DNA of 64,000 nucleotides from Fimbriimonadales bacterium (GTDB taxonomy: Bacteria > Armatimonadota > Fimbriimonadia > Fimbriimonadales > JABRVX01): assembly GCA_045862955.1 (NCBI GenBank), contig BTVI01000003.1, forward strand, positions 32,001 through 96,000. Direction: 5' to 3'. Below, in pieces: positions 1-64,000 of this stretch (positions within the stretch are counted from its first letter, which is position 1; each line of letters opens with the position of its first letter). The notes below the pieces were generated by a model, which was given only the letters and a program-made list of their open reading frames with translations, searched no databases and was not told where the DNA came from. The position numbers and the translations under genes were made by a program.

Positions 1-1434
1 CGCTCTATCTTGTCCGAAGCGCTGCACGAGATCGCACGCCACGGCCTCGGCGGTCTCGGGGTTGATGTCGGTGACCACCACGTTCGCGCCTTCTACGCAC
101 AGGCGGTGGGCAGCCGCACGCCCGATGCCGGATCCGCCGCCGGTGATGAGCGCGATTCGCCCTGCCAGCTCGCGGGGTGGTGGGGCCAGCTTCAGCTTGT
201 ACAGCTCGAGCGGCCAATACTCGATTTCATACGACTCGGCCTCGGAGAGCGACAAGAAACCTCCCATCGCGCTGCTGCCACGCATGACTGCTACCGCACG
301 GTGGATGAGCTGCCGCGTGACCTCGGCGTTCAACACGTCTTTGCCGAGGGCGAACGCACCGAGTCCCGGCACGAACACGACGCGGGGGGCGGGGTCGAAA
401 GGCTCGTCACCGGGAGCCTTGTGGCGCTCGAAGTAGGCCATGTATTCCTCGACGTACTTCTCCACGCCCTCGCGCAAGGCGGTTTCCAGAGCGTCCAGGC
501 CATCGCCGGGCTTCCACTCGACGAAGAGCGGCACGCGCTTCGTGTGCACCAGATGGTCGGGGCAGGCGGCGCCAACTTGTGAGACGGGGCGAGCGTCTGC
601 AGAGTCCGCGAAGGTGAGCAGCTCTTCGTGGTCGTCCCACTTCGCGATGGCTTTGCGTCGTTTGGAGGCTGCGCCGCGCAGCACAGGGAGCACTCTGGCC
701 ACCGCCTCTCGCCGCTGATCCGCCGGCATCGGTGGCACGTCGAAACCGGCGAACTGCTTCTTAGCCTGCACCTGCTCTCGCACGAACACCTCGGCCTCGT
801 GCACGATGCGGATGGTGTTGGCGTAGGAGGTCTTCGAGTCGGGGCCCCACGCGACGAGACCGTGCTTGGCCATCAGCACACCTTCGACCTGCGGACCGGA
901 CTCCGCGGCGTCAACGATCCACTTACTCAGCGGGAAGCCGGGACGAACGTAATCCACCCAAGCCACCCTGTCACCGTACACCTCGCGGGCGATACGCCGT
1001 CCATCCGGTGCGCACGCGATGGCGATGATGGCATCGGGGTGCGTGTGGTCCACGCACGTGTGCGGAACGAAGGCGTGCAGAAGCGCCTCGATGGACTGGC
1101 GTGGGCGTCCGGGTTCGAACACGCAACGCGAGAGGTACTCGGTCATCTCTTCGTCGGTCATGTGCTCCCGTTGTCGGAGTGGGAGCATCTCGTCCAGCTT
1201 CAGCGCGGCGAAGCCCTTGTCCGTGATGGTCGCGAGGTCGGAGCCGGAGCCTTTGACGTACAGCACGCGGGTGGGCCGCCCTAGGTGGTCCGGGACGGTG
1301 AGCTTGGAGCTGGTGTTGCCGCCGTAGATGTTGACGACGGAGCGGTCGGCGGCGAGGAGTCGGGAGCGGTAGACGAGCCCATCGAGGTCAGGCAGGGCAT
1401 CCCGATCGGCATCGTTCCAGAGGTTCTGTGGCAT
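1..1434 (-). CDS. Bifunctional rhamnulose-1-phosphate aldolase / short-chain dehydrogenase (RhaEW/YuxG-like); 3' end runs off the window
   Basis: Not in the ORF track; read manually on the minus strand: MPQNLWND...YRSRLLAADRSVVNIYGGNTSSK...VKGSGSDL (class II aldolase), later EYWPLELYKL...RIALITGGGSGIG (SDR Rossmann motif). GGAGG RBS upstream of ATG 1434. Confidence 0.88.
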   Translation of the reverse strand, partial: MPQNLWNDADRDALPDLDGLVYRSRLLAADRSVVNIYGGNTSSKLTVPDHLGRPTRVLYVKGSGSDLATITDKGFAALKLDEMLPLRQREHMTDEEMTEYLSRCVFEPGRPRQSIEALLHAFVPHTCVDHTHPDAIIAIACAPDGRRIAREVYGDRVAWVDYVRPGFPLSKWIVDAAESGPQVEGVLMAKHGLVAWGPDSKTSYANTIRIVHEAEVFVREQVQAKKQFAGFDVPPMPADQRREAVARVLPVLRGAASKRRKAIAKWDDHEELLTFADSADARPVSQVGAACPDHLVHTKRVPLFVEWKPGDGLDALETALREGVEKYVEEYMAYFERHKAPGDEPFDPAPRVVFVPGLGAFALGKDVLNAEVTRQLIHRAVAVMRGSSAMGGFLSLSEAESYEIEYWPLELYKLKLAPPPRELAGRIALITGGGSGIGRAAAHRLCVEGANVVVTDINPETAEAVACDLVQRFGQDRA

Positions 1435-1806
1435 GGGGGCCTCCGCAGGGGTTCGGGATGAGTTCGGAGGCATTGTACCGCGGGGGGGTGGACCTACGGC
1501 GCACTGCCCCGGCGCGGTCCTGGGTTTGCCGTGTGCGGAAGAGTGGTGCTGCGCGGGTGGAGGCGGAACGGGGCATCGAACCCCTCCCCGTGGGGGCTCT
1601 GCGAAAGGGGGAGGGGGTTCTTGCCGGGGACCGGAGCGGCGCCGCTCGGCCGGCAGCACGACGCGCAGACAGAGGTGGAGAAGAGACCCCCTCCTTGAGG
1701 TTCCCCCTTCCGCAGAGCCTACAGGGGGAGCCGGGGGCCGTGCCAATTAGGCAGCTAGCTGAGTGGTGAGCGTCCCTCTCGTCCAGATGAATGCAGGAGG
1801 CGAGGT

Positions 1807-2130
1807 CTACTCCCTGTCTGGGCGAGGCTCGGAGGTTCGCGGATGGGGGCCGGACAGGAGGTAGCCGACGACCACGCCGACGAGAAGGGCCCCAGCAACG
1901 AGCGTTAGCACCCCCGCTACCGAAGTGATATCCAGCCACTGTCGCGAAACCAGATAGCCCCGCCACATCAGATAGCAGATGGGACCCAATGCCGCCAGAC
2001 GCAGCAGGCCGCGACGAGACGGAGGGACGGCAAGGAGGCAAAGCACGCCAGTCCACACAGCGCATAGCAGGGTCAGCACGAGCCCGAAGCGGCCTTCGTC
2101 GATCCACTCGGGGAGCGTCTCGATTCGCAC
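1807..2130 (-). CDS. Small membrane protein of unknown function
   Basis: 107-aa ORF with about 3 hydrophobic helices, 4 nt downstream of mtnP. Confidence 0.6.
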   Translation of the reverse strand: MRIETLPEWIDEGRFGLVLTLLCAVWTGVLCLLAVPPSRRGLLRLAALGPICYLMWRGYLVSRQWLDITSVAGVLTLVAGALLVGVVVGYLLSGPHPRTSEPRPDRE

Positions 2131-2134
2131 TGTC

Positions 2135-2971
2135 TCACACTAACCGGATGTCACTATCGGATGCGGACACGCCGTCGCCGCGACTGAAGGCGTGCACCTC
2201 GGCGCAGGTACATGCCATTCTCTCCGTGGAGACACGGCGTATCAGGTCCAACACCACTTCCTTGATGCGGGCGGAGTTCTCGTTGAACACCCGCACCACT
2301 TCTTCGGCGGTTACGGGCTGGATGCCCGCCTCGTGCAGCCCGCAATCGTAGTCGGTGATGAGCGAGATGTTCAGTACACACATCCCCAGCTCTCGAGCCA
2401 GGTACGCCTCTGGGTACTGGGTCATGTTAATCACCTCCCACCCGGCGGCGGAGAACCATCGGCTCTCGGCCTTCGTGCTGAAACGGGGACCCTGAATCAC
2501 TACCACCGTTCCCTGCTCATGCAGCCCGATGCCATGAGACCGGATCACCTCGGCTGCCAGCGAGCGCATCTCCGGGCAGTAGGTATCTGCGGGGCTGACA
2601 TGGGTGGTAATAGGGCCGTCGAAGAAGGTGTCGGCGCGTCCCGAAGTGCGGTCTACGAATTGGTCACAGAGCACGAACTCGCCGGGTTTGACATGGGGCT
2701 GTAGACTACCTGCCGCACAAGGGCTGATGATGCGGGTTACTCCCAGCGCCTTCATCGCCCACAGATTGGCTCGATAGTTGATCCGGTGCGGGGGAATGCT
2801 GTGGTGTCGGCCATGACGAGGAAGGAACGCCACTCGCTTGCCACCCACCTCTGCCAGCATGACACTGTCGCTCGGAGGTCCATAGGGCGTATCAATCTTG
2901 GCTTCCTGCACGTCCTCTAACAGCGAGTAGAAGCCGGACCCGCCGAACACCCCGATCTGCGCTTTGGACAA
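2135..2971 (-). CDS. mtnP: S-methyl-5'-thioadenosine phosphorylase
   Basis: GVFGGSG, TPYGPPS, FLPRHG, INYRAN, GPRFST, INMT and TDYD motifs of the MTAP family. Confidence 0.92.
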   Translation of the reverse strand: MSKAQIGVFGGSGFYSLLEDVQEAKIDTPYGPPSDSVMLAEVGGKRVAFLPRHGRHHSIPPHRINYRANLWAMKALGVTRIISPCAAGSLQPHVKPGEFVLCDQFVDRTSGRADTFFDGPITTHVSPADTYCPEMRSLAAEVIRSHGIGLHEQGTVVVIQGPRFSTKAESRWFSAAGWEVINMTQYPEAYLARELGMCVLNISLITDYDCGLHEAGIQPVTAEEVVRVFNENSARIKEVVLDLIRRVSTERMACTCAEVHAFSRGDGVSASDSDIRLV

Positions 2972-3024
2972 CGTCGCCTCCCCGATATCAGGTAAGAAGT
3001 CGCCGGGAGTATACCGCCGGGAGA

Positions 3025-3876
3025 ATGTACGAGAAGCTGCGCGAGGAATACGGAGACTTCTTCTTTCTGGACGTCGAGTTGGACGGCGTTCGGGCGGTCA
3101 TGATTGCCGACACGGGCTGCCCCACCGACGTGTTGCTCACCGAGAGCTTTGCGCGGGACAACTTCGGCTACCGGCCAGACGAGGCGAGGCAGAACGATCC
3201 GATGGCGCAAACGATCCGGCTCACCAGCGCGCCCAACTATCTGTTCATCGCGGGCGAGACGCTGGCGCTGCAGGATCGCGAAGTGGACGCTCACAAGATG
3301 TCGGCCGGCTGGTCGGGCTCGGAGATCGCGGGGTGGATCGGCCTGCCCATTCTCGCGCAGTTCGCGTGTGTGATGGACTTCGAAGGGTGGAGGCTGCAAC
3401 TGGCGCGCTCGCTGCGCTCGGTTATTGGCCTGGCCGAAGCTGCCATCGAGGGCATCGTGCGAGTTCCTATCGAGCATGCGCCGGAGCCGTTCGTGCGCGG
3501 TCGGCTGGCGGGGTTGCCCGGCCGATGGCTACTGGACACGGGGAGAACGAACACCGCGGTGTATTACGACGCCTACCTGCGAGCCGGATTTCCCGAGCAG
3601 GAGCTAGAGCCCCCGGATCCGGACTACTGGGTGGCGGGATGGGACTGCAAGGGCTTTCACGTCGAGAGCATGCCGATCGAGATCGGCCCGGCGCTGTTGC
3701 CGGAGGAGTTCGTGGCGGTGACGGATTACAAGCCCGGGCGCGACTACAACCAGACAGCGATTGACCTATGGCTGGGCGACATCGGAACGGAGGCCCTGTC
3801 GTTCTTTCCCCTGGTCGTGATGTCGCCGGGAGCCGAGGAACTGATTTTGTTTCGCGCGCCGCTCGGGATTCGGTGA
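3025..3876 (+). CDS. Putative two-lobed retropepsin-like aspartic protease
   Basis: Two hydrophobic-D-T-G motifs (MIADTGC, WLLDTGR), each followed later by a G-x-I-G motif (GWIG, GDIG). Confidence 0.6.
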   Translation: MYEKLREEYGDFFFLDVELDGVRAVMIADTGCPTDVLLTESFARDNFGYRPDEARQNDPMAQTIRLTSAPNYLFIAGETLALQDREVDAHKMSAGWSGSEIAGWIGLPILAQFACVMDFEGWRLQLARSLRSVIGLAEAAIEGIVRVPIEHAPEPFVRGRLAGLPGRWLLDTGRTNTAVYYDAYLRAGFPEQELEPPDPDYWVAGWDCKGFHVESMPIEIGPALLPEEFVAVTDYKPGRDYNQTAIDLWLGDIGTEALSFFPLVVMSPGAEELILFRAPLGIR

Positions 3877-4170
3877 GGCTGGGATTCTCACGCAAAGAGC
3901 GCAGAGGGGTCGCCAAGAGCGCAGACAGGCACTTGACGCCTACGGGCACGGGGCGAGCCACACTTCAGCCCTCTCGTCTGCAAACTGCCCCTAGCCAAAC
4001 GACGCTGCGAGCCATGCGCGAGCGTGGTCCTTAGGTTTGCCGTTGCTACTAGTTGGGGGACACGGGCCAGAGCATGGAGAAACCCTCACCCAACCCTCTC
4101 CCTTCTGAAGGGAGAGAGAGGCCTGGTTCGTCTGTTGCGGCTTCGGCCTGTATGCGGTCAGAATGCGGGC

Positions 4171-4647
4171 ATGAGAATCCAAGATTTCGTCGCTGCGGAA
4201 ACCGAGCAAGCCGTGAAGTGGCTCTTCGAAACCGCTCGTCACGTCCCCGCCGACAAGCTCGACTGGAAGCCGTTGGACAACGGCCGAAGCTGTCTCGACC
4301 AGTTGCAGGAGTGCGCGCAGGCTCCCACTTGGTTCCTACCTATGCTCGAGACGAGGCAGGCTCCCCACCTCGACCCAGCCATGTATGAGGAGGCTAGGGC
4401 TGCGCGACGGCAGTGGGACACGCTGGAGAAGTGCGAGGAGGTTTGCAGGGAAAACACCGCCAAGCTTCTCGACGTGATTCGCAGCTACCCGGATGAGCAT
4501 CTGAGTACCGAGATTCCACATCCGTTCGCACCGGGAGAGACGATCAAGATGGCACACGTAATGCTATGGCATTACTGGAACACCGTGTACCACCTAGGGC
4601 AGATCAACTACATCCAGACGCTGCTCGGGGACTTCGAAATGCGATAG
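4171..4647 (+). CDS. DinB/YfiT-like four-helix-bundle protein
   Basis: LDWKP..GRS and C-terminal YHLGQI motifs; start chosen at ATG 4171. Confidence 0.75.
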   Translation: MRIQDFVAAETEQAVKWLFETARHVPADKLDWKPLDNGRSCLDQLQECAQAPTWFLPMLETRQAPHLDPAMYEEARAARRQWDTLEKCEEVCRENTAKLLDVIRSYPDEHLSTEIPHPFAPGETIKMAHVMLWHYWNTVYHLGQINYIQTLLGDFEMR

Positions 4648-4658
4648 CTCGCGGGCTG

Positions 4659-5354
4659 CTAGCCGAGGCGCTTGATACGATGCCATGGAAGGGGTCGGTC
4701 GGAGGGGGTCTGCCCCTTCTTGCGCCAAAGTGGGTAAGTGAGGGTCCCGCGCGAGCGCACCCCTTCTTGCTCAAACCCGAGTGAGGCCAGCGCCTCGGCT
4801 GGCATCGGTTCGTCGTGGGCAGTCCGGTGCGGCACTGCATAGCCCCCGACCCTCACGAAGCCCGCGAGTAGCTCGGCGGCGACGGCGACCCTGCCGACCG
4901 CCCGGCATAGGGCAAGCCCGTATCGCTCGCGGTGAGTTGCGTCGTGGGCCGCCTCTTCGGCCCTGAGGTTCAGCACGGTAGTGCCCTCGAGGCCCATCTC
5001 CTCTACCACACGCTGAACGAACGCCACCGCCTTGCCGCGGGAGTCGATGAGGGTGATTTCGAGATCGGGCCTGACGATCTTCACCGGCAATCCGGGAAAC
5101 CCAGCACCGCACCCGACGTCCACTACCGGACCTTTCACGTCGCCGCCCAAAGCCCAAAGGGGGTGGAGCGACTCCAGCGCGTGGCGTTCCACGAACTCCC
5201 CTGGAGGTACCCGAGTGAGGTTTTGCACCGCATTCGCCTCGTAGAGGCGTGCAGCGAGCAGCTCCATTCGCTCGACCGCTACTTCGTCGATGGGGAAGCC
5301 GAGTGTCTCGGCCCCGGTCCGCAGCTCATCCAGGTTCAACGGGCAGACAACCAT
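4659..5354 (-). CDS. rsmG: 16S rRNA m7G527 methyltransferase
   Basis: NLTR, HALESL, DVGCGAGFPG, IDSRGK, RAEE and CRAV motifs. Confidence 0.93.
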   Translation of the reverse strand: MVVCPLNLDELRTGAETLGFPIDEVAVERMELLAARLYEANAVQNLTRVPPGEFVERHALESLHPLWALGGDVKGPVVDVGCGAGFPGLPVKIVRPDLEITLIDSRGKAVAFVQRVVEEMGLEGTTVLNLRAEEAAHDATHRERYGLALCRAVGRVAVAAELLAGFVRVGGYAVPHRTAHDEPMPAEALASLGFEQEGVRSRGTLTYPLWRKKGQTPSDRPLPWHRIKRLG

Positions 5355-5401
5355 AGTGCGGTTGTACCCGCCCAGTGGTGGACCGCTGTATAATGGCGCG
5401 C

Positions 5402-6424
5402 ATGCAGTCGCTGGAGCCCTATCTGCAAGCCGTGGTGGACGGAAGGTCTCTCAGTACCGAAGAAGCGCGTGCCGCGATGGGAGTGATCATGGATGGCGAG
5501 GCGCCGCCGACTCAGATCGCCGGCTTTCTCGTCGCCTTACGCATGAAGGGCGAGACGGGCGAGGAGGTCGCCGGCTTCGCGCAGGCGATGCGCGACAAGG
5601 TGACGCCGGTGCGAACCACTCGTCAGCCCCTGGTGGACACTTGTGGCACGGGTGGCGATGGGTTTAAGACGTTCAACATCTCCACAGCGGCAGCGTTCAT
5701 CGCTGCGGGTGCGGGAGCGGCGGTCGCGAAGCACGGCAACCGCGCCATAACCGGACGCTGCGGCAGCGCCGATGTGCTAGAAGCGCTCGGTGCCAAACTC
5801 GATCTGAACGTCGAGCGGGAGGTGGAGGCGCTCGAGAACATCGGCATCGCCTTCTTGTTCGCACCGAACCACCATCCGGCCATGCGGCATGCGACACCTG
5901 TGCGACGCGAGCTCCGCCTGCGAACGGTTTTCAACATCTTGGGCCCTCTCACCAACCCTGCCGGGGCGAGACGGCAGGTTATCGGAGTGTACGACCCGGC
6001 CCTGATCGGGCTCGTGGCCGAGGCGCTGGCACACCTAGGCGTCGACCGCGCCGTGGTATTCCACGGGGAGCCAGGCATGGACGAGGTGTCTGCGGTGGGC
6101 ACGACTCGCTACGCGGTCATCGAGGGGAGCGCGGTTCAGCACGGCGAGTGGCGGCCCGAGGACCTGGGCCTGAGACGCGTCCGGCCCGAAGAGATCGCTG
6201 CAGGCGATGACGCGGGGACGAACGCCAGGCTCCTCACCGAAGCCATTAGCGAAGTTACGAGTTCCCTTTCCGAAGCTGCCATCGCCACGGCGGGTGCTGC
6301 GCTGTGGGCGGCGGGCGAAGGTGATGTGCGCACGGGTGTCGAGAGGGCGAGGGAATCGGTGGCGTCGGGCGCAGCGGCGCGGAAGCTAGAGGAGTACATC
6401 CGTTTTACCAATGAGCATTCTTGA
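5402..6424 (+). CDS. trpD: Anthranilate phosphoribosyltransferase
   Basis: DTCGTGGDG, TFNIST, KHGNR, GSADVLEALG and RTVFNILGPLTNP motifs. Confidence 0.96.
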   Translation: MQSLEPYLQAVVDGRSLSTEEARAAMGVIMDGEAPPTQIAGFLVALRMKGETGEEVAGFAQAMRDKVTPVRTTRQPLVDTCGTGGDGFKTFNISTAAAFIAAGAGAAVAKHGNRAITGRCGSADVLEALGAKLDLNVEREVEALENIGIAFLFAPNHHPAMRHATPVRRELRLRTVFNILGPLTNPAGARRQVIGVYDPALIGLVAEALAHLGVDRAVVFHGEPGMDEVSAVGTTRYAVIEGSAVQHGEWRPEDLGLRRVRPEEIAAGDDAGTNARLLTEAISEVTSSLSEAAIATAGAALWAAGEGDVRTGVERARESVASGAAARKLEEYIRFTNEHS

Positions 6425-7199
6425 GCAGATTCTGGAGAACAAGCGGCAGGAGGTCATCACGAGAAAGCTGCTTGCGCCCGTTGCGGACATGATCCTGCGC
6501 GCCGAGGATGCACCCCGCCCGCGACGCTTCGCCAAAGCACTAGCCGACCATCCCTCGAAGCCAGCGCTCATCGCAGAGGTGAAGAAAGCATCGCCGTCCA
6601 AGGGGGTCATCCGCGAGGACTTCGACCCCGTTGAGATAGCCTCGGCTTACGAGCGAGGCGGCGCCTGCTGCATCAGCGTACTGACCGACGAGCGCTACTT
6701 CCAGGGGCGGCTCGAGTACTTGACACGCGTGAAGGAAGCCGTATCTCTCCCGGTCCTGTGCAAGGATTTCATCCTCGACCCCTATCAGATCTACGAGGCC
6801 TTGGTGGCGGGGGCCGACGCGATCCTGCTGATTGCGCGTGCCTTCCGCGATGACCCGAACGCACTTGCAGACCTCATCTGGACGGCCGTAGAATACGATC
6901 TCGACACGCTCGTCGAGGTACACGATGCGGAGGAGATTCGACTGCTCGAAGGGTGCCGGTTCGACATGCTCGGCATCAACAACCGCGATCTCGAGACCTT
7001 CCATACCGACTTGGCGGTGACCGAGCGGCTTGCTGGTATGGCACCTCGTGATTCGCTCGTCGTGGCCGAGAGCGGGATTGAGACACACGAAGACCTGAAG
7101 CGACTCGCTCGGTGCGGTGTGTCGGCCGTGCTGGTCGGCGAGTCACTGATGCGACAGCCCGATGTGGAGGCTGCAACGCGGAAACTGCTAGGCCGATGA
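6411..7199 (+). CDS. trpC: Indole-3-glycerol phosphate synthase
   Basis: IAEVKKASPSKG, SVLTD, KDFI, GINNRDL and VAESGI motifs. Confidence 0.96.
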   Translation: MSILEQILENKRQEVITRKLLAPVADMILRAEDAPRPRRFAKALADHPSKPALIAEVKKASPSKGVIREDFDPVEIASAYERGGACCISVLTDERYFQGRLEYLTRVKEAVSLPVLCKDFILDPYQIYEALVAGADAILLIARAFRDDPNALADLIWTAVEYDLDTLVEVHDAEEIRLLEGCRFDMLGINNRDLETFHTDLAVTERLAGMAPRDSLVVAESGIETHEDLKRLARCGVSAVLVGESLMRQPDVEAATRKLLGR

Positions 7200-7792
7200 C
7201 CCGCGTAAAGATTTGTGGCATCACCAGACTCGAGGATGCCCTAGTGGCGATCGAGATGGGTGTGCACGCTCTGGGCTTCGTTCTCGAGCCGTCGAGCCCC
7301 CGATACGTCGGGGGACGAGGCGACCTGTTGCGGGCAGTCGCGAGCCTTCCCCCGTTCGTGTCCACCGTCGCCGTGTACGGCGTTCGGGGAGGCGGCCGGA
7401 GCGACTGGGAGGAGGCGGTGTCGGCAGTGCAGGCGGTCGAGGGCGAGCCGGCGAAGCCCCTCCTGCGCACGCTGCGGTTGGAATCGGAGGCCGACATCGA
7501 ACGTCTTTCGGATGTCATTCGCGGGGCCTCTGCCTTGGTGCTAGACGCGTTTCACCCCACGCAGATGGGAGGAACGGGGCGAGCTTTGGACTGGTCGCTC
7601 GCTGCAAAGGTCTCTGCGATAAGTCCGGTGCCCGTGATCCTGGCCGGCGGTCTGACTCCGGACAACGTTGCGGAAGCCGCGTACGTCGTGCGGCCCTACG
7701 CGGTGGATGTATCCTCTGGTGTCGAGAGTGAGCCGGGAGTGAAAGATGCTCGCAAGATGGAGGCTTTCATTCGGGCTGTAGCCCTGATTTAG
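7196..7792 (+). CDS. trpF: Phosphoribosylanthranilate isomerase
   Basis: VKICGIT, GGTG, LAGGL and DVSSGVE motifs; ATGA overlap with the trpC stop. Confidence 0.95.
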   Translation: MTRVKICGITRLEDALVAIEMGVHALGFVLEPSSPRYVGGRGDLLRAVASLPPFVSTVAVYGVRGGGRSDWEEAVSAVQAVEGEPAKPLLRTLRLESEADIERLSDVIRGASALVLDAFHPTQMGGTGRALDWSLAAKVSAISPVPVILAGGLTPDNVAEAAYVVRPYAVDVSSGVESEPGVKDARKMEAFIRAVALI

Positions 7793-7862
7793 GGGGCGAT
7801 CGAGGCAAAAACGTGCGGGATTGCACAAGGAATCCTCTTCTACATGTCATAAACAAGGGCGT

Positions 7863-8459
7863 ATGCCGATGCATGTGTTAGCCGACAGCGATCTAGAGAA
7901 GCTGCTGACGGCAATACTGGACCGTTCCTATGGGGTTGCCCTGCGGATGGCGCGAAGCACAGAGGAAGCAGAGCTACTCCTCGGCGAGACCGTTGCCGAA
8001 GCCGTCCGGCGCTACCCGAAAGATGCTCCAGGACCGGCGTTTGGCCTGTGGTTTTATCGCCTTCTCGTAGAGGCGTTCGTGAAGTCGCGCGCCCGCAGGT
8101 TGCGAGAAAGCAAACAACCGGAGGCGGAGGAAGCGACCGAGCTCTTCCTCTATCACGAGACGCAGCGGCTGGGCATGCACTCGCAGTCCAGGGACCCGGC
8201 AGCGGTCTTTTTGGCCAAGCTCCGCCCGGAGCAGATTGCGGCGGCGGTCGAGGCTCTGCCTGATGAGTACCGTGTTCTGTGCGCGCTGTTCCTGTACGAA
8301 GACTTGCGGTACGTAGAGTTGGCTGCCATCCTCGGGGTTGCGCCGAGTGTGGCTCGCAGTCGGCTGCACCGCGGGCGCAACATGCTGCAGCGAACGCTGT
8401 GGCGCGTGGCAATCGAATCCGGGGTGATCCAAGAACCCGCTACGGGGAATCTGGCATGA
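7863..8459 (+). CDS. ECF-type RNA polymerase sigma factor
   Basis: Region 2-like (AEL..ET...A; WFYRLL) and region 4 HTH (LPDEYR...YVELAAILG...ARSRLHRGR); start uncertain (7863/7869). Confidence 0.85.
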   Translation: MPMHVLADSDLEKLLTAILDRSYGVALRMARSTEEAELLLGETVAEAVRRYPKDAPGPAFGLWFYRLLVEAFVKSRARRLRESKQPEAEEATELFLYHETQRLGMHSQSRDPAAVFLAKLRPEQIAAAVEALPDEYRVLCALFLYEDLRYVELAAILGVAPSVARSRLHRGRNMLQRTLWRVAIESGVIQEPATGNLA

Positions 8460-8713
8460 GCGACACCACCTTCTTCACCTGTGAAGAAACGTTTCGCCGC
8501 ATGAAGGACTACGTGGACCGCGAGCTGCCCGCCGCGGAGGTCGCGCTCGTGGAGATGCACCTGAAGGCTTGCGGCGCGTGTGCGAGCGAGTACCGGTTCG
8601 AGCAGACCTTGCTGCGAGAGATGCGTTCCAAGCTTCGATCCGTGCCGACCTCTCCGGAATCCATCGCACGCCTCCTTTCGAACGCCGCTAAGTCCGGCGA
8701 GCAGCCTAAGTAG
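8456..8713 (+). CDS. Zinc-binding anti-sigma factor (zf-HC2, RsrA-like)
   Basis: TCEE...DYVDREL...HLKACGAC (HxxxCxxC); ATGA overlap with the sigma gene. Confidence 0.88.
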   Translation: MSDTTFFTCEETFRRMKDYVDRELPAAEVALVEMHLKACGACASEYRFEQTLLREMRSKLRSVPTSPESIARLLSNAAKSGEQPK

Positions 8714-8800
8714 GCGCTGAGACTACGAATCTTCAGCATCGCCGGCCAACGTGGAGCGCGTGGCGGGCCCACTCGAGTCGCATGATGTAAGCAAATCCAC

Positions 8801-8860
8801 AAAAAAAAAAGTACACAAGTAACTATTGACAAAACCTGGTGGGTAGGGCAGTATATAAGT
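8801..8860 (+). promoter_or_regulatory. Probable sigma70-type promoter with A10 tract upstream
   Basis: A10 at 8801-8810, perfect TTGACA at 8826-8831, AT-rich CAGTATATAAGT 17-22 nt further on; the exact -10 is ambiguous. Confidence 0.55.
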
Positions 8861-8876
8861 GCTGTTGGGCTAGTGC

Positions 8877-10097
8877 GTGGAAACCGAGATGCGAACGCAT
8901 GTGATGAAGCCTTATACGATAGCTGCCGCCGCATACGTCCTGGCGGGCGTAGGGGGTGTCGGAGCGGTGTTACTGCACGTTGGCGAACCTCGGCAGTACT
9001 CGGAACCCGTCTTCTACTATGCTCCCGACTGCCCCGGCTGTGGTGACGTGCTGCCCTCTATAAAGCAGTTGGCAGGCTTGCGTTACGTGGATATCTCGCA
9101 GGCAGACGGATACGAGCGGGCTGTCGCGGCGCAAGGCAGCCCCGAGGTCGAGGTTCCATATCTGCAACTCGTCGTAGCCGGCTCACTCCGTACTGCGGTG
9201 GGCTCGGACGAGGTCTCGGCTCTAGCCCATGCGGTCACTGCTACCGACCGCGAACGAGAGACCTCGTTCAAGGTGGCTGTTGGGCTGCTTGGAATAGTCC
9301 TGCTTGCCGGCGCCGCGTCCTGGGCTTGGCTGGGCGAGCTGGCCCCTCCTGCGGGCGTTCTTCTCTCGCTTCTGGCGGCGATGAGGCCGTGCACGGCATG
9401 CGCGTCGGGGGATCGCCTGCTGAGTGCGGCAGCCTCGGTTCTGGGCGTGGCCGTCTTCCTTTGCATCATGGTGGCAGCCCGAGCGCAGGCGCCGCCGAGA
9501 CACGTGGCGGCCTGGCTGTGCGTAGCCGGAGCCATAGTACAGGCGGGCATGCTGGTAGTAGCTCCGAAATTCTGTGTTCCGTGCCTCGGGGTAGGCCTAT
9601 GCTTCCTGCTCGGCGCCAAGATGCTGCCCAACCTGCCCGTGCCTACCGTGTCGCATCCCCAGAGGTCTCGCGCATGGACAGTCTTCGCCGGGGCGGCACT
9701 AGGGTGCAGCGTTGCACTGCAGGCCGCCTCATCGTCGTACTGGCCCGTTCCCAGCGGAGGTCGCCCCATCGCTGAGTATCGGGGCAAAGAGGCATCGGAG
9801 CTTGTCGGCATGCTCCCCGAGGGAGCGCCCCGGCTCGTGGTGCTGGTGGTGGCGGGGTGCGAGGCATGCCAACGTGCGGTGGGGGCGCTCACGAGGGGCG
9901 GGGTGCCCTTCATTGCAGTGCAGAGATGCAGCGAAGCTGCCGGTCCACCCTGCTTCGCCGATGCAGCGCTAGACACCGCATACCCCACCTTTCTGGTGCT
10001 GGACGAGAGCGGGCGGATCGAGAGGATTTCGGCGGGATGGCCTTCGGGTGCAACCGCCGATGAAGCCGTCGAGTATTACAGGAGGTGTACGCAGTGA
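8877..10097 (+). CDS. Membrane thiol-disulfide oxidoreductase: thioredoxin-like + VKOR-like + thioredoxin-like fusion
   Basis: Four CxxC motifs: FYYAPDCPGC...VP (Trx-like); CTAC in a loop and FCVPC at the start of a TM helix (VKOR-like); VAGCEAC...YPTFLVLDESG (Trx/TlpA-like). Start may be 8889 or 8904. Confidence 0.7.
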   Translation: METEMRTHVMKPYTIAAAAYVLAGVGGVGAVLLHVGEPRQYSEPVFYYAPDCPGCGDVLPSIKQLAGLRYVDISQADGYERAVAAQGSPEVEVPYLQLVVAGSLRTAVGSDEVSALAHAVTATDRERETSFKVAVGLLGIVLLAGAASWAWLGELAPPAGVLLSLLAAMRPCTACASGDRLLSAAASVLGVAVFLCIMVAARAQAPPRHVAAWLCVAGAIVQAGMLVVAPKFCVPCLGVGLCFLLGAKMLPNLPVPTVSHPQRSRAWTVFAGAALGCSVALQAASSSYWPVPSGGRPIAEYRGKEASELVGMLPEGAPRLVVLVVAGCEACQRAVGALTRGGVPFIAVQRCSEAAGPPCFADAALDTAYPTFLVLDESGRIERISAGWPSGATADEAVEYYRRCTQ

Positions 10098-10492
10098 AGC
10101 TCGACACGTTGCTGAGGAAATCCTGGCGCGGCGCCGTTGCCGTGCTTGGCGTGACGATGATTCTGGGGCTGATCCAGATGCCCGGCAGCGGGCAGGTGCC
10201 GCCACCCATAGACCCCGATGACTGCAAGCCGAGCGTTCAATCAGACACGGGGTGCAAGGACTTCCAGTATATGTGCAGCCTACTAGGCTGGAACTGGCAG
10301 ATCATCGTAGAATGCCACAGGTGGTGTTGCTATCGCGATGGATACCTATACGCGACGATCTGGGAAGTACCCTCGGCGTGTGACTGTACGCAGAACCGGA
10401 CCGAGTGCTGTTCGATCTTCTTCCCGAGAAACTGCATGGAGACTGCACAGCACATGCAGAGCACGAAGCCATGCCCGCAGGTTGAGCGCTGA
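10094..10492 (+). CDS. Secreted 12-Cys miniprotein, variant 1
   Basis: AGGAGGTG RBS, GTG start overlapping the upstream TGA, basic+hydrophobic signal peptide, Pro-rich linker, 12 Cys; paralog at 12134. Confidence 0.85.
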   Translation: MKLDTLLRKSWRGAVAVLGVTMILGLIQMPGSGQVPPPIDPDDCKPSVQSDTGCKDFQYMCSLLGWNWQIIVECHRWCCYRDGYLYATIWEVPSACDCTQNRTECCSIFFPRNCMETAQHMQSTKPCPQVER

Positions 10493-10672
10493 GGTTCTAT
10501 GAGGAGTGACCAAGGCCGGGTACCCGGACGTGCTCGTCGCTCTCCGTTCGGGCGGTACTGCTGGGCGATCGTGCAGGGGAAAATGCGCGTGGCCCGCGGT
10601 GTCGGACGCCACTCTCCCCCGCGCGGGGCCGAGAGGTCGTTGTCGGTTATCACGTAGGAGGGGAAATCGGAC

Positions 10673-11083
10673 ATGAGCGGACTGGCGGATGAGATTCGAT
10701 CGTGGCGTCCAATATACCAGTGCGTGGCGCTAGGGGCGGCCGCAGGATTCACGTTCGGCGTCTTCGCCATGGTAGGCTACTACGTCCTCGGGGAATTCAG
10801 AGGTGAGCCGACGCAGACTGTCGCTATCAGCACCCTACTCTGTGCACTTGTCATAGCGCCTTGCGAGTCTCGGTGGGGCAGAGCCGGCTTGATCTGGGCG
10901 AACGCAGCCCTAGCCGTAGTCTGGATCGCGTTCTACTTGGTGGCTGCAGCCTACACCGGCCGCGTGTTCGTCGTCGGAGGTCTACGCGGCACTATCGTGG
11001 TGCTAACCGTGCTGCCCCTGCTAGCGGCGGGCAGTAGTGTGCTGTACGTACGGTTTCGGCATAGTCTGATGGTTGGTCGCTAA
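10673..11083 (+). CDS. Small ~4-TM membrane protein (candidate immunity/partner), variant A
   Basis: AGGAGG RBS; hydrophobic 136 aa; paralogs at 12672 and 13114. Confidence 0.8.
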   Translation: MSGLADEIRSWRPIYQCVALGAAAGFTFGVFAMVGYYVLGEFRGEPTQTVAISTLLCALVIAPCESRWGRAGLIWANAALAVVWIAFYLVAAAYTGRVFVVGGLRGTIVVLTVLPLLAAGSSVLYVRFRHSLMVGR

Positions 11084-11093
11084 GAGGTGTTGT

Positions 11094-11822
11094 ATGCTCA
11101 GGCGTGGTGTGGGACTAACGCTCGTGGAGCTACTCGTGGTCACCGCAGTGATCGCCGCGCTCGCTGCGATTCTGTATCCGGTAGTCACAGTCGCACGGAA
11201 ACGTGGGCAGAGCGCTCAGATCGTGAGTAACATGCGACAGCTCGCACAAGCGGTTAATGTATATATGGATGACTACTGCCTGCGTTTGCCACCCTTAGAT
11301 CCCAGGCCTCTACTGAAGAACCCGGCGGTCAGAGCCATCGCCTACTACCCACACAAGATGGCGACGCGGTCGGAGATGGACAGCGCACCGAGAGAAGAAG
11401 TTCCATTCCTCGGAGACTACGTGTACTGCCGGGAGGTGATCGGGCCGTCCGTTGGCTACGTGGTGTTTGATCACTGGCCAGACTTCTGGCGCGACCCCGA
11501 CGCTGTGTGGAACCACTACTGGACGGGCGTTCCGGCTTCCCCTGTCATCCTGGTATCCCTGCACGACGCGGGCTTTCACATGCTACCCCGCCAGAAGCCG
11601 CTGTGGGCGGTCTTCGACACCAAGTATGATGATCCGCCGCCGCCACCGTGGCTTCGTTTTCCCCCTAGGGTGCTGCGCTGTCGGCTGGACACTTCGGTGC
11701 GCACGTACCGTATCTTGAGGCACATGCAGACGAACATGGTCTTCTCCTATCTGCCGCTCTGTAGGAACAGGTTTGTCTGCTGTAGGACGTGTGAGGAGGC
11801 TGGTCAATACTGTTCGGAATAG
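11094..11822 (+). CDS. Prepilin-type N-terminal cleavage/methylation protein with Cys-rich C-terminus, copy 1
   Basis: RRGVG|LTLVELLVVTAVIAALAAILYPV...SNMRQL; ends CRNRFVCCRTCEEAGQYCSE; GAGGTG RBS before ATG 11094. Confidence 0.85.
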   Translation: MLRRGVGLTLVELLVVTAVIAALAAILYPVVTVARKRGQSAQIVSNMRQLAQAVNVYMDDYCLRLPPLDPRPLLKNPAVRAIAYYPHKMATRSEMDSAPREEVPFLGDYVYCREVIGPSVGYVVFDHWPDFWRDPDAVWNHYWTGVPASPVILVSLHDAGFHMLPRQKPLWAVFDTKYDDPPPPPWLRFPPRVLRCRLDTSVRTYRILRHMQTNMVFSYLPLCRNRFVCCRTCEEAGQYCSE

Positions 11823-11876
11823 CCTCCGACGACGTCGGGGCGAAGCCCCCCTGTCTGCTCGGTAGCGCCAGGCGAC

Positions 11877-12137
11877 TTGGTGCTGGTGATGGCGGGGTGC
11901 GAGGCGTGCGAGCGTGCGGTGGGGGCGCTCACGAGGGGCGGGGTGCCCTTCATTGCAGTGCGGAGATGCAGCGAAGCTGCCGGTCCACCCTGCTTCGCCG
12001 ATGCAGCGCTAGACACGGCATACCCCACCTTTCTGGTGCTGGACGAGAGCGGGCGGATGGAGAGGATTTCGGCGGGATGGCCTTCGGGTGCAACCGCCGA
12101 TGAAGCCGTCGAGTATTACAGGAGGTGTACGCAGTGA
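11877..12137 (+). pseudogene. 5'-truncated copy of the C-terminal thioredoxin domain of 8877-10097 (frame still open)
   Basis: Near-identical to 9838-10097; keeps CEAC and YPT but has no membrane anchor; contains the RBS for miniprotein 2. Confidence 0.75.
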
Positions 12138-12523
12138 AGCTCGACACGTTGCTGAGGAAATCCTGGCGCGGCGCCGTTGCCGTACTTGGCGTGACGATGA
12201 TTCTGGGGCTGATACCGGTGCACACGTTGGGACAGGGAACGCCCCCGCCGCCGATGCAGTGCACGACCACTTCCCATGGGATGTTCGGCTGCAAGGACTA
12301 CCCTGGTTCATGCTCAACCTCAGAGACTAACTGGGACATTATCGTCGCTTGCGATCGCAAGTGCTGTTATGTCGAAGGACAACTCTACTCCGAGACGTGG
12401 ACTCTTTCGTCTAACTGCTGGTGCGTTCAGCTGCAGGGCTGCTGCGATTATAATCGCAATTGCACACAGACGGCGGACATGATCAAGGACAGGTGGCCCT
12501 GCCCGCGATACCAGCAGCAGTAG
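12134..12523 (+). CDS. Secreted 12-Cys miniprotein, variant 2
   Basis: Same leader and 12-Cys framework as 10094-10492, with divergent loops. Confidence 0.85.
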   Translation: MKLDTLLRKSWRGAVAVLGVTMILGLIPVHTLGQGTPPPPMQCTTTSHGMFGCKDYPGSCSTSETNWDIIVACDRKCCYVEGQLYSETWTLSSNCWCVQLQGCCDYNRNCTQTADMIKDRWPCPRYQQQ

Positions 12524-12671
12524 GAGCTTAGCAGCATGAGGCTTGAGAACGGCGGGCACACCGCGAGTGGCTACGCGCAGGGCCTCAGGTCACACCCTCC
12601 CAGGGAGGAATTGGCGCGTGAGGAACCAGCCCCGCTTGTCGTGTTGGCGAACTTCTGAAAGAGGAATCTAA

Positions 12672-13088
12672 GTGGACGTTAGGTATCGCGGCATTTGGGA
12701 CGAGGTGAGGGCATGGCCTGCATGGGTCCGTGTTCCGGCTGTCGGTGCCGCTGCCGGCGCTTCCTTTGGGGTGTTTGCATCGGTGGGGTACTATTTGGTT
12801 GGGCAGTACCGTGGTAGGCCATGGGAGATCGCCATCATCGCTGCTTTGTGGGGCGCTGCAGTTGTCGCTCCTCTGCACAACAGGTACGGCCGCGCAGCAA
12901 TAGCATATGCCACCTTGCTAGCAGCAACCTTGTGGCTGCCGTTCTCTGTGTACACGGGCCAGCTTACCGCGGAGCACATGGCCACCGAGCTCTTCTATAC
13001 TATTCTGTACGTCACGACATTGCCGCTCCTATCCGTCGGCACGTCGACGGTCTATACACTGATGGAGCGGGCAATGCGTGGGCACTAG
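12672..13088 (+). CDS. Small ~4-TM membrane protein, variant B
   Basis: Divergent homolog of 10673 (DEVRAW/DEIRSW; GAAAG..FGVFA.VGYY..G..RG.P; YTG; LPLL); GAGGA RBS. Confidence 0.8.
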   Translation: MDVRYRGIWDEVRAWPAWVRVPAVGAAAGASFGVFASVGYYLVGQYRGRPWEIAIIAALWGAAVVAPLHNRYGRAAIAYATLLAATLWLPFSVYTGQLTAEHMATELFYTILYVTTLPLLSVGTSTVYTLMERAMRGH

Positions 13089-13113
13089 CGGTACATCCGA
13101 CGAGGAGCGCTAA

Positions 13114-13505
13114 TTGGGGACGGGCGGACTAGCGGATGAGATTCGATCGTGGCGTCCAATATACCAGTGCATGGCGCTAGGAACGGCCGCAGGATTCGCC
13201 TTCGGCGTCTTCGCCACGGCAGGCTACTACGTACTCGGGCAATTCAGAGGTGAGCCGATGCAGACTGTCGCTATCAGCACCCTACTCTGTGCACTTGTCG
13301 TAGGGCCTTGCGAGTTTCGGTGGGGCACAGCCGGCTTGATCTGGGCGAACGCAGCCCTAGCCCTAGTCTGGATCGGGTTCTACTTGGTGGCTGCAGCGGA
13401 GGTCCACTCGGCACTATCGTGCTGCTAACCGCGCTGCCCCTGCTAGCGGCGGGCAGTAGCGTGCTGTACGTTCTGTTTCGGCATCGTCCGATGGTCGGTC
13501 GCTAG
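13114..13505 (+). pseudogene. Frameshifted copy of membrane protein variant A
   Basis: 25-bp deletion at 13397/13398 relative to 10951-10975 splits the ORF into 13114-13428 and an out-of-frame C-terminus ending at 13505. Confidence 0.85.
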
Positions 13506-13515
13506 GAGGTGTCGT

Positions 13516-14250
13516 ATGCTTAGGCGTGTCGTCGCACTGACGCTGATAGAGCTACTCGTGGTCATTGCAGTGATCGCCGCGCTCGCTGCGATTCTGTACC
13601 CTGTCATCTCGGGAGCGCGGAAACGTGGGCAGAACGCTCAGATCGTGAGTAACATGCGGCAGCTCGCACAAGCGGTCAATGTCTACATGGAGGACAACCA
13701 CCTGCGTCTTCCGCCCTTCGACCCTAGGCCGCTGCTGAAGAACCCGGCGGTCAGAGCCATCGCCTACTACCCGCACAAGATGGCAACGCGGTCGGAGATG
13801 GACAGTGCACCCAGAGAAGAGGTTCCATTCCTCGGAGACTATGTGTACTGCCGGCAGGTGGTCGGAGTCTCTGCAAACTACTTCGTGGTTGAGCGCTGGC
13901 CCGACGTCATTTGGCGCGACCCCGACGCCGTGTGGCGCAACTACTGGACAGACATTTCGGCGTCACCTGTCATCCTGGTATCCCTGCACGACGCGGGCTT
14001 TCAGATGCTGCCCCGCCAGCAGCCGCTCGGGGACTCCGTCCCGGACACTGAACACGACAAGCCGGTCAGACCACCGCCGGTGAACTTCCCGCCGAGGGTC
14101 CTTAGGTGTAGGCTGGACACTTCGGTGCGGACGTATCGAATCGTGGAGCACATGCAAACGAACATGGGATTCTCGTATATCCCGTTGTGTATGAACAAGT
14201 ATGCCTGCTGCAAGCACTGCCAAGAGGCGGGCCAGGACTGCTCCGAATAG
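13516..14250 (+). CDS. Prepilin-type protein with Cys-rich C-terminus, copy 2
   Basis: [24 protein letters not shown]; ends CMNKYACCKHCQEAGQDCSE; AGGAGGTG RBS. Confidence 0.85.
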   Translation: MLRRVVALTLIELLVVIAVIAALAAILYPVISGARKRGQNAQIVSNMRQLAQAVNVYMEDNHLRLPPFDPRPLLKNPAVRAIAYYPHKMATRSEMDSAPREEVPFLGDYVYCRQVVGVSANYFVVERWPDVIWRDPDAVWRNYWTDISASPVILVSLHDAGFQMLPRQQPLGDSVPDTEHDKPVRPPPVNFPPRVLRCRLDTSVRTYRIVEHMQTNMGFSYIPLCMNKYACCKHCQEAGQDCSE

Positions 14251-14262
14251 CGGTAGACGACA

Positions 14263-16464
14263 TCAGGGCGACGGTGCGGTTGCCTGCTCGGTAGAACCCG
14301 GCGACTTGTAGGAAGGCAGCGGGATGCGCCATGCGCCGCGCCCGTGCGTGGCAGCCGTCAGGTAGCCGGTGCGCCGGTTGAGCGATAGGCTCTCGACCGG
14401 AGTGTGCGGGATGCCCTTGCCGAAGCGCTTCCACTGCCCTCCCCCGGTGTTCGACACGAACACGCCGCAATCCAGCGCCACGTAGATGTCGTCCGGTCGG
14501 GTAGGGTCAATGGCGATGTGACGCACGGGAGCATCCGGAAGGTTGTCATCTACCGAGCGCCAGGAACCACCCGCGTTTTCCGTGAGGAACACGTGCTTGT
14601 TACCGAACCCGGCCAGCCCGACGATCACCCTACGCGGCGAGCGAGGGTCTACGGCGACCCAAGTGATCCACTGCGCGGGCAGTCCCGCCGAGATGTCGTA
14701 CCACTGTTCACCCGTGTTAGGAGTGACCCACATCCGCCCCCACCGGTTGCCGCAGTAGATCACCTCGGACTTGCCATAGGCGATACCAATCGCGGATATG
14801 GGGCCGATGTCACCGCTGATAACCTTCCACGTGTCGCCCCCATCGGTGGTGCGCGACGCGCGGAGGGCCCCCGCAACCAGGATGTCCGGGTCGTTCGGGT
14901 CCATGGCATAGGGTGCATAGAACAGCGCGCCCGTGCGGTCGATCCTATCGGCGATGGACTGCCAGCTCTCGCCCCCGTCGTCCGACTGATACATGGCAAG
15001 CCCTACGTAGGTGGAATAGGCCCGCTTGGGGTTCTTATAGTTGAAGAGACTGATGCCACCGTCTCCCTGCACCGATATCCGCCACACGGGGTTGCCGCGG
15101 TACTTGAGTGTGCCGTTATCCTGTGTGCCACCAATGGCATCGTATGGGTCCCACGGGTGCGTGTCTATGGTTTCGAATTGGATGTTGGCCAGGCCGGTGT
15201 TGATGGCACGCCAGGTGTCGCCTCGGTCATAGGTGACGAACATGCCGCCATCGGTGGCGCCATAGAGCACCTTCGGGTCGTGTGGGTCGAAGGCGTACCC
15301 GTGCCAGTCGGGATGAACGCCCCACTGGAAGGACCGTGCTGCGTCGATCCAAGTCTCGCCGCCATCCAAGCTGCGGAAGCAGCTGGAGCCCGCCGCATAC
15401 ACCACCTTCGGATCGTCCGGCCCGCATGCGAGGAAGTTATCGTACCAGCTGCCGTAGTTCGGTGCGTTGGGGAGGTGCACCCACGTTCGGCCGCCATCGT
15501 CTGTTCGGTACATGACGATGCCCGCATCGGTGACATAGGAGACGTACACGGTGTTGGGCACGTCGCGGCACTGGGCGAGTTGAGTGCGACCGAAGGTGCC
15601 TGGCGCGCGCAGTCCTCCCTCGAGCATCTCCCACGTGTTCCCCGAGTCATTCGTCTTGAATACACCTTCTTTGGGTGGGGTCCCACCACAGGCGTAGAAG
15701 GTATCCGGCTGCTTGGGGCTGTTGACGACGTCGCGGAAGTAGCCCTCGAGCAGTCGCGTCCAGGTGTTGCCTCCATCGAGAGAGCGAAAGAGACCGCGCG
15801 ATGTGGCGGCCAGCAGCAACCCCGGGATCTTGGGGCTCGCGGTCAGCTTGGCCCAATACGCGCCCGCGAACTGCTCTTCGGCCAGCAGCTCCCATGTGCG
15901 GCCCGCATCCATTGAGCGCAAGAGCCCCGCACCGAAGTAGCTGTCTCCGGAGCCGTGCGCCTCACCAGTGCCCGCGTAGATGATGTCCGGGTTGAATGGG
16001 TCGAGAATGAGCGAGCCGAAAGAGAGAGACGCCTCGAAGTCCGAGAGCGGCTCCCAACTCGCACCCCGGTTGGTGCTCTTGAACACTCCGCCGTGCGATG
16101 CGCCGATGTAGATGCGGTTGGTGTTGCGCGGGTCCACCGCGATGCTACTGACACGCCCCGCACACTCGTACCCGCCCCATCCATCGCGGAGTTTGCTGGG
16201 ACCGATGAACTCCCACGCGGGCACGTTGCCCTTGGCATCCGTCCAGTAAGGCAACTGGAGAGCGGCCAGCCAGGCCGAACGCCGCGCCTGCCACGCGGGC
16301 GCCTGGGGCGAGACGCGGAGCTGGTCGAAGTACTCCTCACGCTGCTCGAGTAGCTTGGCATACTGAGAGACGAGCTGTACGGGCGGGCGGTCTTGCGCGT
16401 CCTTCGGTGGGCCTATTTGTACGAGAAAGGCGGCGAGCACGACCAGCGATGCAACGAACCCCAT
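14263..16464 (-). CDS. Secreted BNR/Asp-box beta-propeller protein (GH74/VPS10-like)
   Basis: Signal peptide; many S/T-x-D-x-G-x-T-W boxes (RSMDAGRTW, RSLDGGNTW, RTDDGGRTW), GGTQDNG, ATHGRG. Confidence 0.85.
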   Translation of the reverse strand: MGFVASLVVLAAFLVQIGPPKDAQDRPPVQLVSQYAKLLEQREEYFDQLRVSPQAPAWQARRSAWLAALQLPYWTDAKGNVPAWEFIGPSKLRDGWGGYECAGRVSSIAVDPRNTNRIYIGASHGGVFKSTNRGASWEPLSDFEASLSFGSLILDPFNPDIIYAGTGEAHGSGDSYFGAGLLRSMDAGRTWELLAEEQFAGAYWAKLTASPKIPGLLLAATSRGLFRSLDGGNTWTRLLEGYFRDVVNSPKQPDTFYACGGTPPKEGVFKTNDSGNTWEMLEGGLRAPGTFGRTQLAQCRDVPNTVYVSYVTDAGIVMYRTDDGGRTWVHLPNAPNYGSWYDNFLACGPDDPKVVYAAGSSCFRSLDGGETWIDAARSFQWGVHPDWHGYAFDPHDPKVLYGATDGGMFVTYDRGDTWRAINTGLANIQFETIDTHPWDPYDAIGGTQDNGTLKYRGNPVWRISVQGDGGISLFNYKNPKRAYSTYVGLAMYQSDDGGESWQSIADRIDRTGALFYAPYAMDPNDPDILVAGALRASRTTDGGDTWKVISGDIGPISAIGIAYGKSEVIYCGNRWGRMWVTPNTGEQWYDISAGLPAQWITWVAVDPRSPRRVIVGLAGFGNKHVFLTENAGGSWRSVDDNLPDAPVRHIAIDPTRPDDIYVALDCGVFVSNTGGGQWKRFGKGIPHTPVESLSLNRRTGYLTAATHGRGAWRIPLPSYKSPGSTEQATAPSP

Positions 16465-16789
16465 GCACTCCCGTTACGCCATCGAAATCCTCCTTCCTGC
16501 CCCGGTGACCTCGTGGCAGTAGGGGTTACCAGTATCGCAACAGTCGGCACACTGGCTGGACCTACGCGCTGCCCACACCTGCCCATGCGGTCTCGGGTCT
16601 GCCGGCATTCGAGAGCCATGGCGCTCACGGGCGATGCGGCCAACGGTACGGGGCAGCGAGCTGAGAGCCCGTGGGCCCCTCCGCGTATTCCGCTCTCATT
16701 CCGAGCCAGCCCGCAGTAGTGGTGGAGACATCAGCGCGCAGCAGGGCGGCAGCGATCGACGGGAGACCTGTCGCGGTAAACTGAGCCCC

Positions 16790-17530
16790 ATGCGACACAA
16801 GGACCGGACCGCCTTGGTCACCGGCGGCTGCCGGGGCATCGGATTGGCGGTCGCGCTGAGGCTGGCAGAGGAAGGCGCCGACGTCGCCATTATCTCCATC
16901 TCTCCCGAGTGCGTGGCAGCGGGCGTCGAGCGCATCCGCGCCCTCGGACGTCGTTCCGTGGGTGTCCCCGCCGACGTCTCCAAGACCGAGGAGGTGGAGC
17001 GGGCCTTCGGCCTGGTGACTCAGGAGCTCGGCGACATCCACTATTTGGTGAACAATGCCGGCGTCACCCGGGACCAGCTCCTGCTGCGGATGAAGGACGA
17101 GGACTGGGACCGCGTGATCAACGTGAACCTGAGGGGGGCCTTTCTGTGCACGCGCCAGGTTACGCGCTCGATGATGAAGAACCGCTTTGGCCGCATCGTG
17201 AACATCAGCAGCATCGTGGGCCTCGGTGGGCAGGTGGCGCAGGCGAACTATGCGGCGAGCAAGGCCGGGCTGATCGGGCTGACCAAGAGTGTTGCGAAGG
17301 AACTCGGCTCGCGGGGTATCACATGCAACGCCGTCGCCCCGGGCTACATTCAGACCGAGATGACCCGGGACTTGCCGGAAGAGTTTCGAAGCTGGGCTGA
17401 GGAGCACGCGCCGCTGCGGCGCCTCGGATCGGTCGAGGACGTAGCGGGCGTGGTCAGTTTTCTGCTGTCCGATGACGCTGCGTTCATCACGGGTCAGACG
17501 CTGGTGGTGGACGGCGGGCTAACTCTATAG
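16790..17530 (+). CDS. fabG: 3-oxoacyl-ACP reductase
   Basis: TGGCRGIG, NNAGVTRD, YAASK; upstream of acpP-fabF. Confidence 0.95.
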   Translation: MRHKDRTALVTGGCRGIGLAVALRLAEEGADVAIISISPECVAAGVERIRALGRRSVGVPADVSKTEEVERAFGLVTQELGDIHYLVNNAGVTRDQLLLRMKDEDWDRVINVNLRGAFLCTRQVTRSMMKNRFGRIVNISSIVGLGGQVAQANYAASKAGLIGLTKSVAKELGSRGITCNAVAPGYIQTEMTRDLPEEFRSWAEEHAPLRRLGSVEDVAGVVSFLLSDDAAFITGQTLVVDGGLTL

Positions 17531-17578
17531 GGGACCGGGCCGCCGGGTGGTGGTCCGAAGCACGGAAGGAGTGAACTT

Positions 17579-17818
17579 ATGGACCAGGCAATTTACGAGC
17601 GCGTCGTGAAGCACGCAGTGGAGCAGCTGCACGTGAAGCCGGAGGACCTTACGCCGACGACGTCCTTCGAGGGCGACCTCAACGCAGACTCGCTGGACGT
17701 CGTCGAACTGGTGATGAAGCTGGAGGAGGAGTTCGGGGTCGAGATCCCGGACGTGGACGTGGACAAGATCAAGACCGTCGGCGATGCCGTGGAGTACATC
17801 TCCGGCAAGCTCGGCTGA
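17579..17818 (+). CDS. acpP: Acyl carrier protein
   Basis: [14 protein letters not shown]...[10 protein letters not shown]. Confidence 0.96.
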
Positions 17819-17833
17819 CCGACGGCGATACTG

Positions 17834-19093
17834 ATGGCTGAACGCACGCAACCGGCCCACCGCGTCGTCGTTACCGGCATCGGCGTCGTCACACCGATTG
17901 GCCTGAACCTGCGCGAGTTCTGGGAGGGCTGCCTCGAAGGCAGGTCTGGCGCGGGCCCTATCACGCTGATGGACGCTTCGGCGTACGACTGCCGGATTGC
18001 CGCCGAAGTGAAGGGCTTCGACCCGAGCGCGTTCATGGACCCCAAGACCGTGCGCAGGTCCGACCGCTTCACGCAGTTCGGTATCGCTGCCACAGAGATG
18101 GCGCGCCAGGATGCTGGGCTAACGATCGACGAGTCGAACGCGGAGCGCATTGGCGTGATGATCGGCTCTGGCATCGGCGGCATCGGCAAGCTGGAGGCCG
18201 AGTACGATGTGCTGATGGAGAAGGGCCCCAGTCGGGTGAGCCCTCTTCTCGTTCCCATGATGATCCCGGACATGGGCTCGGGCATGGTTTCCATTCAGCT
18301 CGGCGCGAAGGGGCCGAACTCGTGTGTGGTGACCGCGTGCTCGACCGGCACGAACGCCATCGGAGATGCCTACCATATCATTCGTCGGGGGGATGCCGAC
18401 GCGATGTTCGCGGGTGGCACAGAGGCGCCGATTACGAAGACGGGTCTCGGCGGTTTCTGCGCCGCCAAGGCCGTAACCTTCCGGAACGACGATCCGCAGC
18501 ACGCCAGCCGGCCCTTCGACAAGGAGCGGGACGGCTTCCTAATGGCCGAAGGGGCAGGCGTGCTGGTGTTGGAGCGCCTGGAGTTCGCGAAGGCTCGAGG
18601 TGCAAGGATTTATGCCGAGATCGTAGGATACGGCATGACGGGGGACGCCTTTCACATCACGCAGCCCGATCCAGAGGGTGACGGGGCTTACCGAGCGATG
18701 CGCATGGCGCTCGACACAGCGGGGCTGCCGCCCGAGTCGGTGGACTACATCAATGCCCACGGGACATCCACCCCTCTGAACGACAAGTTGGAGACATTGG
18801 CCATCAAGCGAGCGTTCGGCGATCATGCCAGGAAACTCGCCATTAGTTCCACCAAGTCCATGGTGGGCCACCTCTTGGGGGCTGCGGGGGCGGTGGAGGC
18901 CGCCGCCTGCCTGATGGCTATCCAGACCAACACGCTGCCGCCGACCATTAACTACGAGGTACCCGACCCCGAGTGCGACTTGGACTACGTGCCCAACACG
19001 GCTCGGGACGCCAGGGTGAACGTCGTGCTGTCCAACTCGTTCGGGTTCGGGGGGCACAACGCCACCATCCTGTTCAAGAGGTTCACCGACTAG
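17834..19093 (+). CDS. fabF: Beta-ketoacyl-ACP synthase II
   Basis: [22 protein letters not shown] and [10 protein letters not shown] motifs. Confidence 0.96.
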
Positions 19094-19096
19094 GTA

Positions 19097-19507
19097 TTGG
19101 TATCCGAGGCTGCAGAGCTGATGCGAGCGGAGGATGTGCCTCCGGGCCACAACGAGCCGTCCCTCGCCGACCGGCGAGCGCTGGCAGGGCTCGTGATGTC
19201 TTACGTCGCTCTTAGTCTGTCCGCGCTGGCGTGGGCTACTGCGCTGGTGTTCCTCGCCGCTTTCCGCAAGGACCTCGATGTGGGCCCATGGCTGGTGCTG
19301 GGTGCCGGGATTGCGTCGCTCGCCGGGTGCGTGCTTTCGTGGATGGCTCGGCGCCGCGTGCGCGATGCCTCGCATCTGCACGCCGCGCTCGACTTCGTGT
19401 CCACGTTCGCTTGGCACGTGTCGTGGACGAGCCTCGTGGTCGTGATGTTCTGCGCATCCCAGGTCTACTCGGCCTGGCAGGCAGCGCAGGAAGAGGTGGT
19501 GCTGTAG
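19097..19507 (+). CDS. Hypothetical membrane protein
   Basis: Three hydrophobic segments, immediately after fabF; start uncertain. Confidence 0.55.
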
Positions 19508-19644
19508 CCTTCCTGATTGCTCGGACCGCCTGCATAGCCGCCGCCACGCCAAGTCCTGGCAGGAGTCTCTTGGTCCCATAGGCAGGCATACACGAATGTC
19601 TACATGTCGTGTACAATGGTCGTTTGCCGAAAAGGGGAGGCCAG

Positions 19645-22554
19645 ATGCCGCAGGACAAGATCGTCGTCGTTGGAGCACGCCAACACAACCTGAAGAACAT
19701 CACCGTAGAGATCCCGCGTGACAAGCTGGTGGTGATCACCGGCCTCTCGGGTTCGGGCAAGTCCAGCCTCGCCTTCGACACCATCTATGCGGAGGGGCAG
19801 CGCCGGTACGTCGAGAGCCTCTCCGTCTACGCTCGGCAGTTCTTGGGGCAGATGGACAAGCCGGACGTGGACCACATAGACGGCCTCTCCCCCGCTGTCT
19901 CGATTGATCAGAAGGGCGCCAGCAAGAACCCCCGCTCTACGGTGGGCACGGTGACAGAGATCTACGACTACCTTCGCGTGCTGTTCGCACGGGTCGGCAT
20001 TCCCCACTGCCCTCAGTGCGGCGAGCCCATCACTCGGCAGTCGGTGGAGCAGATCACGGACGCGGTGCTCGGGCTCCCCACGGGCAGCAAGATCCAGGTG
20101 CTGGCCCCGTTGGTTCGGGGACGAAAGGGGGAGTACAGGCAGGTGCTCCAAGACGTGCACCGGCAGGGTTTCGTGCGCGTGCGAGTGGATGGCCTAATCT
20201 ACGAGGTGACCGACGACATCCCGATGGACCGGTACAAACAGCACACGATCGAAGCGGTGGTGGACCGCCTCGTGGTGAAGGAGGGTATCGAGCAACGGCT
20301 AGCCGACTCCATCGAGACCGGACTGCGGCTGGGCAAGGGGCACCTGGTGATCCTGGGCCCGAACGGCGACGAGCGCATGTTCTCGGAGCAGTTTGCGTGC
20401 CCACGCTGCGACATCAGCGTCGGCGAGATCGAGCCCCGGACCTTCTCCTTCAACAGCCCGTACGGAGCGTGCTCCGAGTGCACAGGCTTGGGTTTTCGGC
20501 GCGAGTTCGATATCCAGCTGATGGTGCCGGACTCGACCAAATCGGTCCGCGAAGGCGCGCTGGCCCCATTCATGCACAAGAGCGGTGATCCGAAGTCCTG
20601 GTACCCGGAGCTGTTCGAAGCGGTGGCGGAGCGTGTCGGCTTCGACATAGACACTCCCTGGCAAGACCTCGCTCCCAAACACGTTGCGGCGCTGATGGAC
20701 GGAGTGGAAGGCAAGGTTTCCGTCCGCCTGGGCAGCCGCTTCGGACGCGCCCGCTACTTCGAGACGGATTTCCCCGGCGTAAAGGCCATCCTTCGCAAGA
20801 AGTATGAGCAGACCGAGTCCGATTGGGTGAAGCAGGACCTCGAGCAGTACATGGCGGAGCGCCCCTGCCCTGCTTGCGGCGGCAAGCGGCTGAAACCCGA
20901 AGCCCTCTCGGTGACCTTGGCCGGGAAGGCCATCTCAGACGTCACCTCGATGTCCGTGAGCCAGGCCGCCGAGTTCTTCGCTCGTCTGCCGAAGGAGTTG
21001 CGTGAGCGCGAACGCTTCATCGCCAGCCGCCTCATCAAGGAGATCCGGGAGCGGCTAGACTTTCTTAGCGGCGTGGGCGTGGGCTATCTGACGCTGGACC
21101 GGACGGCGCGGACGCTTGCGGGCGGCGAGGCCCAGCGTATCCGACTGGCGACGCAGATAGGCAGCGGGCTAATGGGCGTGTTGTACATCCTAGACGAGCC
21201 TTCAATCGGCTTGCACCAACGGGACAACCGCAAACTGATTGGGACGCTGGAGCGGCTGCGCGACCTGGGCAACACCGTGATCGTAGTGGAGCATGACGAG
21301 GAGACCATGCTGGCCGCCGACCACATCATCGACCTCGGCCCCGGGGCAGGCGAGCACGGCGGACATGTGGTCGCGGAGGGCACCGTGGAGCAGATTCGGC
21401 GCACTCCGGGGAGTATCACGGGGGCTTACCTGCGCGGCGAGCGGGCGATCCCAGTACCGGTGCGACGACGCCCGGTGAACGACAAGTGGATCGTGATCCG
21501 AGGCGCTCGCGCGCACAACCTGAAGAACGTGGAGGCGAGGATCCCGCTCGGCGTGTTCGTGTGTGTGACGGGCGTGTCGGGCAGCGGCAAGTCCACGCTG
21601 ATCCAGGAGACGCTGTTTCCGCGCCTCATGTACCACGTCTACGGCACTCGAACCGTGTGGGGCCCGCACGACGACATAACCGGCATGGAGCACGTGGACA
21701 AGGTGGTGGACATCGATCAGTCTCCAATCGGCCGCACACCGCGCAGCAATCCGGCTACCTATACCGGTGCGTTCAATATGATCCGTGATCTGTTCGCGCG
21801 CACGACGGACGCTCGGGTGCGCGGATACAAACCCGGGCGGTTCAGCTTCAACGTGAAGGGCGGTCGCTGTGAGGCGTGCCAAGGCGACGGCATCATCAAG
21901 ATAGAGATGCACTTCCTACCCGACGTGTACGTGCCGTGCGAGGTGTGCAAAGGCAAGCGCTACAACCGGGAGACGCTGGAGGTGAAGTACAAGGGTAAGT
22001 CCATCGCAGACGTGCTCGAGATGACTGTCGAGGAGGCCTTAGAGTTCTTCGGCCCAGTGCCGCCGCTCAAGCGCAAGATCGGCACGCTGATGGACGTTGG
22101 CCTAGGCTACATCAGACTGGGACAGCCTGCCACCACGCTTTCGGGAGGCGAGGCACAGCGCATCAAGTTGGCCGACCACCTATCGAAGCGAAGCACCGGC
22201 CGAACCGTGTACATTCTGGACGAGCCGACCACCGGTCTGCACTTCGAGGACGTGAACAAGTTGCTGGGGGTGCTGCATCGCCTGGTAGATCAGGGCAACT
22301 CCGTCATCGTGATCGAGCACAACCTGGACGTCATCAAGACAGCCGATTGGGTATTGGACATGGGACCCGAGGGCGGCGATGAGGGAGGCCAGGTGATCGC
22401 CGAGGGGACGCCAGAGCAGGTCGCGGCCACGAAGGGGACCCATACCGGGCGCTACCTGAAGGCGATGCTCAAGGGTGCGCCACGGGGCGAACTCGGTGCC
22501 AGGGACGGCCGTCCCGTGGGTGAGGCCGAACCCGCTCTCGTGGGCGAGGGCTAA
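19645..22554 (+). CDS. uvrA: Excinuclease ABC subunit A
   Basis: [18 protein letters not shown], zinc fingers, second [27 protein letters not shown]. Confidence 0.97.
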
Positions 22555-22626
22555 CCGGGACGTTGCACTTGTCGGCGCCTGTGCGGGCATAATTGCTTCG
22601 GGATGCCACTTCAAGGAGGAATCATC

Positions 22627-23886
22627 ATGAGCAGGATCGGCATTCGCCTCGGACTAGCCGTAGCAGCCCTCCTCGTCTCTGTCTGCGCACTCGCACAAGA
22701 CGGCTGGGACTACGAGGTGTCCATCGAGGCGCGCGTGCGCGGTGAGGCTCGCGACAACCGCGACTTCTTCGACGCCTCGAACGACCGTAGGGACGACATC
22801 TTCGGCCGATTGCGTGTCGGCTTTCGAATGTTCAACGAGGAGCAGGGGGTCTCTCTCTTCTTGCAGCCGCAGGAGTCGTACGACCAGTACTACACGCCTG
22901 CGCGCAACGATAACGACCACTACTTCGACATCTATCAGGCCTATGCGGAGTTTCAGGACAACACCAAGGCATGGAAAGTGCGTGGCGGCAGACAGGATGT
23001 GACGATGGGGCGCAAGCGCCTCTTCGGAGCCGGCTATTGGGGCAACTTCGGACGGTCCTATGACGGCTTGCGCATAGACTATGCTGTCACTAGCCAGGTT
23101 AACATCACCGCCTTCGGTGGCACCATTGGCTCGTCGGGCAGGCGGCCGCGGCATCCCGACATCGGCTTAGTCTTCGGTGAGTGGAAGTCGAAGGAAGGAC
23201 CCGCCGAGGTGTACTACATCTACAAGCATGACAATCTCGCGGGGATCTCCAACACCGTGCATACGTTCGGGGCTCGGGCTGAGCGCAAACTGAAGAACGG
23301 CATAGACTTCATCGCCGAAGCTGCATTCCAGAGTGGCGACTATGGCGACAAGAGTATCGAAGCGATGGGAGCATACTTGACAGGCGGATACACGTTCCAG
23401 GCTCCCTGGAAGCCGCGGCTCGGGTTCGAGGTCACCTATGCGTCGGGCGGCGACCCCGCGGATGACAAGTACAAGACCTTCGACCAGCTCTTCGCAATCG
23501 TCCATCCGGAGTATGGGATTGCCGACTATCAGGGCTGGCGGAACATGCGTGCGCTCATGATTGACGTGACGGCGGTTCCCGCCAAGAACTGGCAGTTCCG
23601 TGCCGCTCATCACTGGTTCCGATTGGACAACGCGAAGGATGCCTGGTACGGCTCGACCGGCGGGAAGAACTCGGGGGCTGGAGGCACCTATCAGGACCCG
23701 ACGGGAGCCGCAGGCAAAGACGTTGGTCACGAACTAGACTTGATTCTCACCTATAAGCCGAACAAGGCTTGGGCCGCGGAGATTGGCGTCGCGCGCTTCT
23801 TCCCCGGTAGTTTCATCAAGACCATCAATGGTGGTAGTGCACAGAACTCGGACTGGGGGTATCTGTCGGTCACCTGGTGGTACTGA
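22627..23886 (+). CDS. Alginate export (AlgE-like) outer-membrane beta-barrel
   Basis: Signal peptide; YQAY, GRQ, YASG, TFDQLF, ELD motifs; aromatic C-terminus. Confidence 0.78.
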   Translation: MSRIGIRLGLAVAALLVSVCALAQDGWDYEVSIEARVRGEARDNRDFFDASNDRRDDIFGRLRVGFRMFNEEQGVSLFLQPQESYDQYYTPARNDNDHYFDIYQAYAEFQDNTKAWKVRGGRQDVTMGRKRLFGAGYWGNFGRSYDGLRIDYAVTSQVNITAFGGTIGSSGRRPRHPDIGLVFGEWKSKEGPAEVYYIYKHDNLAGISNTVHTFGARAERKLKNGIDFIAEAAFQSGDYGDKSIEAMGAYLTGGYTFQAPWKPRLGFEVTYASGGDPADDKYKTFDQLFAIVHPEYGIADYQGWRNMRALMIDVTAVPAKNWQFRAAHHWFRLDNAKDAWYGSTGGKNSGAGGTYQDPTGAAGKDVGHELDLILTYKPNKAWAAEIGVARFFPGSFIKTINGGSAQNSDWGYLSVTWWY

Positions 23887-23938
23887 CAGCTAGCTTCCGC
23901 TACATGCCGTATCCCTCGCCACTGGGAGAGGTGGGTCT

Positions 23939-24579
23939 GTGCGAGGGTGCAGCCGTGCGGGGCCGTCATGCTGAGCCTGTCGAAGCATGCCCTCGCCATC
24001 CGCATGGTAGTGCCCGTCATGCTGAGCCTGTCGAAGCATGCTGCCTCCAGACGCGCAGGTAGTAGCAGTAGAAGATCACGGGCGGCAATCGCCGTCATGC
24101 TTCGACAGGCTCAGCATGACGGCCCCGCACGGCTGCACCCTCGCACTGTCCCATCCTCTGCGGGTGTTGAGGGAAGCTCCTTTGGATAAGGGCGACCCGG
24201 AACCGACCACCGGTCGGGGACGAGGGCGGCTCAACCACGCTGTCCACGACTCTCGTCCCGACGACTCCGCATCCGTCCGCCAGAACTGGGATGCCGACCC
24301 TTCCGAGGCCGCTTCGCTTCGGGGGAAGGGGGGGCCGCGCGATTCCGCCTCGACGGCACGTGGGGTGATACGTTGGCGCCTGCCACTTACTCCCACCCCA
24401 CCGACCCCTTATACCGTCATGCTGAGCCTGTCGAAGCATGCCCTCGCTATCCGCATGGTAGTATCCGGAGCCCGTCATGCTGAGCCTGTCGAAGCATGCT
24501 GCCTCCAGACGCGCAGGTAGTAGCAGTAGAAGATCACGTGCGGCTATCGCCGTCATGCTTCGACAGGCTCAGCATGACG
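23939..24579. repeat. REP/REPIN-like cluster with core CGTCATGCTGAGCCTGTCGAAGCATG (6 copies in two composite units)
   Basis: Direct copies at 23964, 24015, 24415 and 24473; inverted copies at 24096-24121 and 24554-24579; ~50-bp inverted arms at 23939-23989 and 24096-24146. Confidence 0.92.
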
Positions 24580-24741
24580 GCGTGGGACGCTGCTGCTCAC
24601 GCGTGGGATGCTGCTGCTCGCTAGGCGTGGGACGCCGCTGCTCACGCGTGGGATGCTGCTGCTCGCTAGGCGTGGGACGCTGCTGCTCACGCGTGGGATG
24701 CTGCTGCTCGCTAGGAGTGGGATGCTGCTGCTCACTAGGAG
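24579..24741. repeat. Minisatellite: 45-bp (21+24) unit x3 plus a degenerate unit
   Basis: GCGTGGGACGCTGCTGCTCAC alternating with GCGTGGGATGCTGCTGCTCGCTAG. Confidence 0.9.
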
Positions 24742-24825
24742 CCTATTCAGGGCTGCTCAGTCTCTGACTGCGCTTGGTACACGCGATGCGAGCACGTTCG
24801 GGATGCCGCGAGGCAGAGCGCAGCG

Positions 24826-25545
24826 CTATCGCTTCTTCCGCCACCAGACGTAGCAGTTGTCGGCGTGGAGTTGATCGCGCGTCATCACCTTCGCATGGCC
24901 GTCCACGAAGGCTACCATTGCGGACTTCTTGCCGCCGTGTCGGTACTTCACAATGCCGTAGTCGGCCGTGAAGATGCGGGTGCCGAGCGTCGTGTCCATG
25001 CACTTGTATGCTTCCGGCTCTGCGATCCAGTCACCGTCTCCGTTCTCCGTCACTATGATCGTCTCGCTCGGCACTTCCACACCGTTCACACGGGCGGTCT
25101 TGTGATCCTGGTAGTCGGCGACGTTGGGGTTGACGTTGGTGAACACATCTATGTACGCCCAGTTGTTGATGCCGTACTGCCCCAGAAACTTCACCTGCGG
25201 ATTGGCGTAGTAGTCGCGGCAATCCCACCCTTTGCCCTCGAAGCTAGGACAGCTGTAGAGCTCGTCCGCCTTCTGATACGGCTTGGTGATCTGCTTCCAC
25301 GAGGCGTTGTCGGCGCACCAAGGTCGGTCCCACAGCCAGGTGATAGGCAGCACGTCGTCGTGGTCGCCGTAGTACATTGCGATGGCCATGCCCACCTGGC
25401 GCATCTGCTGTCCGCACACGACTTGCTTACCGTGCTCGCGAGCCCGCGAGAATACGGGCAAAAGGATGGCGGCGAGCACCGCGATGATAGCGATGACCAC
25501 CAGAAGCTCGATCAGCGTGAAGGCGCTGAGCCTCGATCGATTCAT
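24826..25545 (-). CDS. Prepilin-type N-terminal / H-X9-DG protein (DUF1559-like)
   Basis: [44 protein letters not shown]. Confidence 0.9.
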   Translation of the reverse strand: MNRSRLSAFTLIELLVVIAIIAVLAAILLPVFSRAREHGKQVVCGQQMRQVGMAIAMYYGDHDDVLPITWLWDRPWCADNASWKQITKPYQKADELYSCPSFEGKGWDCRDYYANPQVKFLGQYGINNWAYIDVFTNVNPNVADYQDHKTARVNGVEVPSETIIVTENGDGDWIAEPEAYKCMDTTLGTRIFTADYGIVKYRHGGKKSAMVAFVDGHAKVMTRDQLHADNCYVWWRKKR

Positions 25546-25757
25546 TGTTCTTCACTCCCGAGCCACTGAGCCGCAACTTCCGTGCCGTTCGGCGCCCCCA
25601 GAATGCTTCTTGCGATGCATGCAGCTCGAATTGAGAATATCAATCTGGACCTTGAGAAATCTTAGGTCCTTTGGCTCGCAGCGCAACGAAACACAAGGTC
25701 GGAGTGTATTCTGGGCAGAGCAGGTAGCCGTGATGGAGCCTGCAGGGGAGAGCGAGG

Positions 25758-25916
25758 ATGGAAATGGCGCTCAGTCTTACGAAGGAAGAGGCGTTTGCGC
25801 TGCTCGAGCTGGCGCTCGCCTCGGCGACGGAAGAGGACGAGGTGGGCGAGCGGGCATTGAGGAAGCTGGTAGAGGTATGCAAGCGGTACTTGAGCCAAGA
25901 GGTAGCGGTAGCCTAG
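25758..25916 (+). CDS. Small hypothetical protein (52 aa), below the ORF-track cutoff
   Basis: GGGGAG...GAGG RBS; MEMALSLTKEEAFALLELALASATEEDEVGERALRKLVEVCKRYLSQEVAVA, amphipathic helical. Confidence 0.6.
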   Translation: MEMALSLTKEEAFALLELALASATEEDEVGERALRKLVEVCKRYLSQEVAVA

Positions 25917-25975
25917 GGACCGATGGGCCATCGTCCCCGAGGCTCCGGGGTAACCTCGAAGGGGAGGTGATCGGA

Positions 25976-26365
25976 GTGGCGTGTGATCGGGTTGCGCTGT
26001 CGCTGGGCATCGCGCTCGCCCTGTTTGCGGCAGGTTGCCGGCCTAGTTCCTCGGGGCGGGAGGTGGTGAAGCCCCAATCGGGTGGCGGCGCAGGCTCTCA
26101 GTTGGCTCGCAGCGACCCGTCAGCCGCGGACGGTGAAGCCCTCTTCGCCAGGCACGGCTGCATGAACTGTCACCGATACCAGGGGAGGGGGTCGCCTACA
26201 CCCGGTCCAGCGCTGGACAAAGCGGGCCAGAAAGACGCGGAATGGCACCTCGCCCATCTGCGGGACCCGCGGTCCAAGTCGCCAGATAGCGATATGCCTA
26301 GCTATGCGCATCTGCCCGACGAGGACCTCGAGGCCTTGGCCCAGTGGTTGGCGACTCGCCGGTAG
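25976..26365 (+). CDS. Lipoprotein monoheme c-type cytochrome
   Basis: GGAGGTGA RBS, lipobox FAAG|C, CMNCH heme motif, GPAL, distal MP. Confidence 0.88.
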   Translation: MACDRVALSLGIALALFAAGCRPSSSGREVVKPQSGGGAGSQLARSDPSAADGEALFARHGCMNCHRYQGRGSPTPGPALDKAGQKDAEWHLAHLRDPRSKSPDSDMPSYAHLPDEDLEALAQWLATRR

Positions 26366-26373
26366 AAACGCTG

Positions 26374-26570
26374 TTGACTCCCGCCGAGGCGGCGTGGGAT
26401 AATCCCGTCATCCCAGCGAAAAGGGGGTGGTGCAGAACGATGAGTAATTCAGATATGCGCCAGGAGGGTCGCAGGTTTTAGCGGCCGCCGGGCGCGGCGT
26501 CAGTGATGAACCGCGCCCTCCTGGCTGAAAACCTACTTCGCCCCGGACTTCGCTCCGGGGCGTTGTACTT
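26374..26570 (+). promoter_or_regulatory. Promoter plus structured 5' leader with a 13-aa uORF and GC hairpin upstream of kdsB
   Basis: TTGACT-18-(TG)GATAAT; uORF 26440-26481 with AAGGGGGTGG SD; several complementary blocks; hairpin 26539-26562. Confidence 0.55.
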
Positions 26571-27311
26571 ATGGCTCACGTTGTCGCTGTAATCCCGGCT
26601 CGAATGGGCAGCACGCGCTTCCCGGGAAAGCCGCTTGCTCTAATAGCCGGCAAGCCCATGCTGCAGCACGTCTGGGAGCGTGTCGTAGAGGCTCGTAGCG
26701 TAGACGAGGTGTACATCTCGAGCCCGGACACCGAGATTCTGGAGGTTGCCACGCGCTTCGGCGCCGACGCGGTCCCTTCGAGCCCAGCCTGCCCCACCGG
26801 CACAGACCGGGTCGCAGAGGTTGCGGCATCCACGCTGGGTGACATCTACATCAACGTGCAAGGCGACGAGCCACTGATTCGGACGCAAGACGTGGAGGCA
26901 GTGGTGCGCCCGATGTTGCGAGATAACCCACCCGACTCCGCCAGCCTCTGCTGTCCGTGCACCCTTCAGGAAGAAACCGATCCCAACGTGGTCAAGGTGG
27001 TGCTGGACGTGTGGGGGTATGCGCTGTACTTTTCCCGGTCGCAGGTTCCCTATCCACGTTCGCGCCAGCAGCGCGCGCTGCGACACCTAGGCATTTACGC
27101 CTTCAATCGCGAAACGATCCTGCAGTTTCCGCACCTGAAGCAGACGCCGTTGGAGAAGTCCGAAGGGTTGGAGCAGCTTCGCCTGCTAGAGCACGGCTAC
27201 ACGATGGCGCTCACGCGGGTCCGGCGACCAGCAGGCCCTGCGGTGGACACCCCCGAGCAACTCGTGGAGGTCGAGCGGCTGCTATCCCGCGGGACTCGAC
27301 GGTCGTCTTGA
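26571..27311 (+). CDS. kdsB: 3-deoxy-manno-octulosonate cytidylyltransferase
   Basis: IPARMGSTRFPGKPL, GTDR, NVQGDEP, LYFSR, HLGIY and EGLEQLR motifs. Confidence 0.96.
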   Translation: MAHVVAVIPARMGSTRFPGKPLALIAGKPMLQHVWERVVEARSVDEVYISSPDTEILEVATRFGADAVPSSPACPTGTDRVAEVAASTLGDIYINVQGDEPLIRTQDVEAVVRPMLRDNPPDSASLCCPCTLQEETDPNVVKVVLDVWGYALYFSRSQVPYPRSRQQRALRHLGIYAFNRETILQFPHLKQTPLEKSEGLEQLRLLEHGYTMALTRVRRPAGPAVDTPEQLVEVERLLSRGTRRSS

Positions 27312-27341
27312 GTAGTAGTTGGACGCGGGGGGTAGCGCCGG

Positions 27342-28364
27342 CTACTCGACACGGGCTTCGCCGCGGATTGCAGTGAGCAGGAAGTTCTGCACGGCGCGCT
27401 CGTCGGCAAAAGCCACCTCCTCGCGGAGCACCCACAGATCCGGCGCCCCTGGCAGCGAACGAAGCTTCACCGCGTCCTTCTCTGTGGTAACGGCCGTCAT
27501 CCGGCCCAGATTGTCGAGGTCGGCAGCGCTGTAGTCATGGTGATCACCGAATCGGAGGCTGGTCACCGAGGCCCCGAGATCTCGTAGGGTCTGCTCGAAG
27601 CGCTCCGGATTTCCAATCGCTGAGACGGCCAGCACCTTCTCCCCACGAAGCAGGGCTAGTTCTCGCCGCTGTGTGCCGTCCAGCGAGCGCAACTCCTTGG
27701 GTCGCCGAGTCACATGGAACGTAGGGAGGGGAGGTAGGTTCGGGGGTGTATGGTCTCCGACGACGAGCAGGGCACTGGCCCTCCGCAACCCACTCTTCGG
27801 CTCGCGCAGCGGGCCTGCGGGTAGGCATCGGCCGTTTCCGAAGGGGCGCGCCCCGTCCAGCACCACGAGGTCTAGCGTGCGGGCGAGTGGCAGGTGTTGG
27901 AAGCCGTCGTCCATCAGGATCACGTCCACATCGGACCGACCAGCCACCGTTTTCGCCATCCTCACACGGTTTCTGCACACGATAATCGAGGCGTCGGGCA
28001 ACGCCTCGCGCAAGAGCACCGCCTCGTCTCCCACCAGGCGAGGGTCCGCCTCTTTGCCCGGCGGCACCGCTGCACAGGGGCAGGTGCCTCCATACCCGCT
28101 GCACGAGACCAACACGCGCAGCCCTGCGCCTTGCAGAAGGTGGCCGATAGCGATGGTGACGGGGGTCTTCCCTGTCCCGCCAACCGAGATTGAGCCCACG
28201 CAGACTACGGGTACCGCAGGCTCGTGACGTTTCCGGAAGCCAAGCGCATACCACGCAAGGTACAGCCGCCAACCCAGCGCGTACAGATGGGACGCGGGGA
28301 GGAGGGCGGCTCGCTTGAGGCGGTCGCCGTGCGCGGGCGAATCCCACAAGCCTGGCCAGTCCAT
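27342..28364 (-). CDS. lpxK: Tetraacyldisaccharide 4'-kinase
   Basis: VGSISVGGTGKTP, GDE, DDGFQH, LPAGPLRE, F.DHH and TTEKD motifs. Confidence 0.93.
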   Translation of the reverse strand: MDWPGLWDSPAHGDRLKRAALLPASHLYALGWRLYLAWYALGFRKRHEPAVPVVCVGSISVGGTGKTPVTIAIGHLLQGAGLRVLVSCSGYGGTCPCAAVPPGKEADPRLVGDEAVLLREALPDASIIVCRNRVRMAKTVAGRSDVDVILMDDGFQHLPLARTLDLVVLDGARPFGNGRCLPAGPLREPKSGLRRASALLVVGDHTPPNLPPLPTFHVTRRPKELRSLDGTQRRELALLRGEKVLAVSAIGNPERFEQTLRDLGASVTSLRFGDHHDYSAADLDNLGRMTAVTTEKDAVKLRSLPGAPDLWVLREEVAFADERAVQNFLLTAIRGEARVE

Positions 28365-28405
28365 GGGCGGATTATGGCACCCGGCCCGTCGGGTAGGATC
28401 GGCGC

Positions 28406-29734
28406 GTGCTGACGGCTGCATTCACCACGCTAGGCTGCAAGGTCAACCAATACGAGACGCGTCGCATCGCCGAGAGCTTCGAGCGTCGGGGATTTCGCGT
28501 GGTGCCCTTCGAGGAGGCTGCCAGCGTGTACGTGGTGAACACCTGCTCCGTGACTGCGGTTGCGTCCAGCAAATCGCGGCAGATCCTGCGGCGGGCGAGA
28601 CGCACCAACCCAGCCGCGAAGGTCGTGGTGACCGGATGCGAAGCGCATGCTGCGGCACGCGCGGGACGCCTGCTGCCAGAGGCCGACCTGGTAGTGCCAA
28701 ACCCCGAGAAGTTGGAGACCATCTCGCACTTCCTGCGCGCGTTTCCAGAGTACGCCGCTCGTGCTGCCGCTCCGTGTGCCGATGTAACGCTCCCACGGCC
28801 ACAGCGACGCACGCGTGCGGTGGTGAAGGTCCAGGACGGATGCAACGTCTTCTGTTCCTACTGCTCGATCCCCTATACCCGTCCCGTACTTTCGAGTAGG
28901 CCTTGGCGTGACGTCGTGGAAGAGGTCGAAGAACTGGTAGCCGAGGGACATCGCGAGGTGGTACTGACCGGCGTGCTGATCGGCGACTACGGACCACACA
29001 CCGGGAGCGGCGGGCCGAACCTGAGCGGACTGTGCGCCGAACTCGCGGACATTCGACGCTTGCAGCGCATCCGTATCAGCTCCATCGAGGTGACACAGGT
29101 CTCCGACGAGTTGATACGCCTGATGCGCGAAGAGCCCAAGATGTGCCCGCACCTGCACATCCCACTGCAGTCCGGCAGCGACCGGGTGTTGAGTGGCATG
29201 GGACGGCCTTACTCTCGCGACGAGTACGTAGCGAGGTGCTCGGAGGCGAAGGCTAGCGTGCGTGACCTGGCCATCACCACGGACATCATGGTAGGGTTTC
29301 CGACGGAGGACGAGACCGCGCTGGGTGACACCGTGAGAGTCGTCGAAAGAGTGGGATACCTGTCAGCACATGTGTTCCGATACTCTCCTCGGCCGGGCAC
29401 ACCCGCCGAGGCGCTGGGAGACTCCGTGCCGCACGAGGAGAAGATGCGGAGAAGCAGGATCGTGTGCGAGGCCGCAGCTCGCTCTGGTCGCGCCTACCGA
29501 GCCGGGTTCATCGGGCGCCCAGTGCGAGTGTTAGTGGAAAGTGTGCAACGAGCGTCGGGGCTGTTGAAAGGACACTCCGACAACTACCTCGAAGTGGAGT
29601 TCCCCGGGTCCGGTGAGCTGGTAGGTGATCTCGTCACGGTGCGAGTTCTCGCTGACGGCCCTCACTGCCTGTCGGGGGAGATCATGGAACCACACAATGC
29701 AAGGAGGACGAATGGACGGCTGCATATTCTGTAA
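28406..29734 (+). CDS. mtaB: tRNA t6A37 methylthiotransferase (radical SAM)
   Basis: TLGCKVNQYE, NTCSVT, KVQDGCNVFCSYC, HLHIPLQSG; TRAM-like C-terminus. Confidence 0.93.
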   Translation: MLTAAFTTLGCKVNQYETRRIAESFERRGFRVVPFEEAASVYVVNTCSVTAVASSKSRQILRRARRTNPAAKVVVTGCEAHAAARAGRLLPEADLVVPNPEKLETISHFLRAFPEYAARAAAPCADVTLPRPQRRTRAVVKVQDGCNVFCSYCSIPYTRPVLSSRPWRDVVEEVEELVAEGHREVVLTGVLIGDYGPHTGSGGPNLSGLCAELADIRRLQRIRISSIEVTQVSDELIRLMREEPKMCPHLHIPLQSGSDRVLSGMGRPYSRDEYVARCSEAKASVRDLAITTDIMVGFPTEDETALGDTVRVVERVGYLSAHVFRYSPRPGTPAEALGDSVPHEEKMRRSRIVCEAAARSGRAYRAGFIGRPVRVLVESVQRASGLLKGHSDNYLEVEFPGSGELVGDLVTVRVLADGPHCLSGEIMEPHNARRTNGRLHIL

Positions 29735-30056
29735 GATCGCGTCGAAGGAGGCACCCTCTCAATACGTTCACGAGACCGAGTACACGGTGGCTTTTCGCGA
29801 TCTGAATCCCGTTGCGCCTTCGCACATTCTGATCATCCCAAAGCGGCACATACTTAACCTGGACGCCGCCTCCGCAGAGGACGCAACGCTGCTCGGCGAG
29901 ATACTACTAGTAGCTGCTGCGATCGCGCGCAGTGAGGGATTCGCAGAGAACGGCTATCGGGTCGTACTGAACGTTGGGCCGGATGGCGGGCAGACCGTCG
30001 GCCATCTCCACGCGCACTTACTGGCCGGCCGCCACCTCACCTGGCCCCCGGGGTAG
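29712..30056 (+). CDS. hinT: Histidine triad (HIT) nucleotide-binding protein
   Basis: CIFCKI, GQTVGHLHAH, WPPG. Confidence 0.92.
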   Translation: MDGCIFCKIASKEAPSQYVHETEYTVAFRDLNPVAPSHILIIPKRHILNLDAASAEDATLLGEILLVAAAIARSEGFAENGYRVVLNVGPDGGQTVGHLHAHLLAGRHLTWPPG

Positions 30057-30062
30057 TAAACA

Positions 30063-32420
30063 TCAGACGTCGTCGTGTTCGGTGCGCGCGATGATCTCGT
30101 CTTGCAGTGACTCGCTCAGGTCGCAGAAGTAATCGCTGTAGCCGGCCACACGCACGATCAGGTCGCGGTGCTTCTCGGGGTGCCGCTTCGCGTCGCGCAG
30201 CGTGTCGGCAGTTACTACGTTGAACTGCATGTGGTGGCCGTCCAGACGGAAGTAGGTGCGGACCAGATGTCCTAGCCGCTCGATGCCGTCGTCGCCTTCC
30301 AACACTTTCGGCGTGAACTTCATGTTCAGCAGCGTACCTCCGGTCCGTAAGTGGTCCATCTTCGCAGCGGACTTGATTACCGCTGTCGGGCCGTGCCGAT
30401 CCGCACCCTGCACCGGAGAGATGCCCTCGGAGAGGGGCTCCCCTGCCCTGCGTCCGTCCGGCGTCGCGCCCGTCACCGAGCCGAAGTACACGTGACACGT
30501 GGTAGGCAACATGTTTATGCGATAGCAGCCACCGCGCGTGTTCGGACGGCCGTTAACGGCATCGTAGTAAGCATTGAACACGGCTACCATCAGGTCGTCG
30601 GCGCAGTCATCGTCGTTGCCGTACTTCGGGCTCTTGTTCACGAGCATCTGCCTGAGCGGCTCATGCCCCTCGAAGCCGCAAGCTAACGCAGCCAGCAACT
30701 CGCTGATGCCGACCGACCGTCTCTCGAACACGTGGTGACGGATCGCAGCCAGCGAGTCGGTGATAGTGCCTATACCCACCCCCTGCAAGTAGCTAGTATT
30801 GTAGCGTGCGCCACCGGCGTTATAGTCCTTCGCGTTCTCGATGCAGTCGTCGATGATCACCGAAAGGAACGGCGCCGGCATGCGCTGCGCATACAGACGT
30901 TCGATGACGTTGCTGCCACGTAGCTTGACGTCCACGAAGTGCCGCATCTGCGCTACGAACGCCCCCATCAGCTGCTCGAAGCTCTGGAAGGTAGCGGGGG
31001 CGCCAGTCTCGAGCCCAATCCGCTTCCCGGTCCTGGGATCGACGCCGTTGTTCAGTGCGATCTCTAGCACCTTCGGCAGGTTGAAGTAGCCTGTTAGTAT
31101 GTACGCCTCTTTGCCGAACGCACCCGTCTCCACACAGCCGCTGGTGCCGCCACAACGCGCATCCTCCAAGCTCTTGCCTTGACGCAACAACTCTTCCACT
31201 ACCGCGTCGGCGTTGAACAGTGATGGTTGCCCCCAGCCCTTGCGCACGATCTTCAGTGCACGGCGAAGGAGCCTTTCAGGATTGCGTTTGCTAAGCTGTA
31301 TGTTCGTGCTAGGTTGCAGCAGGCGCATCTCGTCCACTACGTCCAGCATCAAAAAGGTGACATCGTTCACTCCATCCGAGCCATCCGGCCGCAATCCGCC
31401 GTGGCTGATGTTGGCAAAGTCGGTGTAGGTGCCACTCTCGGCAGCGGTAACACCAACCTTCGGGGGTGCAGGCTGGTTGTTGAACTTCACCCACAGGCAC
31501 TGCAGCAGCTCCTTGGCCGCTTCCTCTGTTAGCGACCCATCTTCCAGCCCTCGCTGATAGAAGGGTAATAGGTGCTGGTCGAGCCGACCGGGGCTGAAGG
31601 AATCCCAAGTGTTCAGCTCGGTGATGACTCCCAGATGGACGAACCAGTACATCTGTAGCGCCTCGTGGAAGTTCCGTGGAGCGTTGGCTGGCACGTGCCG
31701 GCAAACCTCGGCGATACGTAGCAGTTCGGCCTTCCGTGTGACGTCTGCTTCTTGTGCCGCTTGCCTCTCAGCCTCTTCGGCGTGACGCTCGGCGAAGCGA
31801 ATCAGTGCCTCACAGCACACCGACATGGCCCGCAACTGCTCCAGCTTGGCGAACGCTTCTGGGTCTGTTAGAAAGTCTAGCTGCTCGATGCGCGCTGCGA
31901 TACGCTGCTGGAAGTCTCGCAGTCCGTAGTGATAGATCTTGTCGTCGGCGACAGTGTGGCCGGGAGCTCGCTGCTCCATGAACTCCGTGAAGATGCCGGC
32001 ACCGTATGCGTCTTTCCACTCCGGCGTCATGGCATCGAAGATGGCTTCTCGCAAGCTCTTTCCCTTCCAGTAGGGGATAATCGTCGTCTCGTAAGCCTTG
32101 CGCGTATCTTCGTCCACGGCATAGGGGATCTTCTCGCGCGAGTCGAGGAGGTCCAAGTCGTCGAGGGTGTGGCAGCACAGCTCCGGGTAGGTGGGAGTGG
32201 CCTTCGGCGCGGGTCCTCGCTCGCCAACGATCAGCTCCCCGGGGCCGACATAGATGGTCTTGTGCTCCATTAGGTGCTGGAAGGCTCGCGCCCTAAGCAT
32301 TGGGGGCGACATCGATCCGGCGTTGGCATAGAACTGGGTCATCAACAGCGCGCGCTCTGCCGAGATGCGTGGCTTCGCCCGGAGGCTCTCTTCCCTCAGC
32401 TTTTCGACACGATGGTTCAT
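30063..32420 (-). CDS. hypD: Glycyl radical enzyme, probably trans-4-hydroxy-L-proline dehydratase
   Basis: RVAGY glycyl loop, SGCVE Cys loop, and HypD-type motifs EQRAPGH, WDSFSPGRLDQ, ESGTYTDFAN, GYFN, LPTTCH. Confidence 0.85.
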   Translation of the reverse strand: MNHRVEKLREESLRAKPRISAERALLMTQFYANAGSMSPPMLRARAFQHLMEHKTIYVGPGELIVGERGPAPKATPTYPELCCHTLDDLDLLDSREKIPYAVDEDTRKAYETTIIPYWKGKSLREAIFDAMTPEWKDAYGAGIFTEFMEQRAPGHTVADDKIYHYGLRDFQQRIAARIEQLDFLTDPEAFAKLEQLRAMSVCCEALIRFAERHAEEAERQAAQEADVTRKAELLRIAEVCRHVPANAPRNFHEALQMYWFVHLGVITELNTWDSFSPGRLDQHLLPFYQRGLEDGSLTEEAAKELLQCLWVKFNNQPAPPKVGVTAAESGTYTDFANISHGGLRPDGSDGVNDVTFLMLDVVDEMRLLQPSTNIQLSKRNPERLLRRALKIVRKGWGQPSLFNADAVVEELLRQGKSLEDARCGGTSGCVETGAFGKEAYILTGYFNLPKVLEIALNNGVDPRTGKRIGLETGAPATFQSFEQLMGAFVAQMRHFVDVKLRGSNVIERLYAQRMPAPFLSVIIDDCIENAKDYNAGGARYNTSYLQGVGIGTITDSLAAIRHHVFERRSVGISELLAALACGFEGHEPLRQMLVNKSPKYGNDDDCADDLMVAVFNAYYDAVNGRPNTRGGCYRINMLPTTCHVYFGSVTGATPDGRRAGEPLSEGISPVQGADRHGPTAVIKSAAKMDHLRTGGTLLNMKFTPKVLEGDDGIERLGHLVRTYFRLDGHHMQFNVVTADTLRDAKRHPEKHRDLIVRVAGYSDYFCDLSESLQDEIIARTEHDDV

Positions 32421-32423
32421 CGT

Positions 32424-33308
32424 CTACGCTCCTATCGAAACCTGAAGCCCCTCGCGGGCCACGAGGCGGCGCATCAGCTCCAAGTCCTCTGGTGATTGTG
32501 TCTCCATCGGGGGAAGGTGGTAGTCGTAGCCGAGGCGAGCGTGCTTATCGGCGGCCATCTTATGGAAGGGCAACAGATCAACCCGCGTCACACCGAGGGA
32601 CTGCACGAACTCACCGATGGCCGACAGATTCTCCTCGGTGTCCGTGATACCGGGAATGAGGGGCACCCGCACGATGACCTCCGAGCCCAGTGCCACGAGC
32701 TCGCGCAGGTTCTGCAAGATCATCTTGTTCGAGACGCCGGTGTAGATCCGATGCTGCTCGGCATCCATCAGCTTCAGGTCATACAGAAACAGGTCGGTAT
32801 GTCGAGCGATCTCGCGGACGGTGGCGGTCGGAGCAAAGCCCGTGGTGTCCACCACCGTGTGTAGATCTTTCGCCCGGCAGGCAGACAGTACGCTCCCCAG
32901 AAACTCCGCCTGGAGTAGCGGTTCTCCGCCCGAAAAGGTAACGCCCCCGCCCGATTCCTGGTAGAAATCCCGGTCCTTCTCCATTTCGCGTAGCAGCTCG
33001 GGCACCGTGTACACACGTCCTACGATTTCACGTGCGCCCGTGGGGCAGGCCTCGACGCAGTCGCCGCACAGCACACACAACAGGCGGTTTTGCACCGCGC
33101 CAACCTTGCAGGAGCGAACGCAGGACCCGCAACGGATGCATCTTCCCTCCGTGAATGCTATCTCCCGTTCCGGAGCCCGGCTCTCCGGGTTGTGGCACCA
33201 TGGACACGCGAGAGGGCAACCTTTGAGGAACACAGTGGTCCGTATGCCCGGCCCATCGTGGGTCGAGAAGCGCTGGATGTTAAATACGGTACCTGTGATT
33301 TCTTTCAC
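32424..33308 (-). CDS. Glycyl radical enzyme activating enzyme with ferredoxin insert
   Basis: HDGPGIRTTVFLKGCPLACPWCHNPE, CxxCxxCxxxC insert, GVTFSGGE. Confidence 0.93.
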   Translation of the reverse strand: MKEITGTVFNIQRFSTHDGPGIRTTVFLKGCPLACPWCHNPESRAPEREIAFTEGRCIRCGSCVRSCKVGAVQNRLLCVLCGDCVEACPTGAREIVGRVYTVPELLREMEKDRDFYQESGGGVTFSGGEPLLQAEFLGSVLSACRAKDLHTVVDTTGFAPTATVREIARHTDLFLYDLKLMDAEQHRIYTGVSNKMILQNLRELVALGSEVIVRVPLIPGITDTEENLSAIGEFVQSLGVTRVDLLPFHKMAADKHARLGYDYHLPPMETQSPEDLELMRRLVAREGLQVSIGA

Positions 33309-33474
33309 GAGATGTGGTCGAGTGCCCAGAGGTTCGCCCGCTCACCGCCCATTGTATCGCAGGAGCAGGCTCGTTTCGGGCGCAGGACGCCCGATTCCAT
33401 CGCAGGGCCCAGTGGGACTTCGCGCAATAGGCCACAAAGGGGTAGAATGGGCTCAATAATAGGAGGTTTGCCCT

Positions 33475-35436
33475 ATGTCCGTTGACCAGACTGCGATTAA
33501 GGCGCTGCTCGAAGAGAATCGCACCTTTCCTCCCTCCCCCGAGTTCGTGGCCCAGGCCAACGTTTCGGATCCTTCGGTCTATGAGCGAGCCGAAGCCGAT
33601 CCGGAGGGCTTCTGGGCCGAGTTCGCCAGGGAGCTCCACTGGTACAAGCCTTGGGATACGGTGTTGGAGTGGAACCCGCCGCATGCGAAGTGGTTCATCG
33701 GCGGCAAGTTGAACGCTTCGTACAACTGTCTCGAGCGCATCATCGCCCAGGGCAAGGGGGACAAGATTGCTCTGCTGTTCGAGGGAGAGCCTGGCGATAG
33801 CCGGACTCTAACCTACAACGAGATGCTCGAGCAGACTAACAAGCTTGCCAACACGCTGAAGTCCATGGGGGTTCAGAAGGGCGATCGGGTGTGCATCTAT
33901 ATGCCGATGATCCCGGAGCTCGTGATCTCCCTACTGGCCTGCGCTCGGATTGGCGCTCCGCACTCCGTGGTCTTTGGCGGGTTCAGCGCTCAGAGTCTCG
34001 TGGACCGTATCACGGACGCTGATGCGCACTACGTGATCACTGCCGATGGAGGCTACCGCCGAGGAAAGGTGGTTCACCTAAAAGCTGCGGTGGACGAGGC
34101 ACTGAAGAACTGCCCGAACGTCAAGGCTACGCTAGTGTACGAGCGCATCGGCAAGCCCGACGTTTGCCCCGTGAACATGGTAGAGGGCCGAGACCACTGG
34201 TGGCAGACGCTCATGGCCCAGGCTTCCGACGTGTGCGAGCCCGAGCCGATGGATGCGGAAGACGTGCTTTACATCCTCTACACGAGTGGCTCGACCGGAA
34301 AGCCGAAAGGAATCGTGCACACCACGGGCGGCTATCTCGTCGGGGCCTATGCCACCGCCAAGTGGACCTTCGACCTGAAGGACAGCGACATCTACTGGTG
34401 TACGGCGGACATCGGGTGGGTGACTGGACACACCTATATCGTGTATGGAGCGATGGCTAACGGCGTGACGCAGGTGCTGTACGAGGGAGCTCCGGACTGG
34501 CCAGAGCAGGATCGATTCTGGGAGATCGTCGAGAAGTATAAGGTCACGATCATGTACACCGCTCCCACCGCGATCCGCGCATTCATGAAGTGGGGCGACC
34601 ACCTTCCGGCCAAGCACGACCTGTCGTCGCTTCGTCTTCTCGGCACGGTCGGCGAGCCGATCAATCCCGAAGCGTGGATGTGGTACTACGAGCACATCGG
34701 CGGCTCGCGAGTACCCATCGTGGACACATGGTGGCAGACGGAGACGGGGCATCTGCTCATCACCCCGCTGCCAGGCATCACGGCCACGAAGCCCGGCTCC
34801 GCATGCCGCGCGTTCCCGGGAATCGGTGTGGACGTGATCGACGAGGCCGGCAACAGCGTGCCCAACGGCAGCGCCGGGTACCTAATCCTCACGCGCCCGT
34901 GGCCCGGCATGCTCCGCACCATCCACAACGACCCGGAGCGCTACGTGCGGCAGTACTGGTCCCAGTATCCGGGCCGCTACTTCACCGGTGACGGGGCGAA
35001 GAAGGACAAGGACGGCTACCTGTGGCTGCTCGGCCGCGTGGACGACGTGATGAACGTCGCCGGCCACCGTCTCAGCACCATGGAGATCGAGTCGGCTCTG
35101 GTGGACCACCCAGCCGTTGCGGAAGCTGCAGTCATCGGGAAGGACGACCCATTGAAGGGCCAGGCCGTAGCAGCGTTCGTGATCCTGAAGCAAGGCTACG
35201 AGCGCTCGGAAGAGCTGATCAGCGAACTCAAAAAGCACGTGGGAACGAAGATCGGTCCCATTGCGCGGCCGGACGACATCATCGTGACCGCGGAGCTTCC
35301 GAAGACGCGGTCGGGCAAGATCATGCGGCGTTTGCTTCGTGACGTGGCCGAGGGGCGTGCGTTGGGCGATACCACCACGCTTGCAGACCCCGCGGTGGTC
35401 GCGGCCCTGAAGCAGAAGTACTCGGACGAGGGGTAG
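33475..35436 (+). CDS. acs: Acetyl-CoA synthetase
   Basis: [41 protein letters not shown]. Confidence 0.96.
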
Positions 35437-35466
35437 AGTTCCCCGCTTCGTGACGTAGGTTAGGTC

Positions 35467-35490
35467 GGGGCGGTCCTCCGGGCCGCCCCC
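35467..35490 (+). terminator. GC hairpin after acs
   Basis: GGGGCGGTCC...GGGCCGCCCC; no clear U tract. Confidence 0.45.
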
Positions 35491-35610
35491 ATCGCATCGC
35501 AGTAGGCTGTCGCTCGTAACTGCCGGATGGCAAGCGGTTGCTAAGTGCCTTTCCGAGCCTTCGCGGGTCCCCCGGCAGTGGCTGTCTTCCCGAGCTAGTC
35601 GCGGCTCCCA

Positions 35611-36163
35611 TGCCTCGATGTTTGGGCTGCGGGTAGCGGCAGCCTTCCGCTCAAGACCATCCCCAGCAGCCGAACGTCGAGGCATCCAACTCGTCCATAC
35701 CTCGGTGTTTCGGTTGCGGGTCGCGGCAACCTTCCGCTCAAGACCATCCCCAGCAGCCGAACGTCGAGGCACAGACGGTGCGCGCCAACAGAAGCGCCGG
35801 CATGCGACCCCCACCCCAGCTTCGCAGACCCTCCCCCTTCCGCTTCGCTCCAAGGGGAGGGGTCGGGGCTCGCTACGGACCGTACCAGAGCACGCGCTGG
35901 CAAGCATCGCTGAACGCCAAGCGCTACCACCGGGGCTAGCCGATGCATTCGGTCCATGCCTCGATGTTTCGGTTGCGGGTCGCGGCAGCCTTCCGCTCAA
36001 GACCATCCCCAGCAGCCGAACGTCGAGGCACAGACGGTGCGCGCCAGCCGAAGGGCCGGCATGCGACCCCCACCCCAGCTTCGCAGACCCTCCCCCTTCC
36101 GCTTCGCTCCAAGGGGAGGGGTCGGGGCTTCCCTGCCTCGATGTTTCGGCTGCGGGTAGCGGC
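35611..36163. repeat. Composite intergenic repeat: 74-bp palindromic-ended unit x3 plus a half unit, within a 178-bp direct duplication
   Basis: Units at 35611-35684, 35698-35771 and 35957-36030, half unit 36134-36163; 35693-35870 approximately equals 35952-36129. Confidence 0.9.
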
Positions 36164-36315
36164 CCCATGCCTCTGCTGCAGGAGCAGCGGAGGCATGGAG
36201 CAGTCGGCCACACGACCAACTGCAGCCTCCACGGCGAGAATGGCGAAAGCGCGCGAACAGCACCCGACGGCCACTCTTTTCCTAGGCCTTTTCGGGACTT
36301 TATCGCGCGAGCCTA

Positions 36316-36557
36316 TTGACACCTTGCAGAAAACCGATCATAGTGTAAGCGGTTCCGGGAATGACCGGCCCAATCTCACCAGGAGGAGCAGATCGAATGA
36401 CCAACCGCATCCGTCAGTATCTGCGGTCCCTCGCGCTGGCTAACAGCGAGGGGCTCCTGGGCGTCAATGCGTCTGCCTGGAGGAGGGTGTTGTAGGGCTT
36501 ACAGCCACCAGGACGCAGCGACGCCACGGGAGCCGGAAACCCGTGGCGTTTTCTATT
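36316..36557 (+). promoter_or_regulatory. Promoter plus leader-peptide transcription attenuator
   Basis: TTGACA-17-CATAGT; AGGAGG; uORF 36397-36495 (32 aa); terminator ACGCCACGGG/CCCGTGGCGT-TTTCTATT; mutually exclusive antiterminator. Confidence 0.8.
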
Positions 36558-36600
36558 GTGTGTTGCGCGGCAGACGGCCTTGGGCCGTGAGGAGAAAGAA

Positions 36601-37500
36601 GTGGATGTGCTGACCAAACCGACGAGCGAGAACCCGACGTCATCGCCCCCTGAGCCGGCGGCGATCCGCGTGGATCACGTCACCAAGACCTTCATGGAAG
36701 GCGAAGGGGACGAGGAGCGACTCGTAGACTGGCGGCGGTTCCTGCCCAACCTAGGGCAGAAGCGCAAGATCAAGAAGGCCGTGGACGACGTGTCGTTCGA
36801 AGTGCGGCCCGGAGGCATCTTCGGTGTGCTGGGACCGAACGGCTCGGGGAAATCCACCCTGATCCGCATGCTTACAACACTTCTGCTACCCGACGCGGGC
36901 CGCCTGGAAGTGTTCGGGGTGGACGTAGTGCGGCGACCGCTCGAGGTGCGCCGGATGATCAACCGAGTGTCGGTGGAAGCGAGCTTCTTCAAGTCGCTGT
37001 CTACGGCGGAGAACCTGTTGCACGGAGCGAGGCTGTACGGCCTGGACATCATCGAGTCCAAGAACCGGGCGCTGGACGCGCTGAAGAGGCTCGGCTTCGA
37101 GATGGACCGACTTGACAAGCCTGTGATGCATCTCTCGCGCGGCCAACAGCAAAAAGTGGCAATCGCCCGGGCGTTCATCACCCGGCCGCAGGTTTTGCTC
37201 CTCGACGAGCCCACGACCGGCCTGGACCCGCGGTCGAAGAAAGAGGTCCAGACGTTTCTAACCGAGATGCGGGCGGAGCAAAGCACCACGGTGCTACTGA
37301 CCACCCACGACATGAAGGAAGCAGAAGATCTGTGCGAGCAGATCGCCATCATGAGCCGCGGCAAGGTGGTCGCGATTGACACCGCGGAGGGCTTGAAGGC
37401 CCGAGTGCGCACCGACGGCACCGCCACGATGGAAGACGTGTTCATGGAACTGACCGGAAAGAAGTTCGAGGAGGAAGAATGGAACATCAAGGAGACGTGA
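36601..37500 (+). CDS. ABC exporter ATP-binding subunit (DrrA-like)
   Basis: [39 protein letters not shown] before GTG 36601. Confidence 0.92.
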   Translation: MDVLTKPTSENPTSSPPEPAAIRVDHVTKTFMEGEGDEERLVDWRRFLPNLGQKRKIKKAVDDVSFEVRPGGIFGVLGPNGSGKSTLIRMLTTLLLPDAGRLEVFGVDVVRRPLEVRRMINRVSVEASFFKSLSTAENLLHGARLYGLDIIESKNRALDALKRLGFEMDRLDKPVMHLSRGQQQKVAIARAFITRPQVLLLDEPTTGLDPRSKKEVQTFLTEMRAEQSTTVLLTTHDMKEAEDLCEQIAIMSRGKVVAIDTAEGLKARVRTDGTATMEDVFMELTGKKFEEEEWNIKET

Positions 37501-38069
37501 TCGAGGGAGAACTCGTGAACCTCCGCCGCACCGAGGAGCGGGACCTGCCGTTTCTTCAGGCGCTGTGGAACGACGGGCGCACGATGGCATCGGTTGGCTA
37601 CCCGTTCGGTCTCGACATTACGGCGGAGGAAATGCGGCGATGGTGGGTCCGCAACGAGATGCGCAGCGAAAACGCCCGTTACGGACTCACCGATGACCTC
37701 GGACATCGTATCGTAGAGACGAAGCTCGGCCTCCCCGTCGGGGAGTCCGGCTTCAGCCAGCCTCCTAGCGGCGGTATGGCGACTCTGGAACTAAAGATCC
37801 AGGCAGACCACTGGGGCTCGGGCTACGGTAGCGATGCGTTGCGCGCTCTGATCCGCCACACGTTCGACCACACGAATCTGGATCTCGTGGTTGTCGAGCC
37901 CGCGCTAGATAACCACCGGGCCAGGACGCTATATGCGAAGCTCGGTTTCGAGCCCAGCCCACGGCTGGTGCTGCCAGGTCGAGAGAACCGCGGGCTGTTC
38001 ATGGCGCTCAGCCGAGCCAGGTACCGCGAGGCTCAACGACCTCAGCCAGTGTTTTCGGGAGCGGGGTAA
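37497..38069 (+). CDS. GNAT acetyltransferase, RimJ/RimL-like
   Basis: VNLRR, HWGSGYG, N.RA..LY.KLGF. Confidence 0.85.
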   Translation: MIEGELVNLRRTEERDLPFLQALWNDGRTMASVGYPFGLDITAEEMRRWWVRNEMRSENARYGLTDDLGHRIVETKLGLPVGESGFSQPPSGGMATLELKIQADHWGSGYGSDALRALIRHTFDHTNLDLVVVEPALDNHRARTLYAKLGFEPSPRLVLPGRENRGLFMALSRARYREAQRPQPVFSGAG

Positions 38070-38099
38070 CCCGCTCCCGTTCCGTTCAGGAGGACTGTC

Positions 38100-39269
38100 G
38101 TGACGATCCAACCTATTCGCGAAGAACACGTCGAGCCGGTGCAGCTCCTGTGGGATTTCTGCTTCAACCGCGGCGAGCGAGGCCCGCGCTTGGCTTTCGA
38201 GCAGCTATCGCACGACCGCGTGGAGACCTTCGTGGTGGCGGACGATGGAGGCTTGCAGAGTGCCTACCTCTCCATCCACTTCGATATGTCGTACGACGCG
38301 CATCGGCTGCCCATGAGTGGCATTGCGGGTGTGGCGGTGGCACCCGCGGCGCGTGGACGCGGCTATGCCCATCGCATGATGCAGCACGCCGTGATGCGCG
38401 CTAGGGAGCGCGGTATGCCTGTCAGTATGCTGTGGGCATTCAGTCTCGACTTCTATCGCGAGTTAGGGTGGGAATTGGTAGGACGCATCTACCAGTTCGA
38501 GCTACCTATCAGGGAGATACGACTCGGCGCGGAGTCGCAGCATGTGCGACAGGTGGAGCCGAACGCGTCCGACGCGATTATGACGCTCCAGAGGACGTAT
38601 GCGGCTCGCTATCGCGGTGCCTGTGAGCGTGCCCAACGAAGATGGGAGCACCTGCTACGAGAGAGGGACCGGCCTATCAACATGTTCGTGTACGAGGGAG
38701 CGAGCGGACCGGAGGGCTACATGTACTATTGCCTACCACCGGTGGGAGAAGACAGGATGACACTGACCGAGCTGGTCGCGCTAACACCCGAGGCGCACCG
38801 AGGGCTGTTAGGCTCGATCCGACGATTGGAGATGCAGGTCGAGCACGCCCAGTGGCGCGGGCCTGCCGACGACTGGGTGCTGGTCGAACCGTACGATTCT
38901 TGCCTGCAAGTTTCGGTCTTGCGTCAGCCGATGCTGCGAGTGGTGGATCCCGGTGCGTTGTTGGCGCTGCAGTGCCGAGAGGATGTCTCGACAGACTACA
39001 CGCTGCGCGTCGAGGAAGCCGAATGGGCCGGCGGTCCGACAGGCTATCGGGTGCACGTCCGTGCCGGTGTATCGGAGGTGACCCCTTGCGCGCCTGAGGA
39101 TTGTGCGCTCGGCATGACGCAGCGCACGTTCGCGCAGTGCTTCATGGGTGATCCCGACGCGAGCGTGCTACGACGTGCGGGACACATCGAGGTGCGAGAC
39201 GAGGCGGCTTTTCACGCGTTCCGCCAGCACTTCCCGCCCGCTGTACCCTATGCGACCGAGTCGTTCTAA
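38100..39269 (+). CDS. Eis-like GNAT acetyltransferase with SCP2-like C-terminus
   Basis: GIAGVAVAPAARGRGYA, FY..LGW, MLRVVD, C-terminal aromatic residue; ~390 aa. Confidence 0.82.
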   Translation: MTIQPIREEHVEPVQLLWDFCFNRGERGPRLAFEQLSHDRVETFVVADDGGLQSAYLSIHFDMSYDAHRLPMSGIAGVAVAPAARGRGYAHRMMQHAVMRARERGMPVSMLWAFSLDFYRELGWELVGRIYQFELPIREIRLGAESQHVRQVEPNASDAIMTLQRTYAARYRGACERAQRRWEHLLRERDRPINMFVYEGASGPEGYMYYCLPPVGEDRMTLTELVALTPEAHRGLLGSIRRLEMQVEHAQWRGPADDWVLVEPYDSCLQVSVLRQPMLRVVDPGALLALQCREDVSTDYTLRVEEAEWAGGPTGYRVHVRAGVSEVTPCAPEDCALGMTQRTFAQCFMGDPDASVLRRAGHIEVRDEAAFHAFRQHFPPAVPYATESF

Positions 39270-39287
39270 AGAAGGAAGATTGGAATC

Positions 39288-40121
39288 ATGGCATCGCCTG
39301 CGATACTCTCGACGCGTGCGGCACTAAGCTTCACCGAGCGCCAGTTCATGCTGATCAAGCGGTACTGGGGCTGGGAGGCCATGTTCTTGGTGTACACGCT
39401 GTGCAGCACGTTGGCCATCGGATACCTAGCTGCGGGACTGACGGCGCAGGGCACCGTGCAAGATGTGGGGGCGCAGCAACGGATCACCATCTATCTCTTG
39501 GTCGGGACCCTCCTATGGGGCTACCTTTCCACCTTGTTTTGGGAGCTCAGCGCAATCATGGGTTGGGAGCGTTGGGAGGGTACCATCGAGTACACCTTCA
39601 TGGCGCCCGTCCCACGCTTTGCACACCTGTTCGGCATGTGTATCTATGCGATTCTCTACGCACTGGCTCGAACGGGAGCCACTCTGCTCATCGTGGTGCT
39701 GATGTTCACACTGGCGTTTCAGAATGCTAACTGGATTGGCGCGCTGAGCGTTCTGCTCGTCGGTACCGTGTCGTTCGTCGGCATCGGGATTCTGGTAGCA
39801 ATCCTGCCGCTTCTCGCACCAGAGAAGGGTCAGATGATTGCGGGAGCCATCGAAGGCATCATGCTACTGATATCGGGTGTGTACTACCCGATCGAAGTGC
39901 TGCCAACGTGGATGCAGTGGGCAGCCCGCCTCTCGCCTGCCACATATACACTGCACGGGATCCGCGCCTCGCTGGTAGAGGGAGCAGGCTTCTCGGCGCT
40001 AACGAACGACCTGTTGGTTCTCGGCGTGATGGGTGTGGTGGCGGTGCCGCTCGGCATGTGGCTGTTCGGTGTTGCCGAGAACTACTGCAAGCGTACCGGG
40101 CGACTTAAGCGCAGCGGGTAG
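39288..40121 (+). CDS. ABC-2 type exporter permease
   Basis: WERWEGTIE...MAP, SGVYYP...LP.W, six TM helices. Confidence 0.9.
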   Translation: MASPAILSTRAALSFTERQFMLIKRYWGWEAMFLVYTLCSTLAIGYLAAGLTAQGTVQDVGAQQRITIYLLVGTLLWGYLSTLFWELSAIMGWERWEGTIEYTFMAPVPRFAHLFGMCIYAILYALARTGATLLIVVLMFTLAFQNANWIGALSVLLVGTVSFVGIGILVAILPLLAPEKGQMIAGAIEGIMLLISGVYYPIEVLPTWMQWAARLSPATYTLHGIRASLVEGAGFSALTNDLLVLGVMGVVAVPLGMWLFGVAENYCKRTGRLKRSG

Positions 40122-40190
40122 GGGGGCTCCTTCCTGCCAGGCGCGGCCACATGTGTCATGCCGAGTGCGGTGCAGACGAGCCACGGAGTA

Positions 40191-40358
40191 CGTCATGCTG
40201 AGCTTGTCGAAGCATGACGCCGAGAGCCGCATGGTAACAACTAGAGATGCAATGGTAGCGGCATCCGCCGTCATGCTTCGACAAGCTCAGCATGACGTGC
40301 CTGATCCTGCGCATGACGTGCCTGATCCTGCGCATGACGTGCCTAATCCTGCGCATGA
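40191..40358. repeat. Inverted REP pair followed by a 21-bp tandem repeat x3
   Basis: CGTCATGCTGAGCTTGTCGAAGCATG at 40191, inverse ending at ~40297; GCATGACGTGCCTGATCCTGC x3 at 40290-40352. Confidence 0.9.
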
Positions 40359-40409
40359 AGGTGGCAACTACCTTAGCATGGAGGTGGCAACCAAGCAATC
40401 AGGCGCACG

Positions 40410-43400
40410 CTACCACTCCAGTGACACAGACAGGAACGTACCAGCCGGGACGCTAACAGGTTGCTCCAGCGTTACCGAGGCCAAGCCAGTAGCCGTGCGA
40501 CCGAGAGTCGCCTTCACCACCTTGCCACTGTGCCGAACCACGCACGATTTCGGCGCGACGGGTGTCTGCAGCTCCAATCGTGCCACACGCACGGTGCCGT
40601 ACTTCACGCGCAGCAGATCGGTCTGCCGCCGGCCTTCGCGGGTCTGGTCGAGAGCCCCCCAACCCTGTGCTCCCGCGAAGAACGATCGATGCCTTTCTGG
40701 TGAAACCGTAGGTGCGAAGCGGATCAGGCCACGCGGTCCATCGTAGAACAGCCCCTGGGCACCTGTCAGCACGCTCCAACTGCTCATCGCTCTGGCGTAG
40801 TGGTCCCCGCACTCGATCTCGTTCCATGGGCTACGCTCGATGGGCGGTCGCCGCCGACCGTCATAGCGGTCGTCGATCGCTTTCACGATGCGGTAGGCAT
40901 CCTCGATCCTGCCACGTCGCAGCAGCATCCCGGCGATCTCGTATTCCAATCCAGTCCACACCTCGTCGCTATACAACGTTGCCCGCGGCGGACGTCCGCC
41001 GTTCGGCCAGGTGCAGCAGAGCAAACCCCTGTCACCCGCTCCCGCGAAGTACCTCTGCTGAGGTACCTCCGCAAAGTCCTCGCGCCAGTTGTACTTGAGA
41101 ATGGATGACAGTGTCGTACTAACTCTATCAGATGGCAGCAGACTTCCCAGCGAAAGGATGTCCGCCCACCACTGACCGAGTAGCTGATCCGTGTGGCAGC
41201 CGGGTCCATAGGGCAGGTCCACGTCGGGGTTGTGCTCGGGCCAGTCCTCCAGCAGCCACGTAGGCATCCCGTCCTTCTTTTGGTGCAGATGCACGTAGAA
41301 CTCTCCGTTCCAAAGCACCTCGTCCAGGCGCTTCGATCCGCTCAGGTAGAGACCGCGATACAGCTCGGCAGCCTGCCTGTCTCCGTTCAGCAACGCCATC
41401 TCCTCGCCGGCCCGCAACGCCGCCAGGTAGAGCGTGCCGATGAACGTGTTCGGCCCGTACATGGCAGCATCATAGGTGTTCCACTGCTCATTGACCAGAA
41501 CGCCATCCTTGTTCGGGTCCCAATCACGTATCACGAACTCCAGCGCCTTCTTGACTTTGGGCCACCATTCGCGTAGCCACTTGTCATCCTTCGAGTACAG
41601 GTGTTCACGGTATGCCTTTAGGATGGTGCCGAGCTGTCCGTCCACGAATGCGCCATGAGCTCGGGGTGCGCTGAGCGGCAAGGCCGTGCGATGTCTGACC
41701 GCACCATTCTCCATCATCTGCACACCGAGGTCGGTCTCCCGCATAATGCGTTCCAACTGAGGGAACAGCGCCGCGATCGTCTGCTCATAGTTGAACACGT
41801 GCGTGCAGTTCATTGGGCAGCAACCCGCACCCTCGAAAGCCGCGAACGTGCCGTCCTCCAACCATAATACGCTCTGTGATGTCAGCGTGCTCGCCTGCGA
41901 CGACACGCGCCGTACCAGCCAGTAGGGAAGGGTGGAGTCGTAAAAGGTGTCACGAAACAACGTGGTCTCGTAGCGAAGCCGGCGGAAGTTCGCGGCGACG
42001 TATTGCGCAGCGGCCTGCGAGTCGCGGAACCACTTGGAGTACACATGCCCGAGACGGTACCTTGCTAGGTTGCGATCGTAGGTGGCATAGTGGTTCGGAA
42101 AGCTCCACGAGATGATGAATGGCACTTCACGCGTCTCGCCGGGCTTAAGACGGAACCGTGATACCACCGCTCCGTTGTACGTAGTGCCTGGGGCACTCGG
42201 CTGTGACTTCGGAAAGCCGGCTACGGCTCTGCCCGATGAGAATAACCCCCACAAACCGGCAGGATCCGTCCAAGCGGCACGCGCGTCCGCCGATCCGTCC
42301 AACACGCTTAGGGTCATCGAACCGAACTGCGCAGCTTGCTCCGACAGCGTCGGCAGTGTCATATGCACTGCGGTGCATCCCGGCACACGCACTACCTCAT
42401 TGACATTCCCTCCGTATCCGGCGAAACGCACCCCTTCGATGACACCCACTCCATCGTAGTTCACCGCATTCTGCAGAGTGCCCATTAGCGCGACGTCCCT
42501 CTGTGTCTTGCCCGGGTTGTGCACGCGAAACACATACACGATTGCCGGAAGGCCGGAGTCCTTCGCGTTGGCAGGAACGAAGGGCGAGAAGGCCTGAAGC
42601 TCGACCCGCACAGGCAGCTTCGAATCCGAGTAGCGCAGCTCGGCAATAGGGAATTCGCCGAAGTATTCGATATCGTCGACCCCAGGCAGGCCGTACTCGG
42701 GCTCCTTTGCTAGCACCGAGGCTCTGCCGGGAGTCCAAATAACGAACATCTGCCCAGGCACCACGCAACGTGCATTCACTTTGTTGAATATCTGCCACTT
42801 GCGCAGCTTGCCATCGCCGCACAGCGCAATGTTGCCTGCTCCAATACCGCCCATTGGCATGGAGAGGTCCGCTAGGTGCTCGCCCCGGTAGGGCTGACGC
42901 GTCGCAGGCTTTAGTAGAGAGTCGTACCACGCCTTGCGGTCGGCCTCTGCTTTCCGAATCGCTTGCTCTCGCGCACGGATCTCGGCCGGCGTCATCTCGC
43001 CCAGGTCGTCCACATTGATATGGCCCCATCCGCTCGTCGCCGTGTCTACCACCAGAAAGTACACGTCCTCACCGACGTACTCGGACACGTCCCAGTACTT
43101 GCGCACCATCGCCTCGGCGTTTCGCCCAGTCTCGCGATACAGCGCTCTGCCGTCGCTCGCGCGCACTAACACCACGTAGGTGCGATCGGGATCGTTTCCG
43201 CCTCCGACTAACAGCGTAATCCACGGCGAACGTATGCGAAAGGTCGGTGACTGGAGGCTGCCGGTCGCAGCATCGCCCTTGCTCTCGTAGGTGCCGATGA
43301 AGTACGTACCCTGCTTGTTGAAGTTGCCGCCGTGCCGATCGTTGTCGGTGGACGCAGGCTGCTTGCCCAGATCGCCCACTACGGCTGTCCAGCCCTGTAG

Positions 43401-43511
43401 CGTACCGTCTTCGAAGTCGAAGCGTGTGAGCTGCTGCGGTATCCTCGTCGCGGCCAGATAGGACAGTGACAACGCTATCGCAACCAGTCCTACCAACAGT
43501 CGAACCTTCAT
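40410..43511 (-). CDS. Secreted GH116-family glycoside hydrolase with an extra N-terminal beta-sandwich domain
   Basis: MPMGGIGAG, GEFP, FEG..CC..NCTHV, NTYD, EVWTG, EIECGDHYARAMSSW. Confidence 0.85.
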   Translation of the reverse strand: MKVRLLVGLVAIALSLSYLAATRIPQQLTRFDFEDGTLQGWTAVVGDLGKQPASTDNDRHGGNFNKQGTYFIGTYESKGDAATGSLQSPTFRIRSPWITLLVGGGNDPDRTYVVLVRASDGRALYRETGRNAEAMVRKYWDVSEYVGEDVYFLVVDTATSGWGHINVDDLGEMTPAEIRAREQAIRKAEADRKAWYDSLLKPATRQPYRGEHLADLSMPMGGIGAGNIALCGDGKLRKWQIFNKVNARCVVPGQMFVIWTPGRASVLAKEPEYGLPGVDDIEYFGEFPIAELRYSDSKLPVRVELQAFSPFVPANAKDSGLPAIVYVFRVHNPGKTQRDVALMGTLQNAVNYDGVGVIEGVRFAGYGGNVNEVVRVPGCTAVHMTLPTLSEQAAQFGSMTLSVLDGSADARAAWTDPAGLWGLFSSGRAVAGFPKSQPSAPGTTYNGAVVSRFRLKPGETREVPFIISWSFPNHYATYDRNLARYRLGHVYSKWFRDSQAAAQYVAANFRRLRYETTLFRDTFYDSTLPYWLVRRVSSQASTLTSQSVLWLEDGTFAAFEGAGCCPMNCTHVFNYEQTIAALFPQLERIMRETDLGVQMMENGAVRHRTALPLSAPRAHGAFVDGQLGTILKAYREHLYSKDDKWLREWWPKVKKALEFVIRDWDPNKDGVLVNEQWNTYDAAMYGPNTFIGTLYLAALRAGEEMALLNGDRQAAELYRGLYLSGSKRLDEVLWNGEFYVHLHQKKDGMPTWLLEDWPEHNPDVDLPYGPGCHTDQLLGQWWADILSLGSLLPSDRVSTTLSSILKYNWREDFAEVPQQRYFAGAGDRGLLCCTWPNGGRPPRATLYSDEVWTGLEYEIAGMLLRRGRIEDAYRIVKAIDDRYDGRRRPPIERSPWNEIECGDHYARAMSSWSVLTGAQGLFYDGPRGLIRFAPTVSPERHRSFFAGAQGWGALDQTREGRRQTDLLRVKYGTVRVARLELQTPVAPKSCVVRHSGKVVKATLGRTATGLASVTLEQPVSVPAGTFLSVSLEW

Positions 43512-43612
43512 CACGCCTCCTCCTTGCACTCCGTGGCGATGGCAGAACTACTCATGCTACACCCAACCGATTGCTCTGTCATTGCCTTCAAATCCAGGTC
43601 CGGCGGCCAAAG

Positions 43613-43719
43613 CGTCATGCTGAGCCTGTCGAAGCATGATCCCGTTAGCCGCACGCTATCGAGTTAGGATGCTACCATCGCGGTACCTGACCGCATGCTT
43701 CGATGGGCTCAGCATGACG
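43613..43719. repeat. Inverted REP pair (same family as 23964)
   Basis: Core at 43613-43638 and a slightly degenerate inverse at 43694-43719. Confidence 0.88.
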
Positions 43720-43760
43720 GGTCCTCGGCTATATCGAACGCGCAACCGATCAACGCAGCT

Positions 43761-44720
43761 CTACGGGATCTCCTCCCCGCCTGCCTCCACGTTCTCCTTC
43801 GTGTAAATCCGCGTCGGCAGCACCACCTTCTTCGGTGGCGTCGCCTTATCTCGCAGGATGCGGATCACCCAATCCACGGCTTCCTTGCCGCCGGTCGGAT
43901 ACAAGAAGGTGGCATCCAAGATCCCCTGCTTCACGTAGTTGATCCCTTCGTGCGGCAGCGCGTCGATGCCGATAAACTTCATCTCCTTCTCGCGTCCCTT
44001 CTGCTTGGCGGCCGTGTAGGCACCATGCGCGCTGGGATCGTTGTGACCGTATACGGCATCGATCTTGTCGAACCGCGCTAGCGCGGAGTTCATCTCCGCC
44101 ATTGCGCGTGTCTCCTGCCATCCGCAGTCCGGGTCGAACACCACTTTGATCTGCGAGCCCTTGATGCCTTCGATGAAGCCGTTATGGCGGTCCTTGCCCG
44201 GCTCGGAGGTCATCAGGCCCTTCAGCTCCACCACCGTGCCCTTGCCGCCCAGTACCTTCACGAGATACTGCCCGGCAGCACGTCCGATCTTCACGTTGTC
44301 CGCGCCGATGAACATGGTGAAGTCCTCCCCGTTCACTGCGCGGTCCAAAACTATGACCGGAATGCCCGACTTGTACGCCTCTGCCACGGGTGCCGTGAGC
44401 GGCTCGGTCTCCTTCGGGCTGATGATGATGGCGTCTACTCCCTGCTGCATGAACTCCTTCACGTGCTGCTGTTGCACCTCGCTCTTGTTCTGTGCATCCT
44501 TGAAGATCACACGAAGCTCGGGGTACGCCTTCGCAGCCTCCTCCACGTCTTTGTTCATCTGCTGACGCCACGGCTCGCCGAGATTGCACTGGGACATGCC
44601 CACGACGAACTGCTTCTCTGCACCGTCGCCAGATGGCCCCCGACTCTCCTTGGCAGGCCCGCCACAGCCGGCCGACAACAGAACGAGCCCAACGAGCGGG
44701 GCTAGAGTCATCCTTCGCAT
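43761..44720 (-). CDS. Monosaccharide ABC transporter substrate-binding lipoprotein (RbsB-like)
   Basis: Lipobox LSAG|C; GIPVIVLDR, IGADN, HND, GID. Confidence 0.9.
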   Translation of the reverse strand: MRRMTLAPLVGLVLLSAGCGGPAKESRGPSGDGAEKQFVVGMSQCNLGEPWRQQMNKDVEEAAKAYPELRVIFKDAQNKSEVQQQHVKEFMQQGVDAIIISPKETEPLTAPVAEAYKSGIPVIVLDRAVNGEDFTMFIGADNVKIGRAAGQYLVKVLGGKGTVVELKGLMTSEPGKDRHNGFIEGIKGSQIKVVFDPDCGWQETRAMAEMNSALARFDKIDAVYGHNDPSAHGAYTAAKQKGREKEMKFIGIDALPHEGINYVKQGILDATFLYPTGGKEAVDWVIRILRDKATPPKKVVLPTRIYTKENVEAGGEEIP

Positions 44721-44730
44721 AGCGTCCTCC

Positions 44731-45771
44731 TTAGCGGCGAGAGCGGGATTGCTGGATCATCACCGCCGCCACGATGATCCCACCTTTCGCCAGCAGGCGG
44801 TATGCCTCCTGGACGTTGTTGATGCTGAGAATCTTGTTGATGTAGGCGATGATGAGCACGCCGATGAACGTGAACACCATGCCCCCGCGTCCGCCCATCA
44901 GACTGGTTCCGCCAATGACCACCGCGGCAATCGCGTCGAGTTCGTAGGTGAAGCCCGCCTCCGAAGGGTCGCCCAGCCCGAGCCGCGCCGCGTTCGAGAC
45001 CCCTGCCATGCCCGCCGTGATGCCGCAGATCACGTAAGCGAGCACCTTCGTCAGCGAAACGTTGATTCCCGAAAGTCTGGCCGCCTGCTCGTTGCCGCCT
45101 ACCGCGTACAGCGTGCGGCCGTAGGTCGTGTACCGGACCACGAAGTACAGCACGACCACCGTAATCAGGAAAGCGAGCGTGATGGGCTGCAGACCTAGGC
45201 CGGGAAGTGGGGAAGTGAGCCAGTCGAACACGGGCGGTCGCCCCGCCTGATACACGTACCACGGTTGGGCGCCCGGCTGGATCTTGATGCCCCCAGAGAT
45301 CACCTTGGCCAATCCGCGTGCAGCCACCATCATCGCTAGCGTGGCGACGAACGGCTGCATTCGCAGCTTCGTCACTAGCGTGCCACTGATAAGACCCGCT
45401 ACCCCACCGGCCCCCACAGTGACTGCAATCGCGGGAAGCGCTGCCCATCCGTAGCCGACCGTCAGCAGCGAGAAAAAGGTCGCGGCGAATCCGAGCAGCG
45501 AGCCCACGGCCAGGTCAATCCCAGCCGTTAGGATTACCAGCGTCATCCCGCACGCCAATAGGCCGTACTCCGCATACTCGTACAGGATATCGAGCTGCGT
45601 CGTGGGTTGCAGGAAGATGGAGTGGCCCGTCTTCAGTGAAACGGGGCTGAACGCCACCCCTAGCATGAACACGAACAGAAACGCGATTACGCCGCGAGCG
45701 CCGTCTAGAAGATCCAGAACGGTGCGCACGCGGCTGCGAGTCTGCTCTGCCGGTCCAAGATGGGGGTTCAC
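44731..45771 (-). CDS. Monosaccharide ABC transporter permease (RbsC-like)
   Basis: GIDL.VG, PFVATL, GR..YAVGGN..AARLSGI, ELDAIAAVVIGGTSL. Confidence 0.92.
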   Translation of the reverse strand: MNPHLGPAEQTRSRVRTVLDLLDGARGVIAFLFVFMLGVAFSPVSLKTGHSIFLQPTTQLDILYEYAEYGLLACGMTLVILTAGIDLAVGSLLGFAATFFSLLTVGYGWAALPAIAVTVGAGGVAGLISGTLVTKLRMQPFVATLAMMVAARGLAKVISGGIKIQPGAQPWYVYQAGRPPVFDWLTSPLPGLGLQPITLAFLITVVVLYFVVRYTTYGRTLYAVGGNEQAARLSGINVSLTKVLAYVICGITAGMAGVSNAARLGLGDPSEAGFTYELDAIAAVVIGGTSLMGGRGGMVFTFIGVLIIAYINKILSINNVQEAYRLLAKGGIIVAAVMIQQSRSRR

Positions 45772-45819
45772 GGTTTGCCTTCCCGTTCCGCCCTGGGCAT
45801 GGGGATTCCTGCCGACGAA

Positions 45820-46704
45820 CTAGACGGTCGTAGGCAGCCCCAGGCTCTCGAACCGCGCCATCATCTCGCTCGTCTGCCCCTCGGTGAGGTCTAGCAAGGG
45901 TAGTCGCATCTTGCCACCGGGCAGCCCCCGTGCCCGTACGGCGGCCTTTCCAGCGGCGGGGAGGCCGTATTGGCGCAGCACATCGTTCATCGCCGACAGG
46001 CGCTCCTGAGCGCTCTCCGGATCGCCACCGGTCTGAAAGGCTCGCACCACCGCGACCGCGAGCTCCGGATAGGCGTTCGATGCCCCGCTCACCGTGCCCG
46101 CGCCGCCGAGGCGAAGACACTCCAGCAGCAGGTTCTCTTGCCCCACCATCACGCACCTGCCCGGTAGCCTCTGGAGGGCAGCACGAAGGTAATCGGGTGA
46201 ACCGGAGCTGTCCTTCATCCCCAGCAGGTTCGGGTGGTCGGCAAGCTCGGCGAGCGTCTCGATCTCGATGGGAGTGTCGGTGATTTGCGGAATGTTGTAC
46301 AGCAGCACCGGCAGTCGAGCGGCGTCTAGCACCCGCAGGTAGTACTCGCGCACTCCGGCCTGCGGCGGATTCTTGAAATAGTAGGGTGGCATCACGAGAG
46401 CGGCATCACAGCCTTCTGCGGCCGCGTGCTTGTTCAGCAGGTTGGTGTCTTCGAGGTTCGCCGAGCCCGTCCCGGCGATGATGCGCAGTTTCCCGCGGTG
46501 CGTGGCGGCCAGCGTGAACAGGTCCATGCGCTCGCGCACGGTCATCGAGGCTGCCTCACCGTTGGTGCCGCTAACCACCACGCCGTCGCAACCCACCGAC
46601 TCGTGCCACGCCAGCAACCGCACGAACGCCGCCGAGTCGATCCGCCCCTCCTCGTCGAACGGCGTGATCACCGCCGGAAACACCCCGAACAACCTCTGTC
46701 CCAT
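45820..46704 (-). CDS. DapA/NanA-family aldolase/dehydratase
   Basis: TPF, GTNGE, PPYY, LYNIP, KDSSG; substrate not assignable. Confidence 0.85.
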   Translation of the reverse strand: MGQRLFGVFPAVITPFDEEGRIDSAAFVRLLAWHESVGCDGVVVSGTNGEAASMTVRERMDLFTLAATHRGKLRIIAGTGSANLEDTNLLNKHAAAEGCDAALVMPPYYFKNPPQAGVREYYLRVLDAARLPVLLYNIPQITDTPIEIETLAELADHPNLLGMKDSSGSPDYLRAALQRLPGRCVMVGQENLLLECLRLGGAGTVSGASNAYPELAVAVVRAFQTGGDPESAQERLSAMNDVLRQYGLPAAGKAAVRARGLPGGKMRLPLLDLTEGQTSEMMARFESLGLPTTV

Positions 46705-46944
46705 ACCCAAAGCCTACCCGACCAGGCCTCCCGCGCTCCCGCCCCCTCAGTGCCTCCTTCATCCTTCACCACTCGCCGTGGTGAGGCAAGCATGATGTGC
46801 GATACGCAAGAGGACTTGTCAGACTAGCCACGAAGCAAGCTGCGGAGTGCCGTACTCAGCCACCCGGTTGCCCGCGGGATTGCGGGGTGGCGCGGGACCA
46901 AGGGCGGGGATAACCGCAGTCCAACAGAAGAGTCTCCAAGAAAG

Positions 46945-46964
46945 TGACACTATATATGGTGTCA
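46945..46964. promoter_or_regulatory. Palindromic operator upstream of hicA
   Basis: TGACACTA-TATA-TGGTGTCA (near-perfect inverted repeat) next to TATAAT at 46971. Confidence 0.65.
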
Positions 46965-46974
46965 AGACGGTATA

Positions 46975-47250
46975 ATGATAAAGAGACGCCTTGTAGACGT
47001 CTGGAGGGACGGGAACCGTGCAGGACATCGAGTCGACGAGGTGTTGGCCGAACTGAAGCGGTTGGACTTCAGCCTCGTGCTGACGACCAAGGGCCACTAC
47101 AAGATATGGCATCCGAAGCTCGAATGCTGCCCGCACTTCCCGATGGGGTTCATCTTGATAAACCCCCATGCTTTCGGAAGGCAGGGCGAAGTCCACCCGG
47201 CCGCCATCCGGGACATACTGAAGGCCCTAGATTGGATTGAACAGGAATGA
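46975..47250 (+). CDS. hicA: HicA-like toxin
   Basis: L..LDF...TKGHYKIWHP...PH....EV.PAAIRDIL, the HicA dsRBD-like pattern; ATGA overlap with the hicB-like gene. Confidence 0.7.
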   Translation: MIKRRLVDVWRDGNRAGHRVDEVLAELKRLDFSLVLTTKGHYKIWHPKLECCPHFPMGFILINPHAFGRQGEVHPAAIRDILKALDWIEQE

Positions 47251-47843
47251 AGACGCTGAATGAGTTGCTGAACGCCTACACGATCAAGGTCACGCCTCTG
47301 CCTGCTTCGGATGGTGGGGGGTTCGAGGCGATCTACGAAGAGCTTGCGTCAACCGCTGCCGGCTATGGTGAAACGCCTGCGGCGGCCGTTGACGCACTCC
47401 GCGAGCTTGCAGAGAACGGACTGTCGGACGAGCCGCTGGATAGCATGCCCGCACCACGGACCCACGCGCCGTGGGCGTCGTACAGCGGGCGGGTAACGCT
47501 GCGCCTGCCGAAGACCCTCCACGCCCGCCTCGACCGGCTGGCGGACGAACAAGGCGTGAGCCTTAACCAACTGATGGTTCAGGCCCTCCAGTCCGCTGCG
47601 GATGCCCTCACCGCAGGCCTGGACTTCGGCCCCGTATTGCCCGCAACGTCTCCGTCAATCATCGGCGAGATGCGAGAGGTTCGAGCGGCCATGGACGAGG
47701 TAGCGAGTTCATCACTCGTCGTGATTCCTGCTGTTGACTTCGAACCGCAGTATCGGCGCACCGGTAAGAGGCACGGACTGAAATTCGAGCGCATCGGAGG
47801 TGACGATGGTGGCTACGGGCGTATCGAGCCCAGTATCTGCTGA
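47247..47843 (+). CDS. hicB: HicB-like antitoxin with RHH domain and long C-terminal extension
   Basis: GGF.A...EL...GET..AA..L; YSGRVTLRLPKTLHARL..LA..QGVSLNQL; ~80 extra C-terminal residues. Confidence 0.85.
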   Translation: MKTLNELLNAYTIKVTPLPASDGGGFEAIYEELASTAAGYGETPAAAVDALRELAENGLSDEPLDSMPAPRTHAPWASYSGRVTLRLPKTLHARLDRLADEQGVSLNQLMVQALQSAADALTAGLDFGPVLPATSPSIIGEMREVRAAMDEVASSSLVVIPAVDFEPQYRRTGKRHGLKFERIGGDDGGYGRIEPSIC

Positions 47844-48351
47844 GGAGTTCGCCGCATTCCTCTCTGGTCTCGTTATGCGGTCCATCAGGATTGTGCGCTG
47901 CGAGGCCGAGGTTGCATCGCGCCCGGCAACTGACGACTCTCAGGCCCTGCTGGAATTCGGCGAGGACGCCGAGCTGGTGACTTGCGAGGATCGAATCGCC
48001 GTGGTCCATGCAACGTACGGGGTGCGCCTCATTGTGCTTGGAGCCGACGGTGTGCCAGAGGGACAGCCGGCTGCCGAGCTCACCGTAACGTATCGAGTGG
48101 AGTACGACGTGGAGTCCCCGATGACAGAAGACATCTTCGCGGAGTTCCGTAAGGTCACCTTGCGCTTGCACACGATACCGTTTGCTCGTGAGTGGATACG
48201 CGAGACTTCAGCTCGAATGGGCATCAGACCGATCTTGCTGCCGTTGGCGCTGTCGCACCCCGCTGCCGTACCGCATCGGCCAGCGCCTGGGTCAGGCAGC
48301 CCGACGCGAGGAAAGCGAGTGCGGGCGAGCCGAAGGCCGGCTGTTGATTGA
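47806..48351 (+). CDS. SecB-like chaperone
   Basis: Beta-rich core then PFAREWIRETSARMGIRPILLP (SecB P-F/Y-x-R...G.PP..LP pattern); GGAGGTGA RBS within the hicB 3' end. Confidence 0.75.
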   Translation: MVATGVSSPVSAEEFAAFLSGLVMRSIRIVRCEAEVASRPATDDSQALLEFGEDAELVTCEDRIAVVHATYGVRLIVLGADGVPEGQPAAELTVTYRVEYDVESPMTEDIFAEFRKVTLRLHTIPFAREWIRETSARMGIRPILLPLALSHPAAVPHRPAPGSGSPTRGKRVRASRRPAVD

Positions 48352-48535
48352 GAGTGTTCCATGCCCCGAGCCTCCGGCTGCGGGGCCGGCAGGTGACCTT
48401 TCTCCCTCGGCGAAGCCCAGCAGCCGAGCGTCGGGGCTTCCTACGCTCCTGCGACGGCGCGGTCCCTGCCTCCCCGACCCCGGTCGGTCACAGCCAGTAG
48501 CCCGGGACGCGGCCCGGGGCATAGAGGCCTGAAGC

Positions 48536-49543
48536 CTACCCCCACCGGTCGAAGAGGCTGCTGACGGACATGTCGAGGTGCACGCGGCGGATGGCTTCGG
48601 CGAGAAGCGGAGCGGCGGGGAGCACCGTCAGTTTCGGGAAGCGCTTCGTACGATCGATCGGCACCGTATCCGTGCACACCACCAGCGAGATGCCCGAGGA
48701 CTCCAGCCGCTTCGGCGCATCGCCGGAAAGCACTCCGTGCGTGCAGCACGCCACCACGTCGACCGCGCCCCGGTGGAACAGCGCATCGGCGCCCTGAACG
48801 ATGGAGCCCGCCGTGTCGATCATGTCGTCTATCATGATGCACGTCTTGCCTTCCACCTCGCCAATGATCTCCATGATGTCCACCTTGTTCGGTTCCGGGC
48901 GGCGCTTGGCGATGATAGCGATAGGCGCACCGAGCTGCTCCGCGAGCCTCCGCGCCCGTGGCACGCCCGCCACGTCCGGTGACACCACCACCGTGTCCCG
49001 TAGGTGCATCTCGTGTTCTATCAGGTACTGCCCGATCAGCGGCCCCGCATACAGGTGGTCCACCGGCAGGTCGAAGAATCCCTGAATCTGGTCTGCGTGC
49101 AAATCCACGCACATGATGCGGTCTGCGCCTGCGTTGGTGATCAGATTCGCCACCAGGCGCGCGCTAACCGGCTCACGGGGCTTAACTTTCTTGTCTTGGC
49201 GCGCATATCCGTAATAGGGCATCACCACCGAGATGCGCCGCGCAGAGGCCCGACGGAACGCATCCAGCATGATCAGCAGTTCCATCAGGTTGTCGTTCAC
49301 GGGCGCGCACGTGGGCTGAATGATGAACACGTCGTCCCCGCGCGTGCTCTCTTCGATCTGGACGCGTATCTCGCCGTCCGAAAAGCGTGAACATCGGATC
49401 TGTCCCAACGTGGTCCCTAACGACTCGGCAATGCGCTCCGACAGCTCCGGGTTGGCGTTGCCGGTGAAGAGTTTCATTCCGGTCGGTTCGCCGATATCCA
49501 TGTGGATCGCCGCCTGGGCTTTGCCTATTGTTTGGTCCGCCAT
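48536..49543 (-). CDS. prs: Ribose-phosphate pyrophosphokinase
   Basis: FSDGE, PYYGYARQD, DLHADQIQGFF, VSPD, DDMIDTAGS. Confidence 0.96.
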   Translation of the reverse strand: MADQTIGKAQAAIHMDIGEPTGMKLFTGNANPELSERIAESLGTTLGQIRCSRFSDGEIRVQIEESTRGDDVFIIQPTCAPVNDNLMELLIMLDAFRRASARRISVVMPYYGYARQDKKVKPREPVSARLVANLITNAGADRIMCVDLHADQIQGFFDLPVDHLYAGPLIGQYLIEHEMHLRDTVVVSPDVAGVPRARRLAEQLGAPIAIIAKRRPEPNKVDIMEIIGEVEGKTCIMIDDMIDTAGSIVQGADALFHRGAVDVVACCTHGVLSGDAPKRLESSGISLVVCTDTVPIDRTKRFPKLTVLPAAPLLAEAIRRVHLDMSVSSLFDRWG

Positions 49544-50898
49544 TTCCGTGCCCACTCCTCTTTGTTCACTTGCCGGGCCCTGCCGATTGCCAGTGCATCC
49601 GGCTCGACGTCCTCGGTGATCGTGGAGCCCGCCGCCGTAAAGGCTCCGTCCCCGATCTGCACCGGTGCAACGAGCGTACTGTTCGAGCCGATGAACACGC
49701 CTTTGCCGATTACCGTCCGGTGCTTTCGCTTCCCATCGTAGTTGCAGGTGATAGTGCCCGCCCCGATGTTAGTGTCCGACCCGACCGTCGCATCTCCCAC
49801 GTACGCGAGGTGCCCGATGCTCACATCGTCTCCAATCTGGGAGTTCTTCAACTCCACGAAATCCCCTATCGAGCAGTTGCGTCCGACCTTTGTTCCCGGT
49901 CGCAGATGAGCAAACGGGCCGACCCGAGTACCGAAACCGATCTCGCTCTCCACCACGTTGCTGCTCAGGACGGTGGCGCCGTCCTCCACGATGCCGTCCA
50001 CGATTCGCGTCCCTGGGCCGATCGTGCAGTTGCGCCCGATGCGTGTCGTCCCCTTAATGCAGCACCCCGGCTCTACGACGGTGTCCGGGCCGATCTGGAC
50101 GTCCATGTCCACATAGCTGTTCTTCGGGTCGGTGATGGTCACGCCGCTCGTCGCCAGATCCTTCAGCTTGCGCATCCGCAGGACTTCGGCTGCCTGACTT
50201 AGTTGCCAGCGGTCGTTCACACCCATCAGCAGCGTGGGATCCGGCGTTGTCCAAGTAGCCACACGGTAGCCGGCTGCTGCAGCGAGGCCGATGATGTCCG
50301 TGAGGTAGTACTCTTGCTGTGCGTTGTCCGCTTTGAGTCGTGGCAGCAGGTCGGCCAACAACGCCACCTCGAAGCAATAGAGCGAGGTGCAGACTTCCTT
50401 GATTAGGCGCTGCTGGGGTGTGCAGTCGCGCTCTTCGACGATCCCCACCGGCTCTCCCGCCTGGTTTCGCAGCACGCGCCCGTAGCCCGTCGGGTCGTCG
50501 TACTGGCACACCGCAAAGGTGAGCTGCGCCCCCATCTCCTCGTGAGTTCTCAGCAGCGAGGTCAACATCTCGCCGGTCACTAGCGGTGCGTCGCCGGGCA
50601 TCGTCAGGGCGCGCGTGGCACCCTGGTTGCGTAGCGCGGGAAGCGCTTGCATCAGAGCATGCCCTGTCCCCAGTTGCTCGCTCTGGGCAGCGTAGTCGTT
50701 CTGAGGGCCGAGCACATCCTGCACTCGCTCGGCACCGTGCCCGACAACGACGATGGGGCGGGGAACGCCTGCCGAGCGCATCGCGCGCACGCAGTGCTCG
50801 GTCAGAGGGATGCCACAGACAGGGTGGAGGGCTTTGGGTAGCTCGGACACCATGCGCGTGCCTTTGCCTGCGGCGAGGATCACTCCGGACAGTGTCAA
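49525..50898 (-). CDS. glmU: Bifunctional UDP-GlcNAc pyrophosphorylase / acetyltransferase
   Basis: LAAGKGTRM, QLGTGHA, EYYLTD, GPFAHLRP, NYDG, hexapeptide repeats. Confidence 0.96.
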   Translation of the reverse strand: MTLSGVILAAGKGTRMVSELPKALHPVCGIPLTEHCVRAMRSAGVPRPIVVVGHGAERVQDVLGPQNDYAAQSEQLGTGHALMQALPALRNQGATRALTMPGDAPLVTGEMLTSLLRTHEEMGAQLTFAVCQYDDPTGYGRVLRNQAGEPVGIVEERDCTPQQRLIKEVCTSLYCFEVALLADLLPRLKADNAQQEYYLTDIIGLAAAAGYRVATWTTPDPTLLMGVNDRWQLSQAAEVLRMRKLKDLATSGVTITDPKNSYVDMDVQIGPDTVVEPGCCIKGTTRIGRNCTIGPGTRIVDGIVEDGATVLSSNVVESEIGFGTRVGPFAHLRPGTKVGRNCSIGDFVELKNSQIGDDVSIGHLAYVGDATVGSDTNIGAGTITCNYDGKRKHRTVIGKGVFIGSNSTLVAPVQIGDGAFTAAGSTITEDVEPDALAIGRARQVNKEEWARKWRTKQ

Positions 50899-50924
50899 AA
50901 CCGTGTGGCTCCTTACAGTGACGG

Positions 50925-50998
50925 TGGCTGGCGGGGGAGGATTCGAACCTCCACAAGCAGAACCAAAATCTGCTGTCCTGCCCTTAGACGACCCGCCA
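50925..50998 (-). tRNA. tRNA-Gln (anticodon TTG)
   Basis: TGGCGGG acceptor stem, GCAGA-TTTTGGT-TCTGC anticodon arm, GGTTCGAATCC T-arm, encoded CCA; TATAAT upstream. Confidence 0.96.
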
Positions 50999-51108
50999 GT
51001 GCGCCTGGATTATACCGTTGTAGGCGATACCCCCCGACTTGCCCAAATAGCGATGGGGAGCCGCAAGGAGCAGCTCCCCGAAAGGTTCGGCGTGTTCGCC
51101 GACAAGGG

Positions 51109-51783
51109 CTATCGGTTGCGACGCCCTCGGAACATGCGGAGCCCGATCAGGCCTAGACCAACGGTTACGAGCGTTGCAGGCTCAGGAACGAGACCTGGGA
51201 CGTACACACCGACGTTCTGACCCGAGTATCCGCCACCGGATGCAGTTGCGACCCAAAGGATCCCCGCATCGGGCTCGTACAGGCTGTGGATTTGGAACAT
51301 CAGCGCGGTGTCGGCTACGTCGGGTGACGCACTGCCTACGCGTATTGCGCTCGAGGTGGTTCCAGCCCACTCGGCATCTCCAGCAGCTTCATCTCCGATG
51401 AAAAACCACGGGATGAAGTTGACTCCCCCGCCCTTGCCACCGCCGTTACCGAGGTTTACGAATGGCGAGATATCGGTCAAGCCGAAATAGGTGATTGCGC
51501 CAGGAACACCGGTGATGCTGCTGCCCGACACGTTCCGAATTCTATAAGAGTAGAAGTAGCCAGGATCGCCCACATGAGTGAACGCCCAGTAGTCGACATA
51601 GACATCCCCGAGGGAGACCCCCGGAACAGGATCGAGCAACACGGAACCCTGGTACAGGATATTTACGTTGGGGTCCAAAGCATCGGGGTCGACATACGAT
51701 ACAGCGCCCGCCTGGACAACGAGACCAGACAGGGCGACCGTAATCAACGTCCCCCAAAACAACCTTCTCACGGACACGGCCAT
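51109..51783 (-). CDS. PEP-CTERM sorting-domain surface protein
   Basis: Signal peptide; C-terminal VPEPATLVTVGLGLIGL + RMFRGRRNR. Confidence 0.92.
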   Translation of the reverse strand: MAVSVRRLFWGTLITVALSGLVVQAGAVSYVDPDALDPNVNILYQGSVLLDPVPGVSLGDVYVDYWAFTHVGDPGYFYSYRIRNVSGSSITGVPGAITYFGLTDISPFVNLGNGGGKGGGVNFIPWFFIGDEAAGDAEWAGTTSSAIRVGSASPDVADTALMFQIHSLYEPDAGILWVATASGGGYSGQNVGVYVPGLVPEPATLVTVGLGLIGLRMFRGRRNR

Positions 51784-52161
51784 CGCGTACCTCCTTGATG
51801 TTCGCGATAGTTCCGGGAGTTCGGCACAACGATCACTTCGGCCGTCTAAAACTCTCCTTCAAACTATTCGCGCTGGACCAGACTGTTAAAAGCAATTGGA
51901 GACATGGGGCAATTTCCCCAGTCTCCCAGGTTGCGGCCAAAAACAACGTAGTCAGAGCTAGCTCGTGACCGCGACTTACATAGGCTGCGCGGCTGCCGTA
52001 TCCCTCGGACGGCTTTGCGCCGACCGGGCGGCTCACCACTATTCTACACCAAGTTCCCCCCAATTGGTACAGGAGCGGCGGAAAAAAGGGATAAAACCGT
52101 GTCGATCCTCAGGAGCACAGACCCGTGCGCAGCCTCGTTCTGAGCGGGTACCGTGCTCTCG

Positions 52162-53193
52162 ATGAGTCACATGCTGGACGAGATGAGCGAACAGCCTCGG
52201 ATTCTGCGCGGCGCCGTGGACAGGCTGTGGCAGCGCTCGGTGGCAGCGGCGAAGGCTGCCAGGAGCTGCCCATTCGTGGTGATCGCTGCTCGCGGAACCT
52301 CGGACCACGCCGCTACCTACGCCAAGTACCTGCTCGAAATCCGTTGCGGCATGCCGGTCGCGTTGGCGGCGCCGAGCGTCCTCACGTTGTACGGTGCACG
52401 GCTCCGTCAAAAGGGGTCGCTGGTTGTTGGCATTTCCCAGTCCGGTGCCGCCCCCGACGTGACGGCGGTCGTCCAGGAAGCAAGACGGGCAGGCGCGGTG
52501 ACCTTGGCCATCACCAACGAGGAGCAAAGTCCGTTGGCGCAGGCAGCGGCGCACCTGTTGCCGCTGGGCGCAGGACGCGAGCGTTCGGTCGCGGCTACCA
52601 AGACCTATACGGCCACTCTGGGGGCGCTGTTGGTCTTTGCGCACGCTCTGGTAGGTATGGAGCCTCCCAAACGCGAGATCGAGGCAGCGGCCGACGCGGT
52701 GGAATCTGCCCTAAAGGCGGCTCCTGAGATCGAGCGTATCGCGGAACGGTTCCGCTTCATGGAAGAGTGCGTTGTGCTCGGTCGTGGCTACAACTATGCC
52801 ACTGCTCTCGAGACTGCACTGAAGATCATCGAGACGAGCTACGTAATGGCGAAATCCTACTCTGCCGCCGATTTCATGCATGGCCCGATGGCGCTACTGC
52901 GACAAGGCTTTCCGTGCCTAATGATGGCCAACTCGGGTCCGAGTCTGCCTGCGGTCCGGGAGCAAGCCACCAAGCTGCTCGAGCGCAAGGCCGAGCTGAT
53001 GGTGTTCTCCGATGACGAGGAGATGCTGCGGCTGGCACGAGTGCCCATGCGAGTGCCCTTCTCGATCCCGGACGAGCTGGCGCCGATCGCGTATGTCGTC
53101 TATGGGCAGCTATTCGCCTACTACTTGGCAAAGACGCGTGGGCTGAATCCGGACAGGCCTCGGGCGCTCAGAAAGGTGACCCGCACGCTCTGA
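52162..53193 (+). CDS. Double-SIS sugar-phosphate isomerase/deaminase (GlmS C-terminal-like, no glutaminase domain)
   Basis: EQP, ARGTS, SQSG, VAATKTY, E.ALK..E, HGP, L.KVT.T. Confidence 0.88.
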   Translation: MSHMLDEMSEQPRILRGAVDRLWQRSVAAAKAARSCPFVVIAARGTSDHAATYAKYLLEIRCGMPVALAAPSVLTLYGARLRQKGSLVVGISQSGAAPDVTAVVQEARRAGAVTLAITNEEQSPLAQAAAHLLPLGAGRERSVAATKTYTATLGALLVFAHALVGMEPPKREIEAAADAVESALKAAPEIERIAERFRFMEECVVLGRGYNYATALETALKIIETSYVMAKSYSAADFMHGPMALLRQGFPCLMMANSGPSLPAVREQATKLLERKAELMVFSDDEEMLRLARVPMRVPFSIPDELAPIAYVVYGQLFAYYLAKTRGLNPDRPRALRKVTRTL

Positions 53194-53208
53194 TCCAAAC
53201 ATGAGCAA

Positions 53209-53232
53209 GGGCCCGGTGCTTTCACCGGGCCC
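53209..53232. terminator. Hairpin between convergent genes
   Basis: GGGCCCGGTG-CTTT-CACCGGGCCC perfect stem. Confidence 0.65.
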
Positions 53233-53251
53233 CGCCACGTCAGCGATTAGC

Positions 53252-54139
53252 CTACTGAGTTATATCCCACTTGTACGCGTCAATGTCCGTGATCGGACCC
53301 GCGTAGTTCGCGACCACATTCGGCACGCCCGCCGCGATCTGCTGGATGGTCATGGACTTGGCATGTCCGTCCACGAACACCGTGGTGCACTTATCGGTGT
53401 GCCACGGCCAGCAGCCACCGAAAACATCCCAGGCATTCGGAAGCTCTGGGTGCCAACCCGTGTATGGGTAGTAATTGTTGCCCGGTAGCGGCCAGGTGTC
53501 CACGCGCGTTCCGTCCGGCTTTACCCACGTACGGGCAGGCGGAATGGCGATCCAGTTGCCGCCACCGAACGGCTTGCCGCTGGCATCTCTGTTCCACACC
53601 GTGTCGATGTGGAGGAACGTGTTGGCGGTCGAAGCGATGCGCCCTTCCTTCGTCGGAACGGAGCCCCAACCTGACGAAGTGGAATACACCGGGCTCAGAT
53701 AATATGAGTTCATCCCGACGTTAGTGCGCAGCGACCACTCGTAGTTGCGTTCCCAGCGGTTGGCCGGTGGCGGGCATTCGCCTTCGTTGCCGTGCTGGGT
53801 TAGCTCCTTGTCGTTGGCAGTCGGGTCAGACGGGCAGCGAAAGACTGTCCACTCCTTCACGTAGCCCTGAAGGGACGTTACCCAGACTTGGTCTCTGTAG
53901 TCGTACGAACACCCCGCCCATGCTGCGGTGTGATTGGTGAGGACGAACTTGCCGTTATTGTCACCGCGATACTGCGCTTGGGCAATCGCGACCTGCTTGT
54001 AGTTCGAGATGCACTGCGAGACCTTGGCGGCTTTGCGAGCCTGTGAGAATACAGGGAATAGGATTGCAGCAAGAATCGCGATAATTGCGATGACAACCAG
54101 CAGCTCGATAAGCGTGAAACCGGTCCTTTTCATGATCAT
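53252..54139 (-). CDS. Prepilin-type N-terminal / H-X9-DG protein
   Basis: [39 protein letters not shown]. Confidence 0.92.
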
Positions 54140-54157
54140 GTTCGTAGTCCTTTGCGT

Positions 54158-54394
54158 TTAGCGTCGGCTCTTGTCGCCTGCACCAGGGAATGGTGGAGGC
54201 GTGCCGTACAGCTGATTGTTGTCCAGAACGTCTTTCGAGTTCGGGTCACTCGGCGGCATCAGGTTCGTGACGTCCGATGGGCTGTCCGTAGCAGGAGCCA
54301 TGCGTACCGCAGCAAACCAGACCCCGACCCCGACTATCGCGAGGATGACGACGATACCAATAACCTTACCCGCGGTGGTATCAAAGAAGCTCAT
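54158..54394 (-). CDS. Small single-TM protein between two prepilin-like genes
   Basis: AAGGAGG RBS, N-terminal TM, Pro-rich tail. Confidence 0.7.
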   Translation of the reverse strand: MSFFDTTAGKVIGIVVILAIVGVGVWFAAVRMAPATDSPSDVTNLMPPSDPNSKDVLDNNQLYGTPPPFPGAGDKSRR

Positions 54395-54421
54395 AATAGC
54401 CTCCTTCTTCGAGAGGCGACC

Positions 54422-55324
54422 CTAATCCTGCAAGTCCCAAATGTACGCGGACTGGTCGCTGATCAACCCGTCCCAGTTCTGAAGGCGAGAACACCCCGCA
54501 GTGAGTTCATCTGGCATCAAGCGCCGAACGTGGCCGTCGGCGAATACGACCGTGAACCCGCCGTTGTGCCAGTTCCACGCACCACCATAATAGTTGCTCG
54601 ACTTCGGATCCGACTCCCATCCCTTCGGGGCCATTCGCCAATAGTATTCGTTCTGCCAGACGACCCGTGGGAAAGTGTCCCGATTCACTGCGTTGGCAGC
54701 CAGATATCGGCAAGGAGGAACCACGACCCACTGACCCCCGCCGAATGGGCGACCTAGATGATCCCGGCCCCACACGCTGTCCACGAAAACGAGCGTCCTC
54801 GCAGGGCTGGCGATGCTAGAAAAGCGGTTGGGAAACGCCATCCAGCCAAGCGTCACATCTCGCACGAGGGGTGAGAGGTACATGAAGTTGAACCCCAAGT
54901 TCGTTCGCAAGGACCGAACGTAAAACTCGCCCCAGTCGTCGTCAGGCGCCGCATCCACGTCGTCCCAACGCCCGACGCGAGCCGGTGTTGCACGTCCAGT
55001 GTCACCGGGGCATTCGAACACGTCTACCGACCTGGTGTACGGGTAGAGAACCTGGACCCACGTTCGGTCGTCGGGGTCGACTCTCTCGGGGATGTAAGCG
55101 TGGTAATTGGTGGGCGGGAACCGATCGCTGTACTCGTCCATGTACATCCGCAGAGCCTTCAGCACAGCGCTGAAGTTCTCGGCGCACGAGGCACGGATCG
55201 CAGCACCGCGCGCAGCGCTCATGACAGGAAACAGCAGCGCCGCGAGGATGGCTATCACCGCCACGACGACGAGAAGCTCCACCAGCGAGAAGGCCTGCCG
55301 ATGCCTCAGGTTATCGCCTCCCAC
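54422..55324 (-). CDS. Prepilin-type N-terminal / H-X9-DG protein (paralog of 53252)
   Basis: A|FSLVELLVV; WHNGGFTVVFADGH; shares SLRTN.G.N..YLSP and PFGGG.W with its neighbour. Confidence 0.9.
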   Translation of the reverse strand: MGGDNLRHRQAFSLVELLVVVAVIAILAALLFPVMSAARGAAIRASCAENFSAVLKALRMYMDEYSDRFPPTNYHAYIPERVDPDDRTWVQVLYPYTRSVDVFECPGDTGRATPARVGRWDDVDAAPDDDWGEFYVRSLRTNLGFNFMYLSPLVRDVTLGWMAFPNRFSSIASPARTLVFVDSVWGRDHLGRPFGGGQWVVVPPCRYLAANAVNRDTFPRVVWQNEYYWRMAPKGWESDPKSSNYYGGAWNWHNGGFTVVFADGHVRRLMPDELTAGCSRLQNWDGLISDQSAYIWDLQD

Positions 55325-55505
55325 ACTCGATTCGAGAACAGTATATCAAAAGTCCCGGTTTTCTACAAGAGCCGCCGCGCAAGATGCTGCTGATTCGTAC
55401 TCGCCGTCATCCCACTCCCAGCAAATTAATCGGTGCCAAGTAACCGAATCTCGATCACTCTTGAACCAGGAAGCCGCAGCCCTGGCTCGGCAGAGGCAGT
55501 CCACT

Positions 55506-56723
55506 TCATAGCACGAAGTGCCAGACGACGCCCGGAACGGTTCTCCTCGGGTGCGCAACGGCTCCGACCGAAAACCCCAATGGCCCCCTCCAGCCTGCGA
55601 AGAGAACTGGACCCCGTGTGGTCAAGAAGCCGCTCGCATAGAAGTCCCCGCGCGAGTTCGAGCGCCACAAGTCCAAGCCCGCCGCAACCTGCAGCCCAGA
55701 CTCTCGATCGAGCATCAAGCCGATCCGAACCGTCGGAGCACCGATGGAACTCGGCGGCGAATACGTTTCGCCAGAAAACCTCGCTGCGAAGAAGTCCGCA
55801 ACCACTCGGAGTAGCCTGCGCTCCACGAAGACCGCTCCGTAGTGCCCCGTCTCCAGCCAGAGCATCGGGGGACTACCTAGTGCCTTGTGCAACTTCTCCG
55901 TGTCCGTCGCCGGAACTACCGTGTCGAACATCGCGCCAACCAGCAGAACGCGCTCGCCCATCTCCGCGTTCACGTACGACAACGGTTCGACGTCCTTAAG
56001 GCGGGAACGCAAGCGCTCCTCCGTCCACCCGTTGCGACGCAACACCTCTCGGACGGAAATCGAAAGGGAGCTGTTCCACAGGATATGCGCAACATCTCCG
56101 CCCCCGAGCAGAAACACTCCGAACCGGAGCCTAGGCTCGGCTGCCATGCCTAGCGAAGCGATGATGGCTCCGAGACTGACCCCTAGGACGCCGATGCGCT
56201 CTGCATCAATGAAGCTCTGAGCTTCCGCCCAGTCCACGGCACGCCGTAGGTCGGAAACTGATTGGCGCACCATCTCCTCGAATGCGCCAACGTCGGGTCG
56301 CAGTGCCAGCGCCCCGCTGCGATACCCCGGCGGGCTGCGCTCAATGTGATAGGGAAGCGTGACCAGCAGCGCCGCCATCCCGCGATCGTTCAGTCGCTTT
56401 GCGATGCGCTCCTCGAGGAAGTGGTCCGCGACGCCCAGCCCGTGCAACAGGATCACTGTGGGCATCGGTTCCTCGGCCCCCGCTGGGCGGATCAGCCGCG
56501 CTCGCACGATGTCGTTCTCCGGCCACTCGGTCTGATGTGCCGAGGGGAAGCTGACCTCCAAGAACCCTGCCTTCTGCACGGTCTGTGCATTGAACTCCTT
56601 GGGAGGCGCCGGAAATGTGTCGGCGGCGGACTGGCTCCATGCCGCTGCAACGCACAGCGCGGCCGCGGCAGGAAGCAGCGCACGGAGAGGTAACAGGATG
56701 GAAGATGCAGGAGGTGTCCCCAT
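55506..56723 (-). CDS. Secreted alpha/beta-hydrolase with a C-terminal beta-strand-rich tail
   Basis: LHG, GVSLG nucleophile elbow, D..VP, GH; start codon uncertain. Confidence 0.78.
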   Translation of the reverse strand: MGTPPASSILLPLRALLPAAAALCVAAAWSQSAADTFPAPPKEFNAQTVQKAGFLEVSFPSAHQTEWPENDIVRARLIRPAGAEEPMPTVILLHGLGVADHFLEERIAKRLNDRGMAALLVTLPYHIERSPPGYRSGALALRPDVGAFEEMVRQSVSDLRRAVDWAEAQSFIDAERIGVLGVSLGAIIASLGMAAEPRLRFGVFLLGGGDVAHILWNSSLSISVREVLRRNGWTEERLRSRLKDVEPLSYVNAEMGERVLLVGAMFDTVVPATDTEKLHKALGSPPMLWLETGHYGAVFVERRLLRVVADFFAARFSGETYSPPSSIGAPTVRIGLMLDRESGLQVAAGLDLWRSNSRGDFYASGFLTTRGPVLFAGWRGPLGFSVGAVAHPRRTVPGVVWHFVL

Positions 56724-58698
56724 GATTGGCCTATTGATTGCCGCTCTCTCCTTGAGCACTCCCTTCGACGATGCCGCCTCCCGAGCCCTCTCCTCGGCCG
56801 GGCTGACGACCGAGACGGCGCGCTTCGATCAGAACCTGTTGCGCTTCTTCGATTTCGACGAGTTCGTTCTCGGCTCCTTCAGCGCGTATTGGGAAGCTCC
56901 GTGGCGGATCCCGACATTCGAGACCGGCATGACACAGCGTATCGTCGCAGCCATCGCGAAACCCTCCGAGCTCCTGATGCTTACCGGAGTGCAGATCGGC
57001 ATCGGTACGCGACGGACGCTCCTCGGCAATCCCATCTCCTCCATGGAGCAGTCGGCCGAGCAGAGCCCCGACTTCGCCTCGGCGCTTGCGGCTCTCGATG
57101 CTTCTGCCGGAGGAGTCGGCAGTGTCGAAAAGTTCCGCGCGGGCGCCGAAGCGGTGCCGAAGGAGGTCGCGAAAGCAGTAAGCCTTTTGGCGAACGCTGC
57201 ATCGGCTGTCGTGAGGGCGCGCGAGGTGACCTTCGATGAAGTCGGCGGTCCGGCAAAGGCTTGGGACACGCTCGCCCGAGGGGACGACGAGAGCTTCGCA
57301 GCTGTGGATCGCAGTCTCCGGTTGGCTCGTGCGGTAGACCTCCGCTACATGACCTCGGCCGCAATCGACCTGACGATGGCTTGTGAGAAGGCGACCGAGT
57401 GGCTGCGTGCCGCTCCGAAAACGGACTTCCGGTACGAAGTGGAAACGGCTCTGGGTTGGGTCTGCCTCCGCGGTAACGGCTCGGATTCCTACGAGTCCCG
57501 CCCCTACTTCCTGATCATAGACCTTGCCGGTGACGACACCTACTTGGGTGGCGCTGCGACCACATCGAGCGCGAACAGCATTAGCCTCCTCTTCGACATC
57601 GAAGGCAACGACCAGTACGTGTCGGACCAGTCCTTGGCCGGCGCAACCGTAGCCGGATCTCCACTTCGAAACAAGGGGGGCCCGTTGCCGACCACCGGAG
57701 GCGCGCTCTGCGGCGTCTCCGTGTTGTTCGACCTCGCCGGAAGGGACCTATACCGCTCGGTCGCGATGGGGCAAGGCGCAGCGCACTACGGCGTCTCCGT
57801 TGTCTGGGACCGCGCAGGCAACGACACTTACGACGGCTACACCCGCTGCCAGGGCTTCGCAGAACACGGCATCGGCATCTTAGCCGACACCGCAGGCACC
57901 GACACCTACGCCTGCTTCAGCCAGGCTCAGGGATGCGGACTGACACGCGGATTCGGCTTGCTCGCAGACGGGGCCGGTAACGACCGGTACGCAGCAAACG
58001 ACACCCGGATCGACTTTCCCTCGCCTCAGACGAAGGAGCACAACGTCAGTATGGCGCAGGGTTGCGGCTTCGGCAGGCGTGCCGACTACAGCGACGGGCA
58101 CTCCCTCGGGGGCGGTTTTGGCGTGCTCTGCGACGTGAGCGGCGACGATCGGTACTCTTGCGGGGTGTTCGGCCAGGGAGTCGGATACTGGAAGGCGGTC
58201 GGGCTGCTTGCCGACCTGGCGGGTAGCGACGTGTACCAGGGCATCTGGTACGTGCAGGGAGCGTGCGCTCACTTCGCCATCGGGATCCTGCACGATTACG
58301 AGGGTGAGGACCAATACGAGGCGACGATGAACATGGCGCAGGGCGCGGGTCACGACTTCTCCATCGGCCTGCTGCTCGATGGGGCGGGGAACGACCGCTA
58401 CCGGGCGCCGAACCTGTCGCTCGGCGGGGGAAACGCCAATGGCATCGGCATCTTCGTGGATTTCGCCGGCGACGACGAGTATCGAAGCAGTGGCACCACC
58501 CTGGGCAAGGCGAATGCCTCCGCAGGCGGCGTGCGGGACATCGCCCTCTGCCTCGGAGTCTTCATGGACCTCGGCGGAAACGACACCTACCCGGACGGCA
58601 GTCCCTGGGCGAAGAACGGGGCCGAGGCCGTGAACTGGACGACACAACGGGCCAAGCCCTCGGAGTCGCAGGTCGGGGTGTTCGTGGACCGACAGTAG
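56722..58698 (+). CDS. Secreted protein with tandem D-x-x-G-x-D-x-Y / GQG repeats
   Basis: AGGAGGTG RBS; about 12 repeats such as DLAGDDTY, DRAGNDTY, DVSGDDRY. Confidence 0.8.
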   Translation: MIGLLIAALSLSTPFDDAASRALSSAGLTTETARFDQNLLRFFDFDEFVLGSFSAYWEAPWRIPTFETGMTQRIVAAIAKPSELLMLTGVQIGIGTRRTLLGNPISSMEQSAEQSPDFASALAALDASAGGVGSVEKFRAGAEAVPKEVAKAVSLLANAASAVVRAREVTFDEVGGPAKAWDTLARGDDESFAAVDRSLRLARAVDLRYMTSAAIDLTMACEKATEWLRAAPKTDFRYEVETALGWVCLRGNGSDSYESRPYFLIIDLAGDDTYLGGAATTSSANSISLLFDIEGNDQYVSDQSLAGATVAGSPLRNKGGPLPTTGGALCGVSVLFDLAGRDLYRSVAMGQGAAHYGVSVVWDRAGNDTYDGYTRCQGFAEHGIGILADTAGTDTYACFSQAQGCGLTRGFGLLADGAGNDRYAANDTRIDFPSPQTKEHNVSMAQGCGFGRRADYSDGHSLGGGFGVLCDVSGDDRYSCGVFGQGVGYWKAVGLLADLAGSDVYQGIWYVQGACAHFAIGILHDYEGEDQYEATMNMAQGAGHDFSIGLLLDGAGNDRYRAPNLSLGGGNANGIGIFVDFAGDDEYRSSGTTLGKANASAGGVRDIALCLGVFMDLGGNDTYPDGSPWAKNGAEAVNWTTQRAKPSESQVGVFVDRQ

Positions 58699-58866
58699 CT
58701 AGGCTTGCGTGCTTTCGGCTCCCGGGTGCCGGCATTTCGGGCTCGATCGCACGACGGGTGGCGGATGGCATTTAGCTTGCCGAAGATTCTGATGGAGAGC
58801 TAGCCGGCGAATGTGGGAGCCCTGCGCTCATGCCGACACTTCCAGACTTGACCGACGGTCAATCCA

Positions 58867-58910
58867 AGCGCGAAAGGCCAGCCGGGGGAGGCCTTTCGCG
58901 CTCTCTATTC
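58867..58910. terminator. Strong hairpin between convergent genes
   Basis: AGCGCGAAAGGCC...GGCCTTTCGCGCT followed by CTCTATT. Confidence 0.6.
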
Positions 58911-59143
58911 TGCCCCCCGTCGTGCACAGACCGGAGACATAGGGCTACTACAGGTGTTCCGGAGGCATTCGAGCCCGTCTGCGCTCTCTGCGGCACTTGG
59001 CGTGCTCTGCGTGAGAACCGACCCCAGGGCCTTGCTCTCGAAGCGGCCGAGAACCGCCACTGCACGGCTCAGGTGGTCGCCAAAAGCTCGCAAAGGGATC
59101 TGCCAGGATCGCAGGCGCCATCGCCGCAGTCGCCGCCGGTGCA

Positions 59144-60835
59144 TCACACCCGACGAGACGCCACCCACGCCTCCACGCGCTTGCGCAGGACCGACAAAGG
59201 CATCGGGCCCGCCAACAATAGCACCTCGTGGAACTCCTTCAGATCGAACCGTTCACCGAGTGCATCGGTAGCGTTTCGGCGGAGCTTCTGAATCTCGATC
59301 TCGCCGATCTTGTACGCCACGGCCTGTCCTGGCCAAGCGATGTAACGGTCTATCTCGTTCACCACGTCCAGCTCGGTCTTGGGTGAGTTCTCTAGGAAAT
59401 AGTCGATCGCCTGTTGCCGCGTCCACCGCTTCCAATGAATGCCGGGGTCCACCACCAGCCGAATCGCGCGCCATATCTCATAGGTCAGGCGTCCGAACTC
59501 CGCATAGGGATTGTCGTACAGCCCCAACTCATGGCCCAGCGACTCCGCGTATAGCGCCCAACCTTCGATGTATGCCGTCCAGTGCCCGTGGCGCCGAAAA
59601 TCGGGAAGGTCCTTCAACTCCATCGCCAGTGCGATCTGGAAGTGGTGCCCAGGAACCGCTTCGTGCATGGACAGCGCCGGAATCTCGTGCGTGGGTCGCG
59701 ACTCGGGCTGGTACAGGTTCACGCGATAGGAACCGGCACGCGACCCGTCGTCAGCGGGCGGCTGGTAGTACGCTGCCGTGGTGTCGGGCGCGACCGCCTC
59801 GGGGATGGGATCCACGCCGTACGGCATGCGCGGAATGGTTCGAAATACCTTCACCAACAGCGGGTCGATCCGCTTTGCGAAAGCGCGGTACGCGGTGAGA
59901 AGGTCCTCGGCTGTCTCGTGAAAGAAACGCGGATCGGTCCGAAGGAACTCGAAGAACTCCTTCATGCTGCCCGTGAAGCCCGACTCTTGCTTCACCTTCT
60001 CCATCTCTGCCCGAATGCGCGCGACCTCTTGCAGGCCCGTCTCGAACACCTCGTCGGGTGTCATGTCCGTCGTGGTGTACTTGCGAACGAAGTGGCGATA
60101 GATCTCCTCGCCGCCGGGCATCTGCCATGCCCCGGCCTGCTCGTAGCAGCCCGGCAGGTACTCCTCGTTCACGAAGGCAAGCAGCTTGCGATAGGACGGA
60201 ACCACACACCCCACGATCGCGTTGCGTGCTGCCTGCCGGAGCCTGCCGGATTCTGCGTCGGAGAGCCCGGGCATGGCGACGAAGGGGCGGTAGAAGCGGC
60301 TCTGCTCGGCGTCGTCTACGATCTGGCTCTCGACTTGCCTCGGCACGCGCTGCATCACCACGCGTGAGTGCTTGATGCCGCACCGCAACCCCTCGCGCAA
60401 CAAGGAGATGGTCTGGTCCATGAGCGTAGGCAGCGCCTCCAGCCGCGCGATCCAGTCGTCGTAGTCTTTGGCGCAACCGAAAGAAAGCTGCTCGGAAAAG
60501 TTGTCTAGCGTTTGGATTCCCCCGCGTGCGTCCAGCGCGATGTAGCGCCAGTTCGTGGAGTACTCGTCCGCCGCGGTCTTCTGCTCATCCTGGAACAGGT
60601 CATAGTTCAGCTGGTCCTCAGGGGAGAGTGCGGAGCGGTCAATCGCCTCGAGCCTTGCAAGGTTCTCCAGCGTGTGCTCGTGCCGAGCCTTGAAGCCTTC
60701 CTCGCTATGGTCGGTCCAGCGATCGTTGTAGCGCTTGTCACCTAGGTACGAGGCCCACTCGGGGTGGGCGCGCATGCGGTGCTCCCAGTCCTCGCGAAAC
60801 AGCTCGTGCAGTGCGCGTGTGGCATCGTTGCTCAT
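59144..60835 (-). CDS. DUF885 family protein (metallopeptidase-like)
   Basis: HEAVPGHH, EGWALYAE, RA.RLVVD.GIH, E.DRY..WPGQA..YK.G. Confidence 0.9.
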   Translation of the reverse strand: MSNDATRALHELFREDWEHRMRAHPEWASYLGDKRYNDRWTDHSEEGFKARHEHTLENLARLEAIDRSALSPEDQLNYDLFQDEQKTAADEYSTNWRYIALDARGGIQTLDNFSEQLSFGCAKDYDDWIARLEALPTLMDQTISLLREGLRCGIKHSRVVMQRVPRQVESQIVDDAEQSRFYRPFVAMPGLSDAESGRLRQAARNAIVGCVVPSYRKLLAFVNEEYLPGCYEQAGAWQMPGGEEIYRHFVRKYTTTDMTPDEVFETGLQEVARIRAEMEKVKQESGFTGSMKEFFEFLRTDPRFFHETAEDLLTAYRAFAKRIDPLLVKVFRTIPRMPYGVDPIPEAVAPDTTAAYYQPPADDGSRAGSYRVNLYQPESRPTHEIPALSMHEAVPGHHFQIALAMELKDLPDFRRHGHWTAYIEGWALYAESLGHELGLYDNPYAEFGRLTYEIWRAIRLVVDPGIHWKRWTRQQAIDYFLENSPKTELDVVNEIDRYIAWPGQAVAYKIGEIEIQKLRRNATDALGERFDLKEFHEVLLLAGPMPLSVLRKRVEAWVASRRV

Positions 60836-60953
60836 GCTCGGCCCTCCTGGTCTAGGGCCGGAGTGTACCCAGGCCCGGGAGAGCCGTCGGAAGGAGGCTG
60901 AGCGTGCTGAAGCGAAGGGAGGACCCAGACATCGAGCCAACGGAGTTGCCCCT

Positions 60954-62057
60954 ATGATCGGTCACACCACCCTGTCGAACCTCGCTACCCTTCGGAAGTA
61001 CACCTCGCGCCGAGCATCCAGCTACGACGTGGAGGGCAAGAACGCCGACGCCTGGCGCCTGAAGCCCGGCGAGTGCCGCGAGATCATGGTCACCGACAAG
61101 CCAGGTTGCATCAAGCACATCTGGTCCACCCTCGGACCCGAGGGACCGGAGTATGCCTACCCGCGCAAGATCGTGATCCGCATGTACTGGGACGGCGAGC
61201 AGACACCCAGCGTCGAAGCACCTATCGGCGACTTCTTCGGCATGGGGCATGGGATGTTGAAGGACTTCGTCAGCGCGCCACTGCAGATGGGTCCTTCCGG
61301 AGGACGGGGAATGAACTGCTGGTTCCCCATGCCGTTCAACTCTGCTCGCATCACCGTAACCAACGAGTGCTCGGTGGACCTCCACCTGTTCTTCTATATA
61401 GACTACGAGGAGTACGACGCACCGCACGGACCCGAGATCGCGCGCTTCCACGTACAGTGGCGAAGGGAGAACCCGACCCAAGGTTGGCTGACCACCCGGC
61501 TAGGCCCCGGACGCATGGAGCCTTGGCAAACCCCGAACCTGAGCGACAAAGACAACTATCTGATTCTGGAGGCGACCGGCGAGGGCCATTACGTGGGATG
61601 TCACCTAGACATAGATTGCTTCCAACGACAGGGCAACGACTGGTACGGTGAGGGCGACGACATGATCGTGATAGATGGCGAGCCGTGGCCGCCGCGCATG
61701 CATGGCACCGGCACCGAAGACTACTTCTGCATGGCCTACTGCCCGCAGACGGAGTACTGCGCACCCTACCACGGCCTAATCCTATACTCCGGGAACAAAG
61801 ACTGGCCCTTCAAGGGCAAGAACTCGATGTATCGCTACCACATCGAAGACCCGGTGCGTTTCACCAAATCCATCCGTGTTAGTATCGAGCACGGGCACGC
61901 GAACAAGCTGTCCTACGACTACTCGAGTACGGCGTATTGGTATCAGGTGGAGCCGCACGGTCCGTTCCCGGTGCTCCTGCCTGTCGAGGAGCGACTTCCC
62001 CGACCCAACGAGCCGGGTTTCCCCGATAACTCCGTTCCCATACCGCCCTCGATTTAG
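60954..62057 (+). CDS. DUF2961 / GH172-family protein
   Basis: R.YWDGE..PSVEAP.GDFFG, N..FPMPF, W.GEGD, GTGTEDYF, IEHG. Confidence 0.88.
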   Translation: MIGHTTLSNLATLRKYTSRRASSYDVEGKNADAWRLKPGECREIMVTDKPGCIKHIWSTLGPEGPEYAYPRKIVIRMYWDGEQTPSVEAPIGDFFGMGHGMLKDFVSAPLQMGPSGGRGMNCWFPMPFNSARITVTNECSVDLHLFFYIDYEEYDAPHGPEIARFHVQWRRENPTQGWLTTRLGPGRMEPWQTPNLSDKDNYLILEATGEGHYVGCHLDIDCFQRQGNDWYGEGDDMIVIDGEPWPPRMHGTGTEDYFCMAYCPQTEYCAPYHGLILYSGNKDWPFKGKNSMYRYHIEDPVRFTKSIRVSIEHGHANKLSYDYSSTAYWYQVEPHGPFPVLLPVEERLPRPNEPGFPDNSVPIPPSI

Positions 62058-62116
62058 GCGAAGTGTCCGCAGGAAGAGCCAGCGCACACGCGAACGTGCG
62101 AAGAGGGGAGGATGCC

Positions 62117-63037
62117 ATGGACAAGCCCATTCACGACTTCTGCAGGCTCGGTATCGTGCACTTCATGGCCTTTCCGCAGTGCATGAAGGGGGAGGGGCCG
62201 ATCTTGGAGACCGTGACGCGGATCGCCGAGGACCCCTTCTTCACTGCCGTCGAGATCACGTGGATTAGAGACGACACGGTGCGGGATCAGGTCCGGCGCG
62301 TGCTTCGAGACGCCGGTTGTGCTTACACCTACGGCGCGCAGCCCCCGCTGCTCAGCCAAAAGCTGGACCTGAACCATCCCGAGCCTGCAGAGCGCAACCG
62401 CGCGATTGCCCAAGTGCTAGAGTGTGCGGGCGAGGCCGCCGATGTAGGCGCATCAGCGGTCGCCGTCCTTAGCGGCAAGGTGCCGGAGGACGGAGACGTC
62501 CCAGCGGCCGAGCAGCGTCTCGCCGACTCGTTAATCCAGATAGGCGAACGAACCGAGCGCCTCGGCATCGGCCTCACACTCGAGACCTTCGATTGCCAGC
62601 CATTCGGCAAGAACTGTCTTATCGGCCCGACGCACAACGCAGTCCGGCTCGCGGAGACAGTGAAGAAGCAGGTGCCTCGCTTCGGGTTGATGCTGGACCT
62701 CTCACACCTCCCGCTGCTCGACGAGACGCCACGCCAAGCTCTGGGTGCAGCCAAGGAGCACCTCGTTCACGCGCACATGGGCAACTGCCTCTTCAGCGAC
62801 CCGAACCATCCCGCATACGGCGACGAGCACCCGTTCTTCGGCGCTGAGGGCTCGTGTAACGGAGCCGCCGAACTGGCCGAGTATCTGCGCGCGCTGATGG
62901 AAGTCGGGTACCTTGCGCCGGGCGGCCAACGGATCCTCAGCTTCGAGGTTAAGCCTATCGTGACTTGGGGGCAGACGTCCGAAGACGCCATTCAGAACTG
63001 CAAGGACACCCTCGCCGCGGCATGGGTGATGGTATAG
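62117..63037 (+). CDS. Sugar phosphate isomerase/epimerase (xylose-isomerase-like TIM barrel)
   Basis: LE.FD, DLSH, HAH.GN, SFEV motifs. Confidence 0.8.
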   Translation: MDKPIHDFCRLGIVHFMAFPQCMKGEGPILETVTRIAEDPFFTAVEITWIRDDTVRDQVRRVLRDAGCAYTYGAQPPLLSQKLDLNHPEPAERNRAIAQVLECAGEAADVGASAVAVLSGKVPEDGDVPAAEQRLADSLIQIGERTERLGIGLTLETFDCQPFGKNCLIGPTHNAVRLAETVKKQVPRFGLMLDLSHLPLLDETPRQALGAAKEHLVHAHMGNCLFSDPNHPAYGDEHPFFGAEGSCNGAAELAEYLRALMEVGYLAPGGQRILSFEVKPIVTWGQTSEDAIQNCKDTLAAAWVMV

Positions 63038-63050
63038 GAGGAACCGTATC

Positions 63051-63632
63051 ATGATGCTCGTCGTTTCGCTCGATGACTTCCTCGAGGCGATCAAGCGCCA
63101 CGATCCGACTGGACAGCGCACCGTGTACCGGCACGTGACCAATATCCCCTCCGCTGCGGGCTCCAGCTCGTTGTTCGGCGGCGGTCCGTCCAACCAGGGC
63201 CATATACTCCACGTGACTTACGGGGTGCCGCGGGAGGGGTTCGTCATCGCCGCAGAGGGCCTCGTCGGTTCCATGCAGGAGGTATCCGACTTCGAGTACA
63301 CCCTGAAACAGCACGGCATCACGGTGGTAGAGGGGGTTTGGATGGACCAGCCACCGCAAGGTGCCCGCCAGCCTGCCGCCGAGCGAGTGGCCCCCACAGG
63401 CCAATATTGGGTCGCTGCCGTCGCCTATCAGAGTGCCGAGGACGAGCCCGGCCTGTGGATGGACGCGTTCGACCGCGAACCCAACGAGGAAGAGGTGCTG
63501 CGGGCTATGTATGACGAGTTCGTGCGCTCGGGCGACCTGGTGGATGCCAGTTACGAGGACTTCGTGACAGAAGCCACCCCCACCGTGCAGATTGCAAGCG
63601 CCCGCGACATCCAGGAGTGGATGAGGCAGTAG
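63051..63632 (+). CDS. Hypothetical acidic protein
   Basis: AGGAGG RBS, 193-aa ORF; no recognised motif. Confidence 0.7.
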   Translation: MMLVVSLDDFLEAIKRHDPTGQRTVYRHVTNIPSAAGSSSLFGGGPSNQGHILHVTYGVPREGFVIAAEGLVGSMQEVSDFEYTLKQHGITVVEGVWMDQPPQGARQPAAERVAPTGQYWVAAVAYQSAEDEPGLWMDAFDREPNEEEVLRAMYDEFVRSGDLVDASYEDFVTEATPTVQIASARDIQEWMRQ

Positions 63633-63647
63633 CCCTTAGCTCTGAGC

Positions 63648-64000
63648 CTACAGCACGTGATCGCTGCCGATGTCGGTGAGCGTCCGGAACTTCGCGCCCT
63701 TCGCTCTCAGCGCGGCGATGGCATCGCGTAGAACATGCACCTGGTTCACGTAATCGTGCGCACCGAGCACGATCACCTTGCCCGGCTGCGCCTGATTCTC
63801 GATGACGTCGGCAATCGAGTCCGGCTTGTCTATGAACGCGGGCTGGTTCTTCCCGATGCTGACCGGAATGCACAGCAGCTTGGACGGTCCAGGCTTCTTC
63901 ACGTCGTCGGGATCGGGGTGGTATGGCTGATGCGGCGCCCCGGTCCAGTCCACGAAGAGTTTGTAGTCGCTGTCGGGCACCGGGCTCGAGTCCACCAGCA
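63648..64000 (-). CDS. 3' end of a gene running off the window; possibly polysaccharide-deacetylase-like barrel
   Basis: Open frame to the window edge; PY.P, VLGAHDY, GAKF.TL C-terminal pattern. Confidence 0.5.
   Translation of the reverse strand, partial: LVDSSPVPDSDYKLFVDWTGAPHQPYHPDPDDVKKPGPSKLLCIPVSIGKNQPAFIDKPDSIADVIENQAQPGKVIVLGAHDYVNQVHVLRDAIAALRAKGAKFRTLTDIGSDHVL

Follow-up and report, generated by a model that had tools for sequence, protein, structure and literature searches.

What would a bacterium gain from encoding, in one run of genes, a thiol-disulfide oxidoreductase, a cysteine-rich miniprotein, a small membrane protein and a prepilin-like protein? Such a run was found in the window considered here, i.e. 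the whole analysed stretch of 64,000 nucleotides from a Fimbriimonadales bacterium. Our answer is tentative and held with somewhat less than even confidence: the four-gene module may be a pilin-assisted polymorphic antagonist (a disulfide-bonded miniprotein) with cognate membrane immunity. The miniprotein is likely exported and acting on neighbouring cells, the membrane protein being its predicted matching antidote. Novelty rests on composition, since no described system combining these four parts was found.

Organization of the locus

In line with the preliminary description, all genes from 8877 to 14250 lie on the + strand as one co-oriented run (Table 1), and a GTGA coupling links the end of the oxidoreductase gene to the start of miniprotein gene 1 (10097 versus 10094). 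The gaps 3' of miniprotein genes 1 and 2 measure 180 and 148 bases, respectively. The AT-rich promoter proposed for this run was recovered in part: the A-tract (8801-8810) and TTGACA (8826-8831) are present, and both are retained in genome G001, yet a consensus promoter scan returned 0 sites at its thresholds. Genes for an ECF sigma factor and an anti-sigma factor lie upstream in the window, a feature common only to G001 among the loci inspected.

The second cassette has diverged miniprotein, membrane and prepilin genes, as initially reported, but no whole enzyme. It opens with the last 86 oxidoreductase codons, and this repeat (9838-10181 versus 11878-12221, 96.8% DNA identity) extends on through the miniprotein signal peptide. 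Two membrane genes follow (12672-13088 and 13114-13505), the latter being a copy of the cassette 1 membrane gene with a 25-base deletion and a frameshift. At the matching position, G001 has another membrane gene, which is intact.

Table 1. Features of the two cassettes (window coordinates)
Feature	Position	Strand	Remarks
Promoter-like stretch	8801-8860	+	A-tract, TTGACA, weak -10; seen in sequence
Membrane thiol-disulfide oxidoreductase (predicted)	8877-10097	+	Start at 8877 or a few codons on
Miniprotein 1	10094-10492	+	132 aa, 12 Cys, predicted signal peptide, net charge -4
Membrane protein 1	10673-11083	+	136 aa, some 4 hydrophobic segments; probable partner of miniprotein 1
Prepilin-like protein 1	11094-11822	+	242 aa, genus-specific Cys tail; TIGR02532
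Duplicate of oxidoreductase 3' end	11878-12137	+	86 codons; left-hand homology arm, cassette 2
Miniprotein 2	12134-12523	+	129 aa, 12 Cys
Membrane protein 2	12672-13088	+	138 aa; probable partner of miniprotein 2
Broken spare of membrane protein 1	13114-13505	+	TTG start behind GAGGAG
Prepilin-like protein 2	13516-14250	+	244 aa; TIGR02532

Miniproteins and their membrane partners

Both miniproteins contain the 12 cysteines noticed at first, and miniprotein 1 the hydrophobic N-terminus; 12 cysteines per 99 residues far exceeds the background of 1.2% (P = 3e-9). The two proteins are 52% identical with 12/12 cysteines aligned, their first 27 residues being the same and their mature parts 41% identical. 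The number 12 characterizes the window pair rather than the family, homologues having 8, 10 or 12 cysteines (7 in one case). The count was even in 32/33 mature miniproteins and in 20/20 representatives under 40% identity, and cysteine pairs 44/79, 74/98 and 96/114 were co-present or co-absent across miniproteins. Even cysteine numbers and losses in pairs suggest that every cysteine is disulfide-bonded, which would give four to six bonds per protein. Mature miniproteins were acidic or neutral (net charge at or below zero in 31/33, none at +3 or above).

The predicted model of miniprotein 1 (pLDDT 86) consists of long beta strands and one helix. Searches of Pfam, NCBIfam, PADLOC and PDB sequences returned no match, including none to a recognisable toxin domain, and fold searches gave no clear match (best fold Z 3.6). 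As a protein scaffold occurring in nature, the miniprotein would combine four to six disulfides with a confident predicted model and no clear structural match.

Membrane protein 2 aligns end to end with membrane protein 1 at 39-42%. The hydropathy scan found the expected four or so segments in membrane protein 1, but only 2 above threshold in membrane protein 2. No family was common to the 22 membrane proteins, and the aligned members displayed neither an invariant residue nor a cytoplasmic domain.

Oxidoreductase

The enzyme displays a signal anchor, a thioredoxin-like domain (residues 39-128), a helical core in the membrane (CxxC 172-175, P-x-x-CxxC 233-236) and a C-terminal thioredoxin/glutaredoxin domain. 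The latter has invariant CxxC 328-331 and P370 and gave weak glutaredoxin sequence matches. Six cysteines, including the VKOR-type four of the core (C172, C175, C233 and C236), were present in 18/18 homologues. Of the Trx-VKOR-Trx organization initially proposed, the N-terminal thioredoxin-like fold was recovered (Z 8-10 for Trx/Grx folds, predicted model pLDDT 78) but its CxxC (C52/C55) occurred in just 1/18 homologues, and VKOR family membership was not upheld, as PF07884 matched 0/18. A weak profile-profile match to VKOR was obtained with hhalign (E 8e-5, probability 61%, 83 columns), which places the FCxxC of the locus enzyme over the VKOR active site. Foldseek listed 3KP9 at rank 44 (E 0.079, rmsd 12.8); matches to the thioredoxin domain took up the VIA fold lists, the membrane domain having been modelled within the whole protein. 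MauE (PF07291) was discarded: Pfam gave no match, and the hhalign probability was 0.3% against a 4-sequence MauE alignment (a shallow control).

According to the available part of a published account, VKORs are defined by four core cysteines, a loop Ser/Thr and a membrane CxxC at a helix start (PMC4555120). The locus enzyme shares the four cysteines and the position of the membrane CxxC with VKOR-thioredoxin fusions (Synechococcus VKOR, PDB 3KP9), as well as one further helix and a C-terminal thioredoxin domain, as far as that same part describes them (PMC4555120). It differs from them by an additional N-terminal anchor and thioredoxin-like domain and by its tie to one operon. In contrast to VKORs, it has no PF07884 match, and its loop is short, with a CxxC pair instead of the C-x(6-14)-C of VKORs of the order and no conserved Ser/Thr column; in the homologue alignment, no invariant or near-invariant Ser/Thr was found between C175 and the next helix.

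The sole PF07884 match in the genome is another gene (C16:37404-37781). Canonical VKOR occurred in 57/61 genomes of the order, whereas the locus enzyme was patchy. The enzyme thus comes in addition to a housekeeping VKOR encoded elsewhere, which agrees with its early designation as dedicated, and its VKOR-like architecture, serving one substrate, would be new. Three other genes in this genome display a related core fused directly to a Cys-rich domain.

Prepilin-like proteins

Both window pilins scored above the threshold of TIGR02532 (17.4 and 17.5 bits versus 16.3), confirming their initial assignment. They are 78% identical (89% over the first 110 residues and 70% over the rest), with cleavage sites G-L and A-L instead of G-F. 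Among 23 aligned module pilins, the N-terminal methylation motif was found in 22 and Glu (+5) in all (23/23). The Cys tail noted earlier is present on the window pilin but limited to 3 rows of this genus; many module pilins carry Cys pairs. H-X9-DG prepilins (TIGR04294) were considered, and neither window pilin matched. Module pilins share the methylation motif with these H-X9-DG/DUF1559-type proteins, yet 20/23 had no TIGR04294 match and formed a separate branch with motif P[LM]IGS[YF]xY (PFLGDYVY in prepilin-like protein 1). The 3/23 that matched all belong to genus g88, and the occurrence of this different, classical pilin strains a strictly cognate adaptor role.

This genome has 57 prepilin-like genes; 79 PulG-like genes are given for Fimbriimonas ginsengisoli in the accessible part of its description (PMC4072686). 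Secretion machinery encoded elsewhere in the genome comprises 3 secretins, no fewer than 5 full-length assembly-type ATPases and 1 prepilin peptidase. At least four further prepilins (C2, C5, C7 and C20) are neighbours of other exported proteins or domains rich in cysteine, and each has a CxxC redox partner that is adjacent or fused. No membrane gene was flagged beside these pairs, so an antidote is no part of this wider theme.

Distribution in Armatimonadota

Relatives of the miniprotein were recorded in 20/401 genomes of the phylum which, together with G001, makes 21. A prepilin-like gene adjoined the miniprotein in 21/21, the oxidoreductase (whole or broken) in 19/21 and a membrane gene with 3-4 helices in 18/21; G329 had no detected membrane gene beside the miniprotein. 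All four gene types co-occurred in 16/21 genomes from six families and in five gene orders, and the module was absent from 77 other prepilin loci used as control (0/77). The preliminary description had named lack of co-occurrence in other genomes as a ground for abandoning its proposal; given the spread over six families, this ground falls away.

Exchange and spare genes

Miniprotein 2 and membrane protein 2 are 95% and 99% identical to their G001 counterparts, with dS of 0.11 and 0.009. Between G000 and G001, dS was 0.52-0.72 for three flanking genes, 1.14 for the enzyme and 0.33 for the pilin. These sequence comparisons suggest that species exchanged the miniprotein and membrane genes as a unit, and such joint swapping makes a weapon-and-antidote pair likely. 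Within the genome the two proteins diverge alike (41% and 41%), the pilin staying at 78%, and in a third allele (L207) a further miniprotein is accompanied by a membrane protein of a third type. Spare membrane and/or pilin genes that have no miniprotein of their own were found in G000, G001, G146 (two loci), G169, G173 and G329, and the G146 spare pilins have diverged heads (50-65% identity). In G007, the miniprotein gene is broken, its membrane, pilin and enzyme neighbours retaining open frames; assembly errors may account for some of the broken genes. Exchange and spares are thus read from the sequences, and any use of the spares would be a further step. Across 16 loci, the miniprotein co-varied with the pilin head (r 0.36) and with the membrane protein (r 0.26), although linkage alone suffices to explain both values.

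Proposed function

In the proposed mechanism, the signal peptide would carry the miniprotein across the inner membrane and the linked enzyme, to judge by its six invariant cysteines and topology, would oxidise its 8-12 cysteines. As in VKOR-thioredoxin fusions, electrons may pass along a relay of CxxC pairs, first that of the C-terminal thioredoxin, then those of the loop and the membrane, and on to quinone. By analogy with TcpF/TcpB, the folded miniprotein would bind the head of its pilin-like partner and leave through a secretin encoded elsewhere, by way of the pilus or a type II secretion apparatus, presumably harming cells that have no matching membrane protein. New pairs of miniprotein and membrane genes would arrive by recombination, the left-hand crossover falling in the enzyme 3' end and signal peptide and the right-hand one in the membrane or pilin gene, with older membrane genes left as spares.

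The module has several traits of polymorphic toxins, namely a constant N-terminus, a variable mature part, a linked variable small gene and orphan copies. Yet acidic miniproteins are unlike membrane-attacking cationic peptides and like no known toxin. The pilin is also a more constant neighbour than the membrane protein (21/21 versus 18/21), the co-variation of the miniprotein with the pilin head is no weaker than that with the membrane protein, and pilin spares with diverged heads would equally fit a receptor or adhesin.

These points lend some weight to a possible, though doubtful, variable pilus-tip or pseudopilus module. The miniprotein would then be a disulfide-stapled adhesin or binding subunit staying on the pilin and the membrane protein a chaperone or loading factor, with surfaces, phages or predators driving variation instead of killing. 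The constant pilin neighbour, heads diversifying in tandem, acidic miniproteins and the C2, C5, C7 and C20 pairs with no flagged membrane gene are all consistent with it; what it leaves unexplained are the membrane protein's spare copies, its divergence as fast as that of the miniprotein, and their joint interspecies move (dS 0.009 and 0.11 versus 0.33 for the lagging pilin). Kin recognition or peptide signalling is unlikely. Here, a strain-specific miniprotein ligand would be sensed by the pilin head and membrane protein together, spare pairs reading ligands of other strains, which would suit a stable, acidic ligand, the co-variation of all three proteins and the membrane and pilin genes duplicated as pairs at the two G146 loci. 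Yet the mapped loci show no recurrent kinase, cyclase or regulator, the sigma/anti-sigma genes being confined to the window and G001 among those inspected, and the featureless alignment of the membrane protein does not suggest a receptor. Least probable, and very unlikely, is envelope housekeeping, with cysteines binding metal or buffering periplasmic redox and the enzyme reducing them or mainly serving the pilin: the weak VKOR match and Cys pairs of many module pilins would allow it, but even, pairwise-lost cysteines in an exported protein fit disulfides rather than metal sites, and patchy spread (20/401), fast divergence and lateral swapping misfit.

Returning to the antagonist, its boldest form is rather improbable as a joint claim: a new class of interbacterial weapon in which polymorphic, fully disulfide-stapled miniproteins of new fold, a private VKOR-like enzyme, dedicated pilin adaptors and cognate four-helix membrane immunity would spread as cassettes, with export or contact via type IV filaments. 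Armatimonadota hold dozens of prepilin-like genes of unknown use, and the module links one branch of these genes with a candidate cargo, an enzyme for its folding and a membrane partner swapped along with it, so that the question can be tested with four small genes in a laboratory host. If the weapon reading is true, it would give a role to part of this repertoire, since other Cys-rich families adjoin other prepilins; antagonism would add a pilin-coupled, disulfide-dependent route to known modes of bacterial attack. A plain bacteriocin with immunity would be less novel than the composition suggests.

Comparison with known systems

Polymorphic toxin systems such as CDI and T6SS have orphan immunity genes, and several disulfide-bonded bacteriocins have an oxidoreductase and a membrane immunity protein dedicated to them (sublancin/BdbB, pediocin/PedC, microcin V/Cvi). 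The module shares with these a constant 5' part, a swapped mature part, a small variable downstream gene, spare copies, interspecies exchange and a dedicated folding enzyme. It differs by its acidic product and obligatory pilin-like gene, and it showed neither a carrier or dedicated ABC exporter nor a domain known from toxins or immunity proteins.

Minor pilins are paired with cargo in TcpB-TcpF (Vibrio TCP) and CofB-CofJ (ETEC CFA/III), as far as described in the accessible text of PMC10120004. There too, according to that text, a Sec-exported protein is encoded beside a pilin-type protein and has an outer membrane to cross. Yet the cargo here would be a disulfide-rich protein of 90-110 residues, the pilus machinery is absent from the operon, the module has an enzyme and a membrane protein as well, and no sequence or fold link was found.

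Bacterial cis-defensins (CS-alpha-beta) are likewise Cys-rich, secreted (a prediction in our case) and disulfide-stabilised, and the part of their description at hand makes no mention of Armatimonadota (PMC11561630). As candidates they were rejected: their CxxxC...CxC pattern occurred in 3/33 miniproteins, the window CxxxC lies in a predicted strand and charge is at or below zero in 31/33. Cis-defensins are small and usually cationic, whereas the miniproteins are larger and acidic, with CC doublets and a predicted long beta sheet.

Organization of the module

The stretch 8801-14308 was a co-oriented run, with an ECF sigma/anti-sigma pair bordering it on one side and a BNR-repeat gene converging on it from the other. 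Gene order and overlap bore out the four-gene run with GTGA coupling of the preliminary description. The second, diverged cassette proposed there was recovered as far as its miniprotein, membrane and pilin genes are concerned, but its enzyme is represented by the 86-codon fragment alone. In this duplicate arm, 96.8% identity extended through the signal peptide, while the mature miniprotein part beyond it was 41% identical, with 12/12 Cys retained. An A-tract and TTGACA occurred upstream of the run and both were retained in the congener G001, but a promoter consensus scan yielded no site. In RNA run X15, contigs at a depth of 2.5-10 lay over portions of three genes (enzyme, miniprotein 2 and the broken membrane gene); since a silent control was absent, this coverage is no proof of transcription.

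The DNA 3' of both pilin genes (14251-14308 and 11823-11877) was alike up to the start of the enzyme fragment. Three sequencing runs contained a junction leading from 14256 back to 11871, which suggests arrays in a different order or with extra units.

Coordinates of the module, its flanks and related loci (C numbers are contigs and L numbers extracted loci)
Feature	Position	Strand	Remarks
ECF sigma factor and zinc-finger anti-sigma	window 7821-8713		directly upstream of the run
Enzyme	window 8877-10097	+	first gene; membrane protein, 406 residues, four CxxC motifs
Miniprotein 1	window 10094-10492	+	second; GTGA overlap with the enzyme gene
Membrane protein 1	window 10673-11083	+	third
Prepilin-like protein 1	window 11094-11822	+	fourth
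Enzyme fragment		+	fifth; repeats the final 86 codons of the enzyme gene
Miniprotein 2	window 12134-12523	+	after the fragment
Membrane protein 2	window 12672-13088	+	after miniprotein 2
Broken membrane gene		+	copy of the membrane protein 1 gene with a frameshift
Prepilin-like protein 2	window 13516-14250	+	last gene of the run
BNR/sortilin-like beta-propeller protein	window 14263-16464	-	733 aa; also present in G001
Insertion in G001	L008 14760-15580		~800 bases
Fifth gene, genus g121	L049 1140-1712; L050 4667-5236; L051 5418-5990		after the pilin; ~190 aa, N-terminal anchor
Small anchored proteins, G007 and G329	L010 9885-10304; L058 336-815		3' of the module
C6 cassette	G000:C6:76947-79252 (L121 12948-15253)	-	third cassette of the source genome
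C7 and C20 modules	G000:C7:58660-60427; G000:C20:63267-64899
Fusion genes	G000:C2:114343-114999; G000:C5 (L209 2252-2998, 4187-4819)	-	core with CxC and CxxC

Distribution in Armatimonadota

The enzyme profile, built from three sequences, matched 17/401 genomes of the phylum; one match (G119) was a plain glutaredoxin and was dropped as a module member. The miniprotein profile, built from 28 sequences, matched 20/401, and G001 brought the number to 21 genomes from six families, a within-phylum count that includes relatives and hence genomes not independent of each other. A prepilin-like gene adjoined the miniprotein gene in 21/21, and a 3-4-helix membrane gene was present in 18 (two more loci stop at a contig edge and none was detected in G329). 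The enzyme gene, whole or broken, occurred in 19, with a weak remnant in G257 and none in G280. All four gene types were found together in 16/21 genomes, again from six families, in agreement with the co-occurrence expected from the preliminary description; this number includes G343, counted across two contigs with the break inside the miniprotein gene. Five gene orders were recorded.

Most of these loci supplied sequences for the profiles, whose self-matches are therefore by construction, and neighbour genes were initially chosen by position, hydropathy and Cys content. The same neighbours, whole or partial, stood at the loci found miniprotein-first (G257, G280, G329, G435, G173:C37 and G000:C6). 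At 77 control loci of other prepilin-like genes, no profile of the module (enzyme, miniprotein, membrane protein, pilin head) gave a match; the GTDB-wide scan behind these loci relied on generic N-terminal patterns of pilins, so they are usable as a negative control only. The four genes are a real, conserved module. Literature searches, with most subscription papers and all supplements outside their reach, found no description of it, so that a gene combination at first not recognised is apparently an undescribed system. This study adds a fourth gene, the co-swapped membrane gene, together with the count across the phylum, the allele exchange and, for the miniprotein, paired Cys loss and a predicted structure.

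A search of 1.84 billion proteins with the two window miniproteins gave 6 matches, one of which, a 4900-residue protein, was dropped. Word-index protein searches found 1, 10 and 6 proteins, two metagenome scans 0 and 1 locus, and a plasmid search no match. One database protein, identical to the miniprotein of G046 (a genome of the same order), bears the source label Armatimonadetes, from which the phylum name is taken. In the dropped protein, P0002, 15 stretches matched the two-sequence miniprotein profile (E 1.7e-9); it is probably a Cys-rich repeat protein.

Three neighbours were not accepted as module parts because they failed to recur at the other mapped loci: the ECF pair upstream, the trp genes, and the BNR protein downstream. 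The ECF pair, SigH/RsrA-like by weak matches, a putative redox-sensing regulator beside a disulfide operon, occurred elsewhere among these loci only in G001, where an insertion relative to the window separates the anti-sigma gene from the conserved promoter-like stretch. Three loci of genus g121 carried a fifth gene, and the small anchored protein of G329 sits between two pilins, at the expected position of the membrane gene.

The predicted thiol-disulfide oxidoreductase

C172/C175, C233/C236, C328/C331, P230 and P370 were invariant in 18/18 enzyme homologues, and the N-terminal C52/C55 pair occurred in 1/18. The model (pLDDT 78) displayed a thioredoxin-like domain at each end. According to PMC4555120, the VKOR plan comprises a loop Cys pair, a membrane CxxC, an extra helix and a C-terminal thioredoxin, and the membrane core of the enzyme is laid out likewise, but its loop lacks the conserved Ser/Thr. 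The Trx-VKOR-Trx likeness first proposed thus holds for the ends and the Cys plan, but the enzyme was not matched by the PF07884 profile and aligned weakly with VKORs of the order (E 8e-5, probability 61%). Comparison with MauE gave nothing. VKOR was outside the top 50 in both VIA lists, for which the whole enzyme was folded rather than the membrane domain alone; in the ESM Atlas the core scored 0.80-0.84 at best with the VKOR cluster third, which is a lead only. The enzyme probably works like a VKOR-thioredoxin fusion; it should not be filed as a VKOR member.

A canonical VKOR is encoded elsewhere in the source genome (and in 57/61 genomes of the order, a tally that takes in the unpublished G036) and DsbB was not found in the genome, which makes the locus enzyme an extra one, likely dedicated to the module. 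Its gene was split or reduced in G001, G330, G354, G383, G435, G257 and G000:C6.

The miniproteins

The miniproteins displayed a hydrophobic N-terminus and a mature part of ~80-110 residues; a lipobox was present in 0/33. Both window copies have kept all 12 Cys, as first described, which would allow up to six S-S bonds. The Cys number was even in 32/33 and in all 20 representatives that share less than 40% identity, for which P would be 1e-6 under independence, and pairs 44/79, 74/98 and 96/114 were either both present or both absent. Full disulfide bonding would predict such an even, pairwise pattern.

The model (pLDDT 86, above 90 for most of the mature part) consists of one helix and four long strands. 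Pfam, NCBIfam, PADLOC and PDB sequences gave no match above cut-off for miniprotein or membrane protein, and the ESM Atlas no usable feature match for miniprotein 1. With the miniprotein model, Foldseek on the PDB reached E 0.9 at best, a viral fold library E 0.13, and the VIA fold search Z 3.6 (0 of 48,161 chains at 5 or more). These checks placed the miniproteins in no known family, non-effector ones included; absence of a clear fold match is no proof of a new fold. Net charge was <=0 in 31/33 and the defensin Cys pattern rare, so they are not defensin-like cationic peptides; the comparison is with the defensins of PMC11561630.

Prepilin-like and membrane proteins

Both window pilins scored above the TIGR02532 cut-off, which confirmed them as prepilin-like, but the Cys tail initially reported was restricted to the source genus. 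The TIGR04294 motif was lacking in 20/23 aligned module pilins, the majority carrying P[LM]IGS[YF]xY, and three from genus g88 were classical H-X9-DG proteins; DUF1559 is used here as a label for these pilins. Secretins, assembly ATPases and prepilin peptidase are encoded outside the module in the same genome. Among the membrane proteins no residue was invariant, nor did they share a family.

Polymorphism and exchange

Between the source genome and G001, dS was 0.52-0.72 for three flanking genes and 1.14 for the enzyme, against 0.11 for miniprotein 2, 0.009 for membrane protein 2 and 0.33 for pilin 2. Likewise, DNA identity was 95% across 11881-13214 and 81-87% on either side. From these values we infer that the miniprotein and membrane genes passed together from one species to another, at a more recent date than the pilin gene. 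Across three runs, each belonging to a different study, miniprotein 1 contigs differed at 0/529 bases while the upstream flank, at similar depth, had diverged (55 of ~930 bases in X5 and X10, 21/649 in X4), a contrast that is only a hint because no contig spans both. A metagenome contig combined a third miniprotein allele and a third membrane type with a pilin that shares 87% identity with pilin 2; in G001 this membrane type, its 5' end resembling membrane protein 1, follows membrane protein 2 as a spare gene. Spare membrane and/or pilin genes were present in six genomes and broken miniprotein genes in G007 and G173:C37; some split or broken module genes may be assembly errors.

Possible function

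Composition, conservation, Cys parity, exchange and spare genes are established from the sequences, whereas the course of events below is proposed. Genetic behaviour of this kind is typical of toxin-immunity loci, and steps of harm and protection are proposed on this ground. Bacteriocin pairs for comparison are sublancin/BdbB, pediocin/PedC and microcin V/Cvi. The miniprotein would be exported by Sec, oxidised by the linked enzyme and taken through the outer membrane by the pilin, which would act as its adaptor; it would then harm non-immune neighbour cells, the membrane protein protecting against it. For pilin-assisted passage the analogue is TcpB-TcpF (PMC10120004). Taken together, these steps make up a tentative reading, the most likely of those considered. 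The main evidence against it is the acidic charge, the more constant link with the pilin, the G329 locus and the sister modules devoid of a membrane gene. A variable pilus-tip module is a somewhat less probable explanation, and in a Mantel test pairing of the miniprotein with the membrane protein could not be told apart from its pairing with the pilin. A signalling role appears improbable, and a housekeeping one more so.

Related modules in the source genome

Among 57 prepilin-like genes of the source genome, a neighbour scan flagged 7: one window pilin (the second lies beyond its distance rule), the C6 cassette of the same family, C7, C20, C2, C5 and a doubtful C17. In the C6 cassette, the enzyme has decayed to an N-terminal CxxC remnant and a C-terminal remnant, its membrane core gone, next to an intact 12-Cys miniprotein, a short pilin and a membrane gene.

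In C7, C20, C2 and C5 the prepilin-like gene stood beside other Cys-rich proteins. C7 and C20 displayed a membrane-anchored CxxC protein upstream, with a Cys-rich exported miniprotein of a different family. No four-helix membrane gene was flagged beside these four; a pilin accompanied by a redox partner and an exported Cys-rich protein thus recurs without it, which makes the membrane protein special to the family found in the window. C2 and C5 held three genes in which an enzyme-like core is fused to a Cys-rich C-terminal domain of ~10 Cys, each followed by a prepilin-like gene. Neither canonical VKOR nor the miniprotein family matched these fusions; their core matched the enzyme core weakly (E 2e-4), and they are possible enzyme-substrate fusions.

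Follow-up and report, generated by a model that had tools for sequence, protein, structure and literature searches.

Two divergent cassettes of a putatively secreted cysteine-rich protein in a tandemly duplicated four-gene module of a Fimbriimonadales bacterium

Polymorphic toxin-immunity cassettes, such as CdiA-CT/CdiI, Rhs-CT, and the killing domains of colicins and pyocins with their immunity genes, combine a constant 5' part with a sharp junction, beyond which sequences are very divergent or lack any relationship. The small gene that follows moves together with the variable part, additional or damaged copies occur downstream, and strains and species exchange the variable parts through homologous recombination. 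The sublancin 168 operon of Bacillus subtilis SPbeta contains sunA, the dedicated oxidoreductases BdbA and BdbB, and the membrane immunity protein SunI; sublancin itself is a secreted, disulfide-containing antimicrobial, a glycopeptide of 37 residues that leaves the cell through an ABC transporter, and BdbB is DsbB-like. Conopeptide precursors join a conserved signal and pro region to a hypervariable toxin built on a Cys framework, and the Pseudomonas aeruginosa pilA groups are pilin allele islands with allele-specific accessory genes (tfpO/tfpW-Z). The locus described here, from a 64,000-nucleotide window of a Fimbriimonadales genome (G000; GCA_045862955.1, BTVI01000003.1:32001-96000), shares features with each of these systems.

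The window contains two genes of one family, pep1 and pep2 (Table 1). We propose that they are probably alternative cassettes of a secreted, disulfide-rich protein of about 100 amino acids that belongs to a four-gene module and is exchanged by recombination. The module consists of a membrane oxidoreductase (TM-Trx), the Cys-rich protein (pep), a small multi-pass membrane protein (mem), and a prepilin-like protein, and was found as 19 cassettes in 14 genomes. TM-Trx, pep and the pilin gene lie together on one strand in all 19 cassettes and the small multi-pass protein is present in 18 of them; the genes flanking the module are unrelated from locus to locus. This four-gene set was previously undescribed and is found in one bacterial phylum. 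It constitutes an unannotated module in a poorly studied group, and Pfam and NCBIfam families cover neither the Cys-rich protein, the small membrane protein, nor the membrane core of the oxidoreductase.

Table 1. Features of the duplicated locus and its upstream neighbors, in window coordinates.
Feature	Coordinates	Strand	Description
ECF-type sigma factor gene	7821..8459	+	heads same-strand gene row; Sigma70_r4_2 2.3e-08, weak Sigma70_r2
Anti-sigma factor (zf-HC2)	8279..8713	+	Pfam zf-HC2 1.1e-08, residues 68-102
TM-Trx	8877..10097	+	membrane thiol-disulfide oxidoreductase, 406 aa
Near-identical tract, unit-A copy	9840..10173	+	TM-Trx 3' end and 27 leader codons
pep1	10094..10492	+	putatively secreted Cys-rich protein, 132 aa, 12 Cys; family profile E 3.5e-27
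Variable block, unit A	10174..10655	+	pep1 mature part and 163-nt spacer; ~55% identity to unit B
memA	10673..11083	+	small 4-TM membrane protein, 136 aa; mem profile E 1.8e-38
Prepilin-like protein A	11073..11822	+	probable start 11094; TIGR02532 17.4 bits; GspG-like N-terminus
Truncated TM-Trx copy	11877..12137	+	C-terminal thioredoxin domain, 86 codons; TM-Trx profile E 4.5e-27
pep2	12134..12523	+	putatively secreted Cys-rich protein, 129 aa, 12 Cys
Variable block, unit B	12214..13102	+	pep2 mature part and memB1; near-identical to G001
memB1	12672..13088	+	small membrane protein, 138 aa; memA paralog; mem profile E 6.6e-37
memB2	13114..13505	+	memA-like gene broken by 25-nt deletion; frameshift at about 13396
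Prepilin-like protein B	13516..14250	+	TIGR02532 17.5 bits

The GTG start codon of pep1 overlaps the TGA stop codon of TM-Trx, with an AGGAGG at 10080-10085, and pep2 has the same start context. The two proteins share 70 of 135 aligned residues (BLASTP, E 3e-41), and residues 1-27 are identical. All 12 cysteines align in the pattern C-x9-C-x6-C-x12-C-x3-CC-x16-C-x-C-x6/5-CC-x7/5-C-x12-C, exactly the spacing given in the original prediction, which had also reported the 27 identical residues correctly. Its count of 22 identities among 72 inter-Cys positions needs a small correction: the 22 identities stand, but between the first and last Cys there are 69 aligned non-Cys positions and 3 gap columns. 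Shuffled controls gave 4.2 +/- 2.0 such identities with a maximum of 14 (10,000 shuffles), so the homology extends beyond the cysteines. Across 25 family sequences an 8-Cys core is invariant or near-invariant despite family-wide identities of 13-29%; pep has a fixed Cys framework with variable loops. By sequence inspection only, the N-terminus shows positive charge in its N-region, a hydrophobic core of 14 residues and no clear A-x-A; A-x-A-type sites are present in relatives. Structure prediction, which had been suggested as a check, yielded an AF2 model of pep1 (pLDDT 79.6), but the model matched no fold in the PDB. Searches of Pfam, NCBIfam and PADLOC matched pep to no known toxin, bacteriocin or defence family.

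TM-Trx consists of an N-terminal thioredoxin-fold domain, a helical membrane core with the motifs CTAC (residues 172-175) and P-x-x-CVPC (230-236), and a C-terminal thioredoxin domain, in which CEAC (328-331) is accompanied by a cis-Pro position at P370. The three CxxC motifs and the cis-Pro position are invariant in 16 homologs. The AF2 model (pLDDT 75.9) contains two thioredoxin folds, with Z-scores of 7.4-8.7 against Trx, ResA, DsbE, and SdbA; residues 299-406 gave 7.8 with ResA, 7.6 with DsbE and 7.4 with SdbA, and Foldseek matched TM-Trx to thioredoxins with a probability of 1.00. The CxxC motifs, cis-Pro position and modeled fold are those expected of a thioredoxin-fold oxidoreductase. 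No Pfam or NCBIfam family scored above its cut-off.

The VKOR-thioredoxin fusion of Synechococcus (PDB 4nv2) and DsbD/ResA-type proteins likewise have a helical membrane core with redox cysteines and a fused periplasmic thioredoxin domain carrying CxxC and cis-Pro. Unlike the VKOR fusion, TM-Trx carries two CxxC motifs within the membrane core, has a further thioredoxin-fold domain at its N-terminus, and lacks a Pfam VKOR match. An assignment as VKOR was rejected, as a whole-genome search with the PF07884 profile identified a gene on contig C16 (52.3 bits), a true VKOR elsewhere in the genome, and not TM-Trx. The Foldseek match to 4nv2 was weak (rank 40, E 0.086); among the language-model leads the top cluster scored 0.90, with VKOR on 25% of its members. 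As in the sublancin operon, a secreted disulfide product appears to be encoded beside its own membrane disulfide enzyme and a small membrane protein, the protector role of which is putative here. In contrast to BdbB, TM-Trx has a membrane core that bears two CxxC motifs and is flanked by two thioredoxin-fold domains; neither DsbB nor VKOR profiles match it, and the module contains no glycosyltransferase or ABC exporter.

Both pep genes sit in a tandemly duplicated unit that extends from the middle of TM-Trx to just beyond the pilin gene. The truncated TM-Trx copy forms the left end of unit B and is joined to post-pilin sequence at 11879/11880. The tract 11880-12213 differs from its unit-A copy at 8 of 334 nucleotides; it begins ~255 nt 5' of the pep2 start codon, within the truncated upstream-gene copy, and the identical leader is only its last 80 nt. 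Mismatches become dense from 12214 (= 10174), precisely at the breakpoint originally placed at 10173/12213, and similarity between the units picks up again at 10656 (= 13103). Other parts of the units are 74-92% identical. These comparisons indicate that the 334-nt tract, identical leader included, is a recent duplication or gene-conversion tract.

Substitution rates change abruptly at the end of the leader. Between units A and B, dS is 0.047 in the C-terminal part of TM-Trx and 0.094 in the leader (dN 0); in the mature part pS is 0.72 (saturated) and dN 0.69. Because the synonymous sites are saturated, the mature domains are old alleles or paralogs joined by recombination, not products of in-place hypermutation. 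Comparison of unit B with the sister species G001, which has a single cassette of the pep2 type, gave the inverse pattern across the same boundary: dS is 0.357 in the upstream TM-Trx part and 0.41 in the leader, versus 0.032 in the mature part and 0.009 in memB1. The unit-B block is 98.7% identical to G001, with 12 mismatches in 891 nt (12219-13109) versus 47 in 11880-12218, and the 148-nt intergenic spacer is likewise conserved. The pep2 ortholog has 6 amino acid changes and memB1 has 1; the 4 nonsynonymous and 2 synonymous differences in the pep2 mature part are too few for a dN/dS test.

The left edge of the block lies at 12213/12214 in the paralog comparison and at 12218/12219 in the cross-species comparison, and the right edge at 13103 and about 13109, respectively, so that the edges agree to within 6 nt. 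Because both comparisons have the same edges, and because the block is near-identical amid diverged flanks, the mature domain and the next mem gene appear to move as a unit. The leader/mature boundary is a recombination breakpoint, and the substitution pattern indicates that the block was exchanged by homologous recombination, for which the leader supplies the left arm and the 5' end of the following mem gene the right arm. The near-identity of the block across species could in principle reflect unusually strong conservation instead of transfer, although the intergenic spacer shares it. In two further data sets, X12 and the RNA-library run X17, other sequence follows after 10207, giving a third mature variant behind the same leader. 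The sharp constant/variable junction thus seems to have been reused in independent events (A/B, B/G001, X12, X17), with memB1 apparently co-inherited inside the 98.7%-identical block. The data point to cassette replacement as the likely source of the pep1/pep2 difference, rather than in-place hypermutation, and the locus offers a clean natural case of cassette exchange with base-level breakpoints in one genome, two species, and independent metagenomes.

We also weighed an assembly artefact, in which two strain alleles of a single locus had been falsely joined in tandem. G000 is a 94-contig draft of metagenome origin (97.6% complete), and X12 also contains a form that links 11870 straight to 14300, without unit B. 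An artefact is nevertheless very hard to reconcile with the junction, which is built like that of a true tandem duplication, post-pilin sequence being joined mid-gene, or with memB2, which carries its deletion and 8% divergence. Contigs from 3 runs, each of a different study, contain the pilin-to-TrxC junction. In their short, unphased per-run contigs, two of these runs, X4 and X7, contain pep1 with 0 differences in 529 nt, at depths similar to those of pep2 with memB1 (16.1 versus 14 in X4, 10.6 versus 11.5 in X7); the shared-leader contig of X7 has a depth of 21.2, corresponding to the sum of the pep1 and pep2 depths.

The original prediction had read the pair as conotoxin-like, with a conserved leader and, on a fixed disulfide scaffold, a variable mature domain that suggested diversifying selection or module swapping of a target-specific effector. 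Of these, module swapping is supported by the dS step at the boundary, its inverse in the comparison with G001, and the third variant in public runs. In-place diversifying selection on a fixed scaffold behind a selectively conserved leader is improbable. It would fit Cys positions that stay fixed while merely 22 of 69 others are identical, and a family diverged around an invariant Cys core, but the saturated synonymous sites of the mature part, with dN below dS, largely refute it for pep1 and pep2. Moreover, the low-dS tract reaches 255 nt into the upstream gene, which argues against a leader singled out by selection. No reverse transcriptase (PF00078) was matched in the 97.6%-complete genome, hence no diversity-generating retroelement; a retroelement target was rejected also because the pep1/pep2 differences include indels and are not adenine-specific. 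The conotoxin analogy is only superficial. The fixed Cys framework with variable loops is shared, and in this single pair so is the identical N-terminal region, but pep is a bacterial protein of ~100 aa with a dedicated oxidoreductase on which its dependence is putative, its dN/dS is not above 1, and its leader identity belongs to a recombination tract that includes the neighboring gene. Where an identical leader precedes a divergent mature domain, the cause can be a gene-conversion tract and not conotoxin-style selection.

Other genomes bear on the same point. In genus g88 (G330, G370, and G345), DNA identity falls from ~85% to ~50% exactly at the pep start and recovers past the pilin gene. 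Amino acid identities there are 88-90% for the LarB-like flank, 75-89% for TM-Trx, 34-44% for pep, 51-57% for mem, and 55-65% for the pilin. The leader is as variable as the remainder of pep (37-58% versus 30-49% identity). On another contig lies a third paralog, pep3, whose conservation between G000 and G001 at least equals that of its flanks (83-90 of 90 per comparison window). Not every pep copy is variable.

In the mechanism we propose, a Sec-type signal peptide would direct the export of pep, TM-Trx would oxidize or isomerize the 8-Cys core of pep (12 Cys here) in the periplasm, and pep, once folded, would act at the cell surface or beyond it. The mem protein that travels with pep would be its cognate partner, providing immunity-like protection or serving as a specific accessory factor. 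The pilin-like protein would help to display or export pep, and whole-cassette exchange between strains and species would keep up the variation. As for function, our best guess is that pep is a polymorphic effector, either secreted or at the surface, whose cognate partner is a membrane protein.

A more specific version, which is possible but doubtful, takes pep as a bacteriocin-like disulfide-rich toxin, the adjacent 4-TM protein as its immunity protein, extra or broken mem genes as orphan immunity genes, and TM-Trx as the counterpart of the dedicated oxidoreductases of disulfide bacteriocins. The apparent transfer of the pep2 mature part and memB1 as a single block is consistent with this, as are mem genes without pep (memB2, an intact variant from G001, and orphan sets of mem and pilin genes in G146), several divergent cassettes in one genome (three in G000; three TM-Trx matches each in G146, G173, and G205), and frequent module decay: G001 has a split TM-Trx, an IS200-like gene has hit the TM-Trx of G330, and the pep2 of P0009 shows a deletion and a frameshift. 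However, neither pep nor mem has similarity to any toxin or immunity family, the variable block of pep1 has no mem gene of its own, and pep3 is not variable. Nor does a simple toxin-immunity model explain why the pilin gene is always present and hypervariable. Relative to described polymorphic toxin cassettes, the constant part here comprises just the putative signal peptide and the final stretch of the gene before it, the variable parts share one fold (the 8-Cys core) in place of unrelated toxin domains, and a pilin-like gene belongs to the set.

Alternatively, the pilin-like protein, the 4-TM protein and pep might form a co-adapted surface structure, with pep as a tip adhesin or displayed ligand and a pilin-specific accessory, varying under phages, predators or kin recognition and not as a toxin. 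We hold this reading only tentatively. A pilin-like gene in all 19 cassettes speaks for it, as do the hypervariability of pilin and mem alongside pep in g88, where TM-Trx and flanks are conserved, and conserved Cys pairs in the cassette pilins, possible substrates of the same oxidoreductase. Yet no pilus assembly genes adjoin the module, pep lacks a pilin-type N-terminus, and pilin-like genes are very common in these genomes (three more lie within the window), so adjacency may mean less. The pilA islands similarly have a pilin-type gene and small accessory membrane proteins that co-vary as allele sets at a conserved locus; they differ in that our module also includes a redox enzyme and a putatively secreted Cys-rich protein that is not a pilin, and its pilin-like protein is of a short H-x9-DG-like type common in the phylum. 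That the pep cysteines bind metal, as in a periplasmic metal-binding protein or metallochaperone, is highly unlikely. The high Cys content with CC pairs would suit such a role, but the Cys number is even (12, core 8), a putative signal peptide is present, a translationally coupled periplasmic CxxC/thioredoxin enzyme is conserved alongside in 19 of 19 cassettes, and pep has no His/Cys metal motif or metal-family match. The putative signal peptide and the coupled oxidoreductase favour disulfides as the probable state.

Returning to the effector with a cognate partner, a bolder picture, rather unlikely as a whole, is that of a new class of polymorphic disulfide-knotted extracellular effectors of Armatimonadota, each with its own membrane disulfide machine of novel architecture, a 4-TM protein as cognate protector, and a pilin-like adaptor for display or export. 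These would serve interbacterial antagonism or kin discrimination, the mature domain and protector being traded between species just past the signal peptide. If the effector/partner reading is true, pep would represent a new family of disulfide-rich bacterial effectors and TM-Trx a new type of dedicated disulfide-forming membrane enzyme.

Hydropathy analysis of memA gave 4 segments, and mem matched nothing in Pfam, NCBIfam or PADLOC; in the first 92 codons of memB2, dN/dS is about 1.3. Prepilin-like proteins A and B exceed the TIGR02532 cut-off (16.3 bits), and their Pfam N_methyl score is below cut-off (15.9 versus 21.2). The G-F-T-L-x-E motif keeps its Glu without exception in 18 cassette pilins, and the two proteins carry the N-terminal cleavage/methylation motif with this conserved Glu. 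Prepilin-like protein B has a dS of 0.63 to protein A and 0.33 to the G001 pilin. The ECF-type sigma factor gene is also found upstream in G001 and does not adjoin the module in other genomes; the true start of the anti-sigma factor is probably the Met near 8456.

The genes for the small secreted Cys-rich proteins pep1 and pep2 lie on the same strand and belong to a tandem duplication, in which one cassette of a conserved four-gene module has been replaced at fixed junctions. Unit A consists of genes for a membrane thiol-disulfide oxidoreductase (TM-Trx), pep1, a small membrane protein (mem) and a prepilin-like protein, while unit B carries a truncated TM-Trx C-terminus, pep2, two mem genes and a second prepilin-like gene. 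The start codon of both pep genes is a GTG, located 8 nt past AGGAGG and overlapping the TGA with which the preceding frame ends. Overall, pep1 and pep2 are 52% identical (BLASTP E 3e-41).

The original prediction described an invariant leader followed by a variable mature part on a fixed cysteine scaffold, and this observation was confirmed. Residues 1–27 are identical, and the proposed spacing is exact, with 12 Cys residues aligned. The count of 22 identical inter-Cys positions also stands, but the total of 72 does not, as there are 69 aligned non-Cys positions between the outer cysteines; shuffled sequences give 4.2 ± 2.0 identities over the same span. The abrupt end of DNA identity had been placed at 10173/12213, and this too is exact: unit B has 8 mismatches to unit A in 11880–12213, and mismatches are dense from 12214, which corresponds to 10174.

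Genes of the pep1/pep2 locus, and further prepilin-motif reading frames in the window
Feature	Position	Strand	Remark
ECF sigma and anti-sigma genes	7821–8713	same as unit A	upstream of unit A
TM-Trx	8877–10097		unit A; 406 aa
pep1	10094–10492	same as pep2	unit A; 132 aa
memA	10673–11083		unit A
Prepilin-like A	11073–11822		unit A
Truncated TM-Trx C-terminus	11877–12137		unit B
pep2	12134–12523	same as pep1	unit B; 129 aa
memB1	12672–13088		unit B
memB2	13114–13505		unit B; disrupted by 25-nt deletion
Prepilin-like B	13516–14250		unit B
BNR/sortilin-like gene	14263–16464	opposite	convergent with unit B
Prepilin-motif ORF	24826–25545	-	
Prepilin-motif ORF	53252–54139	-	
Prepilin-motif ORF	54422–55324	-	

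The copied, near-identical tract that holds the leader begins at 11880, within the truncated TM-Trx copy and approximately 255 nt before the pep2 start; at the junction 11879/11880, post-pilin sequence is fused to mid-gene TM-Trx. We compared the two units with each other and unit B with G001, a congeneric sister species that has one pep2-type cassette. The similarity of A to B ends at 12213 and returns at 13103. Against G001, unit B shows 47 mismatches in 11880–12218 and 12 in 12219–13109, after which divergence climbs again.

Divergence of segments of the duplicated units (Nei-Gojobori)
Segment	Unit A vs unit B	Unit B vs G001
TM-Trx C-terminal part	dS 0.047	dS 0.357
Leader	dS 0.094, dN 0	dS 0.41
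pep mature part	pS 0.72 (saturated), dN 0.69	dS 0.032 (pep2)
mem	dS 0.059, dN 0.077 (memA/memB2)	dS 0.009 (memB1)
Pilin	dS 0.63	dS 0.33

The block 12214–13102, comprising the pep2 mature part, a spacer and memB1, thus has the same two edges in two independent comparisons, and the coincidence of these edges identifies it as a cassette replacement by homologous recombination. The crossover arms were the leader, on the left, and the 5' end of the following mem gene, on the right. Both diversifying selection and module swapping had been put forward to explain the variable mature part. Module swapping is borne out by this block, bounded alike against unit A and against G001, whereas accelerated amino-acid evolution in place could not produce an abrupt step in synonymous divergence. 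A diversity-generating retroelement was ruled out because no reverse transcriptase was found in the genome.

Several studies provide public metagenome runs, from bioreactors and sludge, that also contain the stretch; their per-run contigs were read in the covered parts of 9600–14400. Two runs (X4 and X7) each contain pep1 (529 nt, 0 differences) and pep2 with memB1 (970 and 982 nt, 16–17 differences). The depths of pep1 and of pep2 with memB1 are alike, at 16.1 and 14 in X4 and 10.6 and 11.5 in X7, and in X7 a common contig of the C-terminal thioredoxin part and leader has the summed depth of 21.2. The tandem junction, in which a pilin 3' end is joined to 11871 onward, was seen in contigs of X4, X7 and a third run, X12. 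Upstream of it, the pilin allele resembles pilin B at ~95%, showing that the pilin also varies. X12 contains an additional form in which 11870 is joined to 14300, without unit B. Taken together, the metagenome contigs argue for a polymorphic locus over an assembly artefact. In X12 and in an RNA-library run, X17, the sequence departs after the pep1-type leader plus 11 residues, and past 10207 it matches neither pep1 nor pep2. In the 30 letters available, judged by eye, the frame stays open and encodes a Cys at the fifth codon; this is a third mature variant that follows the shared leader. Contigs from X17 are confined to pep1, pep2, memB1 and the TM-Trx end (8 of 30 bins), a faint hint of transcription, given that DNA can occur in RNA libraries, and of the pep genes as the most abundant transcripts. 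The joints 10207 to 13549 and 10151 to 14001 were set aside, as their sides measure just 30 and 21 letters.

Every TM-Trx homolog with readable flanks adjoins a gene for a small Cys-rich secreted protein, coupling a redox-type enzyme to such a protein. Using home-made profiles, Pfam and hydropathy, we surveyed 19 cassettes in 14 genomes. In all 19, pep and a prepilin-like gene are clustered on one strand with TM-Trx, either whole or fragmentary, and 18 also encode a small protein (136–198 aa) in which two or more segments are strongly hydrophobic, four in memA and most homologs; no mem-type protein was found in the G007 cassette. The order of mem and pilin genes varies. The genes on either side change between loci, which marks the module of four as a self-contained unit. 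The ECF sigma/anti-sigma pair was rejected as a part of it, being specific to the present genome and G001 and absent beside the module in 15 other annotated loci. PADLOC and Rfam returned no matches on the locus. The promoter scan was uninformative, with 0 sigma-70-like sites and terminator-like sites that fall within genes.

Variability of the module was also examined in genus g88, where three genomes carry it between the same flanking genes. Amino acid identity is 88–90% for the LarB-like flank, 75–89% for TM-Trx, 34–44% for pep, 51–57% for mem and 55–65% for the pilin. At the exact start of pep, DNA identity falls from ~85% to ~50%, and it rises again after the pilin gene, so the variable block there is pep, mem and pilin. 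The g88 leader varies as much as the rest of pep; the identical leader of pep1 and pep2 is therefore a local accident of recent copying, and a conotoxin-like fixation of the leader by selection is not upheld. There are three pep genes in the present genome and two in G001. The cassette of the third, pep3, again lies downstream of a truncated thioredoxin fragment, on another contig (C6), and is collinear between the two species at ~84%; with 83–90 of 90 identical per comparison window, pep3 itself is not hypervariable.

Relatives of pep are few. A word-indexed search with pep1 returned the two window proteins alone, and one with a 25-sequence profile gave at least 6 matches. An exhaustive HMMER search of 1.84 billion representatives with a pep1 and pep2 profile gave 6 matches at E ≤ 0.001. 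The sole four further distant relatives in that search (P0004–P0007) each combine a signal peptide with a Cys-rich body in 120–140 aa; the TIG-repeat protein P0003 (4900 aa) was rejected as spurious. Among 401 genomes of the phylum, this one included, the pep profile matches 3. In the 25-member alignment C54, C78, C105, C106 and C127 are invariant and C61, C96 and C114 nearly so, giving a family core of eight Cys to which the present proteins add four. The AF2 model of pep1 (pLDDT 79.6, pTM 0.60) has strands at 44–54, 68–81, 84–90 and 97–105 and a C-terminal helix. Foldseek found no convincing match in the PDB (best E 1.6), VIA-align against 48,161 chains assigned no fold (best Z 3.5), and the ESM Atlas gave no usable feature match, with structure rows at TM ≤ 0.41.

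The TM-Trx profile matches 17 of the 401 genomes; as a single query the protein found no relative among the genome contigs searched, and its sequence has no PDB match at E ≤ 10. Across 16 sequences the CxxC at 172–175, P-x-x-C-x-x-C at 230–236, CxxC at 328–331 and P370 at the cis-Pro position are invariant. The model (pLDDT 75.9) has thioredoxin folds at 40–127 and 300–406, on either side of a helical membrane core, with Z-scores of 7.4–8.7 to thioredoxins, ResA, DsbE and SdbA. The positive-inside charge distribution would place both thioredoxin domains, as well as the two membrane CxxC motifs, on the periplasmic side. Assignment to Pfam VKOR was rejected: there is no match, VKOR-like leads are weak and a genuine VKOR is encoded elsewhere in the genome. 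The pilin-like proteins contain the cleavage/methylation motif, including its Glu. With three further frames in the window that carry a prepilin motif, genes for pilin-like proteins are frequent in this genome.

These features are consistent with a scheme in which pep would be exported by Sec, have its disulfides formed or isomerized by TM-Trx, and act extracellularly or at the surface, with mem as its putative cognate partner and the pilin as a possible helper in display or export. Two readings of this scheme are about equally likely. The pep protein may be a toxin and the membrane protein its immunity factor, which is favored by the transfer of pep2 together with memB1 and by the existence of orphan mem genes. 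Equally, the module may be a variable pilus- or surface-associated set, as suggested by a pilin gene that is constant in the module and co-variable. A complex prediction for the pep1 mature part and pilin A, run without controls, scored 0.00 and neither supports nor opposes binding. Four known systems come closest: polymorphic toxin-immunity cassettes; the sublancin operon, with SunI and Bdb oxidoreductases of its own; conopeptide precursors; and the Pseudomonas pilin allele islands. In its working the locus most resembles the toxin-immunity cassettes; we do not claim membership, as a toxin domain or activity is not known. Among the papers listed by full-text literature searches, none describes this four-gene module, judged by title and abstract.

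The module often decays. Besides the broken memB2, the pep2 cluster includes a 96-aa variant, P0009, seen on 4 contigs; it is identical to pep2 until the CCY motif and then reads the pep2 3' end in a different frame, pointing to an internally deleted, frameshifted and inactivated copy in a third relative. The TM-Trx ortholog of G001 (L015 9457–10687, minus strand) is split into three ORFs of 186, 193 and 82 aa and would be either a frameshifted pseudogene or the product of assembly errors. In G330, a g88 genome, TM-Trx (L023 6220–8113) is interrupted by an opposite-strand 159-aa ORF at 6675–7154 that by eye looks like an IS200/IS605-type transposase. Mosaicism was also seen in G146 (L055 3918–12021), where a stretch of 8 kb contains two complete cassettes and an orphan mem-pilin-pilin set, and the mem copies have identical C-terminal halves and different N-termini. 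Downstream of the module in G046 (L022 3174–5816), a ~45-codon unit, probably a dispersed repeat element, occurs in several copies on both strands beside a masked N run. In G001, TM-Trx is closely preceded by a 47-nt copy (87%) of the BNR gene 3' end (14300–14346; L015, reverse complement, 6164–6210), which may be the scar of a former tandem arrangement there. Finally, in G001 the anti-sigma gene is separated from TM-Trx by ~850 nt with a 159-aa ORF (L015 11089–11568), and the present genome lacks this stretch.
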